From assembly GCA_963708295.1 (NCBI GenBank), contig CAVPSJ010000017.1:192001-256000 (forward strand): a stretch of DNA of 64,000 bases. The letters run 5' to 3'. The stretch comes from an uncultured delta proteobacterium (GTDB taxonomy: Bacteria > Desulfobacterota > BSN033 > UBA1163). Below are positions 1 to 64,000 of this stretch, piece by piece. Within the stretch, counting starts at the first letter, position 1, and each line of letters starts with the position of its first letter. The translations under genes were made by a program, and so were the position numbers. The notes beneath the pieces were generated by a model that was given only the letters and a program-made list of their open reading frames with translations, searched no databases and was not told the origin of the DNA.

Positions 1-166
1 CATGGTCGGAGCGCTTGTCGGGCTCAACATCATGGCCTTGAAACCGGATCGGTTTGAACATGGGCTCGAAGCCATTTTCAAAAAAGATAAACTGGACCTT
101 AACCTGCTAGCTTTCAAAACAGGACGTTCATACCATTTTGGATCGTGAGCAGGATATGCATTCAGA

Positions 167-1142
167 TCAATTGCGCAACCCTACCTTCCGGGCGATGGCC
201 AGGGCTTTTTCATACTCTTCTCCCATTAGTTTCTTCAGTTCAGCGGGGGATTTATAATCGACAATAAATCCCATCTTCTCGATTTTGACCTTTAGGTCTT
301 GATTTTTGATCGCCTTTTCGATGGCCTCCACTAAAACTTTCTTTACCTCCTCCGGTATTCCTGCTGGCCCATAGAGTGCAAACCAGGCCGAGAGCAGATC
401 CTGTTTGAAGCCTGATTCCGGGAGGGTCAGAAAATTGGGGAAGTCGGCTATTTTCTTGGTTACCAAGAGAATCCGCATCTTCCGGCTATCAACATAAGGG
501 ACAGACCTGACCGAAAGCATGGAAAATGGCCTCAACATGTCCTCCCAAAAGGGCTGTAAGAACCGACTGGCCTCCCTTAAAGGGAACGTGCGTAAATTGC
601 GCGCCCGTCAAGGATTGAATGATCTCTAGATTGAAGTGGTCAATGGAACCTTGACCGTAGGTGGCCACCCGGATTTTCCCAGGATTCTTCTTGGCATATT
701 CTATTAATTCCTCAAGGCTTTTCCAGGGAGAACTTTCTTGCACCGCACACGCCAAGGGAGTAAAACAGTGCAGGCCCAAAGGCTCCAAATCCTTGAGCGG
801 GTCATAGGGAACGATCTCCGGGTCGAGAATCCGGGTGTAAACGATGGCCGCGCTACCCGTATAGGCAATCGTATACCCATCCTTTCTACTCTTAGCCACT
901 GCATCTGTGCCGAGGGTCAATGACGCTCCTGGTTTGTTCATCGGGACAATTTGCGTTCCGAGAATTTTTCCCAACTCCTCCGCCAAAAGCCTACCGTTTA
1001 CGTCCATTGCTGAACCAGCGACGAGGGGTATAATGACTTGAATAGGCCTGTTCGGGTAGGGCTGTGCGTGAAGAGTAGATATTCCCAAGAATATACTCAG
1101 AAATAGAAAGAAATATGCCGAAAAAGTAAAATGTTTCATCAT
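167..1142 (-). CDS. Tripartite tricarboxylate transporter substrate-binding protein (Bug/TctC), split by one frameshift near 500
   Basis: ORFs 489..1184 (YPNRPIQVIIP, NKPGAS, HVPFKGG) and 167..538 (WFALYGPAGIP) join into one Bug-family protein; signal peptide; GGAGG upstream of ATG 1142. Confidence 0.85.
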
Positions 1143-1597
1143 TTCCCTCCCGTAGGACTGAATTGAAATTTTCTTCAAGCACATCGATAGGCCCCTCCAT
1201 TTTTAGCGAGGATGCACCGTTTCTTTCAAAACAAACCTACACCTTTTAATAAGAAGCGTCAACGGAATATTTGAGGAAGTAACTCTTAAGGCAAGAAAAT
1301 ATCCGATAAGGAGCCTATCATTCGCTGGTTTTGCTATTTATCCCTTTTCCTTCTTGTCTGGACGAGCCTTGGGTTCTTTGATGCATTAACAAATGGTGGG
1401 CACAGAGTCGCGGTCTTTTCTCCTCGTATGCGATATCCGGTATTAAGATCTGGTTTCCGATGAGCCTTCGACGAAGTGTCTGGATTAGCTCCCTGACCCT
1501 CCACACACATTTCTTTTTCTTCTCTTGATCAATTTATAAATTTCTGATATACGAATTTCTTAGATGCGAAGAGAGAGATATTTGGCGCAAAGGAGGC

Positions 1598-2317
1598 ATG
1601 ACTATGAAACGTTTTGTTCTTATTCATGGCGCATGGCATGGGGGCTGGTGCTGGGAGGGTGTGATTCGAATACTGGAAAAGCCCGGACATACCGCTGAAG
1701 CTCCCACCCTGCCGGGACACACCCCTGGAGATAACCGGTCCAAAGTGACATTCAACTCCTATGTCGAGAAGATTATTGAGGTTTTAAAGAGGCAACCCAA
1801 GCCCGTTATCTTAGTCGGTCACTCAAGCGCCGGGTTTCTTCTTCAGTCAGCCGCCCCAAAGGCGCCGGATAAGATTGAGCGACTCGTCTTTCACAATGCA
1901 TTCATTCTTCCGGATGGAATGGCGCAATTCGATGTGGTTCCGCCCGAAGTAAGCCAAGCCATGGTCGAGGCAGCCAAGGCTTCACCTGACAACAGCGTTC
2001 CCGTAAATGAAGATTTTGTTCGCAATGTTCTCATGGCCGGAGATACAAAAGAGTTAAAGGATGCTCTCATGAAGCGTTTGACTCCACAACCGTTAGCCCT
2101 TTTCACCACGAAGGTCAGCACAGCGGCCTTTAACAGGCTAACTATTCCTCGGACAGTACTTTTTTGTAAGGATGATGCTTCGCTTCCGCCTGGAGCATTT
2201 CTCGGCATGGCCCAAAGCTTGGGGAAATTTGATCTCATTGAGATCCCGGGAGGCCATGAGACATTATTTACCAAGCCTGAAGCAGTGGCGCAGGAGCTTA
2301 TTCGTATAGCGGGTTAA
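1598..2317 (+). CDS. Alpha/beta hydrolase (methylesterase/salicylate esterase-like)
   Basis: FVLIHGAWHGGWCW, LVGHSSAG nucleophile elbow, C-terminal GGHE; AAGGAGG RBS. Confidence 0.9.
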   Translation: MTMKRFVLIHGAWHGGWCWEGVIRILEKPGHTAEAPTLPGHTPGDNRSKVTFNSYVEKIIEVLKRQPKPVILVGHSSAGFLLQSAAPKAPDKIERLVFHNAFILPDGMAQFDVVPPEVSQAMVEAAKASPDNSVPVNEDFVRNVLMAGDTKELKDALMKRLTPQPLALFTTKVSTAAFNRLTIPRTVLFCKDDASLPPGAFLGMAQSLGKFDLIEIPGGHETLFTKPEAVAQELIRIAG

Positions 2318-2490
2318 CCCTGGCAGTACAAGAGCCGCGAGAATATGGCAGGAGATAATTTACTGAAGGGTTCGTCTTCACAAATCCTAACACAGGAAAG
2401 CTGTCCGTTTTGCTCTCCGAAAACTATCCTAAGCCGAGAACAATAACCTAGGCAAAAATATCCCGTAAAATCCCTCAGTTCTTCCCGAGA

Positions 2491-2781
2491 TTACATTTCT
2501 CTGAGCCGCCTTTTGATAAAATAATAATATGGATAGGTGATGAGGAATTCCTTCGCCTCATCCGCCTTTTTAAGAGGGAGGGTTACAGGAAGGGAAATGA
2601 CGAAGGCCGTTGCTCCCATCGCGATGCGCATGACGCCCAGAGGTCTCACCCAGAGAAGATCGCCAACCACTTCCGGCATAGAAAGATCCCCCGAAAAATC
2701 CTCCTCGGCGAAGAGGAGTCCGTTGAAAACAAACACGATGAAAACAATCATTAAGATTAAGAAGACACCCTTTCTTTTCAT
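2491..2781 (-). CDS. Small conserved membrane/exported hypothetical protein
   Basis: Signal peptide, DLLWVRPLG...FVISLP hydrophobic segment; GGAGG RBS. Confidence 0.65.
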   Translation of the reverse strand: MKRKGVFLILMIVFIVFVFNGLLFAEEDFSGDLSMPEVVGDLLWVRPLGVMRIAMGATAFVISLPVTLPLKKADEAKEFLITYPYYYFIKRRLREM

Positions 2782-3012
2782 GGATACCCTCCCTTCCAGC
2801 ATTATTTTTATTTTAAAAGTCACTCTCTCAAGCCACAACTGACCAGCCTTCTCAATATACTACCTCAAGCGCAGGGCGTTTTTCAAAGGAAATGATTTGT
2901 TTGGAGGTCCATTGAAAGGGGAGACCGCGGTGATTATATTTAAAACGAAATAAATATTGCCTGTTTTTATACGGAAGAAGGTGAGAATACGAAAGGACGA
3001 TGGGCATTAGCC

Positions 3013-3417
3013 GTGGGCTGGATCCTGATGATTTCTGGAACGATCGGCTGTACGGTTGACCAAAGAGCCCAGTGGGTGAATCAGGAAGAAGCTTTGGTCA
3101 TAAGGAATTGGAAGGGAGAATATATGGGGTCCGCCCGGCACGTCCTTCTCGATCCCTCCACCGGAGAGGTCGCTTTCGTTATTCTTTTGCTCAACAAAGG
3201 AAAGAAGGAGATCGTTATCCCGTTGAGGTCTTTTTCCTCCTATGACCTTAAGAATGCAACGCTCGTTTTAGGTATCAGCAAAGAGATCTTAGTTGCAGCG
3301 CCTGAGTTTCATCCTTCGGATTTGGAGGACCCGGCGTTTACCGAAAAGGTTTACCGCTTCTTTGGTGAAGCGCCCCCCTGGACGGACGGAGCGACCGAAG
3401 GGGAAAGGAGGATGTGA
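3013..3417 (+). CDS. PRC-barrel domain (lipo)protein
   Basis: VIRNWKGEYMG...LLDPSTGEVAFVIL...APEF PRC-barrel pattern; GTIGC lipobox-like; true start may be about 2981 with a frameshift. Confidence 0.7.
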   Translation: MGWILMISGTIGCTVDQRAQWVNQEEALVIRNWKGEYMGSARHVLLDPSTGEVAFVILLLNKGKKEIVIPLRSFSSYDLKNATLVLGISKEILVAAPEFHPSDLEDPAFTEKVYRFFGEAPPWTDGATEGERRM

Positions 3418-3873
3418 ATATAAGAATCCCTTGTTCCGCTCATACACAATCCTCGCCCAATTTTTTTCTTCCTGTAACAAGAAGTGTCACTTTCATGTTT
3501 TCTTTTGAGACCAATTCTTAATAATTCTATTAGCAATCGTAGGGTTACGCGATCAAGGTCTATTGGCATTGAAATTGCTGATAAACTCCTTACGAAATTT
3601 TGATGGCTGAGCAGGGCCAAAATCTACCCGGAAAAACTTGGGACGCTTTTAGGAGAAAAGGATATGGGAGTTCTTTTTGGAAAATACCTTTTGGGATTAA
3701 GAACGCAGATATTCCTGATGGCAGGGGTCATGAGGATGTCCGTCACAAAGTTTTTTATTGCAGATCCGACCGCGGTGTTATTAGCGATCACCGTTGCCTT
3801 ATTTTGGGGTGGAATCCTTTTTTTGGAGAATTAAGAAAATAATTGTTAAGCCAAAAATCGGGAAAATCATTCA

Positions 3874-4389
3874 ATGCGGTCATTTGTTATTATCTTACCC
3901 TTGGCGATCTTAGGCCTTCTTCCTCAACCCATTCTTGCTGCCTCCGGGGACGATGTGAGTCATCTTTTCTTTATTGAACGGAGCAAAAACAAGAACCTCG
4001 TTCAGTACGACATCCGCCTCTCGGAGAATAGCAAAGTTCTTGATCTAAAGCCCGTGAGTGTTTATTGGGTTTTGGAAAACGGCAGACGCGAGGAACTCAA
4101 CCCGATGGAGAGGGAGTATGCGTATGGAATCGTTCGCCAAGAAAGACTCGACGAGAACAAATACAAGGTCATTCTGGCCGGTCTTAAACGGGTTGAGATC
4201 ATCATCGAAAGAATGAATGATTCTTATAGGGCTGTCGTTTCTATCAATGGCAAGGAGAGTATCCTCGAAAAGATCTATATAGAATCCGAAGAAAAACGAA
4301 CCGGACTGCCCAAAGTTCTCTATATCGACCTTTTTGGCCGGACGAAGGGAACCGGCCTCCCCATAAAAGAACGAATCGCCCCCAAGTAA
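3874..4389 (+). CDS. Exported DUF4833-like protein
   Basis: Signal peptide; LFFIERSKNKNLVQYD and AYG motifs. Confidence 0.7.
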   Translation: MRSFVIILPLAILGLLPQPILAASGDDVSHLFFIERSKNKNLVQYDIRLSENSKVLDLKPVSVYWVLENGRREELNPMEREYAYGIVRQERLDENKYKVILAGLKRVEIIIERMNDSYRAVVSINGKESILEKIYIESEEKRTGLPKVLYIDLFGRTKGTGLPIKERIAPK

Positions 4390-4520
4390 CTCACGGAACG
4401 AGTCATCCCTAAGAATCATGACCGCGGCTTTGTCAAAACAGGCCATTCGGTCGTCGATTCATAGGGGAAGAGGAAGGGGAGATCAGAAAATCAAGTGAAA
4501 GATTTGAGAGGCAATCATCA

Positions 4521-4721
4521 ATGAAAACTGGACTGGGAGATATCGTCAAGAGTAGATCGACCGGGGAATTCTATCGGGTGAAGAAGATCAAAGGACCGGT
4601 CGTTCTATTGGAGGCTGAAAACACGCCCGACAAATGGTGGCTTGGATGCGGGGAATCTTTGGAATTGCTTTATGAAAAGGTAGATATTCTAAACGAGATG
4701 AATTTCAATTCTGCGGGTTAA
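4521..4721 (+). CDS. Small hypothetical protein
   Basis: 66-aa ORF with GAGG RBS. Confidence 0.5.
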   Translation: MKTGLGDIVKSRSTGEFYRVKKIKGPVVLLEAENTPDKWWLGCGESLELLYEKVDILNEMNFNSAG

Positions 4722-4778
4722 CAGGCCCGGGCTTCCAAGAACGGCCCCTGTAAGGAAAAGTGAATTTAGGAGTTTCGT

Positions 4779-4958
4779 ATGAGGTGTCATCGTTGTAGCA
4801 ATCTGATGGTCTACGAGAGATTCTATGGCGTCGATGAGCGTTATTCAGGATGGAGGTGCGTCCTGTGCGGAGAGATCATTGACCAGATCATCTTGGAGAA
4901 TCGCCAGACGAAGAGGGAGAGACAAAACAGAACTAAAAGGAGAGAGGGTGACTCCTGA
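4779..4958 (+). CDS. Small zinc-ribbon protein (59 aa), absent from the ORF track
   Basis: Manual translation MRCHRCSNLMVYERFYGVDERYSGWRCVLCGEIIDQIILENR...; two CxxC; AGGAG RBS. Confidence 0.8.
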   Translation: MRCHRCSNLMVYERFYGVDERYSGWRCVLCGEIIDQIILENRQTKRERQNRTKRREGDS

Positions 4959-5107
4959 TCCTCAAACTTTTTTGAGCCTTTGCCCATGATGTCCCGGATT
5001 GATTTGCGCCTAAGTATCCGATTTCTCATGTGAATCAGACGTTATGATCCAATCAATTCGATATCCGAGGTCTAGGGTCTGATTCACAGACTTCATCTTG
5101 AATTTCC

Positions 5108-5136
5108 TTGCATTCGGACAAGTAGTAGTATATAAT
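5108..5136 (+). promoter_or_regulatory. Sigma70-type promoter upstream of the DEAD-box helicase
   Basis: TTGCAT-17 nt-TATAAT. Confidence 0.6.
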
Positions 5137-5361
5137 AAGTCTGTTGAATAGAGCTTTTGGGGCAAGAAAAAGAAAACCCGTAAGGAACTCTAGACAATTT
5201 CTTTATGGGTTTTTTGTTAACGATGCGGATTCCTCCACCTTGTTTCTGCATGATTTAGCCATTGCTTACCCGCAAGTCGCGTCAAATCGTGGAAATTGTT
5301 GGTCTGGCGGAAAAGGAAAAGGATGGCTCTGTTCGGCAATCCTTCGATTATTTGAGGAGTA

Positions 5362-6630
5362 ATGATGAAGTTTTCAGAACTAGATTTAAAGCCGGAAATT
5401 TTGAAGGCCCTGACGGATATGGGGTATCAGGAGTTGACGCCTATCCAGGAGAGGACCTTCTCTCCCATCCTGAGCGGTAAAGATCTCTTGGCCCGGGCAG
5501 AGACGGGCTCAGGGAAGACAGCCGCCTGCGGTATCCCGCTGGTTCAGATGATTGACGCCTCCCGCAATGCCATCCAGGCCCTCATCTTGGTTCCTACGCG
5601 TGAACTGGCACTTCAGTACGTGGAAGAAATCAGTAAGATATCGAAATTTATGGATGTCGTTCCTTTTGCCATCTTCGGCGGTTTCTCGATGGAGATTCAA
5701 AAAGGCAAATTAAAAGACAGGGTCCATATCCTCGTTGCCACTCCCGGACGATTGATTGATTTTCTTTACCATTCCACGTCGATTGACCTCTCTTGCGTTC
5801 GAACGCTGGTCCTGGATGAGGCGGACGAGATGTTGAAGATGGGTTTTGTCGAAGATATCGACTTGATCCTCTCCTGCCTGATTCATGAGCATCAGACATT
5901 GTTTTTTGCAGCGACGATGCCTGAAGAGATCAACCGATTGATCACGACCTATTTGAAAGAGCCCGTCAGAGTAGAGTTGAATAAGGAACAGATCGCTCCT
6001 GAGAGTCTTGCTCACCATTTTCAATACACGGGGCGTCATGATCGACTCCATGCCCTGATCGAATACCTGGAGACGGAAAAGGTCTCCCAGGCCATTATTT
6101 TTTGTAATTCAAGGCATCACGGTGAGACGCTGAAAAAGGAGCTCCAGGGAAGATTTAGATCGATTGAGTATATCCATGGGGGTCTGGAGCAGTCGAGGCG
6201 AACTTCGATCTATGAGCGGTTTCGCCAAAACCAGATCACCTTGATGGTTGCCACGGACATTGCCGGTAGGGGGCTCGACTTCAGCCATGTCAGTCATGTG
6301 ATTAATTATGACTATCCTTATCGCCTGGAATCCTACACGCACCGGACGGGAAGGACCGGGAGGATGGGACGGGCGGGCACTGCCATGACTTTTGTAACCG
6401 ATCAGGAATTGAAGGATTTGGAATCGCTGCTTAAAACAAACCGTATTGATCCCGTGTGGCACGGTGACGTCCCGAATCTTAGGGCTGTCCCCCGCGCCAG
6501 GCGAGAGGGTAAGAGGACTTTTAAGAGACGACCGTTGCCCGTCCCCCGAGGTCGAACGCTATCGCATAAGAGACATGTGGTCAACGCCCTCACTCCGTCC
6601 CCCATTCCATCCCCGATTTCGTCCCGATGA
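5362..6630 (+). CDS. DEAD-box RNA helicase
   Basis: Q motif, [33 protein letters not shown]. Confidence 0.95.
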
Positions 6631-6722
6631 CAGAGGAAAGCAGGCTTACGAGGAGGAGGTCGCCCGTAGGGACATTGGAGAGAATGTCAGCGGGCAAAAA
6701 AGCGGAGTTGCGCGGGGAGGTT

Positions 6723-8525
6723 ATGAAACGCGAAGACTTGAGAAACATTGCCATTATTGCCCATGTGGACCATGGAAAGACGACAATTGTCGATGGTTTG
6801 CTCAGACAGTCAGGCACTTTCCGCTTAAACGAGAAGGTCCAGGAGAGGGTTATGGACAATATTGACTTGGAGCGGGAGCGGGGGATTACCATCATGGCAA
6901 AGAATACGGCGATCGAGTACAAGGGAGTCAAGATCAATATTGTCGATACGCCGGGCCATGCCGATTTCGGCGGGGAGGTGGAAAGGACGCTCAAGATGGT
7001 GGACGGTGTGCTGCTCCTCGTCGATGCCTCGGAGGGTCCTTTGCCCCAGACGCGGTTCGTCCTGAAAAAAGCCCTCGAGTTTAATCTCCCTCCCATCCTT
7101 GTGATTAATAAGATAGACCGGGCGGATGCGAGGATCCGTGAGGTATTGAATGAAGTTTACGATCTTTTTATTGACCTCGACGCCACAGAGAAACAGCTTG
7201 AATTTCCAATTGTCTACACCAACGCAAAGCTTGGAATAGCAAAACTCCACCCCGATGAGAATTCGAAAGACCTCCAATGCCTGTTTGAGCTCATCCTCAA
7301 GGCTGTCCCGCCGCCAGAGGGGGATGAGAAAAGTCCGCTTCAACTCCTCGTCACCAACATTGACTATAATGACTACGTGGGCAGGCTTGCCATCGGAAGG
7401 GTCTTCTCAGGTTCGGTCAAGATCGGAGACTGGGTATTGATGCTCAACGGCAAGGAGGGATCGATCAAGACCAAGGTGACATCGCTCTACGGGTTTCAGG
7501 GGCTCGAAAGAATAGAGATCAAAGAGGCCCGGGCAGGGGATATCGTTGCGCTGGCCGGGATTGAAGGGGTGAACATTGGCGACACCATCGCCGACATTGA
7601 AAATCCAGAGCCTCTTCCGAGAATTGCCATCGATGAGCCCACCATCTCCATGGTTTTTTCCGTGAATACCTCCTCTTTTGCCGGACAGGAGGGTAGGTAT
7701 GTGACATCGAGAAACTTGCGGGATCGGCTGGAGAAAGAACTTCTGTACAATGTTTCCATCAAGGTTGACTTTGATGCAACGGATTCTTTTAAGGTGATGG
7801 GCAGAGGAGAGCTTCAGCTGGCGATCCTGATCGAGATGATCCGGAGAGAAGGCTATGAGCTTTCTGTGTCGATGCCCGAGAGCATTACAAAAGAGATAGA
7901 CGGGGTTCTGCATGAGCCCATGGAGAATCTGGTCATCGATGTCCCGGAAGAATACATCGGAGTTCTGACTCAACAGATCGGAATCCGAAAAGGCAGAATG
8001 CAGAAGATGAGCAACAATAGCCACGGAAGGGTTCGGCTGGAATTCAGAATTCCCTCCAGAGGGCTGATTGGCTTTCGTTCCCAGTTTCTTACCGATACAA
8101 GAGGGACGGGTCTCTTCAATCATATTTTTGGAGGCTATGAGCCTTGGCATGGCCCTCTTACCAAACGCGCGACCGGAACGCTCGTTGCCGACCGACTAGG
8201 AAAAACGACGACCTACGCGCTTTACCACCTCCAGCCCAGGGGGACGCTTTTTGTAAAGGAGAATACACCCGTCTATGAAGGGATGGTGATCGGTGAGAAT
8301 TCGAGAGAGAATGATCTCAACGTCAATGTCACAAAAGAGAAGAAACTCACCAATATGAGGGCGGCAGGATCGGACGATGCCCTGCAGCTCATCCCGCCAA
8401 AACTCCTCAGCCTGGAGCAAGCCATCGAGTTCATTAAAGAGGATGAGCTGGTTGAGGTGACCCCGGCCTCCGTGCGTATTAGAAAAAAGATCCTCGAATC
8501 GAACAAGAGACCGAAGTTTGTTTGA
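6723..8525 (+). CDS. typA: Translational GTPase TypA/BipA
   Basis: [49 protein letters not shown]; GGAGG before ATG 6723. Confidence 0.97.
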
Positions 8526-8585
8526 CAGGTGAAACGGGAGTTATTAACTTTAGGTCAGTAAGGGGAATGAAAGGAGGGGGTCTGT

Positions 8586-9020
8586 ATGGCGAAAGAAGAA
8601 AGAATTCTGGTACCCCTTGACGGTTCGCACTGTGCCGAAACCGTTATCCCCAGAGTCGAGGAGTTAATCGCTGGAAAGGATACGGGTATTTGTCTTTTGC
8701 GGGTTGTTTCTGCTTCCACTTTTCCAGGCGTCGACCCCACAGAGGCCCAGGTGATGGTCGTCCGGGAGGCGGAGGAATACCTCAAAGGGGTGGAGCATGA
8801 CCTCAGAGCCAGGGGATTGGATGTGGATACCCATGTTCGTTACGGGAATGATGCCGAGGAGATACTCGACCATGCAGGGCAGAAAAATATTGACCTGATC
8901 GCGATGTCCACCCACGGCAGGAATGGGATCAAGCGGTTTCTCCTTGGAAGTGTGGCGGAAAAAGTCTTGCGCCACGCGCCGAAGCCCGTCTTTCTCGTTC
9001 GATGTCCTGGATCAGCCTAA
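8586..9020 (+). CDS. Universal stress protein
   Basis: ILVPLDGS ... DLIAMSTHGR ... LGSVAEKVLRHA. Confidence 0.93.
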   Translation: MAKEERILVPLDGSHCAETVIPRVEELIAGKDTGICLLRVVSASTFPGVDPTEAQVMVVREAEEYLKGVEHDLRARGLDVDTHVRYGNDAEEILDHAGQKNIDLIAMSTHGRNGIKRFLLGSVAEKVLRHAPKPVFLVRCPGSA

Positions 9021-9146
9021 GAAACGAAGAATAAAAACCGGGCGGGGAGATTCATCGTAAGAAGATAAAAAAAAGAGGATCGTTATTTGGATGGGTTCGA
9101 GAAAGAATGTTATCATCTTGAACCCATTTTATTTGGGGGAGGGAGA

Positions 9147-9677
9147 ATGAAGCGCCTACGAATTCCTATTCTGGTTTTCTTCCAAGTTTTTCTTTTTTCC
9201 TATGCGATGGGCCAAAGCGCCACAAAGGTGGAGGAATGGAAGATATCCAGCTCGGCGTTTGAAAATGGCGGAAAGATACCGAAGAAGTACACCTGCGATG
9301 GGGCAAATGTCAATCCCCCCCTGAAAATTGAGAATACCCCATCGAGTACAAAATCGTTAGCCCTGGTATTTGATGATATCGACGCGCCCAGAGGGTCCTA
9401 TGTTCATTGGATTGCATGGAACATGGATCCAGGTTTGAAAGAGATTAAGGAAAATTCCGTTCCTGAAGGAGGGGTGCAAGGAGTGAATGATTTTAAGAAA
9501 CGGAATTATGGGGGCCCTTGCCCCCCCGGGCGGGCTCACAAATATGTTTTTAGAATCTATGCGCTGGATACCCTTCTGAATCTGAATCCCAATGGCACGA
9601 AAAAAGATTTGGAAAAAGCCATGGAAGGTCACATCATCTCCCGTGCTCAGCTGACGGGATTGTATAAGAGAAATTAA
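9147..9677 (+). CDS. YbhB/YbcL (PEBP) family protein, exported
   Basis: Signal peptide; KYTCDG, DIDAP, HW, YGGPCPP, YALD. Confidence 0.92.
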   Translation: MKRLRIPILVFFQVFLFSYAMGQSATKVEEWKISSSAFENGGKIPKKYTCDGANVNPPLKIENTPSSTKSLALVFDDIDAPRGSYVHWIAWNMDPGLKEIKENSVPEGGVQGVNDFKKRNYGGPCPPGRAHKYVFRIYALDTLLNLNPNGTKKDLEKAMEGHIISRAQLTGLYKRN

Positions 9678-9721
9678 GGATGTTAGAATTCAGAGAAACA
9701 AATCATAAACAGGGAGGATGT

Positions 9722-10687
9722 ATGTTCAAAAATCGCTGGGCAAAGAGATGTCTCGTTCTTTTTATCCTTTATTTCTTAGGCCTCTATGTTTTTCCACTGG
9801 ATGCTTTTGCAAGAGTGGGCGGGGGAAGATCCTCGGGTAGCCGTGGCTCCCGGTCATCAACGCCTCCCCGGTCGTATTCACCCCCAAGATCAACCCAGCC
9901 CTCTCCGCCTCCTTCCCAGTCTTTCGCACCTTCTCCACAACCGCAAAGCAGCCTTTGGAGGGGTGTGATGGGAGGGGTCATGGGAGGCATCTTAGGAGGG
10001 ATGCTTTTCAGAGGCCTGGGGTTCGGAGGTGATCAGGGGACCGAGGGAGGCGGGGGGATCGGGCTGTTTGAGATTTTGCTGATCGGCGCGTTGCTCCTGG
10101 GTGTCTACTGGTACTTTAAGAAGAGACGTCAGGCAGCCCTTGCAAATACGTATTATCAGAGTTCGATGGGAACGGCAGAGCCTTCCCATCAAATTTCCTA
10201 CGGGCAGAGTTATGACCAACCCCGTGAAGAAGAGCGGGACTTGGGAAAAGGGTTGAGTTTCATCCGGCAGATGGATTCCTCCTTTGGTGAAAAGAGTTTT
10301 CAGGACTTATGTATGGATCATTTTTTCAAGATTCAGGGAGCCTGGGCGAATAGAGATGTGTCTGGAGTAAGAAACTTATTGACGGAAGAGATGTCCGGGA
10401 TGATTCAGGGGGATGCAGAGAAATTGAAGACAGAAAGGAAGATGAACAGGCTTGAGAATATTGCCGTTCGGTCTGTGGATCTGGTGGAAGCCTGGCAGGA
10501 GTCGGGAAGGGATTACATTACCGTGAGGTTCTATGCCAACTTGCTGGATTATACGGTTGATGAAACGACGGGTCAGGTGGTATCGGGGAGCAAGACAGAA
10601 CCTGTTAAGTTTGAAGAGTACTGGACATTTACGCGGCCGGTTGGAAATAACCCGTGGAAATTATCTGCGATTCACCAGGCGGAGTAA
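9722..10687 (+). CDS. Tim44-like domain membrane protein
   Basis: ARVGGGRSSGSRGSRS N-terminus, Gly-rich TM segments, C-terminal FEEYWTFTR...WKLSAI. Confidence 0.9.
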   Translation: MFKNRWAKRCLVLFILYFLGLYVFPLDAFARVGGGRSSGSRGSRSSTPPRSYSPPRSTQPSPPPSQSFAPSPQPQSSLWRGVMGGVMGGILGGMLFRGLGFGGDQGTEGGGGIGLFEILLIGALLLGVYWYFKKRRQAALANTYYQSSMGTAEPSHQISYGQSYDQPREEERDLGKGLSFIRQMDSSFGEKSFQDLCMDHFFKIQGAWANRDVSGVRNLLTEEMSGMIQGDAEKLKTERKMNRLENIAVRSVDLVEAWQESGRDYITVRFYANLLDYTVDETTGQVVSGSKTEPVKFEEYWTFTRPVGNNPWKLSAIHQAE

Positions 10688-10712
10688 TGGATCTCACGCG
10701 TGTAACGACGGG

Positions 10713-11051
10713 TTACGCCTTCTTGCCGCTTGCAAGGAGTGTTTCAGAAATATTCTTCAAGAACAGAGCGCAAATACCCCATAAAAGGGGCAACCAGGAT
10801 GGAATCAAATAAAGGGGTCTTGAATACTCCCAGGCTCCAAGTAAAACTGCCACGGACTCTCCCAGGGGGCCAAGGACAAAGGTTATAAAATAGAAGAAGA
10901 GATCACTTTTTGTGTGCCATTTTATCAGCACCACGACACTGATGACACCGTAACAAACTGTTAAGATAACCGGTTTCTGCCAAAGCGATCCTACCAGTAC
11001 GATGCATAAGATGTAGATGCCTAATTCGAACACGAGTTCTTTCTTCATCAT
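10713..11051 (-). CDS. Small 4-TM membrane protein (DUF2878-like)
   Basis: Hydrophobic; GPLGE...GAWEY...IPSWLPLLWG; start uncertain. Confidence 0.6.
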   Translation of the reverse strand: MMKKELVFELGIYILCIVLVGSLWQKPVILTVCYGVISVVVLIKWHTKSDLFFYFITFVLGPLGESVAVLLGAWEYSRPLYLIPSWLPLLWGICALFLKNISETLLASGKKA

Positions 11052-11282
11052 CCAAGCATAGCAGGAATCCATCCCAAAGGATACTCTTATTTAGTGCCTA
11101 AGAGAAATTATCAGGCAGTTTACGATCTGTTTTGTCCCCCATGGAGATCTTTCCTGGAACCTTCCCCGCAGCAGGCTTCATCGAAAGCCAACTTACGCTA
11201 CCTGGAGAAGCGAGGTGAAATAGAGAGGATTTTTCTTGTCATTCTCCATCTCAATAGTTATAAATAAAATAAGGATGTAAGA

Positions 11283-13340
11283 ATGGAGCATAAACATACA
11301 AATCGGCTGATTCACGAAACCAGCCCTTATCTCCTGCAACATGCTCATAATCCGGTGGATTGGTATCCGTGGGGAGAAGAGGCCCTGGCGCGATCTAAAA
11401 AAGAGGACAAACCGATTCTCCTCAGCATTGGCTACTCCTCCTGCCACTGGTGCCATGTGATGGAGAAGGAATCTTTCGAAAATGAGACGATTGCGGGAAT
11501 CATGAACCTGCGCTTTATTAACATTAAGGTGGACAGGGAAGAGCGACCGGACCTTGACGAACTTTATATGAATGCCGTGCAGGTCATGACAGGTTCAGGG
11601 GGATGGCCCATGACCGTCTTTTTAACTCCTGACCTCATTCCCTTTCATGCGGGAACCTATTTCCCCCCTGAAGACCGAGGGGGAATGCCGGGTCTTTCAA
11701 AAATTCTGATGGTCGTCTCCGAATATTATCATTCCCATCGTGGGGAAGTGGAGAAGATGGAGGCGCAACTGAAAAATGCCCTCCATCAGATGGCTGAACT
11801 TAATCCTTCTCAGGAGGCCGTGAGTGATAAAGCTCTGTCGAAGGCTTTTGATGCTCTTGAGAGCCAATTCGATCCAATCTATGGGGGATTCGGAAGTGCC
11901 CCCAAATTCCCGGGCAGCATGGCCCTTTCCTTTCTTCTCCGGTACTGGAGGAGCACGGGCTCAGAAAAAGCTTTGGAGATAGTGGAAAAAACACTGGAGA
12001 AGATGGCTCATGGCGGGATCTACGACCATTTGGGGGGAGGGTTCCATCGTTATTCTGTGGATCAACGATGGCTCATCCCTCATTTTGAGAAGATGCTTTA
12101 TGACAACGCTTTGCTCTCTAGAACCTATTTTGAAGCCCATCAGGCGGCTCAAAAAGTGAGATATCGTCGCGTCGGAGAGGAAATCCTCAATTATGTCCTT
12201 CGCGAAATGAAGAGTCCGGCAGGAGGATTCTACTCCACTCAGGATGCGGATAGCGAAGGTGAGGAAGGGAAGTTTTATGCATGGACAAGAGACGAGATTA
12301 AAAAAATCCTGGGCAAGGAGAAAGGGACTCCTTTTTGTGCTTATTATGGAGTGGCCACGGAGGGAAATTTTGAGGGAGGGACAAGCGTTCTCAATATCAC
12401 TTCGACTTTAGAAAATGTTTCGCAGTTATATGGAATGTCTGTTGCAGAACTAGAGAAGTTATTGGAAGAGGGACGGCAGAAACTTTATGCTGAAAGAGAA
12501 AGAAGAGTGAAACCCGGCCGGGATGAGAAGATTCTGACCTCCTGGAATGGTTTGATGATTTCCGGTTTCGTCGATGGGTTTAGAGTTACCGGAAACGAAA
12601 AATTTCTGGAAGGTGCCGTAGGAGCAGCCCGTTTCATCCTCCGGGAGATGAGGAAGGACGGCCACCTGATCAGGGTGTTTCATCAAGGGAAGTCCAGGGT
12701 GAAGGGGTATTCGGAAGATTATGCCTTTTTTATCCAGGCCCTCATCGATCTTTATGAAGCCACCTTCGAGATGGAATGGCTGAAAGAGGCAGAGGACCTC
12801 AATCAGAGAATGATTCGTCAATTCTGGGATGAGAGGAATGGAGGTTTCTTCTTCACGGGGAAAGAAAACGAATCCTTGATCACTCGATCTAAGAATCCTT
12901 ATGACAATGCCATCCCTTCGGCGAATTCCATTGGTGTGGTTAATTTGATCAGACTGGGTTATCTGACCGGAGAAGAATCTTTAAAACAGAAAGCCGAACA
13001 GATCCTCCACCTCTTCTATAACTTTCTTGACCAACATCCCTCTGGATTTGCCCAAATGCTATCGGGCCTCTCTTTCTTCTTGGATCCGCAGGAAATTGGG
13101 ATCATCGGTTCAAAGAATAATCTTAAGACAAAATCCATGCTCAAAGAAATCTATCTCGCCTACCTTCCTAATAAAATTCTGAACCTGAGGGATCCTCAAG
13201 AACCGATCGAAGGAAGTTGGTTTCCGTTTCTGAAAGAAAAAGGGAACCCAGAAGTTCCAACAACTTTTATCTGCAAAGGATCCACCTGCTTACCGCCTGT
13301 GAGGAATGAAAAAGAGTTAAAGAAGATACTGGAAAAGTAG
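11283..13340 (+). CDS. Thioredoxin domain-containing protein, YyaL/SPATA20 (DUF255) family
   Basis: [39 protein letters not shown]. Confidence 0.95.
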
Positions 13341-13363
13341 GGGCCGGCCTATGATTCTGTGAT

Positions 13364-13957
13364 TCATCTGATTCCTGCTCTGTCCCTGATTCTCTCGATG
13401 TCGAGCCCGTTGATCCATTGGATGAGATTTTCCCATATTCCGTGAAACCCGAATCCTCCCTGCGCCATTTCCTTCAGGGCCTCTTCCTTGCTCCAACCGT
13501 GCACGGCGACGCGGTAGAGCGCGCACATGGTTCCGGTTCGATCTGCGCCATGCTGGCAGTGGACAAGGACCGGACTCCGCTTCGGATTCATGACGATCTG
13601 CAGAAATCTTACGGCGTCCTCCTCCTCCGCATGCCATGCCTTCATATAAATGTGTTCATAGGCCAATCCGGCCTCCCCGATCTCGTCACGGTCCGAATGG
13701 AATGAACGTAGATTGACAACGGTCTCGATTCCCATGGCCTTGAGATTCTTCATGCCTTCCGCGGACGGTTGTGCGCTTCGATAGAGCATGTTGGAGACCT
13801 TGTGAAGGTTAGGAAGGCCTTCCATCTGCATCGGCACGGCCCAGTGTGCGGGACGATTGGTTTGAGGTGTTTCAGCCCCGTGGGCGGTATTGAGGAAAAC
13901 CAATGCGAAAATACTAATGGCAGCAATAACCTTCATATACTTACGATCCCTTTTCAA
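13364..13957 (-). CDS. Exported tyrosine/dual-specificity phosphatase family protein
   Basis: LYRSAQP, P-loop HCQHGADRTG; signal peptide. Confidence 0.88.
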   Translation of the reverse strand: MKRDRKYMKVIAAISIFALVFLNTAHGAETPQTNRPAHWAVPMQMEGLPNLHKVSNMLYRSAQPSAEGMKNLKAMGIETVVNLRSFHSDRDEIGEAGLAYEHIYMKAWHAEEEDAVRFLQIVMNPKRSPVLVHCQHGADRTGTMCALYRVAVHGWSKEEALKEMAQGGFGFHGIWENLIQWINGLDIERIRDRAGIR

Positions 13958-14165
13958 GGCGTTCGGAGACCCAAACCTTGATGACAGATTGTCGAGGCAC
14001 GCCTAAACGTTTTGCTTCCTTGTCTAATAAGTGGATCATCCACAAAGGAAAATCCACATTTACCCTTTTCTGCTCTTGTTTTGGTCTCCTTCCCTTTGAC
14101 ACATCAAGGTATTTTGAGATATTTTTGCCTGCATCAAACTTCTTATCAAATTCACGGGCCTTCAT
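13941..14165 (-). CDS. brnA: BrnA-type (CopG/RHH) antitoxin
   Basis: EFDKKFDAG...RVNVDFPLWMI...QSVIKVW; overlaps brnT. Confidence 0.85.
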   Translation of the reverse strand: MKAREFDKKFDAGKNISKYLDVSKGRRPKQEQKRVNVDFPLWMIHLLDKEAKRLGVPRQSVIKVWVSERLEKGS

Positions 14166-14415
14166 ACAAATCGACCTCCTCTTTTCTGGATCTTCTGGAT
14201 GAAATAATCCTGATCTTCTCGCCTCGATAGGTGATCACTGCTGACCAATGTTTCCCTGATATTTTCCCAATTACCAAATATCTTGGTTCATCGCTGGTTT
14301 TTGCAGGTATCTCAATCAAATCTGCATCGTTCCACATGGCCTGTGTTTCATGAAAATCAATCCCATGCTTTGTCTTATTGGCGTCGCTTTTCTTAGGATC
14401 GAATTCAAACTCCAT
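14152..14415 (-). CDS. brnT: BrnT family ribonuclease toxin
   Basis: MEFEFDPKKSDANKTKHGIDF ... IRIISSRR. Confidence 0.9.
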   Translation of the reverse strand: MEFEFDPKKSDANKTKHGIDFHETQAMWNDADLIEIPAKTSDEPRYLVIGKISGKHWSAVITYRGEKIRIISSRRSRKEEVDLYEGP

Positions 14416-14549
14416 TGTATAATTATTATACCTTAATTATACCTTCCGTCAATACAAGAATTCTTGCTGATTCTAAGGATTGATTCTAAATTCGATCAAC
14501 GAAATAGCTCAGCAATCCGAGTGTTGCCCGATGTCCGTTGTAGAAAGAG

Positions 14550-15168
14550 TTATGGCGTCTCTGTGGGATAGGGGATGACGATGGCCCCATGCTTGAAATT
14601 ACCGAGAACCTCTGCCTTCCCGTGCAAAAACAACTGCCCGACAAGGGCTGCGGTAACCGCATCCAGCTCATCCCCCTTCATCTTGTTATTTAGCCCTTTG
14701 AGTCTAAGCTTTTCAAGTCCTTTGCGCAGCTTCGATAACCCGTCCTGCTTCCGGCCGGTATGCCATATATCTTGCGCAGCACCTGGGTAAACTTCAATGA
14801 CTGCATAACCCCGCCGGGTGAGGACTCTTTTTAAGTGGATACCTCGCTTTGTAAGTAATCTCATCGGACCGAGCGTAATTGGAAAAAAGCGGATGCCCCG
14901 TCTCAGTAATTCGCGATCGCAGGGACGAAAATGTTCGCCGTTTTTGTCTTCTATTGTTTTGCGTCCGGGCGGCAGGTTGAGGGGGGCATCTATAGCAATC
15001 AAAGCCGGCTTCTCTTTCCCAACGTAATCAATAATCTCCTGATCCGTATGGACGATGGTACAGGAAACGATAATTTCCTTCTTCAGCGTGCAGATACCCG
15101 TGTTGCGCTTCGGACTGCCAGCAAGGTCAACACCCACAACAACCCCCTCAGTACGATTCGTTGGCCAT
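14550..15168 (-). CDS. DUF429 (RNase H-like) protein; start probably displaced by a 1-nt indel
   Basis: GVDLAG, AIDAPL, RPCD, IEVYP, DELDA motifs; ATG directly after the upstream stop is one base out of frame. Confidence 0.8.
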
Positions 15169-15738
15169 TTAAGCCTTCTTTTCTTTATAAGCATATAAGG
15201 ATAGCCCACAGTGGCGGCAGGTCTTTCTAAAACTGAATGTGGCGGCCCGACTCGTTGAACTGGTGAAGAAGCCGTAGCCACACCTCGGGCAACGGCTAAG
15301 CAGATAGCGAAAGTTGATAATAGCCAACGGAACGACCAAAACAAGTACAATCAGCCCGGGCTGGCCTATCTGGATGAATACGGGAATCAGGAGAAATGCG
15401 GCACCCAATAATGCAGCTTCTCCAACCCACATCATCCATCTTCGTCGCCGCATCACCAATAGACCGCGGCGATGCACAGCATTGACCTCATCCGGAATAG
15501 CCGTTGGATGCCACTCAAAAACAGTGTTGACGAGAGGAAGACCTCCGTAAAAGCCAAAGGCGAACCATGCACCACCAACCAAAAGACCACCCAACAAAGG
15601 AAAGAGGTCAAACGGAGAAGAACGCACCGAATCAATGGCTCCTATAATGCATGCTACACCCAGCGCCATGGAGGGATACCGAAACCAGGCTGTCAACTTA
15701 GGTCGGACTGGATATTCTCGGTTCATAAATCCATTCAA
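15169..15738 (-). CDS. Membrane protein with C-terminal zinc ribbon
   Basis: About 4 TM helices; CPRC...CRHC. Confidence 0.6.
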   Translation of the reverse strand: MNGFMNREYPVRPKLTAWFRYPSMALGVACIIGAIDSVRSSPFDLFPLLGGLLVGGAWFAFGFYGGLPLVNTVFEWHPTAIPDEVNAVHRRGLLVMRRRRWMMWVGEAALLGAAFLLIPVFIQIGQPGLIVLVLVVPLAIINFRYLLSRCPRCGYGFFTSSTSRAATFSFRKTCRHCGLSLYAYKEKKA

Positions 15739-15844
15739 GAATTAATGGATGAATTTCAGATTTGTTTTGATTTTTTTTAATCCATTTTTTACCACTTTTT
15801 GATAATGTCATAAGGTGCTTTGGGAGAAAAATTGACTCGACCCA

Positions 15845-15942
15845 CCTCCCCCTCTCCCTTGACGGGAGAGGGATGGGGTGAGGGTATATTATTCCCTTTT
15901 TGTCCCCCTCCCCTTCATCCCCTCCCGCCAAGGGAGGGGAGA
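15845..15942. repeat. Intergenic palindromic repeat pair
   Basis: CCCTCTCCC-ttgac-GGGAGAGGG and CCCCTCCC-gccaa-GGGAGGGG hairpins. Confidence 0.75.
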
Positions 15943-15990
15943 TTCTTGGAGTTATACAAACTCCGTGCACCAGCAATGTTTCTTCAAATC

Positions 15991-16036
15991 TTGACAAGAT
16001 GGGATGAAGTGTTTATCTTTATGAAAATATTTTCAT
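15991..16036 (+). promoter_or_regulatory. Sigma70 promoter with a Fur-like operator
   Basis: TTGACA-17-TATCTT, then the perfect palindrome ATGAAAATATTTTCAT at 16021-16036. Confidence 0.7.
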
Positions 16037-16053
16037 TCTATCCTTAACTTATT

Positions 16054-16500
16054 ATGAATACAGGACTTCTTAAAACCCTTTTTAGAGAGAAGAAGCTCAG
16101 TTTAAGCCATCCCAGGCTATTGATTTACCAGGAGCTTTCCAATGCCTCATCTCCGTTGAGTCCCTTGGAAATTTATCAAAACCTTCTCAAAAAGAAGAAA
16201 AAAGTCGGGTTAACCTCAATCTATCGATCTCTTGAGCTCTTTGAATCCCTGGGCATGGTCTTCAAAATCGCCTATGGTTCGAGTGTCAGATACAAGCTTT
16301 GTGAATTGGAGAATCACCACCACCATATTGTCTGCAAAGCTTGCGGGAATGTGGTCGAATTGAATTTCTGCGACATTTCGGATTGGTCGAAAAAGGTGAC
16401 CGAATCCACAGGGTATCAAGTGGTCGATCATCAACTGAATTTTTACGGGTTTTGTAAGGACTGCAGGCCCTTAGAGAGACCCCAGAGCGCAAAGAGCTAA
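16054..16500 (+). CDS. Fur family metalloregulator
   Basis: TSIYRSL, HHHHIVCKACG, YGFCKDC. Confidence 0.93.
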   Translation: MNTGLLKTLFREKKLSLSHPRLLIYQELSNASSPLSPLEIYQNLLKKKKKVGLTSIYRSLELFESLGMVFKIAYGSSVRYKLCELENHHHHIVCKACGNVVELNFCDISDWSKKVTESTGYQVVDHQLNFYGFCKDCRPLERPQSAKS

Positions 16501-16547
16501 GGTTTTCTAACGCTATGCGCCATGCCTTTTCTTAAAGGGAGGGATCG

Positions 16548-17276
16548 ATGTCCCATATTCATTTTCCAGATGGAGTCTTACCTATTTGGCTTTGGGCCTC
16601 AGGATTTGTCGTTGCCATCCTGGTCGGGGGAATTCTTCTTCGACTGACCAAGAAAGAAGAGTTGACCAGACGGCTTCCTTTGCTGGGGATGATGGCGGCA
16701 GTCATGGTCCTGGGTGCTTCGGTCGAAATTGTCCCCATCGCTTATCATGTCAACCTGACGGTCTTTTCCGGGATCTTATTAGGACCTTCTCTCATCTTTT
16801 TGGCCACATTTGTCGTCAATGTTATCCTGGCCCTTTTCGGACACGGCGGGATTACCGTCATCGGACTGAACACACTCACCCTCTCAATCGAAGGGATATT
16901 GGGATACTATTGTTTTCGATTCTTCTGGAGAGTGTTCAGGAAGCTGGCGCCTGCTATTTTCTTGGGCACCTTCATCGCCTTACTCTTCTCCACCTTCGCC
17001 ATGATCGGTGTGGTGAGTCTGGGGACATCGCATTACCAAGAGTTGATCCATCAGGAAGGGAAGGGGATCTTTGAATTCCATCTTTCAAAAGAGAAGGAGG
17101 AGCATCATCCAGGGGAAGCCCCTGAAGAGAAAGTGAATCTGAGACGGTTTATGGCGATCGTCCTTCCTTTGGGTTTCATTGGATGGATCCTGGAAGGAGT
17201 GATCACTGCATTGATCGCTCGATATATCTACCGGCTGCGGCCCGACTTACTACGTTTAGAGAAGGAAGTCCCATGA
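16548..17276 (+). CDS. cbiM: ECF transporter S component, CbiM/NikM family
   Basis: HIHFPDG N-terminus, ALFGHGGITVIGLN, ILEGVIT. Confidence 0.85.
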   Translation: MSHIHFPDGVLPIWLWASGFVVAILVGGILLRLTKKEELTRRLPLLGMMAAVMVLGASVEIVPIAYHVNLTVFSGILLGPSLIFLATFVVNVILALFGHGGITVIGLNTLTLSIEGILGYYCFRFFWRVFRKLAPAIFLGTFIALLFSTFAMIGVVSLGTSHYQELIHQEGKGIFEFHLSKEKEEHHPGEAPEEKVNLRRFMAIVLPLGFIGWILEGVITALIARYIYRLRPDLLRLEKEVP

Positions 17277-17899
17277 TCCAACTTTCATTCTTAGACCATT
17301 CAGCGGTTGAGGGAAAGAGTTTTCTCCATCGTCTCTCACCAACGCTGAAAATCATCGGGATGCTCGTCGTTTTATTCGTCATCGTCACCGTGAGGAGTCT
17401 TCCGGGACTTTTCCTCCTTTATGTGATCCTCCTCACTCTTTTTTTCATAGCGAAGGTTCCAAAGAAGATCTTTTCGCTTACGCTCTATCCTCTCGTCTTT
17501 GCCTTTCTTTTCATCTTTCTTTCGGGGTTTCAAATCTTCTTCATTCTTCTCATCTTTTTGAAGGTTCTCTGCGGGTCTACGGGTGTTGTCTTGCTTCTGG
17601 CGTCCACGCCTTATCCTTCGATCTTTTCTGTCCTGGGGAGAGTTCTTCCGTCTATTTTTGTGATGGCTCTTTTCTTGACTTACCGGTCGATCTTCATCCT
17701 CCTGACCGTCCTGGAGGAGACACAGCATGCCCTCTACCTCAGGGGAGGGGTTCAGTGGAAACATCCCTGGAGGAGTTTGATCAATATCTCAAATGGCTTT
17801 GGCCATCTCATCATCCAGGGGATTGATGCAAGTGAAAAAATGTATGAGTCCATGTTGATCCGGGGATTTAAAGGCAAGATTCATTACAGGGGAGAATAG
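17273..17899 (+). CDS. cbiQ: ECF transporter T component, CbiQ family
   Basis: SFLHRLSP, TYRSI, LRGG, MYESMLIRGF. Confidence 0.85.
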   Translation: MIQLSFLDHSAVEGKSFLHRLSPTLKIIGMLVVLFVIVTVRSLPGLFLLYVILLTLFFIAKVPKKIFSLTLYPLVFAFLFIFLSGFQIFFILLIFLKVLCGSTGVVLLLASTPYPSIFSVLGRVLPSIFVMALFLTYRSIFILLTVLEETQHALYLRGGVQWKHPWRSLINISNGFGHLIIQGIDASEKMYESMLIRGFKGKIHYRGE

Positions 17900-17901
17900 T
17901 C

Positions 17902-18750
17902 ATGAAGCAAGGGGAGATGATCGTTTTGGTGGATTGCATTACCCATGTCTATCCGGACATGACAAAGGTCCAGATTTGCGGTCTGGACTTTATTGTGAAC
18001 CGGGGGGAGAGGGTGGGGATCCTGGGAGCCAATGGCTGTGGAAAAACGACGCTCCTCAGACATCTCCTCGGAGTGCTGGTCCCGAAAGATGGGAGCGTGA
18101 TGGTTTTCGGAGTCGATCCCGGAAAGGAATATTCCAAGATTCGACAAAGGATAGGCGTGGTCATGCAGGACGTGGATGAGCAGATCCTCGGTCCCACTGT
18201 TTATGATGATATCCTCTTTGCCCCGTTGAACTACGGTGTGGAGAAGGCCAAAGCAGAAGCATTGGCCAAGACTGTGATCGAAAGGTTGAATATTGAGTCG
18301 ATCCAGGGGAAAATTGTTCATTACCTCTCCGGAGGTGAAAAGAAGAAGGTCGCCTTAGCCGGCGCACTGGTGATGTCACCCGACCTATTGATCCTGGATG
18401 AGCCCTTTACGGGATTGGATCCGAAATCAAAAAACGATCTCATCCACACCTTGAATGATTTGAACAGGGAGATGGGGGTGACGGTGATTATGACCCTTCA
18501 TGAGGTGGAGCTGGTCGCTGAGGTGACGGATATCCTTTACCTCATGCACGGGCATGGGGATCTCAGCGAGCGGGGAAGACCGGATGAGATTTTCGGAAAA
18601 TTTAAGGACCTAGAAAGGTTCAACTTGGAAGAGCCCACCCTGACGAAGCTCTTCAAGGGATTAAAAAAGGAAGGGCTCGATTTTGGAGACCCCCTCCGTA
18701 TTGACGAAGCGATCCAATTGATCAAAAAACGCTGGGAAGAAAAAAAATAG
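17902..18750 (+). CDS. cbiO: ECF transporter ATPase, CbiO family
   Basis: GANGCGKTT, LSGGEKKK, LILDEP. Confidence 0.9.
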   Translation: MKQGEMIVLVDCITHVYPDMTKVQICGLDFIVNRGERVGILGANGCGKTTLLRHLLGVLVPKDGSVMVFGVDPGKEYSKIRQRIGVVMQDVDEQILGPTVYDDILFAPLNYGVEKAKAEALAKTVIERLNIESIQGKIVHYLSGGEKKKVALAGALVMSPDLLILDEPFTGLDPKSKNDLIHTLNDLNREMGVTVIMTLHEVELVAEVTDILYLMHGHGDLSERGRPDEIFGKFKDLERFNLEEPTLTKLFKGLKKEGLDFGDPLRIDEAIQLIKKRWEEKK

Positions 18751-18866
18751 CGGAGTAATGGAAGATTGGAGTAATGGTAGAATGGGTTTAGAAAAGCAAA
18801 TATGAAGGAATGATAGTTTTCGAAAGCTTGCCCAATATTCCAGTATTCCATCACTCAAGTATTCCA
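18751..18866. repeat. Inverted array of degenerate octamers
   Basis: GGAGTAAT/GGAAGATT units mirrored by CAGTATTC/CATCACTC units. Confidence 0.65.
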
Positions 18867-18876
18867 GGTTGATAGT

Positions 18877-19902
18877 ATGAAACTGGGTAACCTTCAATTC
18901 GACCATCCTATTTTTCTGGCGCCGCTTTCGGGGATCACAGATTACCCCTTCCGGCAAATCGTAAGGGAGCACGGTTGCAGTTTGACTTTTACAGAGATGG
19001 TGAGCGCAGATGGGTTGTTGCGAAAGGGGAAATCCTTCTTAAGGATCGGAGAGAGTGAACATCCTGTTTCTGTCCAGCTCTTCGGTGCAAATCCGGAGAC
19101 CTTAGCCGAAGCTGCTCAGATCGCTGAGTCCATGGGCGCAGATGCGATTGACATCAACATGGGGTGCCCGGCGAAGCAGATCGTAGGACCCGGAGCGGGG
19201 GTTGATCTCATGCGTTCCCCGGAAAAAGTGAGAGAGATTCTTACGAAGGTGAAGAGGGCAGTCCAAGTCCCCGTGACCATCAAAATTCGTTCAGGGTGGG
19301 ATGAGGAACATATCAACGCAGTCGAGATTTCACAAATTTCAGAGGAGTGCGGCGTCGATGCCGTCTCTATCCACCCCAGGACGAAGGTTCAGGGGTACGG
19401 AGGGCGGGCAGATTGGGATCTGATTGGGAAAGTGAAGAAAGCCGTCCGCGTCCCTGTCATTGGAAACGGAGATATCACCACACCCCTGCTGGCCAGGAAG
19501 ATGCTGGAAGAGACGGGCTGCGACGGAGTGATGATCGGGAGAGCGGCATTGGGGAATCCCTGGATATTCGGTCTGAGCGCTTGGGGGCATGGGCAGGCAG
19601 AACCGGCCCCTCCCTCTCTGGGCGAGAGACAGAGAATGATTCATCATCATTTCACGCTGGTTCAGGCTTATTATGGCGAGAGATGGGCAGTGAGAAAATT
19701 TCAGAAGCACGTTTACTGGTATACAAAGGGACTCCGCGGCTGCGCCTCCTTCCACTCGAGGTTATCAGGATTAAAGGATAAGAATGGACTCTTCGAAGCC
19801 ATCGATTCCTATTTCGATTTTGTTGAAAGGAGAACCCCATGCCAATCGTTCGTGTCGACGGAAAACAGATCAGTTATTGGACGGGGAGAAAAGGTTTTGT
19901 AG
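18877..19902 (+). CDS. dusB: tRNA-dihydrouridine synthase B
   Basis: FLAPLSG, TEMVS, DINMGCP, VIGNGDI, GVMIGR. Confidence 0.93.
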   Translation: MKLGNLQFDHPIFLAPLSGITDYPFRQIVREHGCSLTFTEMVSADGLLRKGKSFLRIGESEHPVSVQLFGANPETLAEAAQIAESMGADAIDINMGCPAKQIVGPGAGVDLMRSPEKVREILTKVKRAVQVPVTIKIRSGWDEEHINAVEISQISEECGVDAVSIHPRTKVQGYGGRADWDLIGKVKKAVRVPVIGNGDITTPLLARKMLEETGCDGVMIGRAALGNPWIFGLSAWGHGQAEPAPPSLGERQRMIHHHFTLVQAYYGERWAVRKFQKHVYWYTKGLRGCASFHSRLSGLKDKNGLFEAIDSYFDFVERRTPCQSFVSTENRSVIGRGEKVL

Positions 19903-20612
19903 AAGGAAGGGAATTTATCCTGTTTATCCACGGAGCAGGGGGAGGGCAGTATACGTGGAGTTGCCAGAAAGGATTTTTTGAGAAGGAGTTCAATCCCATC
20001 CTTATCGAGCTTCCCGGCCATGGAGAATCAGGAGGAGAGGGCGAGAAAGAGATCGGAAGATATGCAGAAGAGGTCTATGCCTTTTTGCAGACGGTGGGTG
20101 TGAGGAAGGCTTTTCTCGTCGGACACTCCATGGGTGGGGCGATTGTCCAGACGTTGGCCCTGACCCATTCGGAGATCATTCAAGGGATTGTATTGGTGGG
20201 AACAGGAGCGAGGTTAAGAGTTCTTCCCTTGATCCTGGATGGGATCAACACGAACTTTGAAGAGACCATTCCTAAGATTGTCCAATTTGCCTATTCTCGA
20301 AAAGCTCCGCCGGACTTAATCAAGGACGGAGTGACCCAGATGCTGAAATGTCGGCCAGAAATCCTCCATGGCGACTTCTCGGCTTGTAACCGATTTGATG
20401 TGATGAAGGAAGTCGAGAAGATTGATCTCCCCACGCTTATCCTCTGCGGAGAGGAGGATGCGCTCACGCCCGTACTTTATTCCCGATTCCTCCATAGCCG
20501 GATCAAAGGTTCAAAACTGGAAGTCCTCCCCGATGCCGGCCATATGGTGATGATGGAATCGTCCCGGGCCTTCAATGAAAAGATCAGGGAATTCATAAAA
20601 GGATTACAGTGA
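19839..20612 (+). CDS. Alpha/beta hydrolase
   Basis: FIHGAGG, GHSMGG, AGHMVM. Confidence 0.9.
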   Translation: MPIVRVDGKQISYWTGRKGFVEGREFILFIHGAGGGQYTWSCQKGFFEKEFNPILIELPGHGESGGEGEKEIGRYAEEVYAFLQTVGVRKAFLVGHSMGGAIVQTLALTHSEIIQGIVLVGTGARLRVLPLILDGINTNFEETIPKIVQFAYSRKAPPDLIKDGVTQMLKCRPEILHGDFSACNRFDVMKEVEKIDLPTLILCGEEDALTPVLYSRFLHSRIKGSKLEVLPDAGHMVMMESSRAFNEKIREFIKGLQ

Positions 20613-20628
20613 ACCATTTAATAAAGTA

Positions 20629-20703
20629 GTCATTGCGAGGAGTCCCGCTTTGAGGGGACGACGCGGCAATCTCACGAGATTGCTTCACTTCGTTCGCAAT
20701 GAC
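20629..20703. repeat. Miniature palindromic element
   Basis: GTCATTGCGA...GCAATCTC-ac-GAGATTGC...TCGCAATGAC. Confidence 0.75.
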
Positions 20704-20845
20704 ACCACGCGGATGTCAGCTTATTTATGGCGTTCTCTGGTTAAGGGTTTGAGAATTCAAGGGGTCTGGGGGCCGAACATCTCGCCTTCCCCCTTCTACC
20801 CTCGAAGGCTCGAATCCTTGAACCCTCATCCATGGGGATAATCTT

Positions 20846-21721
20846 ATGAAACGCTGGCTGGTCGTCGAGCTTTCCATCGCGAAAGAATTCGGAGAAGCGG
20901 TCTCAAACTTTTTGATCGAACAAGGAGCCGCAGGCATCGAAGAGATCGGGGGAGATTTAAAGCGGGAGACGCTGAGGACGTATTTTCCCCAGGATGGAGA
21001 GGAAAGAAGGATTCTTTACGTCCTTCGTCGGTATTTAAAATCGGTGGAGAAGATCTCGCCTGAGATCCCGCACACACAGATCAGGACGGCATCTCTCCCT
21101 GAACAGGATTGGGGTGAGAACTGGAAGAGATTCTTTAAACCTGTTCAGGTGACGCCCCGGTTTGTGGTGAAGCCGCCCTGGTCCAAGATTCGACTCAAAA
21201 GAGGCCAGAGTTCCATAGACATCAACCCGGGGATGGCTTTTGGAACAGGAACCCATGCCACCACTCACCTTTCCATCCAGGCGCTGGAAGAACGCCTCAA
21301 AAAGAAGGGGTTTTCCGTTCTTGACGTCGGAACCGGATCGGGGATTCTTTCCATCATCGCAGCCAAATTGGGAACAAAAGAGGTTTGCGGAATAGATATC
21401 GATGGCGTGGCTGTGGAGAATGCGAGAGAGAATGTTGAGAGGAACCATGTTTCGGCCATCGTCAAGATAAGAAAAGGAAGCATCGGCGGTCTTCACAAGA
21501 AATTCGATGTCGTCGTCGCCAACATCGACCTGAAGAGTCTGAGAAGAATGAGGAAACCTCTTCTGAGCCATCTCAAGAAACGGGGCCTTCTCATCCTTTC
21601 AGGGATACTGGAGCAGGAAAAAGAAAGAATTCGTCTTCACTATCTGGGGACAAATTTCCTGCGTTGGATCAAAACCACTCAAGAGGGAGAGTGGGTGTGC
21701 CTCACCTTTAAAAAGAAATAA
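20846..21721 (+). CDS. prmA: Ribosomal protein L11 methyltransferase
   Basis: DWGENWK, NPGMAFGTGTHATT, LDVGTGSGIL. Confidence 0.95.
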   Translation: MKRWLVVELSIAKEFGEAVSNFLIEQGAAGIEEIGGDLKRETLRTYFPQDGEERRILYVLRRYLKSVEKISPEIPHTQIRTASLPEQDWGENWKRFFKPVQVTPRFVVKPPWSKIRLKRGQSSIDINPGMAFGTGTHATTHLSIQALEERLKKKGFSVLDVGTGSGILSIIAAKLGTKEVCGIDIDGVAVENARENVERNHVSAIVKIRKGSIGGLHKKFDVVVANIDLKSLRRMRKPLLSHLKKRGLLILSGILEQEKERIRLHYLGTNFLRWIKTTQEGEWVCLTFKKK

Positions 21722-21784
21722 ATAATTAGCCGATGGGTTATGGCTAATCGCTGATCGCATGATCAATAGCCGAAAGGTGATGAG

Positions 21785-22522
21785 ATGACTAGATTCTACG
21801 TTCCTCAACCTCGAATCGAGAATGGGACGCTCGAGGTTGAGGGCGATGAGGTGAAACATATTCGGAAGGTTCTTCGCCTCAGGGCGGGAGACGAGGTCTC
21901 GGTTTTCGATGGGTCGGGCAAGGAATTCCAGGGATCCATTGTTGAAGAAGGACTTTCCTCTGTGAAGATCCGGATTAAGAATGTCACCTCCTCGAGGAGA
22001 GATTCACCCTTAGAAGTCACCTTGGCCCAAAGCCTCCTCAAGGGTGAAAAGATGGACTACTTGATCCAGAAGGCGACGGAGCTGGGAGTTGAAGAAATCA
22101 TTCCATTCTTATCATCCCGCTCCGTCCCTCTTTTAGAAAAATCGAAAAGACTAAAGCGTCATCAACGATGGAAAAGAATTGCCATTGAGGCTTCCAAACA
22201 ATGCGGGAGGGGAGTGATTCCGGAGATTGAGGCCCTCCAGGACTATCGTGAGATGCTCCAAAAGGTCCCACCCGATGCCCTTCGTCTTATTCTCTGGGAA
22301 AGAGAAGGGGCCAAGTTGAAAGAAATATTGAAGAGATCCAAGGAAAGAGAGAGAATTTTTTTTATTGTCGGACCGGAGGGGGGATTCAGCGAGGGAGAGA
22401 TTGATGAGGCGAAAGGAGCCGGGTTTACGCCTGTCACATTGGGGGGGAGGATATTAAGGGCTGAAACGGCAAGTCTCTGTCTTCTCAGCATCCTTCAATA
22501 TGAGCAGGGAGACATAGGATAG
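21785..22522 (+). CDS. rsmE: 16S rRNA m3U1498 methyltransferase
   Basis: HIRKVLRL, QKATELGV, EASKQCGR, VGPEGG, ILRAETA. Confidence 0.96.
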   Translation: MTRFYVPQPRIENGTLEVEGDEVKHIRKVLRLRAGDEVSVFDGSGKEFQGSIVEEGLSSVKIRIKNVTSSRRDSPLEVTLAQSLLKGEKMDYLIQKATELGVEEIIPFLSSRSVPLLEKSKRLKRHQRWKRIAIEASKQCGRGVIPEIEALQDYREMLQKVPPDALRLILWEREGAKLKEILKRSKERERIFFIVGPEGGFSEGEIDEAKGAGFTPVTLGGRILRAETASLCLLSILQYEQGDIG

Positions 22523-22577
22523 AAAAAGGGCCAGTCCTCGGAGACCGGCCCAACCAGAAAGGAGGGGTATGAAGAAG

Positions 22578-22715
22578 TCAGGCGGCTTTTTTCTCTGAAG
22601 AATCGACAAACTCCTTGTATGTTTTGCATTCCTGGATGAGCTTACATTTTCTTCTGCAGACTTCAACATGAATTTTTGGACTTCCCTTCCTTTTATCACA
22701 AACAAGATAACTCAT
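22578..22715 (-). CDS. Small 45-aa Cys-rich protein
   Basis: MSYLVCDKRKGSPKIHVEVCRRKCKLIQECK...; AAGGGGG RBS. Confidence 0.55.
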   Translation of the reverse strand: MSYLVCDKRKGSPKIHVEVCRRKCKLIQECKTYKEFVDSSEKKAA

Positions 22716-23108
22716 TAGTAAATCCCCCTTTCTACTTTTGGCAACTATTTTAAGCGTAGACAGGAATTCTATATTTAGAACTGGACACATAATAGAACAC
22801 AAGATATGGAAATGTCAAGAAAAAAAAGAAAAAAATGACAAAATAATTTATAAGTAATTTCAATATCTTATGCTTTCAATGATAAGTAAAATAGTACTTT
22901 ATCAAATCATCTTGACGAAATCTAAGGAATATACATTGATTTCTGCATCCTGAGGGAATAGGAAGAGATCTACAGAAAAAGAACGTTTGTCAAGGTTTTT
23001 TTGGAGAGGTCTGCTCTCGGTTATAAGTTATCCTCGAAGATGAATTTCATAGAATGATGCTATTTCTCGCCCTGACGACAAACGAGGCATGTTTGCCGGT
23101 CGATTCGT

Positions 23109-23546
23109 TTATTTCTTCTTCAACTCATCCCACTTGTAGTCGATGAGTTCAAGAAGTACATTGTTCACCTTCTTCGGATGGATGAAGGCAAATTCACAGC
23201 CCCTGAAGGGCCTGGTTTTTTCGCCTCCCGGTGCAGGGATCACGGGATAATCCTTCGACTCCAGCTCCTTTATGGCTTCTCTTGTATTATTCACATTGAA
23301 GCTGATGATCATCACCCCTTCGCCATTTTTTTCTATCCATTTTGCGACCGGACCATCGGGGGTAGTCGATTCCATGAGCTCAAATCCTACCCCACCCAAC
23401 CAGTACCTGGCGACGCGGATCTTTTCAGGCTCATCGATATAAGGATCGTCCGGTTCCGACTTCCCCAGGATGGGCTCCCATGCTTTCCTCGCCGTATCCA
23501 GGTCCTTGACTGCTATGCAGATGTGGTCGATTTTATTGGTTTTCAT
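23109..23546 (-). CDS. VOC family protein (methylmalonyl-CoA epimerase-like)
   Basis: IDHICIAVKDL, FELME, AFIHPK, LLELI. Confidence 0.85.
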   Translation of the reverse strand: MKTNKIDHICIAVKDLDTARKAWEPILGKSEPDDPYIDEPEKIRVARYWLGGVGFELMESTTPDGPVAKWIEKNGEGVMIISFNVNNTREAIKELESKDYPVIPAPGGEKTRPFRGCEFAFIHPKKVNNVLLELIDYKWDELKKK

Positions 23547-23770
23547 TGTTTTCCTCTTTCTGAAAAAGGGCGGCCCAGCTTTCACGCTTCCACAATATCC
23601 CTATTTATATGACATACTTGACCCATTAAGGCAAACAGCAGGGATTTTCCTGACGCGCCAGGCGCCCAACTCGCATTTTTATCTTGACAATTTTCTCGTG
23701 AACATTTATAAATACATTGTAGCTACATAGTAACTAACATGTGATTATAGAACCCTGTTGACCTGTCGAA

Positions 23771-23968
23771 ATGATGGCACCAAAAAGAGAACAAAATCCG
23801 GATACCTCTCCCTTCGTGGAAGAACCTCAGTTCATTAGAAAAACCAAGTTTGAGGTCTACGGCGAAGAGCTGATTGAGAAAGAGGTCAAACAGAGCGGGA
23901 ACAGCGGGCGGGTTTATCTTCCCCCTGAGTGGGTAGGAAAGCATGTTAAGATCATCCGCATCGAATAA
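23771..23968 (+). CDS. DUF2080 family small protein (AbrB-like)
   Basis: IEKEVKQSGNSGRVYLPPEWVGKHVKIIR. Confidence 0.8.
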   Translation: MMAPKREQNPDTSPFVEEPQFIRKTKFEVYGEELIEKEVKQSGNSGRVYLPPEWVGKHVKIIRIE

Positions 23969-24419
23969 GTCAAGAGGGGCGTCAGGGATCAAGTTACGAA
24001 AGTTGACGGCCCGGGACATCCCTCAGGCTATTGCCATCCACAGTGCCATCACCAAAAAGAAAGCGTCCCGCAAATGGGTCCAGCAGATGGTGAAGGATCA
24101 CCTTCGGAAACAGGAAGGAGTCGGTTTTGTTGCCGAAAAAGAAGGACAGGTGGTCGGGTTCATTATCGGTGAGATAAAAGGAGAGGGATTTGGCCTGGAG
24201 AAGAGTGGGTGGCTCGAGGTGGTCATGGTTCATCCCCGTCAGATGGGGATGGGCATTGGGTACGCGATGGCCCGCAAACTCTTCGACTTCTTTAAAAGAA
24301 GGGGAATCCGGGATGTCTACACCTCCGTGCTCTGGGATGCGGTGGATATGCTCTCCTTCTTCAAGTCTCTGGGGTTTGATCGCTCAACTTTTATCAACCT
24401 CATTAAACACGTGGATTAG
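23943..24419 (+). CDS. GNAT family N-acetyltransferase
   Basis: FVAEKEGQVVGFIIG, VHPRQMGMGIG, FFKSLGF. Confidence 0.88.
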   Translation: MLRSSASNKSRGASGIKLRKLTARDIPQAIAIHSAITKKKASRKWVQQMVKDHLRKQEGVGFVAEKEGQVVGFIIGEIKGEGFGLEKSGWLEVVMVHPRQMGMGIGYAMARKLFDFFKRRGIRDVYTSVLWDAVDMLSFFKSLGFDRSTFINLIKHVD

Positions 24420-24602
24420 AAATCAACTTATTAGTTATAATATGAATGCAAAAAATATGAACAACCTGCGCAACGGAAAAAAAACGGTACGGAGAGTGTT
24501 TTTTCTCTTGACAGGAGCATGACAGTCTTGTTATCTAAACGCACGTGAAAATATGAACAAACTACGCAGCGGAAGGCCATCGCTGTGAAGAGGGGCTGAA
24601 AA

Positions 24603-26570
24603 ATGAGGTACGCAGAGACAGGGTTTAATTTAGAAATTGATCTATCCCGGGGAAACATTGAGAGGGTAGAAACTGACCCAAGATTAACCGAACTTCATCT
24701 TGGGGGGATAGGGACTAACGCCAAAATATTATGGGATAGGGTTCCCCCTGAAACTGAACCCTTTTCTCCTGATAATCTACTCATATTCAGCACCGGTCTT
24801 TTAGGCGGCACACCTGCTCCTGGTGCTAATCGTACCGTTGTTACTACTTATTCTCCTCAGACTTTGTTAATGGCATATTCAATGATGGGGGGATTTTGGG
24901 CGCCAGAATTGAAGTATGCCGGTTATGACAAAGTCATCTTCCGCGGCAAGTCCCCCAATCTGGTTTATGTATGGATACACAATGATAAAGTAGAAATACG
25001 TGATGCCAGTCATCTCCGTGGCAAGGGCGCCAATGAAACTGCTGAACTTATTCGACAGGAGTTGAAGGAGCCGAACGCCCAGGTGGCTGCTATCGGACTG
25101 GCCGGTGAAAACAGAGTCTATACGGCTTCTATTGAGCAGGGCCGCTCCAGTGCCAGCCGACTCGGAGTAGGCGCCGTCATGGGAGACAAAGGGATAAAGG
25201 CGATCGTTGTTCGTGGAACAAAGGACGTCAATCTTGCCCGACCGGCTGAATATATGGAGCTTTGCAACGAAGTGCTGAAGTACATAAAAGTCCGGGAAGA
25301 ACATCCAGTTCCGGGGGTAATGACCATTTTACAGGGGCTTGGGTCACCGCAAGAAATGAAACACGTTGATGAGGAGTGGCACACCCAGAATTTCATGTGG
25401 GGGAATGCCCGCACCCGAAGAAAGGATTTTTGGAACAAGGAAGTCGAACAGAAGTGGAAGGAGACTCAAGAAACTGTGAGGACGAGGTTAATCAGTTGCT
25501 ACAACTGTCCGATGAAATGCGGGGCAATCATTTCCGTCCCGGGAATTTCAACCTACATGATGAAATGTTTCTCGAAACTTACTTATACCATGGCGGCCTA
25601 TTCAGACCTGGATTTTGGTTTCAGAATCGCTCAACGTGCTACGGAGTATGGAGTGGACGGGTTCTCAACCCCGCAAATTATGGCCTTCGCGTTTGAGCTT
25701 AAAGAAGCCGGCATTTTGACAGACGCGGACTTTGCAGGATGCCCGTCCGATAACGAGGAGAAATTTTACTGGTTACTCGATAGAATTGTCCGGCGAGAAG
25801 GAATAGGAGACGTTTTGGCCAATGGCACGCATTGGGCGGCCCAACAAATCGGCAAGGGCGCAGAAGCGTATGCGCATAATAATATCAAAAAGCACGAGCA
25901 GTTGCCTCTCAAGCTTGGAATGCTGAATCCGGTTTATTTCCTCATGTATGCTACCGGCGAGAAGATAAACATTACCCAGATTGAAGGCCAGTTCCCCCAG
26001 GCGCCTTTTCCTACGATGGAGGAGAGAGAAGACTTCGTCAAGGATTGGGTCCAGGTTCCTGATGAAAAGTTTAAGCGATATCTTCTGGACTGGGAACTAC
26101 GCGGAGAACGCTCAAATCCATATTACCCGACGGTGGACATGTCCGTTGACATTGTCGACTGGCAAGAGAAGATGCACTACATTGATGACGCCCTCGGCGT
26201 GTGCGCCGGTTTGTCGTCATTTCCCCTGAAGCCTCCCTATCATATACACAATTACCCGGCTTTTATCTCGTCAGCGACCGGGATCGATATGGATGAAGCC
26301 AGACTCACGCAAGTCTATAAGAGGAACCGAACTTTAGTGAGAGCCATTAATGTAAGAAGAGGCTTGAGGAGAGCCGATGAGAAGCCGCCGGAGGACCATT
26401 GGAAGAAAAGATTTCCCGAGCTTGAAGATAAGCTCTTGGACGCGTATTACAAATTTAAAGGGTGGAATAAGGATGGTATTCCTACGAAAGAGACCCTGCA
26501 CGAATTAGGTATGGATAACGTTGCCGAAGACTTAGAACAGAGAGGGATAATAAAAAATGGCCAAGATTAA
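24603..26570 (+). CDS. bamB: Class II benzoyl-CoA reductase tungstopterin subunit (AOR family)
   Basis: MRYAETG N-terminus, SMMGGFWAPELKYAGYD, GAVMGDK, SCYNCPMKC, MMKCF closely match BamB as I recall it; context bamCDEF. Confidence 0.9.
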   Translation: MRYAETGFNLEIDLSRGNIERVETDPRLTELHLGGIGTNAKILWDRVPPETEPFSPDNLLIFSTGLLGGTPAPGANRTVVTTYSPQTLLMAYSMMGGFWAPELKYAGYDKVIFRGKSPNLVYVWIHNDKVEIRDASHLRGKGANETAELIRQELKEPNAQVAAIGLAGENRVYTASIEQGRSSASRLGVGAVMGDKGIKAIVVRGTKDVNLARPAEYMELCNEVLKYIKVREEHPVPGVMTILQGLGSPQEMKHVDEEWHTQNFMWGNARTRRKDFWNKEVEQKWKETQETVRTRLISCYNCPMKCGAIISVPGISTYMMKCFSKLTYTMAAYSDLDFGFRIAQRATEYGVDGFSTPQIMAFAFELKEAGILTDADFAGCPSDNEEKFYWLLDRIVRREGIGDVLANGTHWAAQQIGKGAEAYAHNNIKKHEQLPLKLGMLNPVYFLMYATGEKINITQIEGQFPQAPFPTMEEREDFVKDWVQVPDEKFKRYLLDWELRGERSNPYYPTVDMSVDIVDWQEKMHYIDDALGVCAGLSSFPLKPPYHIHNYPAFISSATGIDMDEARLTQVYKRNRTLVRAINVRRGLRRADEKPPEDHWKKRFPELEDKLLDAYYKFKGWNKDGIPTKETLHELGMDNVAEDLEQRGIIKNGQD

Positions 26571-27096
26571 AAAGAAAGTCAAGGTCATCAAGATCGATCT
26601 TGATAAATGCAACGGTTGCCGGGCATGTGAGGTAGCCTGCTCAGCATTTCACGCCAAACCGAAATATAGCAGCAATAATCCGGCGAGGTCTCGGATTCGG
26701 CTGATTCGGGATCCCATAAGAGACGTCTATCTTCCTGTATACGCGGGTGAATATGCGAAAGCCGAATGTGCTGGCAGAGACAAATATGTCATTGACGGAA
26801 AGGAATACAGCGAGTGCGACTTCTGCAGGGCTTCCTGCCCATCCCGGGACGTTTTCAAAGAACCCGATTCCGGTCTCCCTCTCAAATGCGATATGTGTGA
26901 AGACGATCCCCCGCAAGAGAAGCCCTTGTGTGTTCAGTGGTGCTTGAATGATGCCCTGACGTACGAAGAAAGGGAAGAGGAAGTAGAAGAAGAGGTGAAG
27001 CTGGAGGACGTGGAGGTAGGGATGGAATCCATGGTAGACAAATATGGAATGCAGAAGGTAATGGATACCGTCGCCCGAATGGCAAAAAAAGAATAA
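26557..27096 (+). CDS. bamC: Class II benzoyl-CoA reductase FeS subunit
   Basis: KCNGCRACE, YSSNNPARSR, CRASCPSRD, EPDSGLPLKCD. Confidence 0.9.
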   Translation: MAKIKKKVKVIKIDLDKCNGCRACEVACSAFHAKPKYSSNNPARSRIRLIRDPIRDVYLPVYAGEYAKAECAGRDKYVIDGKEYSECDFCRASCPSRDVFKEPDSGLPLKCDMCEDDPPQEKPLCVQWCLNDALTYEEREEEVEEEVKLEDVEVGMESMVDKYGMQKVMDTVARMAKKE

Positions 27097-27176
27097 GAGA
27101 TTTCCGAAAAAAACCAGAAATATCTGATGACAGCGATTATGGAACGATTACACCGAAATAACGCCTGCCTTCCCTG

Positions 27177-27253
27177 TAACTCCCCCGCCCCCTCTTATTC
27201 TAAGAGGGGATCATTTGATTCCCCCCTTAAATTAAGGGGGGTTAGGGGGGTTA
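27177..27253. repeat. Intergenic palindromic element
   Basis: CCCCTCTT-attct-AAGAGGGG and CCCCCTTAA-a-TTAAGGGGG hairpins within TAAC...GTTA ends. Confidence 0.7.
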
Positions 27254-27360
27254 TATTGGGAGGCGAGGTGGGGTTAATCATCGTAGAAAAGCTGTGGAAG
27301 AAAAATCGACGTAATCGTTTTCTAGAATCTCTGTAATCACGAAAAGGATTGAAAAAGACA

Positions 27361-28518
27361 ATGGAGACTGTACCTTTAGCGCCCTTCAAAGTGGTCATCG
27401 ATGGCATCAAAGAGTCAGGGGGAGACGCCGATAAATTGTGCTATCAATGCGGAAAGTGCGATACGGCGTGCCCTTGGAATCGTGTCAGAAAATTTTTTGT
27501 TCGCAAAATCATCAATCAGGCAAAATTCGGCGTGGTTCCTTTCGAATCCGAAGACCTGTGGCTATGTGCCACCTGCGGTAACTGTGTTCAAAGGTGCCCC
27601 CGAGGCGTGGAAATCATCGACGTGATGAGGGCTGTGCGAAGGCTGTTGGTGCCGGACGGTGTCGTTCCCGCGAGCATCCCCAACCTTCGGAGTGTCATGA
27701 CCAGCTACGCCAGTGTCGGCAATCCCTGGGGACAAGACCCGAAGGACCGGGCAAATTGGGCGAAAGACCTGGAGGTAAAGGAGTTCGGCGAGGATATTGA
27801 GCTGCTCTATTTCCCCTGCTGCTATCCCAGCTATGATCCAAGATTAAGGAAGGTATCTCAAGCCACAGCCAATCTCCTTAACAGGGCAGGGGTAAATTTT
27901 GGGATCCTGGGTTCCAAGGAGATGTGCTGTGGGGAGAGTATACGCAAAGCGGGCAATGAGACATTATTCAAACGCTTGGCCAGGGAAAACATCAAGACTT
28001 TTATCGAAGCCGGGGTGAAGAAAATCCTTGTTTCATCCCCTCACTGCTTCCACACCTTCAAGAACGAGTATCCCGAATTCAAGGTGAACTTCGAAGTGGT
28101 CCATGTCACCCAATATTTATTCGAGCTGATTCGCGAGGGAAGACTTAAACCCACCAAGGAATACGGGAAGAGAGTGACTTATCATGACCCGTGTTATCTC
28201 GGTCGGCATAATGGCATCTATGACGAACCCCGAGAGGTCTTGAAGAAGATACCCGGTCTGGAACTGAAGGAGATGGCGGATGCGCGGGAAGATAGCCTCT
28301 GTTGCGGAATGGGGGGAGGCAGGGTCTGGATGGAAACGGCAAAGGGTGAAAGATTCTCCGATCTCAGACTGGAACAGGCGATCGGCGTCGGGGCTGAAGT
28401 GCTGGCAACTTCCTGCCCGTATTGCATCAGCCAATTCGAGGATAGCAGGTTAACCCTGAAGGACAGTGAGGTCTTACAGATTAAGGACATCACGGAGATT
28501 CTCCAGGAAGTGATATAA
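27361..28518 (+). CDS. bamD: HdrBC/HdrD-like FeS protein with two CCG domains
   Basis: CYQCGKCDTACP, CATCGNCVQRCP, two CCG motifs, YHDPCYLGR. Confidence 0.85.
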   Translation: METVPLAPFKVVIDGIKESGGDADKLCYQCGKCDTACPWNRVRKFFVRKIINQAKFGVVPFESEDLWLCATCGNCVQRCPRGVEIIDVMRAVRRLLVPDGVVPASIPNLRSVMTSYASVGNPWGQDPKDRANWAKDLEVKEFGEDIELLYFPCCYPSYDPRLRKVSQATANLLNRAGVNFGILGSKEMCCGESIRKAGNETLFKRLARENIKTFIEAGVKKILVSSPHCFHTFKNEYPEFKVNFEVVHVTQYLFELIREGRLKPTKEYGKRVTYHDPCYLGRHNGIYDEPREVLKKIPGLELKEMADAREDSLCCGMGGGRVWMETAKGERFSDLRLEQAIGVGAEVLATSCPYCISQFEDSRLTLKDSEVLQIKDITEILQEVI

Positions 28519-28519
28519 C

Positions 28520-28641
28520 AGGCTGCTGAAAAACGCCCATCCGCGGCGTTGCCCTTATCCTTCATCGTTGCGGCGTACGCAAAGTACGCCTCACTCTTCT
28601 GGATTTCGGGCGCCTTGCATCTGGGCATTTTTGAGCAGCCT
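28520..28641. mobile_element. MITE-like element with terminal inverted repeats
   Basis: AGGCTGCTGAAAAA ... TTTTTGAGCAGCCT; internal GGCGTAC-gcaaa-GTACGCC hairpin. Confidence 0.65.
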
Positions 28642-28702
28642 TCGGAAAATGATTTTTTCAGCAAGCGGTTAGGTATTGAGCAACCGAATGAGGTGATAGA
28701 AA

Positions 28703-31700
28703 GTGGAAAATGAACTAGAAAAAATTGAAGACCAGATTCGTAAAAGTCTCGCAGACAGTATTCGCAAAAGTTTCGCAGGCAGCAATTTTGGGGATGTGAT
28801 GGTTGTCGGTGGAGGGGTCAGCGGTGTTCAAGCCTCTCTTGATCTTGCCGCTGCGGGTTTCAAGGTTTACCTGGTCGACAAGGCGCCTGCCATTGGCGGC
28901 CATATGGCCCAGCTGGACAAGACCTTTCCGACCAATGACTGCTCCATCTGAATACTCGCGCCCAAACTGGTCGAGGTCGGCCGGCATCCAAACATAGAGG
29001 TCCTGACGTATACTGAAGTGGATCGTGTCGCAGGGGAAGCGGGAGACTTTAAGGTCACCCTGATTAAAAAGCCCCGATATATTTTAGAGGACAAATGCAC
29101 GGGTTGTACAACTTGCGTCGAATACTGCCCGGTCAAATACCCTGATCGATTCAATCAGGAAATATCGAAGAATAAAGCCATCCATATCTACTTCGCTCAG
29201 GCCATTCCCTTGATCACGTATATCGATGAAAGCTGTATTTACCTGAAAGAGAAGAAATGTCGTATTTGCGAAGGCGTCTGTAAGAATCAGGCCATCGACT
29301 TCAATCAAACGGCGGAGAAGGCAGAAATCAATGTCGGGGCGATCATTCTGTCTCCCGGCCTGGAGGCATTTGATCCCAAGGTGAGGGCTGAATATCGCTA
29401 CGGAAAGTTTGAGAACGTGGTCACCAGTATGGACTATGAACGGCTGATGTGTGCCACCGGGCCATACGAAGGTGAGATCCTGCGTGCTTCCGACAAAAAG
29501 CACCCCCATAAAATAGCCTGGATTCAATGCGTCGGTTCCAGACAGGTGATTCCCGGCGGGAACAGTTATTGTTCATCGGTCTGCTGCACGTATACCCAGA
29601 AACAGGTCATTCTGACAAAGGAACATAACGCAGAGGCAGAGTGTACGATCTTCCATAACGATATTCGTTCCTACGGGAAGGATTTTGAGCGATTCTACCA
29701 AAGAACAGAGAAACTTCCCGGGGTTCGGTTTATCCGGAGCTACACCTCCATCGTCAAAGAGGACCCCAAAAGCAAGAATGTTACCATAAAGTATTCACTT
29801 CCCGAGGATGGAGTCAAAGAGGAAGAATTCGATATGGTGGTATTATCCGTTGGATTGAATCCTCCTGCCGAGGTGAAGGACCTTGCAAAAACGTTCGGCA
29901 TCGAACTCAATCATCACGATTACTGTAAAGTCAATCCTGTGAATCCGATGGAGACTACCCGGCCCGGGATCTTTGTCAGCGGAGCCTTCCAGGGTCCGAT
30001 CGATATTCCCGAGTCGGTTTTTACCGCCAGCGGAGCAGGTTCCCAATGTGCTCAACTCCTGGACTACCGGCGAGGAAAGCTGGCCAAGAAAAGGATCTAT
30101 CCGCCGGAGAGGGATGTCTCCAAAGAGGAGCCCAGGATAGGCGTCTTTGTGTGCCACTGCGGGGCGAATATCGGAAGGATCGTCAATGTTCCTTCCGCAG
30201 TTGAATATGCCAAAACCTTACCCAATGTGGTCTACGCTCAGGAACAGCTCTTTTCATGTGCTACGAATTGTGCCAAAGAAATAACAGACATGACAAAGGA
30301 AAAAGGGCTCAATCGGGTCATCGTCGCTGCCTGCTCCCCCAGGACACTTGAACCGTTATTCCGGGACACGGTTCGGGAAGCGGGACTGAATCAATATTAC
30401 TACGACATGGCCAATATTAGAGAACAGTGCTCCTGGGTCCACTCTAAAGAAAAGGAAGAAGCCACACAGAAGGCAAATGATATCATCCGGATGTCGGTGG
30501 CACGCGCTTGCCTTTTGGAGCCATTACAGGAAATTGATCTGCCTGTCAACAAGGCGGCGTTAGTGGTCGGTGGAGGTATCGCCGGCATGACGTGTGCTCT
30601 CTCCATCGCGAACCAGGGACATGAGGTTTACCTGGTGGAAAAGGAAAAAGACTTGGGGGGAACAGCAAGAAGAATCCACACCACTCTGGAAGGGCTGGAT
30701 GTTCAGGCCTATTTGCGTGATCTTGTGCGCAAGGTGAATCAGAACCCCTCCATCCATGTCTATACGGATGCAACCATCACGGGGGCTGCAGGTTATGTGG
30801 GGAATTTCGTAACCACGGTGAAGTCAGACAGAGGGGTCACAGAGATAAAACATGGCGCAGCCGTCATCGCTGTGGGTGCGGATGTGTATAAACCTGCCGA
30901 ATACCTTTACGGAGAAGACGACAGGGTCATGACCCACCTGGAGTTGGAAGAGCAGATCAACAAAGGAGACGAAAAGGTCGTTAACGCAGAAAGTCTCGTG
31001 ATGATCCAGTGCGTCGGCTGCAGAAATGAAGACAGAAATTACTGCAGCAGGATATGTTGTTACGAGTCGATCAAGAACGCATTGAAACTGAAAGAGATAA
31101 ACCCCAAGATGGATATCTACATTCTCTTCCGGGATATGAGAACGTACGGGTTTAGCGAGGATTATTACAGGGAAGCGTCAGATAAAGAGGTGAAGTTTAT
31201 CCGCTATGAACCGCAGGACAAACCAGAGGTGAAGGCGGGTGAGTCGGAGGACGGTCGGCCCGTTCTAAAGGTTACCTTGCCAGATTATATTTTAGGCATG
31301 AAGCTCGAAATCGATGCCGATATCATCTCTTTGGCTGCTGCCGTTATTCCCTCGGAGGGAAGCAAGGAAGTATCCCAGTTATTCAAGGTCCCTCTGGGCA
31401 CGGATGGTTTCTTCCAGGAAGCCCATGTCAAATTAAGACCGGTTGAGTTTGCCGCGGATGGCGTTTATCTTTGTGGGATAGCTCATTATCCCAAGCTTAT
31501 ATCGGAAGCGATTGAGCAGGCTTATGGAGCCGCAGGCCGGGTCTTAACGCTTCTCTCGCATGATACCGTTGTCGCCTCCGGCTCTGTTTGCGAGGTGGAT
31601 GAGAAAAAGTGTATCGGGTGCGGGCAGTGTATTTCCGTCTGTACGTACGGTGCCATCGAGTTCCGTGAGACACGACAGGGCAAAAAGGCGGTCGTCAATC

Positions 31701-31822
31701 CTGTTCTCTGTAAAGGAGATGGTCTCTGTAACGCGAAGTGTCCCACAGGGGCGATCCGGCTCAAGCACTTTACCGACGAAGAGCTGCTCGCCCAAATTGA
31801 CGCGGCAGGGGAAGGCGACTAA
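28703..31822 (+). CDS. bamE: HdrA-like flavo/FeS selenoprotein (1039 aa, Sec83 at UGA 28949-28951)
   Basis: ORFs 28703..28951 and 29018..31822 are in frame; readthrough gives [18 protein letters not shown] at a conserved HdrA Cys; hairpin at 28967-28984. Confidence 0.92.
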
Positions 31823-31825
31823 GAA

Positions 31826-31882
31826 AGGTTGAGGTTAAGGTTCAGGGTTAGAACTTCTCAACCTTAGCCTTAACCTGGACCT
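31826..31882. repeat. Inverted hexamer array
   Basis: (AGGTTR)n then (AACCTY)n; related copy at 36192-36248. Confidence 0.65.
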
Positions 31883-31954
31883 ACTGGCTAAACTGGCGTC
31901 TTCACCCTAGCCTTTACCGATGAACTTATTTTCTAACAAAGGAGGTGAGAAAGC

Positions 31955-32806
31955 ATGAGTACGGGACTTAAATTTAAACCAAGAATATTAGGCTTCGTAT
32001 GCCATTGGTGAGCATACGGCGCGGGTGACATGGCTGGAGTTTCCAGACTGCAATATACAACTGAAACGAGGCTGATACGCGTCATGTGTTCCGGGAGAGT
32101 CGACCTGGAATTCGTACTCCGGGCTTTCTCAAATGGAATGGATGGGGTGTTGATCGGTGGTTGCCGCCTTAATGAATGTAATTATATTACCCATGGAAAT
32201 TATCATGCGCTCACCATGGCGCTTCTCTGTAAAAGGATAATGGAACACATCGGCCTGAACCCGGAAAGGTTGCGGATCGAATTTATGTCTTCCGCTGAAG
32301 GAAACCGGTTTGCCGACGTGATGGGTGAGTTTGGCAACCAGGTGAAGGAGTTAGGACCCCTCGGCAAAGGTAAAGGTGAAGGAATTGAACGAAATGCATT
32401 AAAGTCCAAACTTGCAGAAATGACAAAGCTGGTCCCATACATCAAGCTGGTGAAAAATGAGAAGCTGGCATCCCGTCTTACGAACCCGGAAGAATATGAC
32501 AAACTTTTCACCAAAGACGAAATAGACAAGTTATTCAGCGAAATCATCTCGTACTATATCGACCCGGAAAAGTGCCAGGCCTGCATGACTTGCGCGAAGC
32601 GATGCCCGGTCGAGGCGATACTCAGTGCCAAGAACCAGGTCCACGTCATTGATCAGGAGAAATGCATCAAATGCGGAACCTGCTTTGAAGTTTGCCCTCC
32701 TAAATTTGGTGCGGTGACGAAGATTTCCGGCGGGCCTGTTCCGCCTCCTCTTCCTGAAGATAAAAGAACGATCGTCAGAAAGAGCAAAGAAAAGAAAGAG
32801 AGTTGA
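31955..32806 (+). CDS. bamF: MvhD-like selenoprotein fused to a 2x[4Fe-4S] domain (283 aa, Sec19 at UGA 32009-32011)
   Basis: AAGGAGGTG RBS; MSTGLKFKPRILGFVCHW-U-AYGAGDMAG is in frame with ORF 32030; VMCSGRVD; C-terminal ferredoxin motifs. Confidence 0.92.
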
Positions 32807-32844
32807 TACGCTTCAGCAGTTTGAGTGAAAGCAACCAGAACACA

Positions 32845-32923
32845 TAAATCCCCCTCAATCCCCCTTTACAAAAAGGGGAGGAACATCTCCTCCCTTTGGC
32901 AAAGGGAGGTCGGGAGGGATTTT
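32845..32923. repeat. Intergenic palindromic element
   Basis: AAATCCC...CCCCTTT-aca-AAAAGGGG...CCTCCCTTT-ggc-AAAGGGAGG...GGGATTT. Confidence 0.7.
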
Positions 32924-32980
32924 ATAAATAGGTTTTCTAAGCACTTTTTCAACGGTACTAATCACCTGTAGGAGGTCATC

Positions 32981-35095
32981 GTGTCTCCAGTTAGCGCAAC
33001 CTATTGGGGCATACCGGGCTATGTCCTTTTCTGGGTCTTGTTCGTCATCGCCGTCGCCTTATTTGCGCAGAGGGCTTATTTCCTCTTTCGCCTGATGTGT
33101 CTGGGGAAGCCGGAGAACCGCTTCGACAGAATAGGGCAGAGACTCAGGACGATGCTGGTCGAGGTTGTCCCTCAGTGGTGCAGCCTGAAAACCGTCACGG
33201 GAAAGGACCTGTCCGGGATCGGACATGCTCTGTTATTCTGGGGCTTCAGCCTGTTTCTCATCAGTTACATCATCTTTATTGGCTTGGCCGGGGGTTTTGG
33301 ACTTTCCCATGTGATTGAGGGGACCGCCTTTGAGATGATTTATTTGTCCATTCTGGATATTGCAGCGTTATGGGTCATCATCGTTTTAATCTGGGCAGGC
33401 ATCAGGCGTTATATCGTCAGGCCGGAAAGACTGCAGATCAGCGCCGAGGCAGCCATCATCCTGATCGTGGTCTTCAGCCTTATGGTGCTCCATTTTTGCA
33501 TCGAGGGCTTCGGCTTCGCAGGCTCCGGGAATATCCCAGACTGGCCCCCTGTGGGGGCGGCGTTCGCTCGCTTCCTATCCGGCACCGGTATCTCAAGAAG
33601 CACGCTGATGGGGGTTTCCCAGGCGGCTTGGTGGCTTCACTACATGGTGATCCTCGGCTTTATGGTCTATATCCCACGCTCAAAGCACCTGCACGTTCTC
33701 GCCTCCCTCTTCAATGCCTTCTTCAAACCACTGGGACCTAAAGTGGTGCTTGAGCCCATCCCTGTTGAAGCGGAGACCTTTGGCGCATCGAAGATTCAGG
33801 ACTTTACCTGGAAGGACTTGCTCGACCTTTATGCCTGTGCCGTCTGCGGTCGGTGCCATGCTAATTGTCCCGCCCACCTGAGCGGCAAGACCCTCTCGCC
33901 TCGAGAGGTCATTCATAACCTGAAAGAACATTTACTGGAGGCGGGCCCTGAATTGCTCGCCAGTCAGCTTGCCGCCAAGGCGAAGGTGTTATCGAAAAGC
34001 CCGGGGGAAAACCCGGCCGAGACCCCGGCTGAGACCCAACCCGAAGCTCAAGGTGAGACCCAACCCAAGACCCAACCTAAGGAAATGATCGGTGATGTGG
34101 TCACTGAGGCAGAGATCTGGGCCTGCACCACCTGTGGCGCCTGCCAGGAGGTATGCCCGGTCAATATAGAACACATACGTAAGATCATCGAACTCAGGCG
34201 CAATCTGGTGATGGCGCAGAGCAAGATGCCGGAAAGCGCCCAGCTGATGCTCAGAAATATGCAGCAAAGAGGACACCCATGGGCCGGAATCCAGTCAATG
34301 AGGTTGAGGGGCGACTGGACAACCGATCAGGAGCTCAAGGTATTGGCTGAAGGTGACAACGCGGATACCCTCTTCTGGGTGGGTTGCACCGGGGCTCTTG
34401 TTGAGCGCAACGTCAAAGCGACTCTTTCCATGACGAGGGTGCTGAAAGCGGCGGGTGTCGATTTCGCGGTATTAGGCGATGCCGAGACTTGCTGCGGTGA
34501 CCCGGCACGAAGGGCAGGGTATGAGTTCCAGTTTCAGATCATGGCAGAGCAAAATATAGAAATCTTCAAGAGCCATAACATTAAAGAGATTGTGACCTCC
34601 TGTCCCCACTGCTATAATACCCTTAAGCATGAGTATCCTAAGTACGGCGGCGAGTTCAAGGTGGTTCACTATACCCAGCTCATTGCCGATTTCATCGGGC
34701 AGGGAAAATTGAAGCTTACCAACGAGCTGAATTCCAAACTCACCTATCATGACCCCTGCTATTTAGGCCGATATAACGGCGTCTATCAGGAGCCGCGCCG
34801 GATATTGCAGGCGATCCCCAAGACGAAGCTTGCGGAAATGGAACGCTCGCGAAACACGGGTTTTTGCTGCGGCGGCGGGGGGGGGCTCATGTGGATAGAA
34901 GAGCAGCCGGGTACAACAAAGATTAATCAAGTGCGTCTTGAGGATGCTCTCAAGACCGGGGCCGAGACGGTCGTGACCGCCTGCCCTTATTGTCTGCAGA
35001 TGTTCGAGGACAGCATCGACCATAAAGGTGTGAAGGATTCGTTGAAGGCAAGAGACCTTGTTGAACTCGTTGAAGAAGCCATAAAACAATCTTAA
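32981..35095 (+). CDS. Membrane-bound FeS oxidoreductase (FadF/HdrF/ETF:menaquinone oxidoreductase type)
   Basis: N-terminal TM domain with conserved His (GHALLFWGF, WWLH, SKHLH), two CxxCxxCxxxCP, two CCG domains; next to etfBA. Confidence 0.88.
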   Translation: MSPVSATYWGIPGYVLFWVLFVIAVALFAQRAYFLFRLMCLGKPENRFDRIGQRLRTMLVEVVPQWCSLKTVTGKDLSGIGHALLFWGFSLFLISYIIFIGLAGGFGLSHVIEGTAFEMIYLSILDIAALWVIIVLIWAGIRRYIVRPERLQISAEAAIILIVVFSLMVLHFCIEGFGFAGSGNIPDWPPVGAAFARFLSGTGISRSTLMGVSQAAWWLHYMVILGFMVYIPRSKHLHVLASLFNAFFKPLGPKVVLEPIPVEAETFGASKIQDFTWKDLLDLYACAVCGRCHANCPAHLSGKTLSPREVIHNLKEHLLEAGPELLASQLAAKAKVLSKSPGENPAETPAETQPEAQGETQPKTQPKEMIGDVVTEAEIWACTTCGACQEVCPVNIEHIRKIIELRRNLVMAQSKMPESAQLMLRNMQQRGHPWAGIQSMRLRGDWTTDQELKVLAEGDNADTLFWVGCTGALVERNVKATLSMTRVLKAAGVDFAVLGDAETCCGDPARRAGYEFQFQIMAEQNIEIFKSHNIKEIVTSCPHCYNTLKHEYPKYGGEFKVVHYTQLIADFIGQGKLKLTNELNSKLTYHDPCYLGRYNGVYQEPRRILQAIPKTKLAEMERSRNTGFCCGGGGGLMWIEEQPGTTKINQVRLEDALKTGAETVVTACPYCLQMFEDSIDHKGVKDSLKARDLVELVEEAIKQS

Positions 35096-35160
35096 TTAGG
35101 CCCTTGTCAATAAGATTGTCCGCAAAATGGTAACAAAGTTATTCACTATCAAGGGGCTCT

Positions 35161-35319
35161 AAATTCGAAGCACGAAATCCGAAATTCGAAACAATCTCAA
35201 ATGACCAAATTTTAAATGTTCCAAACAAAAGAGTTTAGAGAATTTGAATTTTGAAAATTCGAATTTGTTTCGGATTGGTCCGAGACGGACGCTTCGCCCG
35301 ATATTCGGATTTCGGATTT
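35161..35319. repeat. Inverted array of degenerate heptamers
   Basis: AAATTCG/AAGCACG/AAATCCG ... TTCGGAT/TTCGGAT. Confidence 0.7.
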
Positions 35320-35378
35320 AACTGAAAACTTGTTTGGTTCCCCGGCAAGCCGGGGGTTAGGAGAGGAGGAGGAGCAGT

Positions 35379-36173
35379 ATGAATACCATCGTCTGTGTGA
35401 AACAGGTACTTGACCCCGAAATACCACCAGCCAAATTCAAGATTGACCCCGGGACGAAACAGGTGATTCCTCCCCCCGGAGTGCCGCCTGTGATCAGTGT
35501 CTATGATGAACGAGCGGTTGAGGCGGCATGCCGGCTCAAAGATAAGCACAAAGGGAAAATAACAGTGATCAGCATGGGGTCAGCGAAAGCTGCCGACGTG
35601 ATCAAGCACGCCATATCGATGGGGGCCGACGATGGGTTTGTTCTCCAGGATCCGGCCTTCGAAAACCTGGATAGTTTTGGCACGGCGTATGTCTTGTCGA
35701 AAGCGATCCAGAAAATCGGCGGGTATGACCTGGTTCTGTGCGGCCGGCAGGCCGCGGACTGGGGTGCCAGTCAGGTTGGCTCGATCCTGGCTGAAATACT
35801 TGGCCTCCCTGTCATGACCCTCGCCTGTGCGATCGAGGCAGTGGACAAGAAGCTTAAGGTAAAGAGGATGGTGAAGGATGGCTTTGAAGTACTGGAAGCT
35901 CCTATGCCAAGCCTGGTGACCGTCAGCAGTGAGATTGGTCTTCCGCGTCTTCCCGGTGGGATGGGCCTCATGATGGCCCGCAAAAAGCAGATTCCGATCT
36001 GGAAGGCGCAGGATATCGGGGCTGAGCCCTCGAAGCTGGACAAGGCAAATGCCCATACCGAAGTCACCGCTCTCTCTGTGCCGACCCGAAAGACTGAATG
36101 TGAGATCATTGCAGGAGGGACTCCGGCTGAAGCCGCCGCCAATCTGGCCTCGAAGATTGCTAAACTGATATGA
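35379..36173 (+). CDS. etfB: Electron transfer flavoprotein beta subunit
   Basis: IVCVKQV, AISMGAD, LVLCGRQAAD, PRLP. Confidence 0.95.
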   Translation: MNTIVCVKQVLDPEIPPAKFKIDPGTKQVIPPPGVPPVISVYDERAVEAACRLKDKHKGKITVISMGSAKAADVIKHAISMGADDGFVLQDPAFENLDSFGTAYVLSKAIQKIGGYDLVLCGRQAADWGASQVGSILAEILGLPVMTLACAIEAVDKKLKVKRMVKDGFEVLEAPMPSLVTVSSEIGLPRLPGGMGLMMARKKQIPIWKAQDIGAEPSKLDKANAHTEVTALSVPTRKTECEIIAGGTPAEAAANLASKIAKLI

Positions 36174-36191
36174 CGATACTACAAGTCAGAT

Positions 36192-36248
36192 AGGTTGAGG
36201 TTAAGTTTAAGGTTGAGAAATTCAAAATCTGAACCTTGACCTAAACCT
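36192..36248. repeat. Inverted hexamer array
   Basis: AGGTTGAGGTTAAG...AACCTTGACCTAAACCT, related to 31826-31882. Confidence 0.65.
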
Positions 36249-36307
36249 GGATGAAATACTTGTCTGAAGTCCAGTGTCTGAATTATAAATGAACGGGAGG
36301 GCATTCC

Positions 36308-37309
36308 ATGGATACTCATAAGGGTGTTTTAGTTTGTGGTGAGATCGCTGAAGGGAAGTTGGCGCCGATCACAATAGAACTCCTCGGAGCCGGAAGAAAA
36401 CTCGCCAGTGAACTGGGCGAGGAATTAAGCGCCCTGTTGATGGGCAGCAAAACAGGCGCCTTGGGCCAGGAGGCAATCGCCTATGGAGCCGACAATGTCT
36501 ACGTTGCTGAAGATAGTTTCCTGGATCAATATAACTCCGATGCCTACACTCAGGTGGCGGCTGACGTTTGCCGGAAGGCGCTTCCTTCCATTATGCTTCT
36601 CGGCCATACCGATGTCGGTTGTGATTTGGCTCCGCGACTCAATGGCCGCTTGGGGGGCGGACTTGCAATAGATTGTCTTTCGTTATCCGTCGACCCGGCG
36701 ACCAAGCTCCTGGTCTCGACGAGGCCTGTCTTTGGCGGGAACGCCCATGCCACGATGATATCCAAGTCTGCCCGTCCTCAGATGGCTACGGTAAGACCGA
36801 AAATAATGCCGCCTGCAGAGCGCAATGATTCCCGGCAGGGCAAGGTTATTCCTGTAGAAGGCAAGGTCGACCCATCGGCGCTTAAAGTCAAGGTCGTCGA
36901 TCGGATCAAAGAGGAAGTGGAAGGGGTGAAGCTGGAAGATGCTGAAGTCGTCGTGGCCGGTGGCCGCGGCATGGGCAGTGCTCAAAACTTCGGGATGCTC
37001 AAGGAGCTGGCTGGCATTCTGGGCGGCGCTATCGGTGCGACCCGGCCTGCCTGTGACGAGGGTTGGGCCCCGGTGACACTCCAGGTGGGCCAGAGCGGAA
37101 AGGTGGTCAGCCCTAAACTATACATCGCCGTCGCTCTCTCCGGCGCCATGTCGCATATCGCCGGCTGTTTGGGATCAAAGGCCATTGTGGCGATCAATAA
37201 GGATAAGGAGGCGAATATCTTCAGCGTCGCCCACTTCGGCATCGTCGCGGATTATAAAGAAGTCTTGCCTACTCTGATCGCGAAACTCAAGGAGCTAAAA
37301 TCAAAATAA
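36308..37309 (+). CDS. etfA: Electron transfer flavoprotein alpha subunit
   Basis: RPVFGG, VVAGGRG, QVGQSGK, LYIAVALSGA, AINKD. Confidence 0.95.
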   Translation: MDTHKGVLVCGEIAEGKLAPITIELLGAGRKLASELGEELSALLMGSKTGALGQEAIAYGADNVYVAEDSFLDQYNSDAYTQVAADVCRKALPSIMLLGHTDVGCDLAPRLNGRLGGGLAIDCLSLSVDPATKLLVSTRPVFGGNAHATMISKSARPQMATVRPKIMPPAERNDSRQGKVIPVEGKVDPSALKVKVVDRIKEEVEGVKLEDAEVVVAGGRGMGSAQNFGMLKELAGILGGAIGATRPACDEGWAPVTLQVGQSGKVVSPKLYIAVALSGAMSHIAGCLGSKAIVAINKDKEANIFSVAHFGIVADYKEVLPTLIAKLKELKSK

Positions 37310-37332
37310 GCCACGGATTTAAATAGCCAAAT

Positions 37333-37361
37333 AAAAAAGGGAGCCCAAAGGCTCCCTTTTT
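37333..37361. terminator. Bidirectional intrinsic terminator
   Basis: AAAAAAGGGAGCC-caaa-GGCTCCCTTTTT between convergent genes. Confidence 0.85.
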
Positions 37362-37426
37362 CTTTATTGTTGAACTAAAAAAAAGGAGTAACTTTTTGCA
37401 GAGAATTTCCTTACGATAAAAAACAA

Positions 37427-37837
37427 TTATGAGGATGAGCGCGACGGCTGGAGCATGCTTACCCTGTTGCCTTCCGTGTCAATAAATGACACGTACAACC
37501 CAACGCCGGGGATATCCCACGGCTCTCCGAGCACCTTACCGCCCGCCTTTTCCACATCCTTCATACGCTTCTTAATATCTTCGACCGCAATTACCACGGA
37601 AGGATATTGGGCGGGTTTGTCGTCCGACTTTGGGAAGAAGCCGCCGTTGATGACGCCCGGCCTCTTCGGACGCCCCGTTTCGTCAGATTCCCCGGTGGTG
37701 GCAATCACATAGTCCCCCATTTCTGAGCCTAACATCTGTGTTCTCCAACCAAACACCTTTGTGTAGAAATCTGCCATGCGTTTTCTGTCTTCCGCCGGCA
37801 TCTCGAAGTGAACAACCGGATCCATATGTTTTGCCAT
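37427..37837 (-). CDS. VOC/glyoxalase family protein
   Basis: VVHFEMPA, FYTKVFGW, INGG, DTEGNRV. Confidence 0.9.
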   Translation of the reverse strand: MAKHMDPVVHFEMPAEDRKRMADFYTKVFGWRTQMLGSEMGDYVIATTGESDETGRPKRPGVINGGFFPKSDDKPAQYPSVVIAVEDIKKRMKDVEKAGGKVLGEPWDIPGVGLYVSFIDTEGNRVSMLQPSRSSS

Positions 37838-38280
37838 GGTCCTCTCCTTTCTCAGGGGCCAAACCCCTGAAGTTATCCTGATAAAAACGTAATCCTTCTT
37901 TTCCCAGTGTCAAGGAACGGAAACCCCCCGATTGCCGAACCCAGGCGAAACAAAGTTCGTCCGAGACCTTATCACGTATCTCGATTACCCTCCTCTCATC
38001 TAAGGGTTAATATCCCTTTCAAATCGCAATTTCTTCGCAGGTGCGTATAGTGGCAAGTATATGTTCAGTTTCTGGATACTGAAATCCTCAAGGAAAAGGT
38101 TTGCCTCAATGGTGCAGATTTCACCCCGAAATCGATTATGCTGACAATTCTTGTAAATGGTAAAGTTCATCCTTACGCAGTCCCAAAAATGCTTGACAAA
38201 AGGATTCTGTTTTTATACTGGATTAGATAGTTTTAAAGGAGGGAAGGGTTTTTATTGAAAAATTGAATGAGGAGGGACTT

Positions 38281-38784
38281 ATGGGAAGGGTCGAAGGAAT
38301 CATCAAATCTGAAATTGTACGTTTGGCGAGAAGGGAGATAAGGAAGATTTCTGTTCCCTTAGCCCGTGATGTCTGGTTTCTGAAAAGTGTGGTCTCACAG
38401 CTTCGCAAAGCCGTTTTGACGCTTCAGCGGATCACAGCTAGCCAGCAAAAAGAGTTGGAAAAAGGTAAGACTCCAATCGAGGCAACCCCCGAAGAGGTGA
38501 AGGAGTCCCGTTTCTCTCCCCGGCTAATCAGAAGCCTTCGTAGGCATTTGGGCATTACCCAGAAAGAACTGGCGATTCTTACAGGGGTCACCGTTGGGGC
38601 AGCCCATCAATGGGAGATCGGACGGTTTAAGCCAAGCATGAAGAAGAAGGCGGTGATGGTGGCGCTTCGAAAGCTAAGCCGCCGCGAGGTTCGAAAGCTC
38701 CTCGAAGAAAAAGGGACCCAGATGGTGGAAAAGAAGGTTCCTTCGCGCGGGAGGAAACGTACAAAAAAGGTCCGTGGGAAATAG
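38281..38784 (+). CDS. XRE-type HTH protein with N-terminal coiled coil
   Basis: KSEIVRLARRE; LRRHLGITQKELAILTGVTVGAAHQWE. Confidence 0.85.
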   Translation: MGRVEGIIKSEIVRLARREIRKISVPLARDVWFLKSVVSQLRKAVLTLQRITASQQKELEKGKTPIEATPEEVKESRFSPRLIRSLRRHLGITQKELAILTGVTVGAAHQWEIGRFKPSMKKKAVMVALRKLSRREVRKLLEEKGTQMVEKKVPSRGRKRTKKVRGK

Positions 38785-38975
38785 CATCCTATCCCTTCAT
38801 GATTCATTTCAATCTCTTGCTAGAAATTTTCCTGGCCTTTTATTATTTCTCTCTCACCCTTTTAATTAAACATATCTACGCATAATCCGTTGTATTAAAG
38901 AGTTATGTCGCTTAAGTTCAAAAGTAAGATAAGTGAGAGGATTAAGACTCGGATAGCCATTTTCAATTAAGCCCC

Positions 38976-39218
38976 TCAATCCTCAACCATATAAAACCAT
39001 TCCATTTCCTTCTCATCATAGTATATCTTGTGTGTTTTCCCATCACTCCCTTTGACTTTAAAGAACCTTCTTCTTACCCTATCTTCGATCCCTTCTTCAA
39101 TCCACATATTCAGAATTGCAACCACTTCAATTTTTTCATTATGGATTAGGATGGACCGTGGGGTTTCCTCACCTCGATACCCCGAATAAGTAATGACATC
39201 AATTCGATTATTAGACAT
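38976..39218 (-). CDS. Small conserved hypothetical protein
   Basis: VITYSGYRGEETPRS...FKVKGSDG; GAGG before ATG 39218. Confidence 0.6.
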   Translation of the reverse strand: MSNNRIDVITYSGYRGEETPRSILIHNEKIEVVAILNMWIEEGIEDRVRRRFFKVKGSDGKTHKIYYDEKEMEWFYMVED

Positions 39219-39535
39219 ACCCTCAAACCAGACACACCCCATCCCAACTTCTTTTGAAATTTCTAACGAGGGATACCCCTTGTTAATTCGTGTTATCTCA
39301 AAAAGCTTGATATCATCTTTTTCTTCTATCTCGTTGATCAGTCCACTGCATTTAAAAATAATGGCTGCAATCTCCATTATTATATATTTTCAAAAAAAAC
39401 AAGCAATGGACAAAGATATCTTCCTCAATTTTTGGAAAAGGTGTATATTACTACCACAAATGAACAACGGATTCAGGGTTCAAAAAGGCCTTTTGAAAGG
39501 CTGTGACAAGGATGACTAAAAACGAGGTGATGAAA

Positions 39536-39961
39536 ATGAAGAATTTAGTTCATAGGATTGATATCTTATTGGTGTTGATTCTAGGGTTTTTGGTAGTGAC
39601 ATTAGCGGTTACTATCTTTTCTGTGTGGGCTGGAGAGATTCCGCGCATCACACCGGAGGGATTGAAGAAAATGATCGACAGCAAGGCGGATATCGTGGTG
39701 GTGGATAATCAACCCAAAACTGAATACAACAAGGCGCATATCCCTGGAGCAGTTAACTTGCCTTGGGCGATGGAAATAGAGGGACCCGGGGACCTTCCTC
39801 GCGATAAGCCGCTCATTCTTTATTGCGGTTGTGCCCATGAGGAGGATTCTGGTTCCGTGGCCGATCAGCTTATAGAAAATTTCGGGTATGAGCAGATCAA
39901 ACTTCTTAAAGGTGGTTTGTCGCAATGGCAAAAGTTAGGTTATCCCGTCGAAAAAAAATAG
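39536..39961 (+). CDS. Exported rhodanese-like protein 1
   Basis: Signal peptide, HIPGAVNLP, active loop YCGCAHEEDS, LKGGLSQW. Confidence 0.9.
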   Translation: MKNLVHRIDILLVLILGFLVVTLAVTIFSVWAGEIPRITPEGLKKMIDSKADIVVVDNQPKTEYNKAHIPGAVNLPWAMEIEGPGDLPRDKPLILYCGCAHEEDSGSVADQLIENFGYEQIKLLKGGLSQWQKLGYPVEKK

Positions 39962-39982
39962 TGAAGAAAGGAATCTAGAGAG

Positions 39983-40624
39983 ATGAGAGAAAAGAAAAGG
40001 ATATGGCTGGTCTTTTTAATGGTTTTGCTGGTAATGTTTTCAGTGGAGGGTATCTTTATTTATGCGGGAGCTGGCGAGAGCAAGAAACTTCCCAAGGTTG
40101 GGCCCGTGAAGATGAATCCACATCCATCCAGCCTGGAAGGGAAGACAGTTGTGTTACGCTGGAATGGGAAATACAATGGGGATAAATACCTCAGCCGAGT
40201 AGGAGAGTTGATGAGTCAACAGATAAAGACCGTAAAGATCATTAAGATGTGGGAGATAGACAAAAGCACAGCCGCCATTTCCAAGAATGCGGAAGTGAGC
40301 GAGCAGGTAGCTGCGAGCATTGCTAAACTGAAGCCGGATTTGGTCATTGCTGCCCAGGCTGACTGAGGGATCTGTACGTCATGGCTGGTAGTTGACCAGC
40401 TCAATTTGGAAAAGAAGGGGATTCCTACCGTAACCGTGGTAACCACGGCTTTTGAAGAGATGGTTAGGTCGTTGATGAAAGATCAGGGAGTATCAGAGAT
40501 GGCTTTGGTGGTTGAGGAGCACCCCATTGCGGGTCATAATCTGGAGGGGATCCGGAAAAAAGTGGACGCGGCTTTCCCTGTCATTCTTAAGGCAGCAACA
40601 CAATGGCAACCAGAGAAGAAATGA
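39983..40624 (+). CDS. Exported UGSC-family selenoprotein, stand-alone (213 aa, U128-G-I-C, UGA 40364-40366)
   Basis: ORFs 39983..40366 and 40406..40624 are in frame with an open linker (AD-U-GICTSWLVVDQLNLEKKGIPTV); SECIS-like hairpin 40383-40401; signal peptide. Confidence 0.85.
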
Positions 40625-40645
40625 TGGGAAGAGGAGGCGGGATCG

Positions 40646-41194
40646 ATGGATGAGATAGGAGCCAGCGGACAGATGGCAATTTTAAAAGAGAGATCAGGTT
40701 GGTTGAAGAAGGTTGCGGCCAACCGGTATGTGATCCTGGTTCTTCGTTTGATCTTGGCAGCATTTTTCCTCACCTCATCTTACGGTAAGTTGGTAGATAT
40801 TGAGCGCTATTCGGTAGATGCGGTATATAACTTTGGTATCTTGCCGATGGTGCTAGCTCGTCCTTTTGGATTAGTGATGCCGTTCATCGAACTGCTGTGC
40901 GGCCTTGGGTTACTCTTTGGGGTCTTAACCCGATTGTCGGCGCTTGGAATTGCTCTGATGAGCCTATCTTTTTTTATCGCCAAGGCGATCGTCCTTTCTC
41001 AGGGCCGCAGCATCGAATGCGGCTGTTTTGGGGCCGTCATTGATACGTTAGCCTCGGTGACGATCTTCATGGATATCCCCATGATGGTCTTGGCCTTGGT
41101 CATTATGTTTTCAGCTCCTGCAGCTCGGCACTGGTTGGCGATTGGAAAGTTGTTACCCCTGTCATGGAGAGATAAGCTTCATCTAATCTGGTGA
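40646..41194 (+). CDS. MauE/DoxX family redox-associated membrane protein
   Basis: LRLILA, PFIELLCG, SIECGCFG. Confidence 0.88.
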   Translation: MDEIGASGQMAILKERSGWLKKVAANRYVILVLRLILAAFFLTSSYGKLVDIERYSVDAVYNFGILPMVLARPFGLVMPFIELLCGLGLLFGVLTRLSALGIALMSLSFFIAKAIVLSQGRSIECGCFGAVIDTLASVTIFMDIPMMVLALVIMFSAPAARHWLAIGKLLPLSWRDKLHLIW

Positions 41195-41397
41195 GAAATG
41201 CTTGAAGTAGCGTATAAGAAATATCCTAGGACGGAGTTCGTCAAAACTCCCTTTCCCTTTTTGTATTAAGGAATTTAGGATGATTTCTTTGCGTGACAAG
41301 GATGAATAAAAGGAAGGAGGTGGTACTTACTTAAAGGCATAACTAAGTAGCAAAGGAGGGTGACGTTCTAAAACCTCTAAAAAGAAGGGAGAAACCT

Positions 41398-43302
41398 ATG
41401 GAAAAGGGAATAAGTTGGTCAATCATTGCAATGTTTTTGGTAGCAAACCTTTGGGCTGTTGGAGCGGTAGTAGCGCCTCCATTAGCAAACGGGGCAACAG
41501 CTGCGGGCTCAGTAACATTAACGGTGCTTAACCCCAGGGGCGAGAGCGAGCCTCCACAAAACCTGGGAATTACAGGTCGTGTTACGGATCTAGCCGGCAA
41601 GAAGATCGGATTGTATTGGCTTGGAAAACCCGATGGGGACGTCTTTTTTGCCAGAATTCAAAAACTGCTGGAGGAGAAATTTCCTACAGCAAAGATCCTG
41701 CAGTATACCGGTGGATTCGACATCGGAGACCCTTTAGCAGCGAAAATGGCAAAAGAAGTGGATACATTCGTATATGGCGTAGGGGACTGAGGGTCGTGTA
41801 CAAATCTCGGCGTGTCCGGGACAATTAGGATAGAAAAACTTGGTAAGCCTGGGGTCTTTCTTGCTGCGGAAGGTTTTGATCACGATGCAAAAAGAGCAAC
41901 TGTTGATAACGGAATGACTCCGCTACGTGTTGTAGTGGTACCTGGTTATGTATGGGGCCAACCTACAAACCAAAAACCACCTCTTGCAGATGCAAGTATC
42001 AACAAGATTATCGATGCATTAACCCGTCCTTTAACAGCAGAAGAAGTCAAGCCAAAACCTATAGCTAAAGAGAAGCTCAAGCCAATTCAGGTCACTGCGG
42101 ACAGTTATGAGGCAGCGGTTGAGAAATTCAACCAGTTGTTCCTTAATAATCATTGGGGCGATGGGTTATCTTTAGTCCCCCCCACAAAGAAGGCTGTTGA
42201 TTGGATGCTTACAGGTACGAGCCTCCCTTTTAACAAAGTAATAGGCAAGGTTGACCCTAAAGGCGGGAGTGCCACTGTAGAAAAGATTGCAATTAATGCA
42301 GTGATGGCGGGGGCAAAACCGGAGTACTTGCCAGTGATCATTGCTGCAATGGAAGGCTTCACGGATCCGAATTTCGATCTCCGTCATCCGGTGCTTTCGA
42401 TGGGATCCTTCAGTTTTGCCATAGTCGTGACCGGGCCTATTGTAGAAGAACTTAACATAAATTCCGGGGCGGGTTTCTTTGGTCACGGATGGCGAGCGAA
42501 TGCCACCATTGGCCGCGCCCTGAGATTATGCATGATTAATTTGGGCCACACGTTTCCGCAAGTAAATGATATGGCGAGAATCGGCCGACAATCAGCTTAC
42601 ACCTTTTATGTTATGGGCGAAAATAAGAAATCCCCCTGGCCACCCTATCAAACGACCCAAGGTTACAAACCAGAGGATAGTTGTGTGACAGTGTCTACAG
42701 TCGGGAGTCACAATACCGGGGCGGGGAGAAATATACCCCATAACGGTAATACCGCCGACTCAGCATTAGAAGCCGTTGTTGAAACCATCCTTAGTCGTCG
42801 TAGCATGCAGTGGGAGGGCTATAAACGCGGCACGGCTAACCTTGTTGCTCTTCCGTTGAAATATCTATTCTTGGTTACTCCAGAAATGGCTGACCTGTTT
42901 TACCGTCGAGGCTTTAAGGACCAGAAAAGTCTAAAAGACTATATTTATGAAGCTACGAGTGTGCCTTACGAGAAGCTCAGTGCAGAAGAGAAACGTGGCA
43001 TAAAAGACTGGATCGACACAAGTATTGCAGGTGAGGGAATCATGGGACTAAGGCTTCCTCCAGACCGTATCTCCTTCTTCCAAGAAGCCTTTAAACCAGG
43101 AGGAAAGGTTCCACTTATAACGACGCCGGAGGACATTCATATTATGGTGGTAGGTTATGGCGCGGGTGGAGGAGTATTAGGAGGAATGCATGAACTATCA
43201 TTCGGGAGGCCACTTTACAAGCCAACATCGCATCAAACGAGGCCGATAAAGGGAGCTACACTGACTAAAGCTGGTCGTGAGAAGGCTAAACCTTCCTATT
43301 AG
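41398..43302 (+). CDS. Exported UGSC selenoprotein fused to a large uncharacterised domain (634 aa, U131-G-S-C, UGA 41788-41790)
   Basis: ORFs 41398..41790 and 41812..43302 are in frame; GVGD-U-GSCTNLGVSG; hairpin 41805-41821; signal peptide. Confidence 0.88.
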
Positions 43303-43353
43303 CCAACTTTGGACTTCTGCACAGTACCATATAATCACTCATGGAAATATCCT

Positions 43354-43384
43354 AAAGGGAGCTTACCAAAGCTCCCTTTTTTTT
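43354..43384 (+). terminator. Intrinsic terminator
   Basis: AAAGGGAGCTT-acca-AAGCTCCC followed by T8. Confidence 0.85.
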
Positions 43385-43746
43385 GATTCGCGAAATTTCC
43401 TATCTTTTGCAAAAGTGCAGATTTCTGCTATAGACCTTGCGTTTTTCAAAGCCCAAAAACTTATGATTTGAAGATCAGATAAAAACATCTCTCCATTTTT
43501 TTCACTAGGATGTATTGGCAAGATATGTTCAGCTCTAAGATCCCATACAGCTGAGACCTGGGACGGTAGAGTACTTTCTGAAGTCCTTAAGGGAAGAATC
43601 CAGACCGTCATCCAAGATTACAAGTGACAATCCCCAAAAAGATAATTTCTAGAACCTCTTTTTTATACTTTTTCCCGATTGACTTAAGAAACACGTTGTG
43701 ATAGAAGCATCGCTAGCGATTGTAAATTGAAAGAGGTGAGGAGCTC

Positions 43747-44169
43747 ATAGAGAATTTAGGTCGGTGGAGACTAATCTTATCCGTATCGATGTCGGTGTTT
43801 TTACTCTCGATGTTGGCAGTTTCTCTCTTTACTGTATCAGCTGAAGAGATCCAACGCATCACGCCAGAGGACTTGAAGAAATTGATCGAGAGCAAGGCTG
43901 ACATTGTGATTGTTGATAACCAGCCCAAAGAAGTCTACGATACGGGGCATATCCTTACAGCAGTTAACTTTCCGTGGGCGGTAAAGATTAGCGGGCCTGT
44001 CAATCTGCCTGGAAATAAGTTGCTCATTTTCTATTGTGCCTGTGAGCATGAGGAGGACTCTACGGATGTGGCAGATCAGCTTATGAAGGAGTTTGGGTAC
44101 ACCAACATTAAGGTTCTTCAGGGTGGTTGGTTACGGTGGATAGAGTTGGGCTATCCCGTTGAGAAATAG
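43747..44169 (+). CDS. Exported rhodanese-like protein 2 (ATA at the homologous start; first ATG at 43789)
   Basis: Paralog of 39536..39961; YCACEHEEDS; GAGGAG RBS before ATA 43747. Confidence 0.85.
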   Translation: MENLGRWRLILSVSMSVFLLSMLAVSLFTVSAEEIQRITPEDLKKLIESKADIVIVDNQPKEVYDTGHILTAVNFPWAVKISGPVNLPGNKLLIFYCACEHEEDSTDVADQLMKEFGYTNIKVLQGGWLRWIELGYPVEK

Positions 44170-44324
44170 TAGGTGGACAAAAGGATTGAAAGAAATGCGA
44201 GGAAAGAAAGGAATGTTGGCTTGACTAAAAGGAGGTGATGTTTGCTGAAAAGCATAACTGGATAGTAATCACTTTCAGGAATAACTGGCCAGGATGGAAG
44301 ATCTGGTAAAGAAAGGAGAAAGCT

Positions 44325-46163
44325 ATGAAAAAACGAATAACTTGGTTGCTAATGGGGGTGTCATTGTTCGTGACCGTTTGTTGGATTGGCCCGGTTGCGG
44401 CTCAGGTATCATTAGAGTTGCTCAACCCTCGGGGTGAGATTGTGCCCCCCCTAACCTTGGGACCATCACCTCGTCTTCCGGATTTAGCAGGAAAGAAGAT
44501 TGGATTATATTGGAATGGGAAAGTGGGTACGAACGTGTTCTTCGATACGGTTGAAGAAATGCTAAAGGAGAAATTTCCCACCATAAAGGTCTCGCGGTAT
44601 GTTGGTGCATTCGACCCCGGGGACGCTCTGGCAGCGAAAATAGCAAGAGAAGTGGATACAGTGATAAATGGTGTGGGCGACTGAGGGTCGTGCACATTTG
44701 CCGGCGTGTCCGGCACAATAAGATTAGAAAAACTGGGTATACCGACGCTTTTCCTTTTCGCTCCTGGATTTGAACACGACGCAGAGCAAGCGGCTATAGA
44801 CAACGGAATGCCTACGATTCGCAGATTACTGATACCTGGATTTGTATGGGGCCAACCTGGCGAAAATAAAATTCCTCTTGCCAAGGCATCTTTTGCCGAC
44901 ATGATCAATGCACTAACCCGTCCCTTAACGGCAGAGGAGGCCAAGCCAAAGCAAAAAGAAAAAGAGGTCTACCCGTCAGTAAACATTACTGCGGCAAGTT
45001 ATGAGGAAGCTGTTGAGAAATTCAACCAGGTGTTCCTCGAGAATCGCTGGGGCGATGGATTACCCTTAGTCCCTCCCACAAAACAGGCTGTTAAGTGGAT
45101 GCTGACAGGAACGAGTCGTTCTCCTGGCGAAGTAATAGGCAAGGTTCCTACTCAAAATGGGATCGCCACTATTGAAAAGATTGCTATTAATGCGGTGATG
45201 GCAGGAGCTAAGCCAGAGTACTTACCGATGATAATTGCGGCAATGGAAGGCCTTACGGACAAAGCATACGATCTCCTTCATCCGCAAGCTTCAATGGGTC
45301 AATTTAATTTAGCAGTAATTGCCAGCGGGCCTATTGGAGAAGAAATTAACATGAATTCCTCGACAGGTTTCTTGGGCCATGGATGGCGAACTAATAATAC
45401 CATTGGCCGCGCCGTGAGGCTGTCCTTGATTAACCTCGGCCACATGTGGCCGGGAGTGAACGATATGGCCAGAGTCGGTCGACAGTCGGCGCATACCCTC
45501 TATACTTTCGCCGAAAATCAAAAGTTCAGCCCTTGGCCACCTTATCATGTGATCCAAGGTTATAAACCAGAAGATAGTTGTATGACAGTCTCCACAATCG
45601 GGGGTTACGGAGCATATGCTGTAACAACCCTTGGATCAGTGGGCATGACAGCAGAAATGCAATTAAATGAGGTGATTAAAAGCATACTTGATCGCCGCGA
45701 GGCGGTACTTGCTCAGTATAGGCCCGGGGTTACTTCCCCTTACACTTTGCCGTGTAAATATATATTTCTGATTCCGCCGGAATTAGCTCAGAGTTACCAA
45801 AAACAAGGCTTTACTCGGGAAAGTTTACAGGAGTACATCTATAAAAAAACATCCGTGCCATACGAAGATCTTAGTTCAAAGGAGATACAGAGCATACAAG
45901 GGAAGATTAGGATAAGTATTGCAGGTGAGGGATTGGCTTCAGACAGGATTCCTCCAGATCGTATCCCCGTATTTCAAGAAGCTCTTAAACCAGGAGGAAA
46001 GGTTCCAATTGTAGTAACGCCGGAGGACATTCAACTCTTCGTAGTCGGCTATCCAGTAGGCGGTCAAATAGTTCAAATGTCATATCACAGAGCGCCGTAC
46101 AAATGGAGCTCGCATCAGACGAAACTGATACGTGGAGCTACTCTGACTAAGGCCGGTCGTTAG
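44325..46163 (+). CDS. Exported UGSC selenoprotein fused to a large uncharacterised domain, paralog 2 (612 aa, U120-G-S-C, UGA 44682-44684)
   Basis: ORFs 44325..44684 and 44706..46163 are in frame; GVGD-U-GSCTFAGVSG; hairpin 44699-44715; signal peptide ending VAA-Q. Confidence 0.88.
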
Positions 46164-46214
46164 TCAATTATGGCCTTCTGTAAAGCAACATCCCAGCTAC
46201 TCCAGGAATAACCT

Positions 46215-46243
46215 AAAAGGGAGCTCACCAAGAGCTCCCTTTT
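46215..46243 (+). terminator. Intrinsic terminator (intron target site)
   Basis: AAAAGGGAGCTC-accaa-GAGCTCCCTTTT. Confidence 0.85.
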
Positions 46244-46250
46244 CTTCTTC

Positions 46251-46890
46251 GTGCGCCCGGCAGGGCGCACATACTTGGAGGTGCAAGTCCTTTACGGACC
46301 CTGGTGACGGGAACCGTTAGCTGAACCGCAAGGGCTATCATCGTGAGATGGGGTCTGGAGGAAGTGGTAGGCAAATCCCCGGCCTGAGGAACACGAAGCG
46401 CATAAGAAGCAGCCATCCCTGGGCGAGGAGGCGAAAAGATCTGAAGCCCGATAGTCATCCGGAAGGGGTGGAAGTATATGCGACAGGTAGATGGGGAAAA
46501 AGTGAGTGTGCAATACCCGGGGAGATCTGCTCATCTGCCAGTGGGCTAACATCGTTAGGAGACGGTGTGATGGGTGTGCAGGAGTCAGCAGAGGGCATAG
46601 TAGTCACATCGCACAGTGGCGAAGGCCCGAACGTGGAAGGAAGGGAGAGTACTGAGCCTCGATGGGCGAGGGAGATGCAGACAAGAGGGCTGAAATGCCT
46701 GAGGACTCCTGGAAAGTAGCGGGCGGAACTCGCGAGAATAGGGAGAGGGAGCATCAAATATCCACGGCGGCAGAGAAAAAAAATACTCAACCGGTGTAAA
46801 CTTCACTTAACCTTCCACGAACCGCCGTATGCCGACCGGCACGTACGGTGGTGTGGGAGGGTGCGGGGGCAACCCCGCCCCCTACCCGAT
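46251..46890 (+). mobile_element. ORF-less class IIC group II intron (640 nt)
   Basis: 5' GTGCGCCCGG; domain V GAACCGCCGTATGCCGACCGGCACGTACGGTGGTGTG with CGC triad; domain VI ending CCTACCCGAT; directly after a terminator; no RT ORF. Confidence 0.9.
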
Positions 46891-47458
46891 AGGTAGCCTT
46901 GCCGCTTACCTCTAATTATGCATATTTCTACTGATGATCATTAACCTCCGGAATTACCGCAGAGTGAGTAGTAGTAGATACTGTTCCTGTCAAGCAAAAA
47001 TTTGTTTATAATTCGGATCGAACTTTCTGCCAGTAATCGTTGACCTTCGGAGTTGTATAAGACTCCTGACTTGTAAGTGTTAGCGTTAGCCCATGGATAA
47101 CGAGGCGACATTCTCTTTTGGGGAGGCTCAATATCTGCTATCAACGTTTCGTTTCTAAACCTCCGAAAAGTTATCATTTGAAGATCATACCTTCCCTTTT
47201 CTCAACTCGATAGCCGGTGAGGATTCTGGCAAAATATCTGGCCATCCCGGAGAGCGAGGGACCTTTTACTCAGCTCGTGTGTTACTAAAGTCATCAAGTC
47301 GAGATTCCACATCGGAATACCAGCAAGTGATAATCTGCAAAAAATACGATTGCCATCATCTCATTTTCTTATTGACAAAATGGCGATTTTTGGTATTTTT
47401 GACTTGGCAATCTTAATAAATTTTCTTGATCGGGGGGTGGTGGATAGGGAAAGGATTT

Positions 47459-47568
47459 ACGAAATGCAACCGTTCTGTGGCACGATGATTTACGAGAAGA
47501 TTTATTATGAAACGAAACACTTTTGGGTGTGGAAATGTGTTTATTGTGGAGAGTATATTGTCGCTTAG
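47459..47568 (+). pseudogene. Degenerate zinc-ribbon small gene, related to 4779..4958
   Basis: KCNR(frameshift)CGTMIYEKIYYETKHFWVWKCVYCGEYI; ACG in place of ATG. Confidence 0.55.
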
Positions 47569-47617
47569 GAATAGAATATCCTTAAGAAATGAATTGAGGA
47601 AGAAAGGAGGAGGAGCC

Positions 47618-48665
47618 ATGGGGAACAAAGCAAATAGGTTTTTGGGAGTAGTTCTTATCAGCATTATTTTTTTCTTCCTGACTGTTGAGGGGGCTATAGC
47701 GGATAAGGTTATCTTAGAAAATGGGGACACACTGACAGGAACAGTAGAAAAAATGGCGGAAGGAAAACTTACTTTTAAGACCGATTATGCTGGAATCATT
47801 GAGATCCAGATGGGGAAAGTCAAACAGATTATTACGGACAATCCGGTAGCGGTTCACCTGACAAGTGGTGAAGTTGTAAAGGGAAATGTCAAACCTGCTG
47901 AAGAAGGGAAATTGGCAGTGGAGCCAAGTCCTGAGAGAGGAGCAACCACCGTGGAGATGGAGAAGATTGCATCCATCAATCCTCCTCCCAAGGAGTTGCC
48001 TAAATGGCATGGTAACGTTAATGCCGGTGGTTACCTTCAGTCAGGCAACGTTGATCGGGCTGGGGGTTCTTTCAGTGCCGAAGCCTTAAGAAGAACAGAG
48101 AATGACCGGTTCAAGTTACGGTATATCTTTAACTATGCTGAAGAGAACGATGAAATGACCGCCCGAAATCACTATGGAGAGATAAAATATGACTATTTTT
48201 TCACCAAGAAATTTTATGGGTATATAGACACTGAATTGCTCAATGACAAATTCAGTGACACGAAGCTAAAGACCTTTGTGGGACCTGGAATAGGGTATCA
48301 ACTCTGGGACGATCCGGTCAAATCTCTTCTCTTTGAGGCGGGCTTTTCCTATTTTAATTGGAACCGGTACGAAGGCCAGGATGACAGATGGGATTTCAGG
48401 CCGACTTGGGTTTGATTTCAGATACAACATCTTTAAGTGGCTGACCTTTACGGACAGATACGTATTCTATCCAACTATTGGAGAAGGGGGTATTTATTTT
48501 TGGCGGAATGAGGCGGCCTTGAGTATTCCCTTGGGAGAAATTCCCTCTTTAGGAGGACGGTGGTCTCTTAGGTTTGCGAATATTATTGATTATAATAGTG
48601 ATCCTGCCCCCGGTTTTGAGAGGATGGATGTTCAGTGGATAGGAGGTCTGCAATTTTCATTTTGA
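47618..48665 (+). CDS. DUF481 (YdiY-like) outer-membrane beta-barrel protein, frameshift near 48385
   Basis: ADKVILENGDTLTG, KYDYFF, GPGIGYQ, terminal Phe; two overlapping ORFs. Confidence 0.8.
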
Positions 48666-48731
48666 TTCAGCGAGTAGAAGCAGGGAGAAAGAAGTTCTTA
48701 AAGAAGTAAATTAGACCGAATTTGAGAGAGG

Positions 48732-48763
48732 AAAAGGCAGGGTGTTTTGGCTCTGCCTTTTTT
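48732..48763 (+). terminator. Intrinsic terminator
   Basis: AAAAGGCAGGG...CTCTGCCTTTTTT. Confidence 0.7.
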
Positions 48764-49176
48764 GTTTGTTTCCTTCGGAAATCATTGAATCCAAGATTAC
48801 CTTGCCACTGCAGACTTGGAGGTGAAGTCGCCAAATTTTCCGATCAGCCTGCTTCAAAAATCTCGAAAAGGAAATTTCATTTAGTTCTTTCTGAAGTCAA
48901 CAACCGGACATTTTGGCACATCATGCTTGCTAGCTATCGGTAATCATCACCCAGCTTTTTTTCACCCAGCTTTTTTTTCTTGACATGCGACTCCCTTTAT
49001 TCTAAATTCGATGCATCCTAAAGCAAGTTCTTATCACTTAAATCATCCTTGAATTTAACGGAGCCTTTCAAATTGTGCGAACAGCCGGCAGAATCTTCTT
49101 ATATTCTGTGGTAATTTTAATACAATAATAAAATAAGATTCATAAGCAATCGTAAGCATCAGGAAAGGGTTCTTCG

Positions 49177-49899
49177 ATGGCCAAGGATAAGATTTTCAGA
49201 AAAAAGCAGCCGATAGTCGACTTTAATTTCAAGAAGAAAACGGCGCAGGTCTTTGACGACATGCTGAACCGCTCGGTGCCTTTTTACCAGGAAATCCAGC
49301 GAATGACCGGCGAGATCGCGGCGGATTTTGCGGTCCCGGGAACCAACGTATACGACTTGGGGTGTTCCACCGGCAGCACCCTGATTGCCATGGACAAGGT
49401 CTTACCGCCGGAAGTCTCCTTGGTCGGGGTGGATTATTCCCAGGACATGCTGGAGAAGGCCAGGGAAAAATTGGCGCAGCATAAGGTCACCCGGCCCTGC
49501 GAGTATATCTGCCGGGATCTGGACCAGGGGATTTCGATTGTCAACGCCTCAGTGGTCGTCTTCACGCTCACCCTGCAGTTTGTGCGGCCTCTCAAGCGCC
49601 AGCAGCTGATTCAGGATATTGCCCGGGGGCTCAACGAAGGGGGGTGCCTCATTCTCATCGAGAAGGTGACCTGCCTTGACTCCAAGCTCAACCGGCTCTT
49701 TATCAATTATTACTACGCCTTCAAGAAGCGTGAGGGGTACAACCAGCTGGAGATCGCCCAGAAACGAGAGGCGTTGGAGAATATCCTGATACCCTACCGG
49801 CCGGAAGAGAACCGCCAGCTACTTCTGGAGAACGGGTTCACGGAGTGCGACATGTTTTTCAAGTGGTATAACTTCTGCGGGATGCTGGCCATCAAATAA
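49177..49899 (+). CDS. cmoA: Carboxy-SAM synthase
   Basis: VFDDMLNRSVPFY, YDLGCSTG, FTLQF, QKREALEN, FKWYNF. Confidence 0.9.
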   Translation: MAKDKIFRKKQPIVDFNFKKKTAQVFDDMLNRSVPFYQEIQRMTGEIAADFAVPGTNVYDLGCSTGSTLIAMDKVLPPEVSLVGVDYSQDMLEKAREKLAQHKVTRPCEYICRDLDQGISIVNASVVVFTLTLQFVRPLKRQQLIQDIARGLNEGGCLILIEKVTCLDSKLNRLFINYYYAFKKREGYNQLEIAQKREALENILIPYRPEENRQLLLENGFTECDMFFKWYNFCGMLAIK

Positions 49900-49900
49900 C

Positions 49901-50659
49901 ATGATACAACACGCCTGGCGTGCTTTTCTCCTGAGGAGCGGCGCCTTATTCTTCCGTTTCCGTAGATATCTGTTTCCCGTCTTTGTCGTTATCCTTTTTT
50001 TCTTTACGCGGCCAGCACTCTTCCTGGGCAGCAGGAATTTGGATTTCCTGATTGTCATGATCGGATGGACCATGGCATTGGCAGGACTGGGCTTTCGGTT
50101 GTTTGTGATCGGCTTTGCCTATATCAAGCGGGGAGGAAAGGAGGGTAAGGTATACGCGGAGAACTTGGTGGTCGAAGGCCTCTACGCCCACGTGCGCAAT
50201 CCGATGTATATCGGCAATTTCTTTATTGTCGTTGGCCTCGGGTTGATCCACGGCTCATTGTGGGTGTATATTTTCCTCATCCCCTTTTTCGCCTTCGTTT
50301 ATCTTTCCATCGTGGAGACCGAGGAGGAATATCTACGCAACCGTTTTGGCGCAGGGTACGACGCCTATTGCACCAAGGTCAACCGCTTTATTCCAAATTT
50401 TTCCGGGATCAGGCAGACGTTAAGCTCCTTTACCTATGATTGGAAAAAGGCCCTGCGCAAGGAATACGGGACGTCCCTGGGCGGACTCATCGGCTGTTAC
50501 GTCACGTGGCTGGGCAAGATGCACCTGTGTTACGGATTCAATCTGAGCGCGCACAAACTCCCGCTGATTACCTTTCCTTTTATTCTTATCGGTATCGCCT
50601 ATGGTGCGGTGAGATATTTTAAGAAGAAGGGGAAGCTTAATTCTCAAATTCTTCAATAG
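49901..50659 (+). CDS. Isoprenylcysteine carboxylmethyltransferase/PEMT family membrane methyltransferase
   Basis: GLYAHVRNPMYIG, EEEYL...FG..Y..Y...VNRFIP. Confidence 0.88.
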   Translation: MIQHAWRAFLLRSGALFFRFRRYLFPVFVVILFFFTRPALFLGSRNLDFLIVMIGWTMALAGLGFRLFVIGFAYIKRGGKEGKVYAENLVVEGLYAHVRNPMYIGNFFIVVGLGLIHGSLWVYIFLIPFFAFVYLSIVETEEEYLRNRFGAGYDAYCTKVNRFIPNFSGIRQTLSSFTYDWKKALRKEYGTSLGGLIGCYVTWLGKMHLCYGFNLSAHKLPLITFPFILIGIAYGAVRYFKKKGKLNSQILQ

Positions 50660-50794
50660 CGATATCGTGCATGTGGCCATCCCCGCGACGGAATCCGTTG
50701 CCGGGATATTTTTTTGGAAAACCATAAGATAGAAGACCCGCGTTCTTGCGGCCCATCCCGTAATTAGGTCTTCACTCAGAGGAGGAACTTGACC

Positions 50795-52105
50795 ATGAAG
50801 TTCATCGTGAAGGGATCTAATTTGAAAGGAACCACCAGAATTTCCGGGAACAAGTCGGCAACCGCACGAGCCATCGTCATTGGCGGTTTGGCTGAGGGGG
50901 TATCGAAGGTAAGCAATCCTTTACCCGGGATGGACAGCTTTTCAATCGTCGAGATGGTGCGCAGCTTGGGAGCCAAGATAGAAACTACCGGACAGCAAGA
51001 ATGGATCTTGGAAGGTGTTGCGAACCAGCCTCACGTGCCAGGCTGCGTTCTAGATGCTGGCAACTCCGGCACCGGTTACTATTTGCTCACCGCCGTCAGC
51101 TCCCTGATTGATGGCTGCTCGGTTGTCTCCGGCGACTACCAGATTTGCTACAGACCGGCTCAACCACTGATAGACGCCCTCAATGAGTTAGGAGCCAACA
51201 TCTTCTCTACTCGGAACTCAGGCATGGCACCGCTCGTGGTTCGGGGACCCCTTGGAGGAGGCAAGACCAAGCTTCCCGGCATTATGTCCCAGTGGCTCAG
51301 CGCGCTTCTCATTGCAGGAGCCCTTACCCCCAACGGAGTCACCGTCCAGGTAAAGAATCTGGTGGAGATTCCCTACGTTAACATGACCATGGCATGGATG
51401 AAGAGGGCTGGGGTAACCGCTACTCATAAAAACTACGAGGAGTTCATGATACCTGGCAATCAGCAATACAAGGGTTTCACCGCCGAAATTCCCGCGGATT
51501 GGGGGAGCTCCGGATACCCTATGATAGCAGCGGCCATCACTCCGTCTAAAGTCACCTTCGAGGGCATGGACCCCGATGATTTCGCGGGTGAGCGGATGTA
51601 CCCATATATATTGAAGGAAATGGGAGCAAGCGTAACCTTCTGCGATAATGGCCGCACCGTTACGGTAGAAGGGGGCAACGTGCTGCATGGAATGGAGATT
51701 GACTGCTCCGGTACTCCCGACGCGGTCCCGATCCTGGCGGTACTGGGTTGCAAGGCTGAGGGAAAGACCGTCCTAAAAAACATCGGGGGAAGTCGCTTGA
51801 AAGAGACTGACCGCACCAAGTCGATTAAGGAAGAACTCACGAAGATGGGTGGTCACTTCGATGAGACGCCGGACACTCTCACTATTTACCATTCGGAACT
51901 CAAAGCAGCAAATATTGACGGCCGCCACGATCACCGCATCGTTATGGCTACGGCTGTTGCTGGTATGATTGCCAAAGGTGAGACCGTGATCGAGGGCGCC
52001 GAGTGGGTGGGGGTTTCCTTTCCCAATTTCTACGAGATCTGTAAGTCACTGGGCGCTGAAATTGAGAGAATGAATGCGGCCAAACTTTTTCAAGCTTACC
52101 CATAG
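50795..52105 (+). CDS. aroA: EPSP synthase (AroA)-family protein, divergent
   Basis: GNKS, DAGNSGT, SQWLSALL, PYVNMT, RLKETDR, DHRIVMA, VSFPNF. Confidence 0.8.
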   Translation: MKFIVKGSNLKGTTRISGNKSATARAIVIGGLAEGVSKVSNPLPGMDSFSIVEMVRSLGAKIETTGQQEWILEGVANQPHVPGCVLDAGNSGTGYYLLTAVSSLIDGCSVVSGDYQICYRPAQPLIDALNELGANIFSTRNSGMAPLVVRGPLGGGKTKLPGIMSQWLSALLIAGALTPNGVTVQVKNLVEIPYVNMTMAWMKRAGVTATHKNYEEFMIPGNQQYKGFTAEIPADWGSSGYPMIAAAITPSKVTFEGMDPDDFAGERMYPYILKEMGASVTFCDNGRTVTVEGGNVLHGMEIDCSGTPDAVPILAVLGCKAEGKTVLKNIGGSRLKETDRTKSIKEELTKMGGHFDETPDTLTIYHSELKAANIDGRHDHRIVMATAVAGMIAKGETVIEGAEWVGVSFPNFYEICKSLGAEIERMNAAKLFQAYP

Positions 52106-52729
52106 GTGTAAGCGATCATCAGGAGAGAGGATGCGGCCTGCTTTAAGACTGTCAATTACAATATCGTAGAGATTTCAATAGCTGCTGAGACTGTCGAAAA
52201 ACCGTTATTACAGATAAATTTCTCTGCGTGAAGCGAATTTTCTGAGTTTTCTTAACAAAGGAATCTTTGTTGCCGCTATTTTCGGCAAACTGTCATTGTT
52301 TTGAAAGCGTTAAAGTAGTAAGAACCAGTCCTGCCGTACAAGGTCCCCCTCTTTATTCTCGCTAACAAGCTTTTAACGATCACGGAAATAGTTCAGAACC
52401 GGGGTGAAAAGGAGATCTCTGAATTATCTAATTCTCGAACGTTGACTTCCCGTAGCACAATGAGTAGAAGGGGCTATGGGGTCACCCATCTGCATTGAAT
52501 CTCAACCCTGAAAACAGGACATGTCCACTTAGGCTTGACCTTCCTGCAATCAGTTTTTGACAGTTGCTGCTAAAAGGTGTAAATTGCAATTGCTGCCCAT
52601 TACTGCCCATTACGGATCGATAAGAAGACCGGAGGTAAATCACTACTGTCCAAATTAAGTGGAGTTTTTTGGGGGTAATGTTGATTTCATTCTGTTTTTG
52701 GATTAATATTCCCCCTTTCAACGCCAGGC

Positions 52730-52939
52730 TTCACCGCAGAGCCGCAGAGATCGCTGAGGGAGATTATTCTTCTGCTCCAATCGGGAGACGGCGATTAGAG
52801 CAGAAACTCCGTCCGTTTGATGGCCGTGGTACTATCATGAGCCTTGTCCTTTTTTAGAATTGGAAACCTTTTCATTTGGCGGTATCTCTCCGCCAAACGA
52901 AAAACCCTTTCTCCGCGTGCTCTGCGGCTCCGCGGTGAA
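52730..52939. mobile_element. MITE-like palindromic element, copy 1 (210 bp)
   Basis: TTCACCGCAGAGCCGCAGAG ... CTCTGCGGCTCCGCGGTGAA inverted ends; second copy at 61607-61882. Confidence 0.8.
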
Positions 52940-52974
52940 ATTCTATTTTGGACGGGTATCGGGAGGTAAATAAG

Positions 52975-53763
52975 ATGACAGAGCCGATAAGACTTAAGAA
53001 GGAGGGTGGGATCGTCGAGGTGTTGTTAAACAGGCCTGAAGCATTCAACGCGTTCGATCTCGATATGATTGAACTTCTTGAAAGACGCCTGATCAGTCTT
53101 GCGATGGATGACTCGGTATCGGCATTAATAATCTCCGGGGAGGGGAAGGCGTTCTGTGCCGGAGGGGATCTGAGATGGGCGCTTAACTTTCCTGGTGGAC
53201 CTCCGGCAGCTTTCCACGAATTGGCCGCTCGCTACCATCAGGCCATATTAGAAATTCTTCGAATGAGGAAGCCGGTTATCGCAGGTGTGAATGGGACAGC
53301 GGCCGGGGGTGGTTTTTCCCTGGCGCTGGCCTGCGACTTTCGAGTCATGGCTCAATCCGCCAAACTGAGGCAAGGCTATACCTCAAACGGTCTGTGCATT
53401 GACGGGGGAGGGACATTCACGCTTCCCAGGCTTGCAGGTTTGGCTCGTGCGATGGAAATCGTTGCGTTCGACAAACCGATTTCTTCCGGGCAAGCGCTGG
53501 CTTGGGGGTTGGCGACGAAAGTCGTCGAGGATGGAAGGGTGCTGGAGGAAGCGTTGAAAATGGCCCGTGAGCTGGCGGAAGGTTCGCTCCACTCCTTTGG
53601 ATGGTGCAAGCAGCTTCTTATAGACTCTTTTCATACCCCCTTCGAGTCTCACATCGAGCGGGAGCGTCAGGGACTCTCCTCCTGTGCGGCTCACCCCGAC
53701 GGCCGGGAAGGGTTAAAGGCCTTTTCTGAGAAGCGAAAACCAAAATTCAACCTCAAATACTGA
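52975..53763 (+). CDS. Enoyl-CoA hydratase/isomerase family protein
   Basis: LNRPEAFNA, AFCAGGDL, AAGGGFSLALACD, AFSEKRKP. Confidence 0.92.
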   Translation: MTEPIRLKKEGGIVEVLLNRPEAFNAFDLDMIELLERRLISLAMDDSVSALIISGEGKAFCAGGDLRWALNFPGGPPAAFHELAARYHQAILEILRMRKPVIAGVNGTAAGGGFSLALACDFRVMAQSAKLRQGYTSNGLCIDGGGTFTLPRLAGLARAMEIVAFDKPISSGQALAWGLATKVVEDGRVLEEALKMARELAEGSLHSFGWCKQLLIDSFHTPFESHIERERQGLSSCAAHPDGREGLKAFSEKRKPKFNLKY

Positions 53764-53968
53764 GGAGACGTAGGGGCCAACCGATGCCAAGTTGTTTTAG
53801 AAGCAACGTCGCCCTCGTTGACGTACCGTGGCAGGATATCCGCACCACCTCTTAAGAAAAAATCTTGACATTTCTGTAGACATCTCTATATCGTAATTCC
53901 TGTTCCAAACGGATACCGTGCAGTCATAGAGTTTATTCTTAATATCACCAAAGGATGGATAGGATCTG

Positions 53969-54319
53969 ATGAAGAACGGTGAGTATAGAGGGTTTGGGTG
54001 TATCCCTTTGCTGGTTCCTCTGCTTTTCTTTCTTACGGTTTGTGCACCCAAATCCGATCTCGTGGGGAAGTGGAAAGAGGTTGGAAAGGCGGCCACGATG
54101 GAATTTTCCAAAGATGGCACCTTTAAAGCGGTTGACGATCAAGGCATGGCTGTATCTGGCACCTATACCTTTTCCAAAGATGGGCAATTGCGGTGTGAGA
54201 TTAAACAAAAAGAGGGGGCGGAAGAAATAGTCAACCTAAAGATCTCCATGAGAGGAGATGATCTGACGCTGACCTCTTCAGACAGCAGCGAGGCTGAACA
54301 TTACAGAAGAGCAAAGTGA
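53969..54319 (+). CDS. Small exported beta-rich protein (possible lipoprotein)
   Basis: Hydrophobic leader with Cys; LVGKW...EFSKDGTF...GTY. Confidence 0.65.
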   Translation: MKNGEYRGFGCIPLLVPLLFFLTVCAPKSDLVGKWKEVGKAATMEFSKDGTFKAVDDQGMAVSGTYTFSKDGQLRCEIKQKEGAEEIVNLKISMRGDDLTLTSSDSSEAEHYRRAK

Positions 54320-54360
54320 CCAGGATGATTTTTAAGTTTTAATGACAAGCGCAGGTTGCC

Positions 54361-55518
54361 ATGAAAGGGACGAAAATGGAGAGTTGGTTGAAGAGGTTTA
54401 TACCCATTTTTTTAAGCCTATTTTTAAGCCTGTTATTGATTACCTGCGCGGGTCCTGCCCACAAAAAAACCGATGAAGGGATCGATCCCGGATTCTGTAT
54501 GGGCTGCCACATAGAAAGAACCCCTGCGCTCTTCCAGGCCTGGGTGGGATCTAAACATGCTGCGAATGGGGTGACCTGCGTCACCTGTCATAAAGACCAC
54601 GAGGCCGCCTATGGACCGAAAGCAACGGTTTCCACCGAAAAGTGCGGGGAATGCCATTCCAAGCAAGTGGGGGAGTTCCGCAAGAGCCGTCACTCTCTGG
54701 GTTGGGAACGTATGCGCACCCATGGGGAATACCTGGGCATCCCCGAGCAGATTCGTTCCGCCTTTTGTGAGCGCTGCCACCTGGTCGAGAAAAAATGTAA
54801 CAGCTGCCATGCCTCCCATGCTTTTTCAAGTAAAACGGCGAGCGAGCCGGAGGCCTGCGGGAACTGCCATCTCGGCCCGGATCATCCGCATAAGGAGATG
54901 TATGAGACTTCTCTCCATGGGATGATCTATAAAATGACGCAGAATCCGGAAAGGGCGCCTCGTTGCGTCACCTGCCATATGCCGGGGGGGACCCATGACA
55001 CCAGCTTCGGCATTGCCCGGGGTCCTGTAGGAACTAAATCGAGGGTCGTGGACCTCAAAGGAAATCCCATCTCCAGGGAAGAGGAGGAAAAAAGACGGGA
55101 AGAGATGATCCAAATTTGCACGGGTTGCCATTCCAGAAGGTTTGCCGTAGAACAACTGGAAAATGCCGACCAGGTCAAAGAAGAAGCCTTTAAATTGCAG
55201 GGTAAAGGGGAGGAGGTCATCCAGGAGTTGGAAAAGAAAGGATTGCTCTATCCTTCCGTGGCAGAAAGGTTTCCTCACCCGACCGAAGGTCAAAAACTGA
55301 TCCTCAGTGATCCCCAGCTTTATATCGGGACATCCGACATCGAAGGGCGTTTCTTCCGAATGTTCAAATTTCATTCCATTAGAGTCTGGAAGAGCGGATA
55401 TCACTTTAGTCCGGCCTATGTTCACCGTTATGGCTGGTCCGAGATGCAGTTGGACCTGATTGATATTCAAGAAGAATCTAATAAATTAAAAGAGCTGTTC
55501 AAAGACAGAAAAAAATGA
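54361..55518 (+). CDS. Octaheme cytochrome c, HAO-family spacing, probable lipoprotein
   Basis: 8 CxxCH motifs; CxxCHxxHxF...PEACGNCHLGPDHP...SLHG. Confidence 0.9.
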   Translation: MKGTKMESWLKRFIPIFLSLFLSLLLITCAGPAHKKTDEGIDPGFCMGCHIERTPALFQAWVGSKHAANGVTCVTCHKDHEAAYGPKATVSTEKCGECHSKQVGEFRKSRHSLGWERMRTHGEYLGIPEQIRSAFCERCHLVEKKCNSCHASHAFSSKTASEPEACGNCHLGPDHPHKEMYETSLHGMIYKMTQNPERAPRCVTCHMPGGTHDTSFGIARGPVGTKSRVVDLKGNPISREEEEKRREEMIQICTGCHSRRFAVEQLENADQVKEEAFKLQGKGEEVIQELEKKGLLYPSVAERFPHPTEGQKLILSDPQLYIGTSDIEGRFFRMFKFHSIRVWKSGYHFSPAYVHRYGWSEMQLDLIDIQEESNKLKELFKDRKK

Positions 55519-55558
55519 GTTTGTTTCCGGTTGCAAGGCTTGTGTTTTCCAAAAACTT

Positions 55559-56635
55559 ATGAGGAGGTTCATGATGCTGAGAAAGGTCCTGTTTTTATCT
55601 ATCTTCCTCATCCTTCCTTTATCTTCATTCCAGTTGAAGGCGGAGGAAAAGAGCAGCGACTGCCTGGCCTGCCACCAGAAAGATACCCGGGGAATTTTCC
55701 ATGCCTGGGTGAACAGCAAGCATTTTAAGAATGGGGTGGATTGCGTTACCTGTCACAAAAGCCATCAAGAAGCCAAGCCCAAGAAATCAGCGGTGGAGCC
55801 TGAGGTTTGTGGAAAATGCCACCCTAAACAATTTGAACAGTTTCAGCAGGGCAGACATTCCATAACATGGGACCGGATGAAAGCACATCGTCAGTACCAG
55901 ACCCTTCCCGACCCCTTGAAGAAGGCTCTTTGCGAGCGCTGCCACAATATTCAGAACAAGTGCAACAGCTGTCATACTTCCCATGCTTTCAACGCCGAGG
56001 AAGCCCGGGAACCCGAGTCATGTAAAAAATGCCACACGGGCATGGCCGGACCCCATGACGAAATGTATGCTTCCTCTATTCATGGGACCATTTATGCCGC
56101 CGAGAAAAACTCGAGAAGGACCGCTACGTGCGTCACCTGCCATATGCATAAGGGAACCCATGATTCCAGTTTCGGAGTTATTTACGACTCCCTGGGGAAT
56201 GCGGCTGACAAAAATGGCAGACCCCTTTCCAAGCAAGAGCAGGAAAAGATCAGGCAGCCTTTGGTCAAAGAGGTTTGTCATCAATGTCATATTCCGGATT
56301 TGACCATGGAACGTTTCGAGCTGGCCGACCAGGTTAAGAATGAGGCAAAAAAGGTTCTGGCAGAGGCAGAAAAGACGATCCGGGAACTGGAGGAAGAAGG
56401 GATTCTCCCGCGCGGAATCACCCTGGGTCAGAATCAACTCTACTCGGGCACCTCCCGGATTGAGGGACTTTATTACCGCATGTTCCAATTCCATAATGTC
56501 TACGCTTGGAAAGGAGCCTATCATTTCAGCGCGGATTTTGCTCACTGGTATGGGTGGGCCCATCTTCAGCTGTCTCTGATTGAAATCAAGGAGGAAGCCC
56601 GGAAGCTAAGAGAACTGGCCAAGCTCAAAAAATAA
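55559..56635 (+). CDS. Octaheme cytochrome c, HAO-family spacing, paralog 2
   Basis: 8 CxxCH motifs; signal peptide; colinear with the upstream paralog. Confidence 0.9.
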   Translation: MRRFMMLRKVLFLSIFLILPLSSFQLKAEEKSSDCLACHQKDTRGIFHAWVNSKHFKNGVDCVTCHKSHQEAKPKKSAVEPEVCGKCHPKQFEQFQQGRHSITWDRMKAHRQYQTLPDPLKKALCERCHNIQNKCNSCHTSHAFNAEEAREPESCKKCHTGMAGPHDEMYASSIHGTIYAAEKNSRRTATCVTCHMHKGTHDSSFGVIYDSLGNAADKNGRPLSKQEQEKIRQPLVKEVCHQCHIPDLTMERFELADQVKNEAKKVLAEAEKTIRELEEEGILPRGITLGQNQLYSGTSRIEGLYYRMFQFHNVYAWKGAYHFSADFAHWYGWAHLQLSLIEIKEEARKLRELAKLKK

Positions 56636-56884
56636 GCCTGGCCTCATCGGTCACAAAATCAGTTGTGAATCACTGCTCTCTATTCGCTGTTTTCGATACC
56701 TTGGATGAAGGAACGCCATCTTCCGCCGGTTTGCTCGAAGAGGATTCGAATCTTATGCCAGATGGGATTGATTGTAGTATCCCTAATCCCCTGGGTGGTC
56801 AAGGACGTTTTTGCAGATGTTTCGGCGAGCGGGGGGTCTAACAGACCTCAGATCTTATTCGTAAAAAATATGGAAGGAAACGAA

Positions 56885-57644
56885 ATGATCGAAAACACAA
56901 ACCTTTACGAGACAATATTCAAACGGAAATCAATCAGACAATACGATCTGACTCCGCTGGATGGGCATACGCTCGCGGAGGTTATGGGACGTACGGGCGC
57001 CTTAAAGCCCCTGTATGATGATATCAAAATCGAGATGAAACTTTTGTCGCAAAAGGATGTGAAGGGTTTATTTTTGGCAAAAGCCCCCCATTATCTTGCA
57101 GTATTTTCAGAAAACAAAGATGGATATCTAACGAATGCTGGCTTTATGCTGCAGCAGATGGACTTGTTCTTTTCGGCGAACGGTATCGGCAGCTGTTGGC
57201 AAGGGAGTGGCGAAACCGACAAAAGAAATATTGAACAGATCAAAGCTTGAGTTTGTCATTTTATTGGCGTTTGGTAAGCCAAAAGAAAGATTGCATCGGG
57301 AAAGCGTTTCGGAATTCAAGAGGAAACCGCTTGGGGAAATGACTGACATTAAGGGCGCAGATGAGTTATTGGAACCTGCTCGCCTTGCCCCGTCTGCAGT
57401 GAATCGGCAGCAGTGGTTTTTCACGGGCAACGCCGGCACCCTTCATGCCTATCGCGTTAAATCAAGCATTCTAACAGCCTTTATGTTTGAAAGGATGAGC
57501 AAGATTAGTATGGGGATTGCCATCTGCCACGTGTGGATGGCCGCGAAACACTTCGGCAAAGAAGTTGAATTCATATTTGATAAGGAGGCACAAAATAATC
57601 CTCCAGCCGGGCATGAATATGTCATCACTATAAAAATAAAATAA
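56885..57644 (+). CDS. Nitroreductase family protein, frameshift near 57203
   Basis: IFKRKSIRQY, GIGSCWQG, ARLAPSAVNRQQW; extra G in CAAGGGAGTG. Confidence 0.82.
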
Positions 57645-58342
57645 ATCCTGAGCATTTCGATCATCCCTCAGCCGATCCCTCAATCTCCTTCGCCCCCCTG
57701 GCTCACCAATCAGCCACTAGACTTATTCCTTCTTCTTCCGAAGACGAGCATTCCCTAAGCACGTTCTGCATGAACGTCCCTCTCTCGTCCCTTGATTTTA
57801 TGGATGTCCCCCTCGTCGACAGGTAATTCTATTAAATTAGGAGATAATTTTCCAAAACCTATTTTTCTATTGACTAATAGCACATTTTGTGGTAGGGAAA
57901 CTAACGGAATACCATATTTTGTGTTATTAGAAACGCCCATTTACAGATATGGTCATCTGTCGACAATACAGAATTAAAGATCGTCACTTGTAACCAGTTG
58001 TCTTTATTCAATTGACACTGGGACGGTCGTAAGTAGTTCTGACAAAAGGCAGTGGCGGCAGTCGCTAAATGGGTGAGACAAACGTCACACCAAAAAGAAT
58101 GCACCGAGGAGGGATAACCCTGTTAGCCCTTCCGGCGTGCATCCCTCTCCCTGGAACACCGCTTATTGAAACACGCTACACTACAGACAAAAAGAAGACC
58201 ATACAGCGGCGCGAGTTGCCAAGAGTTGCGCTGATTCAAATTGGAGATGGTTATTCTGGAGAGGGCGACGAGGATATTCGCTCGTCCTGGGATGTAAGCG
58301 TATATGTCTATCGTCACTTCGAATGAAAAGGAGGTGTGAGGT

Positions 58343-59476
58343 ATGAAGACGATTGCCATAGCAAATCAGAAAGGTGGATGCAGTAAGACGACAACCGCCA
58401 TAAATGTAAGCGCCGCATTAGCCGCCACCGGAAGAAGGGTTCTCCTTATCGATTTGGACCCTCAGGCTCATGCAACCTTTGGTTTGAGGGCAAGTAACCT
58501 GCCAACAGACAAATCCATTTACTACGTCTTGACGGACAGTCCCGAGAAGAGGCGGTCATTGGACAGTTGCATAGCAAATGTCTCCCGGAACTTTGACATT
58601 GTGCCGTCAAATATCCAGCTGAGCACTCTGGAGCAGGAGTTCAAAGGTAAAGAGGACGCGGTCTCAGAACTTTACAGAGTATTGTCCTCCTCCCCGTCAA
58701 CGTACGAATACATCATAATTGATTGTCCGCCCAGCCTCGGTTTCCTCACCTTCAATGCCCTGAGAGCCGCTGACCAGGTCATCGTCCCCGTCGACATGAG
58801 CGCCTTTACCCTTATGGGCGTCGGTAAGCTCCTGGGAATGGTCGAGCTCATCAAGACGAAGATCGGACACGCTCCCCGGCTGAATGTACTCGCCACGCTT
58901 TTTGACATGCGCACGACGTATTCGCAGTCGGTCCTCGAAGAAGTAAAGGCTTTCTTTGGAGATCAGATGTTCCAGACCGTCATACGACTCAACGTCGCAC
59001 TCAAGCGAGCGGTATCCGAGGGTGTCTCCGTCATTGATTTCGATAAGACATCGAACGGCGCCAAGGACTATACCGCACTTTGCTATGAGACACTGAGGCT
59101 TGACGGTGTAAAGCATCCTGAAAAACCGATCGCGTCATCCATCTCTGTTCAGGTTCCCGAAAAACGAGAAAGTGTCTCGTCCCCACAAAAGGAGATCGAA
59201 AAATCATTCGAGCCGGATATAAAGGAAGTGACATTCGCTCTGGAATCGTCGGCAGCGAAAGACATCCACGTCGCCGGTGACTTTAACGATTGGAAGATAA
59301 ACGATGAGAGCAGGCTTGCCCTTGGCGAAAACGGGTGCTGGGAGAAGCGAGTGACGTTACCTCACGGCAGATACCGATACAAATTTATTGTTGACGGTGA
59401 GTGGACAATAGACTCGAAGAATCAAGCACGTGAGATAAATACATTCGGAAGCTTCGACTCCGTGATGGAAATCTAA
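58343..59476 (+). CDS. ParA/Soj family ATPase fused to a C-terminal glycogen-binding (AMPK-beta/CBM48-like) domain
   Basis: NQKGGCSKTTT, DLDPQ, DCPPSLG; C-terminal VAGDFNDW...YRYKFIVDGEW..D. Confidence 0.88.
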   Translation: MKTIAIANQKGGCSKTTTAINVSAALAATGRRVLLIDLDPQAHATFGLRASNLPTDKSIYYVLTDSPEKRRSLDSCIANVSRNFDIVPSNIQLSTLEQEFKGKEDAVSELYRVLSSSPSTYEYIIIDCPPSLGFLTFNALRAADQVIVPVDMSAFTLMGVGKLLGMVELIKTKIGHAPRLNVLATLFDMRTTYSQSVLEEVKAFFGDQMFQTVIRLNVALKRAVSEGVSVIDFDKTSNGAKDYTALCYETLRLDGVKHPEKPIASSISVQVPEKRESVSSPQKEIEKSFEPDIKEVTFALESSAAKDIHVAGDFNDWKINDESRLALGENGCWEKRVTLPHGRYRYKFIVDGEWTIDSKNQAREINTFGSFDSVMEI

Positions 59477-59522
59477 TCGAGCAAGGCAGGGATGGAGTGG
59501 AATAGGCTAGAAAGGAGAACCC

Positions 59523-59960
59523 ATGCCATTCATCCGTAAAAGACGCATTTGGTGGGAACCTGTTTCCGAAGCGACGAGCTATGTGGTGTATGTCAGCAAA
59601 GATGACAAAACTCATGATCCTGCTAAGTTCTTGTGGGAGAATACACCTGACATCGTTTCTAAGCCAGTCATCGGGAAGACGGAGTTGATTGTCCCGGACG
59701 AATGGCCTGAATTCCCAAAGGAACCAGGAACATACCACATCGGGATTACATCCAGAGACGATGTGGAGAATCAAAGCGACCCCTTCTTGTTGTCGGGGCT
59801 ATTCAAATTTCTTGCCCCACCTTCACCTTCGAAAGGTGGGATCGAGAGTCTCCCGTTGGTTCGTTCCATATCGCGCCAGGGACGAACGATCATTCAGGGA
59901 GGCCTTGAAGAGGTGAGGGACAACGAAGAGGTGCTGGATGTATATCTCGGGGGCTCGTGA
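59523..59960 (+). CDS. Hypothetical protein (fibronectin type III-like)
   Basis: WEPV..ATSYVVY...GTYHIGITSRDDVENQS; AAGGAG RBS. Confidence 0.65.
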   Translation: MPFIRKRRIWWEPVSEATSYVVYVSKDDKTHDPAKFLWENTPDIVSKPVIGKTELIVPDEWPEFPKEPGTYHIGITSRDDVENQSDPFLLSGLFKFLAPPSPSKGGIESLPLVRSISRQGRTIIQGGLEEVRDNEEVLDVYLGGS

Positions 59961-60079
59961 TAGCCTAACAAGGTACTTTCTATTTTATACTAGAGAGGGC
60001 TCGTACCTATTTGGGAAATCGTATCCAGCACATAGGTCCCTCCGGACTGAGGATTTGACTAACCTGACCCCATCCCACT

Positions 60080-60225
60080 GGCTGTTTGGGATCAAAATAC
60101 ATTGTGGCTATCAATAAGGATAAGGAGGCGAATATCTTCAACGTAGCCCACTTCGGTATCGTCGGGGATATAAAGAAATCCTGCCTGCTCTGATTGCGAA
60201 ATTGAAGGAGCTAAAATCAGCATAG
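60080..60225 (+). pseudogene. Orphan 3' fragment of etfA
   Basis: Aligns by eye with 37163-37309, with substitutions and a 1-nt deletion. Confidence 0.85.
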
Positions 60226-60230
60226 GCAAT

Positions 60231-61457
60231 TTATGAGAGGACCAAGCCCAGCGGCAAGGCCCAAAGTCTTTCTCCGAGCTGTACTGCTTCCGTCCCATTG
60301 TAGCAAAGCACCCCTGCCACACAATGGGGCGTGGCCGCAAGGAAAGTTTCCAATCCCGACAAGTCCTTTTTTTGCCACCGAGCTGACGACTTCACTTCTA
60401 TGGCAAGACAGTTTCGACCCACTTCAATGATGAAATCTACCTCATTTCTCCCTTGGATGCTCCAGAAATAGAGTTGAGCTTCCTTCCATCGGGTATTGAC
60501 GATGGCGAACAGGTTTTGAGCGACGTAGGTCTCAAACAGCGCTCCCAGAAGCGGCTCTTGGTAATCCATCCGGAAGTTCTCAATTCCCGCCATGAAGCAG
60601 GCAAGCCCGGAATCGCTGATATAGACCTTCGGAGATTTGATCAAGCGACTTGCTCTATTCCTCAAGTAAGGGTTGAGTTTCGAAATGACGAAAGATGTCT
60701 CCAGCAGAGAAACATAACGTGATGTGGTGGCGGAGGTAAGCTTCGCATCCCTGCCAAGCTGGCTCACGTTTAGAATTTGACCCGTTCTCAGGCATAACAG
60801 ATGAAGAAGGTTCCGATAAGCGACAATATTTTCGATCTGGCTGATTTCTCTGATGTCTCTTTCAAGGTAGGTTTGCTCGTAGCCTTTGAACCAAAAAGTT
60901 CGATCCTCGACATCGCCAAGACAGACCGTGGGCATTCCGCCTTTCAGAATATCTTCAGGCTCGGTAGGCTTAAATTCCTTATGCTTAGGTATCTGCCGGT
61001 TTTCAAAAAATCTTTCCAAGAAAGGCTGCTCCCCGACCCGCCTGTCAATTTCCCTTCGGCTGAAGGGGTGCATTTGAAAGTAAATGGAGCGGCCAGCCAG
61101 ACTCTCCGTTATTCCTCTCAGCAAGGTGAAATTGGCCGATCCCGAAAGCAGAAACTGGCCCGGTTTTCTTTTTCTATCCACGATCCTTTTTATCGAAGTA
61201 AAGATCTCCGGGCATTTGTGCGCTTCGTCAATCGTCAGAGGCTCATCGGAGTTTACAAAGCGATCGGGGTCTGACTTGGCAGCGGAGAGTTGAGCAAAGT
61301 CGTCAAAAGAGATGAACCGCCTTGCCTCGGGAGGAAACTGGTGCTGAAGGAATGTGGTTTTCCCGGTTTGCCGCAATCCTGTAATGGCGACGACAGGCAT
61401 GTTCTTGAGGGCACTGAGAACCGTCGGAGCCAGGTCTCTTTCAAAATATGTTGTCAT
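60231..61457 (-). CDS. AAA_14 + DUF4143 family ATPase
   Basis: GLRQTGKTT, IDEAH, LSGSA, GGMP, TYLERD, EVDF..AIEVK. Confidence 0.9.
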   Translation of the reverse strand: MTTYFERDLAPTVLSALKNMPVVAITGLRQTGKTTFLQHQFPPEARRFISFDDFAQLSAAKSDPDRFVNSDEPLTIDEAHKCPEIFTSIKRIVDRKRKPGQFLLSGSANFTLLRGITESLAGRSIYFQMHPFSRREIDRRVGEQPFLERFFENRQIPKHKEFKPTEPEDILKGGMPTVCLGDVEDRTFWFKGYEQTYLERDIREISQIENIVAYRNLLHLLCLRTGQILNVSQLGRDAKLTSATTSRYVSLLETSFVISKLNPYLRNRASRLIKSPKVYISDSGLACFMAGIENFRMDYQEPLLGALFETYVAQNLFAIVNTRWKEAQLYFWSIQGRNEVDFIIEVGRNCLAIEVKSSARWQKKDLSGLETFLAATPHCVAGVLCYNGTEAVQLGERLWALPLGLVLS

Positions 61458-61606
61458 AATGGCATATAGTATAATGTCATAATGCCATTGTCAAGTGATA
61501 AATTATGACAGTCAACGGACGGACCGTTCAGCATATCATTAATGCTTCCTGCAACCAGTTTTTGGTGGTTGCTGCTAAAAGGTGTAGATTCCAATCGCTG
61601 ACACGT

Positions 61607-61882
61607 TTCACCGCAGAGCCACGGAGATCGCTGAGGAAGATTTTTCTTCTGCTCCGATCGGCCACCGGCTCAGAGAGCCTATGGCTCGGAGAGGAGACGG
61701 CGACCTGCCTGCCCGAAGCCGCTTCGGCGAAGACAGGTTGAAGCAGAAACTCCGTCCGTTTGATGGCTGTCGTACTATCATGAGTCTTATCTTTTCTTAG
61801 AATTAGAAATCTTTTTATTTGGCGGTATCTCCCCGCCAAACAAAAAGCCCTTTCTCCGCGTTCTCTGCGGCTCCGCGGTGAA
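61607..61882. mobile_element. MITE-like palindromic element, copy 2 with two nested inserts (276 bp)
   Basis: Same ends and body as 52730-52939, plus 32-bp and 34-bp insertions. Confidence 0.8.
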
Positions 61883-61894
61883 AATGTTATTTTT

Positions 61895-62018
61895 CCCCTT
61901 CGAGTCTCACATCGAGCGGGAGCGTCAGGGACTATCCTCCTGTGCAGCTCACCCTGACGGGCAGGAAGGATTAAAGGCATTTTCAGAGAAGCGAAAACCA
62001 AAATTCAACGTCAAATGA
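61895..62018 (+). pseudogene. Orphan 3' fragment of the enoyl-CoA hydratase gene
   Basis: Near-copy of 53637-53758. Confidence 0.85.
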
Positions 62019-62485
62019 ATCTTATTTATATTTAGATAGATCATTACAAAAATAGAAATTTATATTTTTATGGACGTCCCCCTTGTCCGTTCTCCCCTGG
62101 CTCACCGATCTCTCCCCCACGTTCAGCATTTTCCTATACGGCTTATCAACAACGAAGAACTGACCCGGTTACTCCCAATCATTCAAGCGAGTTTGATTTT
62201 ATGCAATTCAATCTAGACAACAATGTCCCCCATGTCCATACTTATATCCAGATAGATTATTATAAAAGTAGAAATCTATAATTTTGTGGACGCCCCCTTA
62301 GTCCCTCCCTATTATCGCGCGCGTTTCCTTCATCTCTCTCTGCTCCCAGCTGGAAAAAACCTAGGAGCCAGGTACGATTTTTTCGCAAGAACCCTAGTCT
62401 TCGCAAGATCGCCATAGACAAAAAACCCAAATTTTGCTTAATACTCCTGAGACAGAAATCAAAACCATAAAGGAGGTGAAGACGG

Positions 62486-62833
62486 ATGAAGAAAGTGCTT
62501 TTCTTGATGGCAGGTGTATTGGTTTTGGCTTCCTTTTTCTTCCTGATGGTTCCCTCTTCCCAGGCCCAGACGAAGGAGGAAAAACAATTCATGAAGCAGC
62601 ATGACAAAGAGATGACCACGTTTATGGAGAAATGCTCCGGGTGCCACAGCCTCCAGCGCATCCTGGCGAAAAAGGCGTCAAAGGAGGAATGGGATAAGGT
62701 CCTCAAGATCATGGCGGGAAAACCCCATGCCAACATCAGCGAGGAGGAGCTCAAGAGGATCCAGAAATGGATCGATTTCATGCAATCAACTGCTACCGCC
62801 GGGACCTTGATGACGTTCGATCCATTGAAATGA
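62486..62833 (+). CDS. Small exported monoheme cytochrome c
   Basis: Signal peptide, CSGCH, distal Met candidate in WDKVLKIM; AAGGAGGTG RBS. Confidence 0.8.
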   Translation: MKKVLFLMAGVLVLASFFFLMVPSSQAQTKEEKQFMKQHDKEMTTFMEKCSGCHSLQRILAKKASKEEWDKVLKIMAGKPHANISEEELKRIQKWIDFMQSTATAGTLMTFDPLK

Positions 62834-62856
62834 AGGATGATCAAAGGAGGCAGTAC

Positions 62857-63500
62857 ATGGATATTCTAAAAAGTATTGAAGAGGCGGTCGTAAAGAGACA
62901 GATGGACGAAGTGAAACGCCTTAACCCAAAAGGCCCTCGACCAGAAAATTTCCACCCAACGATATACTGAATAAGGGTTTGATCAAAGGTCTCGAGACAA
63001 TCGGTAAACTGTTTGAATGCCAGGAAATATTTGTTCCCGAACTTCTCATGGCCGGGCATGGCCATGAAGGATGCCCTGACGATCCTGCTGAGACCGATTC
63101 ATGGAAAAGAGCGACATTCCACCTGTCGGGAAGTTGGTCATCGGCACCGTTGAAGGGGATGTCCACGACATCGGCAAGAACATCGTCTCCATGATGTTTA
63201 CAGGATCGGGTTTCCAGGTCACGGACCTCGGCATCGATGTCTCCGCCCAGAAGTTTGTCGAGACGGTGGAAAAGGAGAAACCCGATGTTCTTGCCCTCTC
63301 CTGCCTCTACACACCGACCCGTCTCGCCATGAACGATGTGATCCGGTTGCTCAAGGAGAAAAACCTGCGCAATCAAGGTGAAGGTCATCGTCGGAGGCGC
63401 TCCCATCGATCAGAACTATGCGGATATGATCGGCGCGGACGGATATGCGCCCGATCCTCCTTCCGGTGTCAGGAAGGTGATGGGCTGGCTGGGGAAATGA
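62857..63500 (+). CDS. Corrinoid (B12-binding) methyltransferase protein, several frameshifts
   Basis: GLETIGKLFECQEIFVPELLMAG, EGDVHDIGKNIV, DLGIDV, VGGAP found across frames. Confidence 0.8.
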
Positions 63501-63536
63501 GGAGGCAGCCAGCAAGAAAACAGAAGGGAGGAGACG

Positions 63537-64000
63537 ATGAAAGACGACAAGATGTTTCAGGAACGAAGGGCTCGGATCAATGAGCTTCGGGCCAAGAATG
63601 AGCGGATGACCTGCCGGGAAAGGGCCCTGATGGGCGTCAAGACATCAGGAACCCGACCGGGTCCCGATCGACAACTGGATGGTCCCGGAGATCCAGAAGA
63701 AGACGATGGAGTACTTCGGTTGCGACAACTATGAGGAACTGCTCGACTTCCTGGGGGTCGACTTCCGCAACAACTACGGGCCGAGCTATGTGGGTCAATC
63801 GTTCAAAAAGCATCCCGACGGAACGGTCGAGGACCTCTGGGGGGTCAAACGCAAGACCGTGGTCTACGGAAAGGGGACATCCCACCAGGGAAGCTACTCC
63901 GAGGTTGCCGAGTCGCCCCTCGAAAAAATGAAAACGCTGGAAGAAATCGAAAAATACGACCACTGGGCCAGTCCCGACTGGTGGGATTATTCGAAGGTCA
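63537..64000 (+). CDS. Uroporphyrinogen decarboxylase-family (MtaA/CmuA-like) methyltransferase, partial and frameshifted
   Basis: MTCRERAL..(EPDRVPID)..LGVDFR..EDLWGV..WASPDWWDYS across frames; follows the corrinoid gene. Confidence 0.7.

Follow-up and report, generated by a model that had tools for sequence, protein, structure and literature searches.

The UGSC family was described in 2008 as an abundant selenoprotein family of unknown function in which Sec is rarely replaced by Cys (255 Sec-containing vs. 21 Cys-containing members), and a 'UGSC/Unknown_1' fusion was mentioned in the same survey (Zhang and Gladyshev, PLoS Genet 2008, PMC2398784). The passages of that survey devoted to the family make no mention of export, rhodanese, MauE or GrdB. 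The selenoprotein B of glycine reductase, GrdB, carries the motif U-x-x-C-x-x-C, and its homolog PrdB catalyzes reductive cleavage; the same source classifies the LYCAU-type rhodaneses as 'form 3, CxU' (PMC13188914). A precedent for the association of a DoxX/MauE-type protein with a rhodanese is provided by the thiol oxidoreductase complex DoxX-SseA-SodA of M. tuberculosis (PMC7907618, citing Nambi et al. 2015).

Here we describe a gene cluster that recurs in many environmental bacteria and is likely to constitute an extracytoplasmic redox enzyme system based on selenium. It is located in a 64,000-nucleotide stretch of DNA from an uncultured delta proteobacterium, referred to as the window. 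Six neighboring genes, all co-oriented on the + strand, encode three UGSC proteins, two rhodaneses and one MauE protein:

39536..39961, + strand: Rhd1, predicted exported single-domain rhodanese (LYCGCAHEEDS; Pfam Rhodanese 60.5 bits)
39983..40627, + strand: short UGSC selenoprotein, 213 residues, U128 in AD-U-GIC, no C-terminal domain (CTD; Pfam UGSC 117.7 bits)
40364..40366, + strand: Sec codon (TGA) of the short UGSC gene, with TGA in the same column in homologs
40384..40400, + strand: SECIS-like hairpin of the short UGSC gene, 3' of the TGA (GCUGGU-AGUUG-ACCAGC)
40646..41194, + strand: MauE/DoxX-family membrane protein with the motif E-CGC-FG (Pfam MauE 78 bits, DoxX 39.7 bits)
41398..43302, + strand: long selenoprotein A, 634 residues, U131 in GD-U-GSC (Pfam UGSC 85.6 bits)
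41788..41790, + strand: Sec codon (TGA) of long A
41806..41820, + strand: SECIS-like hairpin of long A (CUCGG-CGUGU-CCGGG)
43354..43379, + strand: terminator-like hairpin of 11 pairs with a T-run, 3' of long A
43789..44169, + strand: Rhd2, predicted exported C-x-C rhodanese (FYCACEHEEDS; Pfam Rhodanese 49.2 bits)
44325..46163, + strand: long selenoprotein B, 612 residues, U120 in GD-U-GSC (Pfam UGSC 97.8 bits)
44682..44684, + strand: Sec codon (TGA) of long B
44700..44714, + strand: SECIS-like hairpin of long B (GCCGG-CGUGU-CCGGC)
46215..46243, + strand: terminator-like hairpin of 12 pairs, 3' of long B

The first transcription unit ends with the hairpin at 43354..43379. The open reading frame of Rhd1 also contains a GTG at 39503 as a possible earlier start. 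The six co-oriented genes, the three in-frame TGA codons within D-U-G-x-C motifs and the rhodanese motifs YCGCAHEEDS and YCACEHEEDS are present as given in the original prediction, and its assignments of three proteins to the UGSC family and of the sixth gene to MauE/DoxX with a CGC motif agree with the Pfam matches (UGSC cut-off of 25 bits). The NCBIfam model NF041046, with a cut-off of 125 bits, matches the short UGSC protein at 125.9 bits, and the long proteins fall under this cut-off with 72.2 and 81 bits. The two long proteins are paralogs that produce direct repeats at 2894 nt spacing, and their CTDs are 59% identical. The whole genome contains three matches to UGSC, three to MauE and ten to NF041203 (LYCAU-type rhodanese); since all three UGSC genes, one MauE gene and two of the ten NF041203-matching rhodaneses lie within 6.6 kb, the grouping of the six genes is beyond chance.

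The three UGSC genes encode real Sec-decoded proteins. Gene callers truncate them at the TGA, as was foreseen in the original prediction, and the homologs found in databases are mostly fragments of 430-496 residues beginning just 3' of this codon. Such gene calls, as well as the weak individual hairpins, could be taken to mean that the TGAs are true stops in split genes or pseudogenes, whose downstream parts are made separately from the GTG or TTG starts chosen by gene callers. We regard this explanation as highly improbable. The stretch that separates the TGA from the called start (G-S-C-T...) is conserved more strongly than any other motif of the family, and this motif aligns with the Sec region of GrdB. 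The TGA column is conserved in 53/55 homologs from genome loci and in 102/102 from metagenomic loci; Cys occupies it in one homolog, L069, and Ser replaces Sec in the full-length homolog P0124, which has a motif without Cys and no signal peptide. The genome was expected to decode Sec, and it indeed possesses the complete machinery, including selA (625 bits), selB (353 bits), tRNA-Sec and two selD genes, both of which contain a TGA. The hairpin noted after each TGA is present in all three window genes as a small structure 17-20 nt 3' of the codon, with G-U in its loop. Taken singly, the window hairpins show no folding advantage over shuffled sequence (z of -0.61, +0.44 and +0.67), whereas across homologs the hairpin 3' of the Sec codon covaries: for the majority hairpin of 52 homologs, 77.2% of cells are paired vs. 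63.1% in shuffles, and 53 double-change cells are observed vs. 23.8 +/- 3.5 in shuffles, a number reached by 0/500. In the hairpin of one ortholog (L071:6398-6451), UUG/CAA pairing replaces CUG/CAG by two synonymous changes, and the first hairpin pair is C-G in long A vs. G-C in long B. The stop codons of the short UGSC orthologs are mixed (TAA in 19, TGA in 13 and TAG in 11), which identifies the stop of this gene as genuine.

By profile comparison, the half of the UGSC domain that carries Sec shares homology with the Sec-containing C-terminal part of selenoprotein B of glycine reductase. The UGSC alignment A5 and the GrdB alignment A6 are matched by hhalign with a probability of 96.2% (E 2.7e-9) over 88 columns, so that Sec is paired with Sec, Cys with Cys and IPHP-x-G with its counterpart; a rhodanese alignment used as a control gives 0.67%. 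The homology to GrdB of glycine/sarcosine/betaine reductase and to PrdB of D-proline reductase starts at the beta-strand preceding Sec, runs to the domain end and covers ~90 residues (U-G-[ST]-C-T ... E-x-E-x-x-G-I-P ... I-P-H-P-x-G-N); it suggests a reductase-type Sec/Cys center. The third Cys of GrdB is replaced by Trp or another residue in the window proteins, and some cytoplasmic UGSC proteins retain the full U-x-x-C-x-x-C. Unlike GrdB, the window proteins have no N-terminal GRDB domain (PF07355) and are apparently exported, the genes grdA, grdC and grdD are absent here, and the UGSC partner is the unrelated CTD instead of the pyruvoyl proprotein GrdE/PrdA. With the described UGSC family (PF24696, NF041046) the window proteins share the U-G-S-C motif, Sec at the same site and HMM matches; they differ from most relatives by their putative signal peptides, by the fusion of two of them to a CTD and by UGIC in the short one.

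Both long proteins consist of UGSC fused to a CTD of ~420 residues; in long A, a putative signal peptide precedes the UGSC domain (~42-209) and the uncharacterized CTD (~215-634). For the CTD we found no match in Pfam, NCBIfam, PDB sequences or profiles, and no relation to the GrdB N-terminal domain or to GrdE. UGSC and the CTD are functionally coupled, and the CTD is the constant UGSC partner: the two are fused or adjacent in 42/42 related loci outside the window (401 genomes were sampled, 47 of which have UGSC, and 37 of these contribute 40 regions; L001 and L002 add two more). None of the other neighbor clusters occurs in more than nine of these 42 loci, barring two opposite-strand shadow-ORF clusters. 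UGSC is carried by 48 of 84 CTD proteins, and two of the 84 bear instead the catalytic chain of ferredoxin:thioredoxin reductase, a disulfide-reducing module. As illustrated by P0124, the CTD can also occur without a redox center. Given the missing family, PDB and profile matches, the role of a substrate-activating domain is one that we purely infer for the CTD.

Signal peptides were judged from hydropathy and charge only, and by these properties the three UGSC proteins and both rhodaneses are probably exported, in line with the original prediction. In each of them, a start rich in K/R precedes a hydrophobic stretch; examples are the signal-like N-terminus of Rhd2, MSVFLLSMLAVSLFTVSA, and the 45-residue extension of the short UGSC protein with a maximum hydropathy of 3.38. 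The N-termini of UGSC proteins are bimodal. In 19/55 UGSC proteins, the hydropathy threshold identifies a hydrophobic core within an extension of 42 residues or more, and one more protein was added by eye to this exported-type set, which includes the three from the window; the remaining relatives have leaders of ~20 residues with no hydrophobic stretch. The window proteins thereby appear to belong to an exported minority, with most relatives likely cytoplasmic. In another exported UGSC-CTD lineage (L072), the rhodanese and MauE are replaced by a secreted AhpC/TSA-Redoxin-type protein (Pfam match), which fits the need for a periplasmic thiol reductant. Similar downstream ORFs, recognized only by their similar C-terminal ends, are present in L011-L014. 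Narrow profiles found no MauE or rhodanese in the exported UGSC-CTD lineages L001, L002, L041, L045-L049 and L072.

The predicted conservation of the UGSC-rhodanese-MauE neighborhood is observed in 80 metagenomic loci gathered with the MauE alignment alone, where UGSC is present in 74, a C-x-C rhodanese in 45 and the CTD in 42, and 302/302 domain matches are on the strand of MauE. Where MauE is flanked by at least 1.5 kb on each side (17 loci), UGSC is found in 17, the rhodanese in 15 and the CTD in 16. The 80 loci share no recurrent fifth gene next to the module, and UGSC is absent from six of them, two of which have more than 5 kb of flank. The MauE subfamily (at least 68% identical, with the next-best MauE of the phylum at 38%) is not exclusive to the UGSC module: a 69%-identical paralog in the same genome and a 68%-identical protein encoded by a sister genome both lack UGSC and rhodanese neighbors within ~8 kb.

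The LYCAU type (NF041203) is the best NCBIfam match for both rhodaneses, at 84.6 bits for Rhd1 and 78.8 bits for Rhd2, under the cut-off of 115. The second Cys of their C-x-C aligns with the Sec of the three LYCAU selenoproteins of the genome (C-A-U), which are also signal-peptide proteins; the window rhodaneses differ by using Cys and by an acidic HEEDS loop. C-x-C is kept in 9/9 rhodaneses adjoining UGSC, and a signal-like hydrophobic stretch precedes the domain in eight of the nine, the ninth (L078) having one only if read from an upstream GTG. The window rhodaneses constitute a subfamily of their own that is linked to UGSC. The selenoprotein TsoB (rhodanese/DsbD fusion-like, NF045694) matches the two rhodaneses weakly, at 27.7 and 28.7 bits, far under its cut-off of 805, and the window proteins have no TsoA/TsoC motifs. 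By name and architecture only, the module resembles the TsoA/TsoB/TsoC set in combining a rhodanese domain, a membrane thiol-disulfide-type module and several selenoproteins (PMC13188914).

Periplasmic trafficking of sulfur, selenium or metalloids, a reading in line with the original prediction, would agree with the number of rhodanese genes per island (two to five, one of them encoding a secreted double rhodanese in L077) and with the Tat-exported Psr/Phs/Ttr/Arr-type molybdopterin oxidoreductases adjoining exported UGSC-CTD genes in L072, L077 and L041. The rhodaneses would then carry persulfide or perselenide, the Sec centers would act on inorganic S, Se, As or Te, and MauE would be the membrane redox link. 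The DoxX/MauE superfamily indeed includes DoxD, a subunit of thiosulfate:quinone oxidoreductase, to which MauE has a weak NCBIfam match (21.3 bits), and the periplasmic rhodanese Sud of Wolinella feeds polysulfide reductase. Such a function is nevertheless unlikely, as no sulfur-, selenium- or arsenic-metabolism gene recurs in the 80 MauE-anchored or the 42 UGSC loci, and the acidic HEEDS loop with C-x-C (C-x-U in relatives) looks like a redox pair, not a classical anion-binding persulfide loop. Moreover, most UGSC-CTD pairs are cytoplasmic and located beside TRAP/TTT/ABC transporters, CoA-transferases and similar genes (identified by eye from N-terminal sequences, with only one solute-binding protein Pfam-checked), and the homology to GrdB suggests a reductase chemistry directed at organic substrates.

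MauE has about four hydrophobic helices, and its Cys85, Cys125 and Cys127 (CGC) are invariant in eight orthologs. Judged by hydropathy and the positive-inside rule, the CGC lies in a putative periplasmic loop. MauE acts with MauD in methylamine dehydrogenase maturation, which may be oxidative. As in MauE/MauD and DoxX-SseA-SodA, a small polytopic MauE/DoxX protein occurs here with a soluble thiol-redox or rhodanese partner; in contrast to them, there are no mau genes, SodA or two-domain SseA-type rhodanese, and the partners are selenoproteins. A quinone-linked MauE would favor selenol/thiol oxidation, and electron transfer from selenol/thiol to menaquinone is thermodynamically downhill. MauE could be a DsbB/VKOR-like thiol-to-quinone oxidase served by the short UGSC protein and the rhodaneses as DsbA-like carriers, with UGSC-CTD oxidizing, cross-linking or isomerizing a periplasmic protein, peptide or thiol, as MauE/MauD do for methylamine dehydrogenase. 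Besides the family membership of MauE, its weak match to the HvfX RiPP-maturation family (25.1 bits, under the cut-off) and the DsbB-like disposition of its invariant Cys residues, of which one lies in a transmembrane helix and the other two in the likely periplasmic loop, would suit this scheme. We consider it quite unlikely: the 80 loci have no recurrent neighbor that would be a candidate substrate protein or precursor peptide, and the GrdB homology, the fusion of the CTD to the ferredoxin:thioredoxin reductase catalytic chain and the TlpA-like redoxin partner of a sister lineage suggest reduction.

The best explanation is a periplasmic GrdB-like selenol/thiol reductase module of four protein kinds, to which we assign about an even chance of being correct. 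The two long proteins, each with a predicted Sec-type signal peptide, an N-terminal UGSC domain with a U-x-x-C center and a CTD, would be the working enzymes. The CTD, as the catalytic partner of UGSC, may bind and activate the substrate, which would then be attacked by the selenolate in a reaction analogous to that of GrdB and PrdB. The neighboring Cys would resolve the adduct, yielding a selenenyl-sulfide bond that needs re-reduction. To our knowledge, the periplasm has no thioredoxin/NADPH system. The center could be recycled by a dedicated relay of the short UGSC protein, which has no CTD, together with the C-x-C rhodaneses and MauE, whose C-G-C is predicted to face the periplasm; the protein contacts in this scheme are presumed.

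The original prediction holds with respect to the Sec-decoded UGSC proteins, their apparent export and the conserved neighborhood; it had missed the CTD, the GrdB homology and the cytoplasmic majority of the family. The UGSC family itself was already known, and it is the exported four-part module and the link to GrdB that appear to be new.

The module comprises six plus-strand genes (39536-46163), and the three UGSC genes among them are each open solely when one TGA is read through. This confirms the observation that opened the original prediction, three TGA-interrupted UGSC genes lying together with rhodaneses and a MauE protein. The two long UGSC proteins are fusions to a C-terminal domain, hereafter CTD. 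The genes and the hairpins that follow two of them are:

39536-39961, + strand: Rhd1, rhodanese (alternative start, GTG at 39503)
39983-40627, + strand: short UGSC (ugsS), 213 residues, TGA at 40364, motif AD-U-GIC
40646-41194, + strand: MauE/DoxX membrane protein
41398-43302, + strand: long A (ugsL1), 634 residues, TGA at 41788, motif GD-U-GSC
43354-43379, + strand: strong terminator-like hairpin 3' of long A
43789-44169, + strand: Rhd2, second rhodanese
44325-46163, + strand: long B (ugsL2), paralogue of long A, 612 residues, TGA at 44682, motif GD-U-GSC
46215-46243, + strand: strong terminator-like hairpin 3' of long B

The terminator-like hairpins after both long genes point to two transcription units, rhd1-ugsS-mauE-ugsL1 and rhd2-ugsL2. 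Together with their upstream regions, the two long genes form a diverged tandem duplication spaced by 2894 nt. In the spacer between MauE and long A, 30 nt repeat the start region of Rhd1 at 80% identity (within 41293-41353), and a 40-nt element conserved at 75% precedes both long genes (41293-41353 and 44229-44268); these repeated elements may be left over from an ancestral rhd-long unit or represent a common 5' leader. An Rfam scan found no family within the module. Directly past the long B terminator, ~560 nt (46337-46890, + strand) match Rfam group II intron models (domains D1-D4, 127.9 and 61.6 bits; 3' domain, 44.9 bits), and this intron may be an ORF-less one, as the sole overlapping ORF has 123 residues. 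Upstream of the module lies the bam-type cluster cited in the original prediction (HdrA/MvhD/HdrD/ETF-like; 28703-35095, + strand), separated from it by a glyoxalase gene, an HTH gene and one small opposite-strand gene. Its HdrA-like gene of 1039 residues stays open only if one TGA is read through and is followed by an MvhD/FlpD-like gene (with TGAs inside the read-through ORF), an HdrD-like CCG-domain gene and ETF genes. The HTH gene (MqsA/HTH_3-like; 38263-38784, + strand) may be a regulator, since proteins with the same N-terminal sequence adjoin the module in 3 of 80 metagenomic loci.

All three interrupted proteins belong to the Pfam UGSC family (PF24696; 117.7, 85.6 and 97.8 bits, cut-off 25), and they are the only UGSC genes of the genome. 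With the NCBIfam model NF041046, "UGSC family (seleno)protein", short UGSC passes the cut-off of 125 at 125.9 bits and the long proteins score under it (72.2 and 81 bits). We aligned 55 UGSC domain hits, drawn from 40 regions of 37 other UGSC-positive genomes of the phylum together with loci L001, L002 and the window, and found TGA at the Sec column in 53. One of the two exceptions, in locus L069, has a true Cys codon at the TGA position; in the other, Thr stands there and the second Cys is missing too. An in-frame TGA was likewise present in all 102 motif-covering UGSC hits of the 80 metagenomic loci. The stretch from the TGA to the called start encodes G-S-C-T, the most conserved motif of the family, and since gene callers start past both, most database homologues are fragments of 430-496 residues.

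A SECIS-like hairpin of 5-6 bp with G-U in its loop lies 17-20 nt past the TGA of each UGSC gene of the window. Taken singly, these hairpins fold no better than shuffled sequences (z of -0.61, +0.44 and +0.67). Across 52 distinct homologues the majority hairpin is 77.2% paired, versus 63.1% after shuffling, and its double-change cells number 53 versus 23.8 +/- 3.5, a value reached in none of 500 shuffles; slid controls all fell far below the observed signal. The two hairpin types of the window stand in slightly shifted registers, and compensatory changes persist among close relatives, for instance CUG/CAG to UUG/CAA, both synonymous, and a C-G pair of long A that reads G-C in long B. The genome also encodes the selABCD machinery that the original prediction asked to be confirmed: selA, selB, two selD genes and tRNA-Sec. 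Each selD gene itself holds an in-frame TGA (contig C17, 66608-67531; contig C4, 371872-372792). Within the reach of sequence analysis, we thus regard Sec decoding of the three UGSC genes as established. A fusion of short UGSC to MauE through a second Sec was also considered, because the TGA stop of short UGSC is in frame with mauE in the window, and was rejected: orthologue stops vary (TAA in 19, TGA in 13, TAG in 11) and mostly lie in a frame other than that of mauE.

The CTD extends from about residue 215 to the C-terminus of both long proteins (~420 residues) and has no match in Pfam or NCBIfam, nor in PDB when queried with a single sequence or with a profile. Neither ten distant homologues (Pfam and NCBIfam) nor all 84 members of the CTD alignment (lenient Pfam) placed the domain in a known family, and the ESM Atlas, queried through homologue P0062, returned only the CTD protein's own family. 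The post-Sec part of short UGSC gave only a chance hit in PDB (E 1.2). The CTD family is large, with more than 5046 proteins at E <= 0.001 among 8000 candidates scored in a 90%-clustered database, and 3940 representatives at this threshold when clustered at 50% identity, 634 of which reach E <= 1e-30. The residues conserved in all or nearly all members are D, G, P, T, N, R, E and W, with no Cys/His cluster; they include the motifs D-G-L-P-x-x-P-P-T, N-A-V-M-A-G and G-R-A-x-R-L as well as E194. N-A-V-M-A-G is followed by Cys in 30 hits and by Ala in 12, a difference that did not track cleanly with export.

UGSC and CTD form one unit. A contig search with a single protein (P0002) as query recovered only 2 related loci; across 42 loci outside the window, both domains were present in every one, either fused (UGSC then CTD) or as adjacent same-strand genes in either order, the gap being a few hundred bases in most loci and ~1.3 kb in L069. 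Clustering of all neighbouring ORFs in these loci revealed no further widely shared family; the next-largest cluster, ABC ATPase-like, occurs in 9 loci, and two clusters of opposite-strand shadow ORFs were set aside. By Pfam, the co-domain is UGSC in 48 of the 84 aligned CTD proteins and the ferredoxin:thioredoxin reductase (FTR) catalytic chain in 2. CTD without UGSC also exists, for example as proteins of 350-370 residues in loci L008, L010 and L022, and the full-length homologue P0124 has Ser in place of Sec in a motif without Cys; the CTD therefore defines a broader family, for which UGSC is the usual redox partner. In the two FTR fusions (P0154, of 494 residues, and one other), the catalytic beta chain replaces UGSC, and fusions of this type weakly match the NCBIfam "FtrB family double-selenoprotein". 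Stand-alone CTD paralogues also occur beside the module in relatives, some with Sec-type signals and four with a canonical twin-arginine motif (RREFF[KR] or RRQFFK), where Tat export would imply that the protein folds, or possibly binds a cofactor, before it leaves the cytoplasm:

L071, 8614-9984: twin-arginine stand-alone CTD paralogue
L089, 9516-10328: twin-arginine stand-alone CTD paralogue
L146, 3190-4002: twin-arginine stand-alone CTD paralogue
L154, 3319-4131: twin-arginine stand-alone CTD paralogue

A clue to the chemistry of UGSC comes from GrdB, of which we collected five full-length genes from the phylum with TGA read through. An alignment of 32 UGSC sequences matched the last ~90 residues of GrdB with an hhalign probability of 96.2% (E 2.7e-9), in a register that pairs Sec with Sec, Cys with Cys, E-x-E-x-x-G-I-P with its counterpart, and I-P-H-P-x-G-N with I-P-H-P-L-G-N. 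The control against a rhodanese alignment gave 0.67%, and a single GRDB-like sequence reproduced the register without significance. Some cytoplasmic UGSC proteins even retain the U-x-x-C-x-x-C of GrdB. On this profile match, the UGSC domain is a GrdB/PrdB-type Sec module set beside a different partner. The window proteins have only this module in common with GrdB/PrdB and are not members of that family; the N-terminal GRDB domain (PF07355) has no match in any of the three. Two candidate identities for the CTD were discarded on profile comparison: a permuted GrdB N-terminal domain (1.6% against full-length GrdB including that domain) and a proprotein like GrdE/PrdA (0.13% against the pyruvoyl proprotein GrdE). 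The GrdE/PrdA-type family PF09338 was not found in the window's genome. Elsewhere in this genome, which lacks a GrdE-type gene, a GRDB-like protein of 300 residues (L163, 1399-2298; contig C4, ~798.4-799.3 kb; PF07355, 40.3 bits), in which an in-frame TGA gives T-P-A-U-P-F-C-C, is a probable further selenoprotein of the GrdB superfamily. In glycine and D-proline reductases, the Sec module carries out reductive cleavage (PMC13188914).

The N-termini of the 55 UGSC hits are bimodal. Most consist of ~20 hydrophilic residues ahead of the domain. In 19 the leader spans 42-76 residues, opens with basic residues and contains a hydrophobic core whose 11-residue hydropathy peaks at 2.0 or more; one more was added by eye. 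All three window proteins fall in the long-leader class, with maxima of 3.38, 2.32 and 2.44. Their extensions of 45-59 residues are candidate export signals on hydropathy and charge (2.3-3.4 versus less than 1.7 in short-leader relatives). Both rhodaneses match PF00581 (60.5 and 49.2 bits; cut-off 22.2). Among nine rhodaneses found beside UGSC, the catalytic-loop Y-C is invariant and Y-C-x-C is kept in all; a hydrophobic signal-like stretch precedes the domain in eight, and in the ninth, L078, only if translation begins at an upstream GTG. MauE (PF07291, 78 bits; cut-off 27) has about four hydrophobic helices, and its invariant cysteines are those of C-G-C and a third that hydropathy places in helix 2. 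By hydropathy and the positive-inside rule, both termini would be cytoplasmic and C-G-C would sit in the second periplasmic loop. The UGSC proteins and rhodaneses are thus predicted to be exported.

The window rhodaneses are relatives rather than members of the LYCAU family (NF041203), as they score below its cut-off of 115 (84.6 and 78.8 bits) and are without Sec. LYCAU rhodaneses carry Sec in C-A-U, whereas the window proteins have C-G-C and C-A-C, with Cys at the place of Sec; this second Cys of C-x-C aligns with the Sec of three true LYCAU selenoproteins of the same genome. The latter score 168-188 bits, contain one TGA each and all have signal-peptide-like N-termini:

Contig C19, 103824-104192: LYCAU rhodanese selenoprotein
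Contig C16, 50746-51111: LYCAU rhodanese selenoprotein
Contig C11, 311711-312082: LYCAU rhodanese selenoprotein

Conservation of the neighbourhood was assessed from loci anchored on MauE, so that UGSC played no part in their choice. MauE-like proteins occur in 135 of 401 sampled genomes of the phylum, but just seven of them, spread over five genomes and counting the window's own, reach 68% identity to the MauE of the window, the next best being 38%. Two copies in G009 show the gene order of the window (rhodanese, short UGSC, MauE, UGSC-CTD), the G321 copy is followed by UGSC-CTD, and the G264 copy by a C-x-C rhodanese at the contig end. A copy in the sister genome G049 and a paralogue in the window's genome have no UGSC, CTD or C-x-C rhodanese within ~8 kb. 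This paralogue (L075, 8001-8504; contig C17, 275896-276399), ~20 kb past the window, is 69% identical to the window MauE and has the same three Cys. A 10-kb island in a further genome, G047, combines four UGSC genes with three C-x-C rhodaneses, a double rhodanese and a single MauE.

Scanning metagenomes with the MauE alignment yielded another 80 loci at 69-96% identity, which are mutually related and not independent samples. UGSC is present in 74 of them, rhodanese in 45 and CTD in 42, and all 302 domain hits lie on the strand of MauE. Where MauE is flanked by at least 1.5 kb on each side (17 loci), UGSC occurs in 17, rhodanese in 15 and CTD in 16. By our count from the arrangement table, a UGSC gene directly follows the rhodanese in 37 of the 45 rhodanese loci. 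Two gene orders recur, and no recurrent fifth gene family was found in the 80 loci. The UGSC-rhodanese-MauE association put forward in the original prediction is thus conserved, and the four-part set including the CTD is kept together down to ~70% MauE identity and across a change in gene order.

With the UGSC domains of another putatively exported long lineage, short UGSC shares 47-56% identity, and with the rest at most 32%. The motif of this sister lineage is U-G-[AS]-C-T-S-W-L-V-V-D-Q, and at its locus L072 the places of MauE and rhodanese are taken by a secreted protein of the AhpC/TSA-Redoxin type and a molybdopterin oxidoreductase exported by Tat. Similar ORF ends suggest a like arrangement at L011-L014. 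Absences of rhodanese and MauE in other exported lineages refer to our profiles, which were built from the window proteins and are narrow. Molybdopterin oxidoreductases stand beside exported UGSC-CTD genes in three genomes, two with Tat signals and one with a TorD-like chaperone and an FeS subunit:

L072, 8050-11538: molybdopterin oxidoreductase
L077, 11941-13968: molybdopterin oxidoreductase
L041, 9316-11499: molybdopterin oxidoreductase

In a further exported UGSC-CTD lineage (L046, 2866-8341), tannase/feruloyl esterase, GH43 glycosidase and alpha/beta hydrolase neighbours hint at extracellular plant-polymer or aromatic-ester metabolism. The contexts of relatives are mixed, comprising transporters and CoA-transferases (by eye from ORF sequences) and one solute-binding protein, esterases, a tannase, a GH43 enzyme and molybdoenzymes (by Pfam); this heterogeneity suggests that the CTD is probably a diverse enzyme family.

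The periplasmic selenolate pathway envisaged in the original prediction is supported in part. Sec decoding, the gene architecture, UGSC-CTD coupling, GrdB homology and the conserved four-part set are shown here, and its location and chemistry are carried by the following proposal. The long proteins would be periplasmic enzymes in which the CTD holds the substrate and the GrdB-like selenolate, with its Cys, runs a two-electron thiol/selenol-based step. The Sec module of glycine and D-proline reductases ends its reaction as an oxidised Se-S species that needs re-reduction. In the module, short UGSC and the C-x-C rhodaneses could recycle the oxidised centre and exchange electrons with the periplasmic C-G-C of MauE. 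The rhodaneses may instead be carriers of sulfur or selenium, a role close to that first suggested for them. The direction of electron flow also admits two readings. The GrdB homology, the FTR chain that replaces UGSC in some CTD proteins and the redoxin partner of the sister lineage all favour a reductive one; an oxidative direction, with MauE acting like DsbB, is possible.

The UGSC family, LYCAU-type rhodanese selenoproteins and MauE were already known by name. Since 2007-2008, UGSC proteins have counted among the most abundant selenoproteins predicted from aquatic metagenomes, without an assigned function (PMC1976440, PMC2398784), and a 2026 review still describes them as "largely uncharacterized" (PMC13188914). 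The fusion itself may already be on record through the "UGSC/Unknown_1" fusion mentioned in the 2008 ocean-survey paper (PMC2398784). The available portions of the literature on UGSC selenoproteins, MauE/rhodanese, DoxX/SseA and TsoB did not connect UGSC with export, MauE, rhodanese or GrdB. What appears to be new is: i) an exported UGSC branch with a dedicated set of MauE, rhodanese and short UGSC, ii) the link between UGSC and GrdB, and iii) the demonstration that UGSC and CTD are one unit.

These results provide a handle on the function of UGSC, whose Sec module is homologous to that of the GrdB/PrdB reductases. As UGSC is always accompanied by the CTD, a large domain that has no sequence match in Pfam, NCBIfam or PDB, the pair can be treated as one enzyme, and the partners specific to the exported branch (C-x-C rhodanese, short UGSC and MauE) are few and can be reconstituted. 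They also carry a warning for annotation, as thousands of database entries of the UGSC family are fragments beginning past the Sec codon. The module likely adds an example of selenoproteins exported by the general secretion route. We further raise, as a tentative reading that we consider less probable than not, that it represents the first self-contained periplasmic selenoenzyme system of the glycine/proline-reductase type, in which a GrdB-like selenol/thiol centre exported by the Sec translocon is fused to the CTD as a large catalytic domain and wired to the membrane or the cytoplasm; the CTD-less short UGSC would then be a "selenoredoxin" that, with the C-x-C rhodaneses and MauE, connects the enzyme to a membrane or cytoplasmic redox pool. 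If this is true, the CTD family, which forms 3940 clusters at 50% identity, would amount to a major, as yet uncharacterised class of reductases that depend on Sec or thiols and have cytoplasmic and periplasmic branches.
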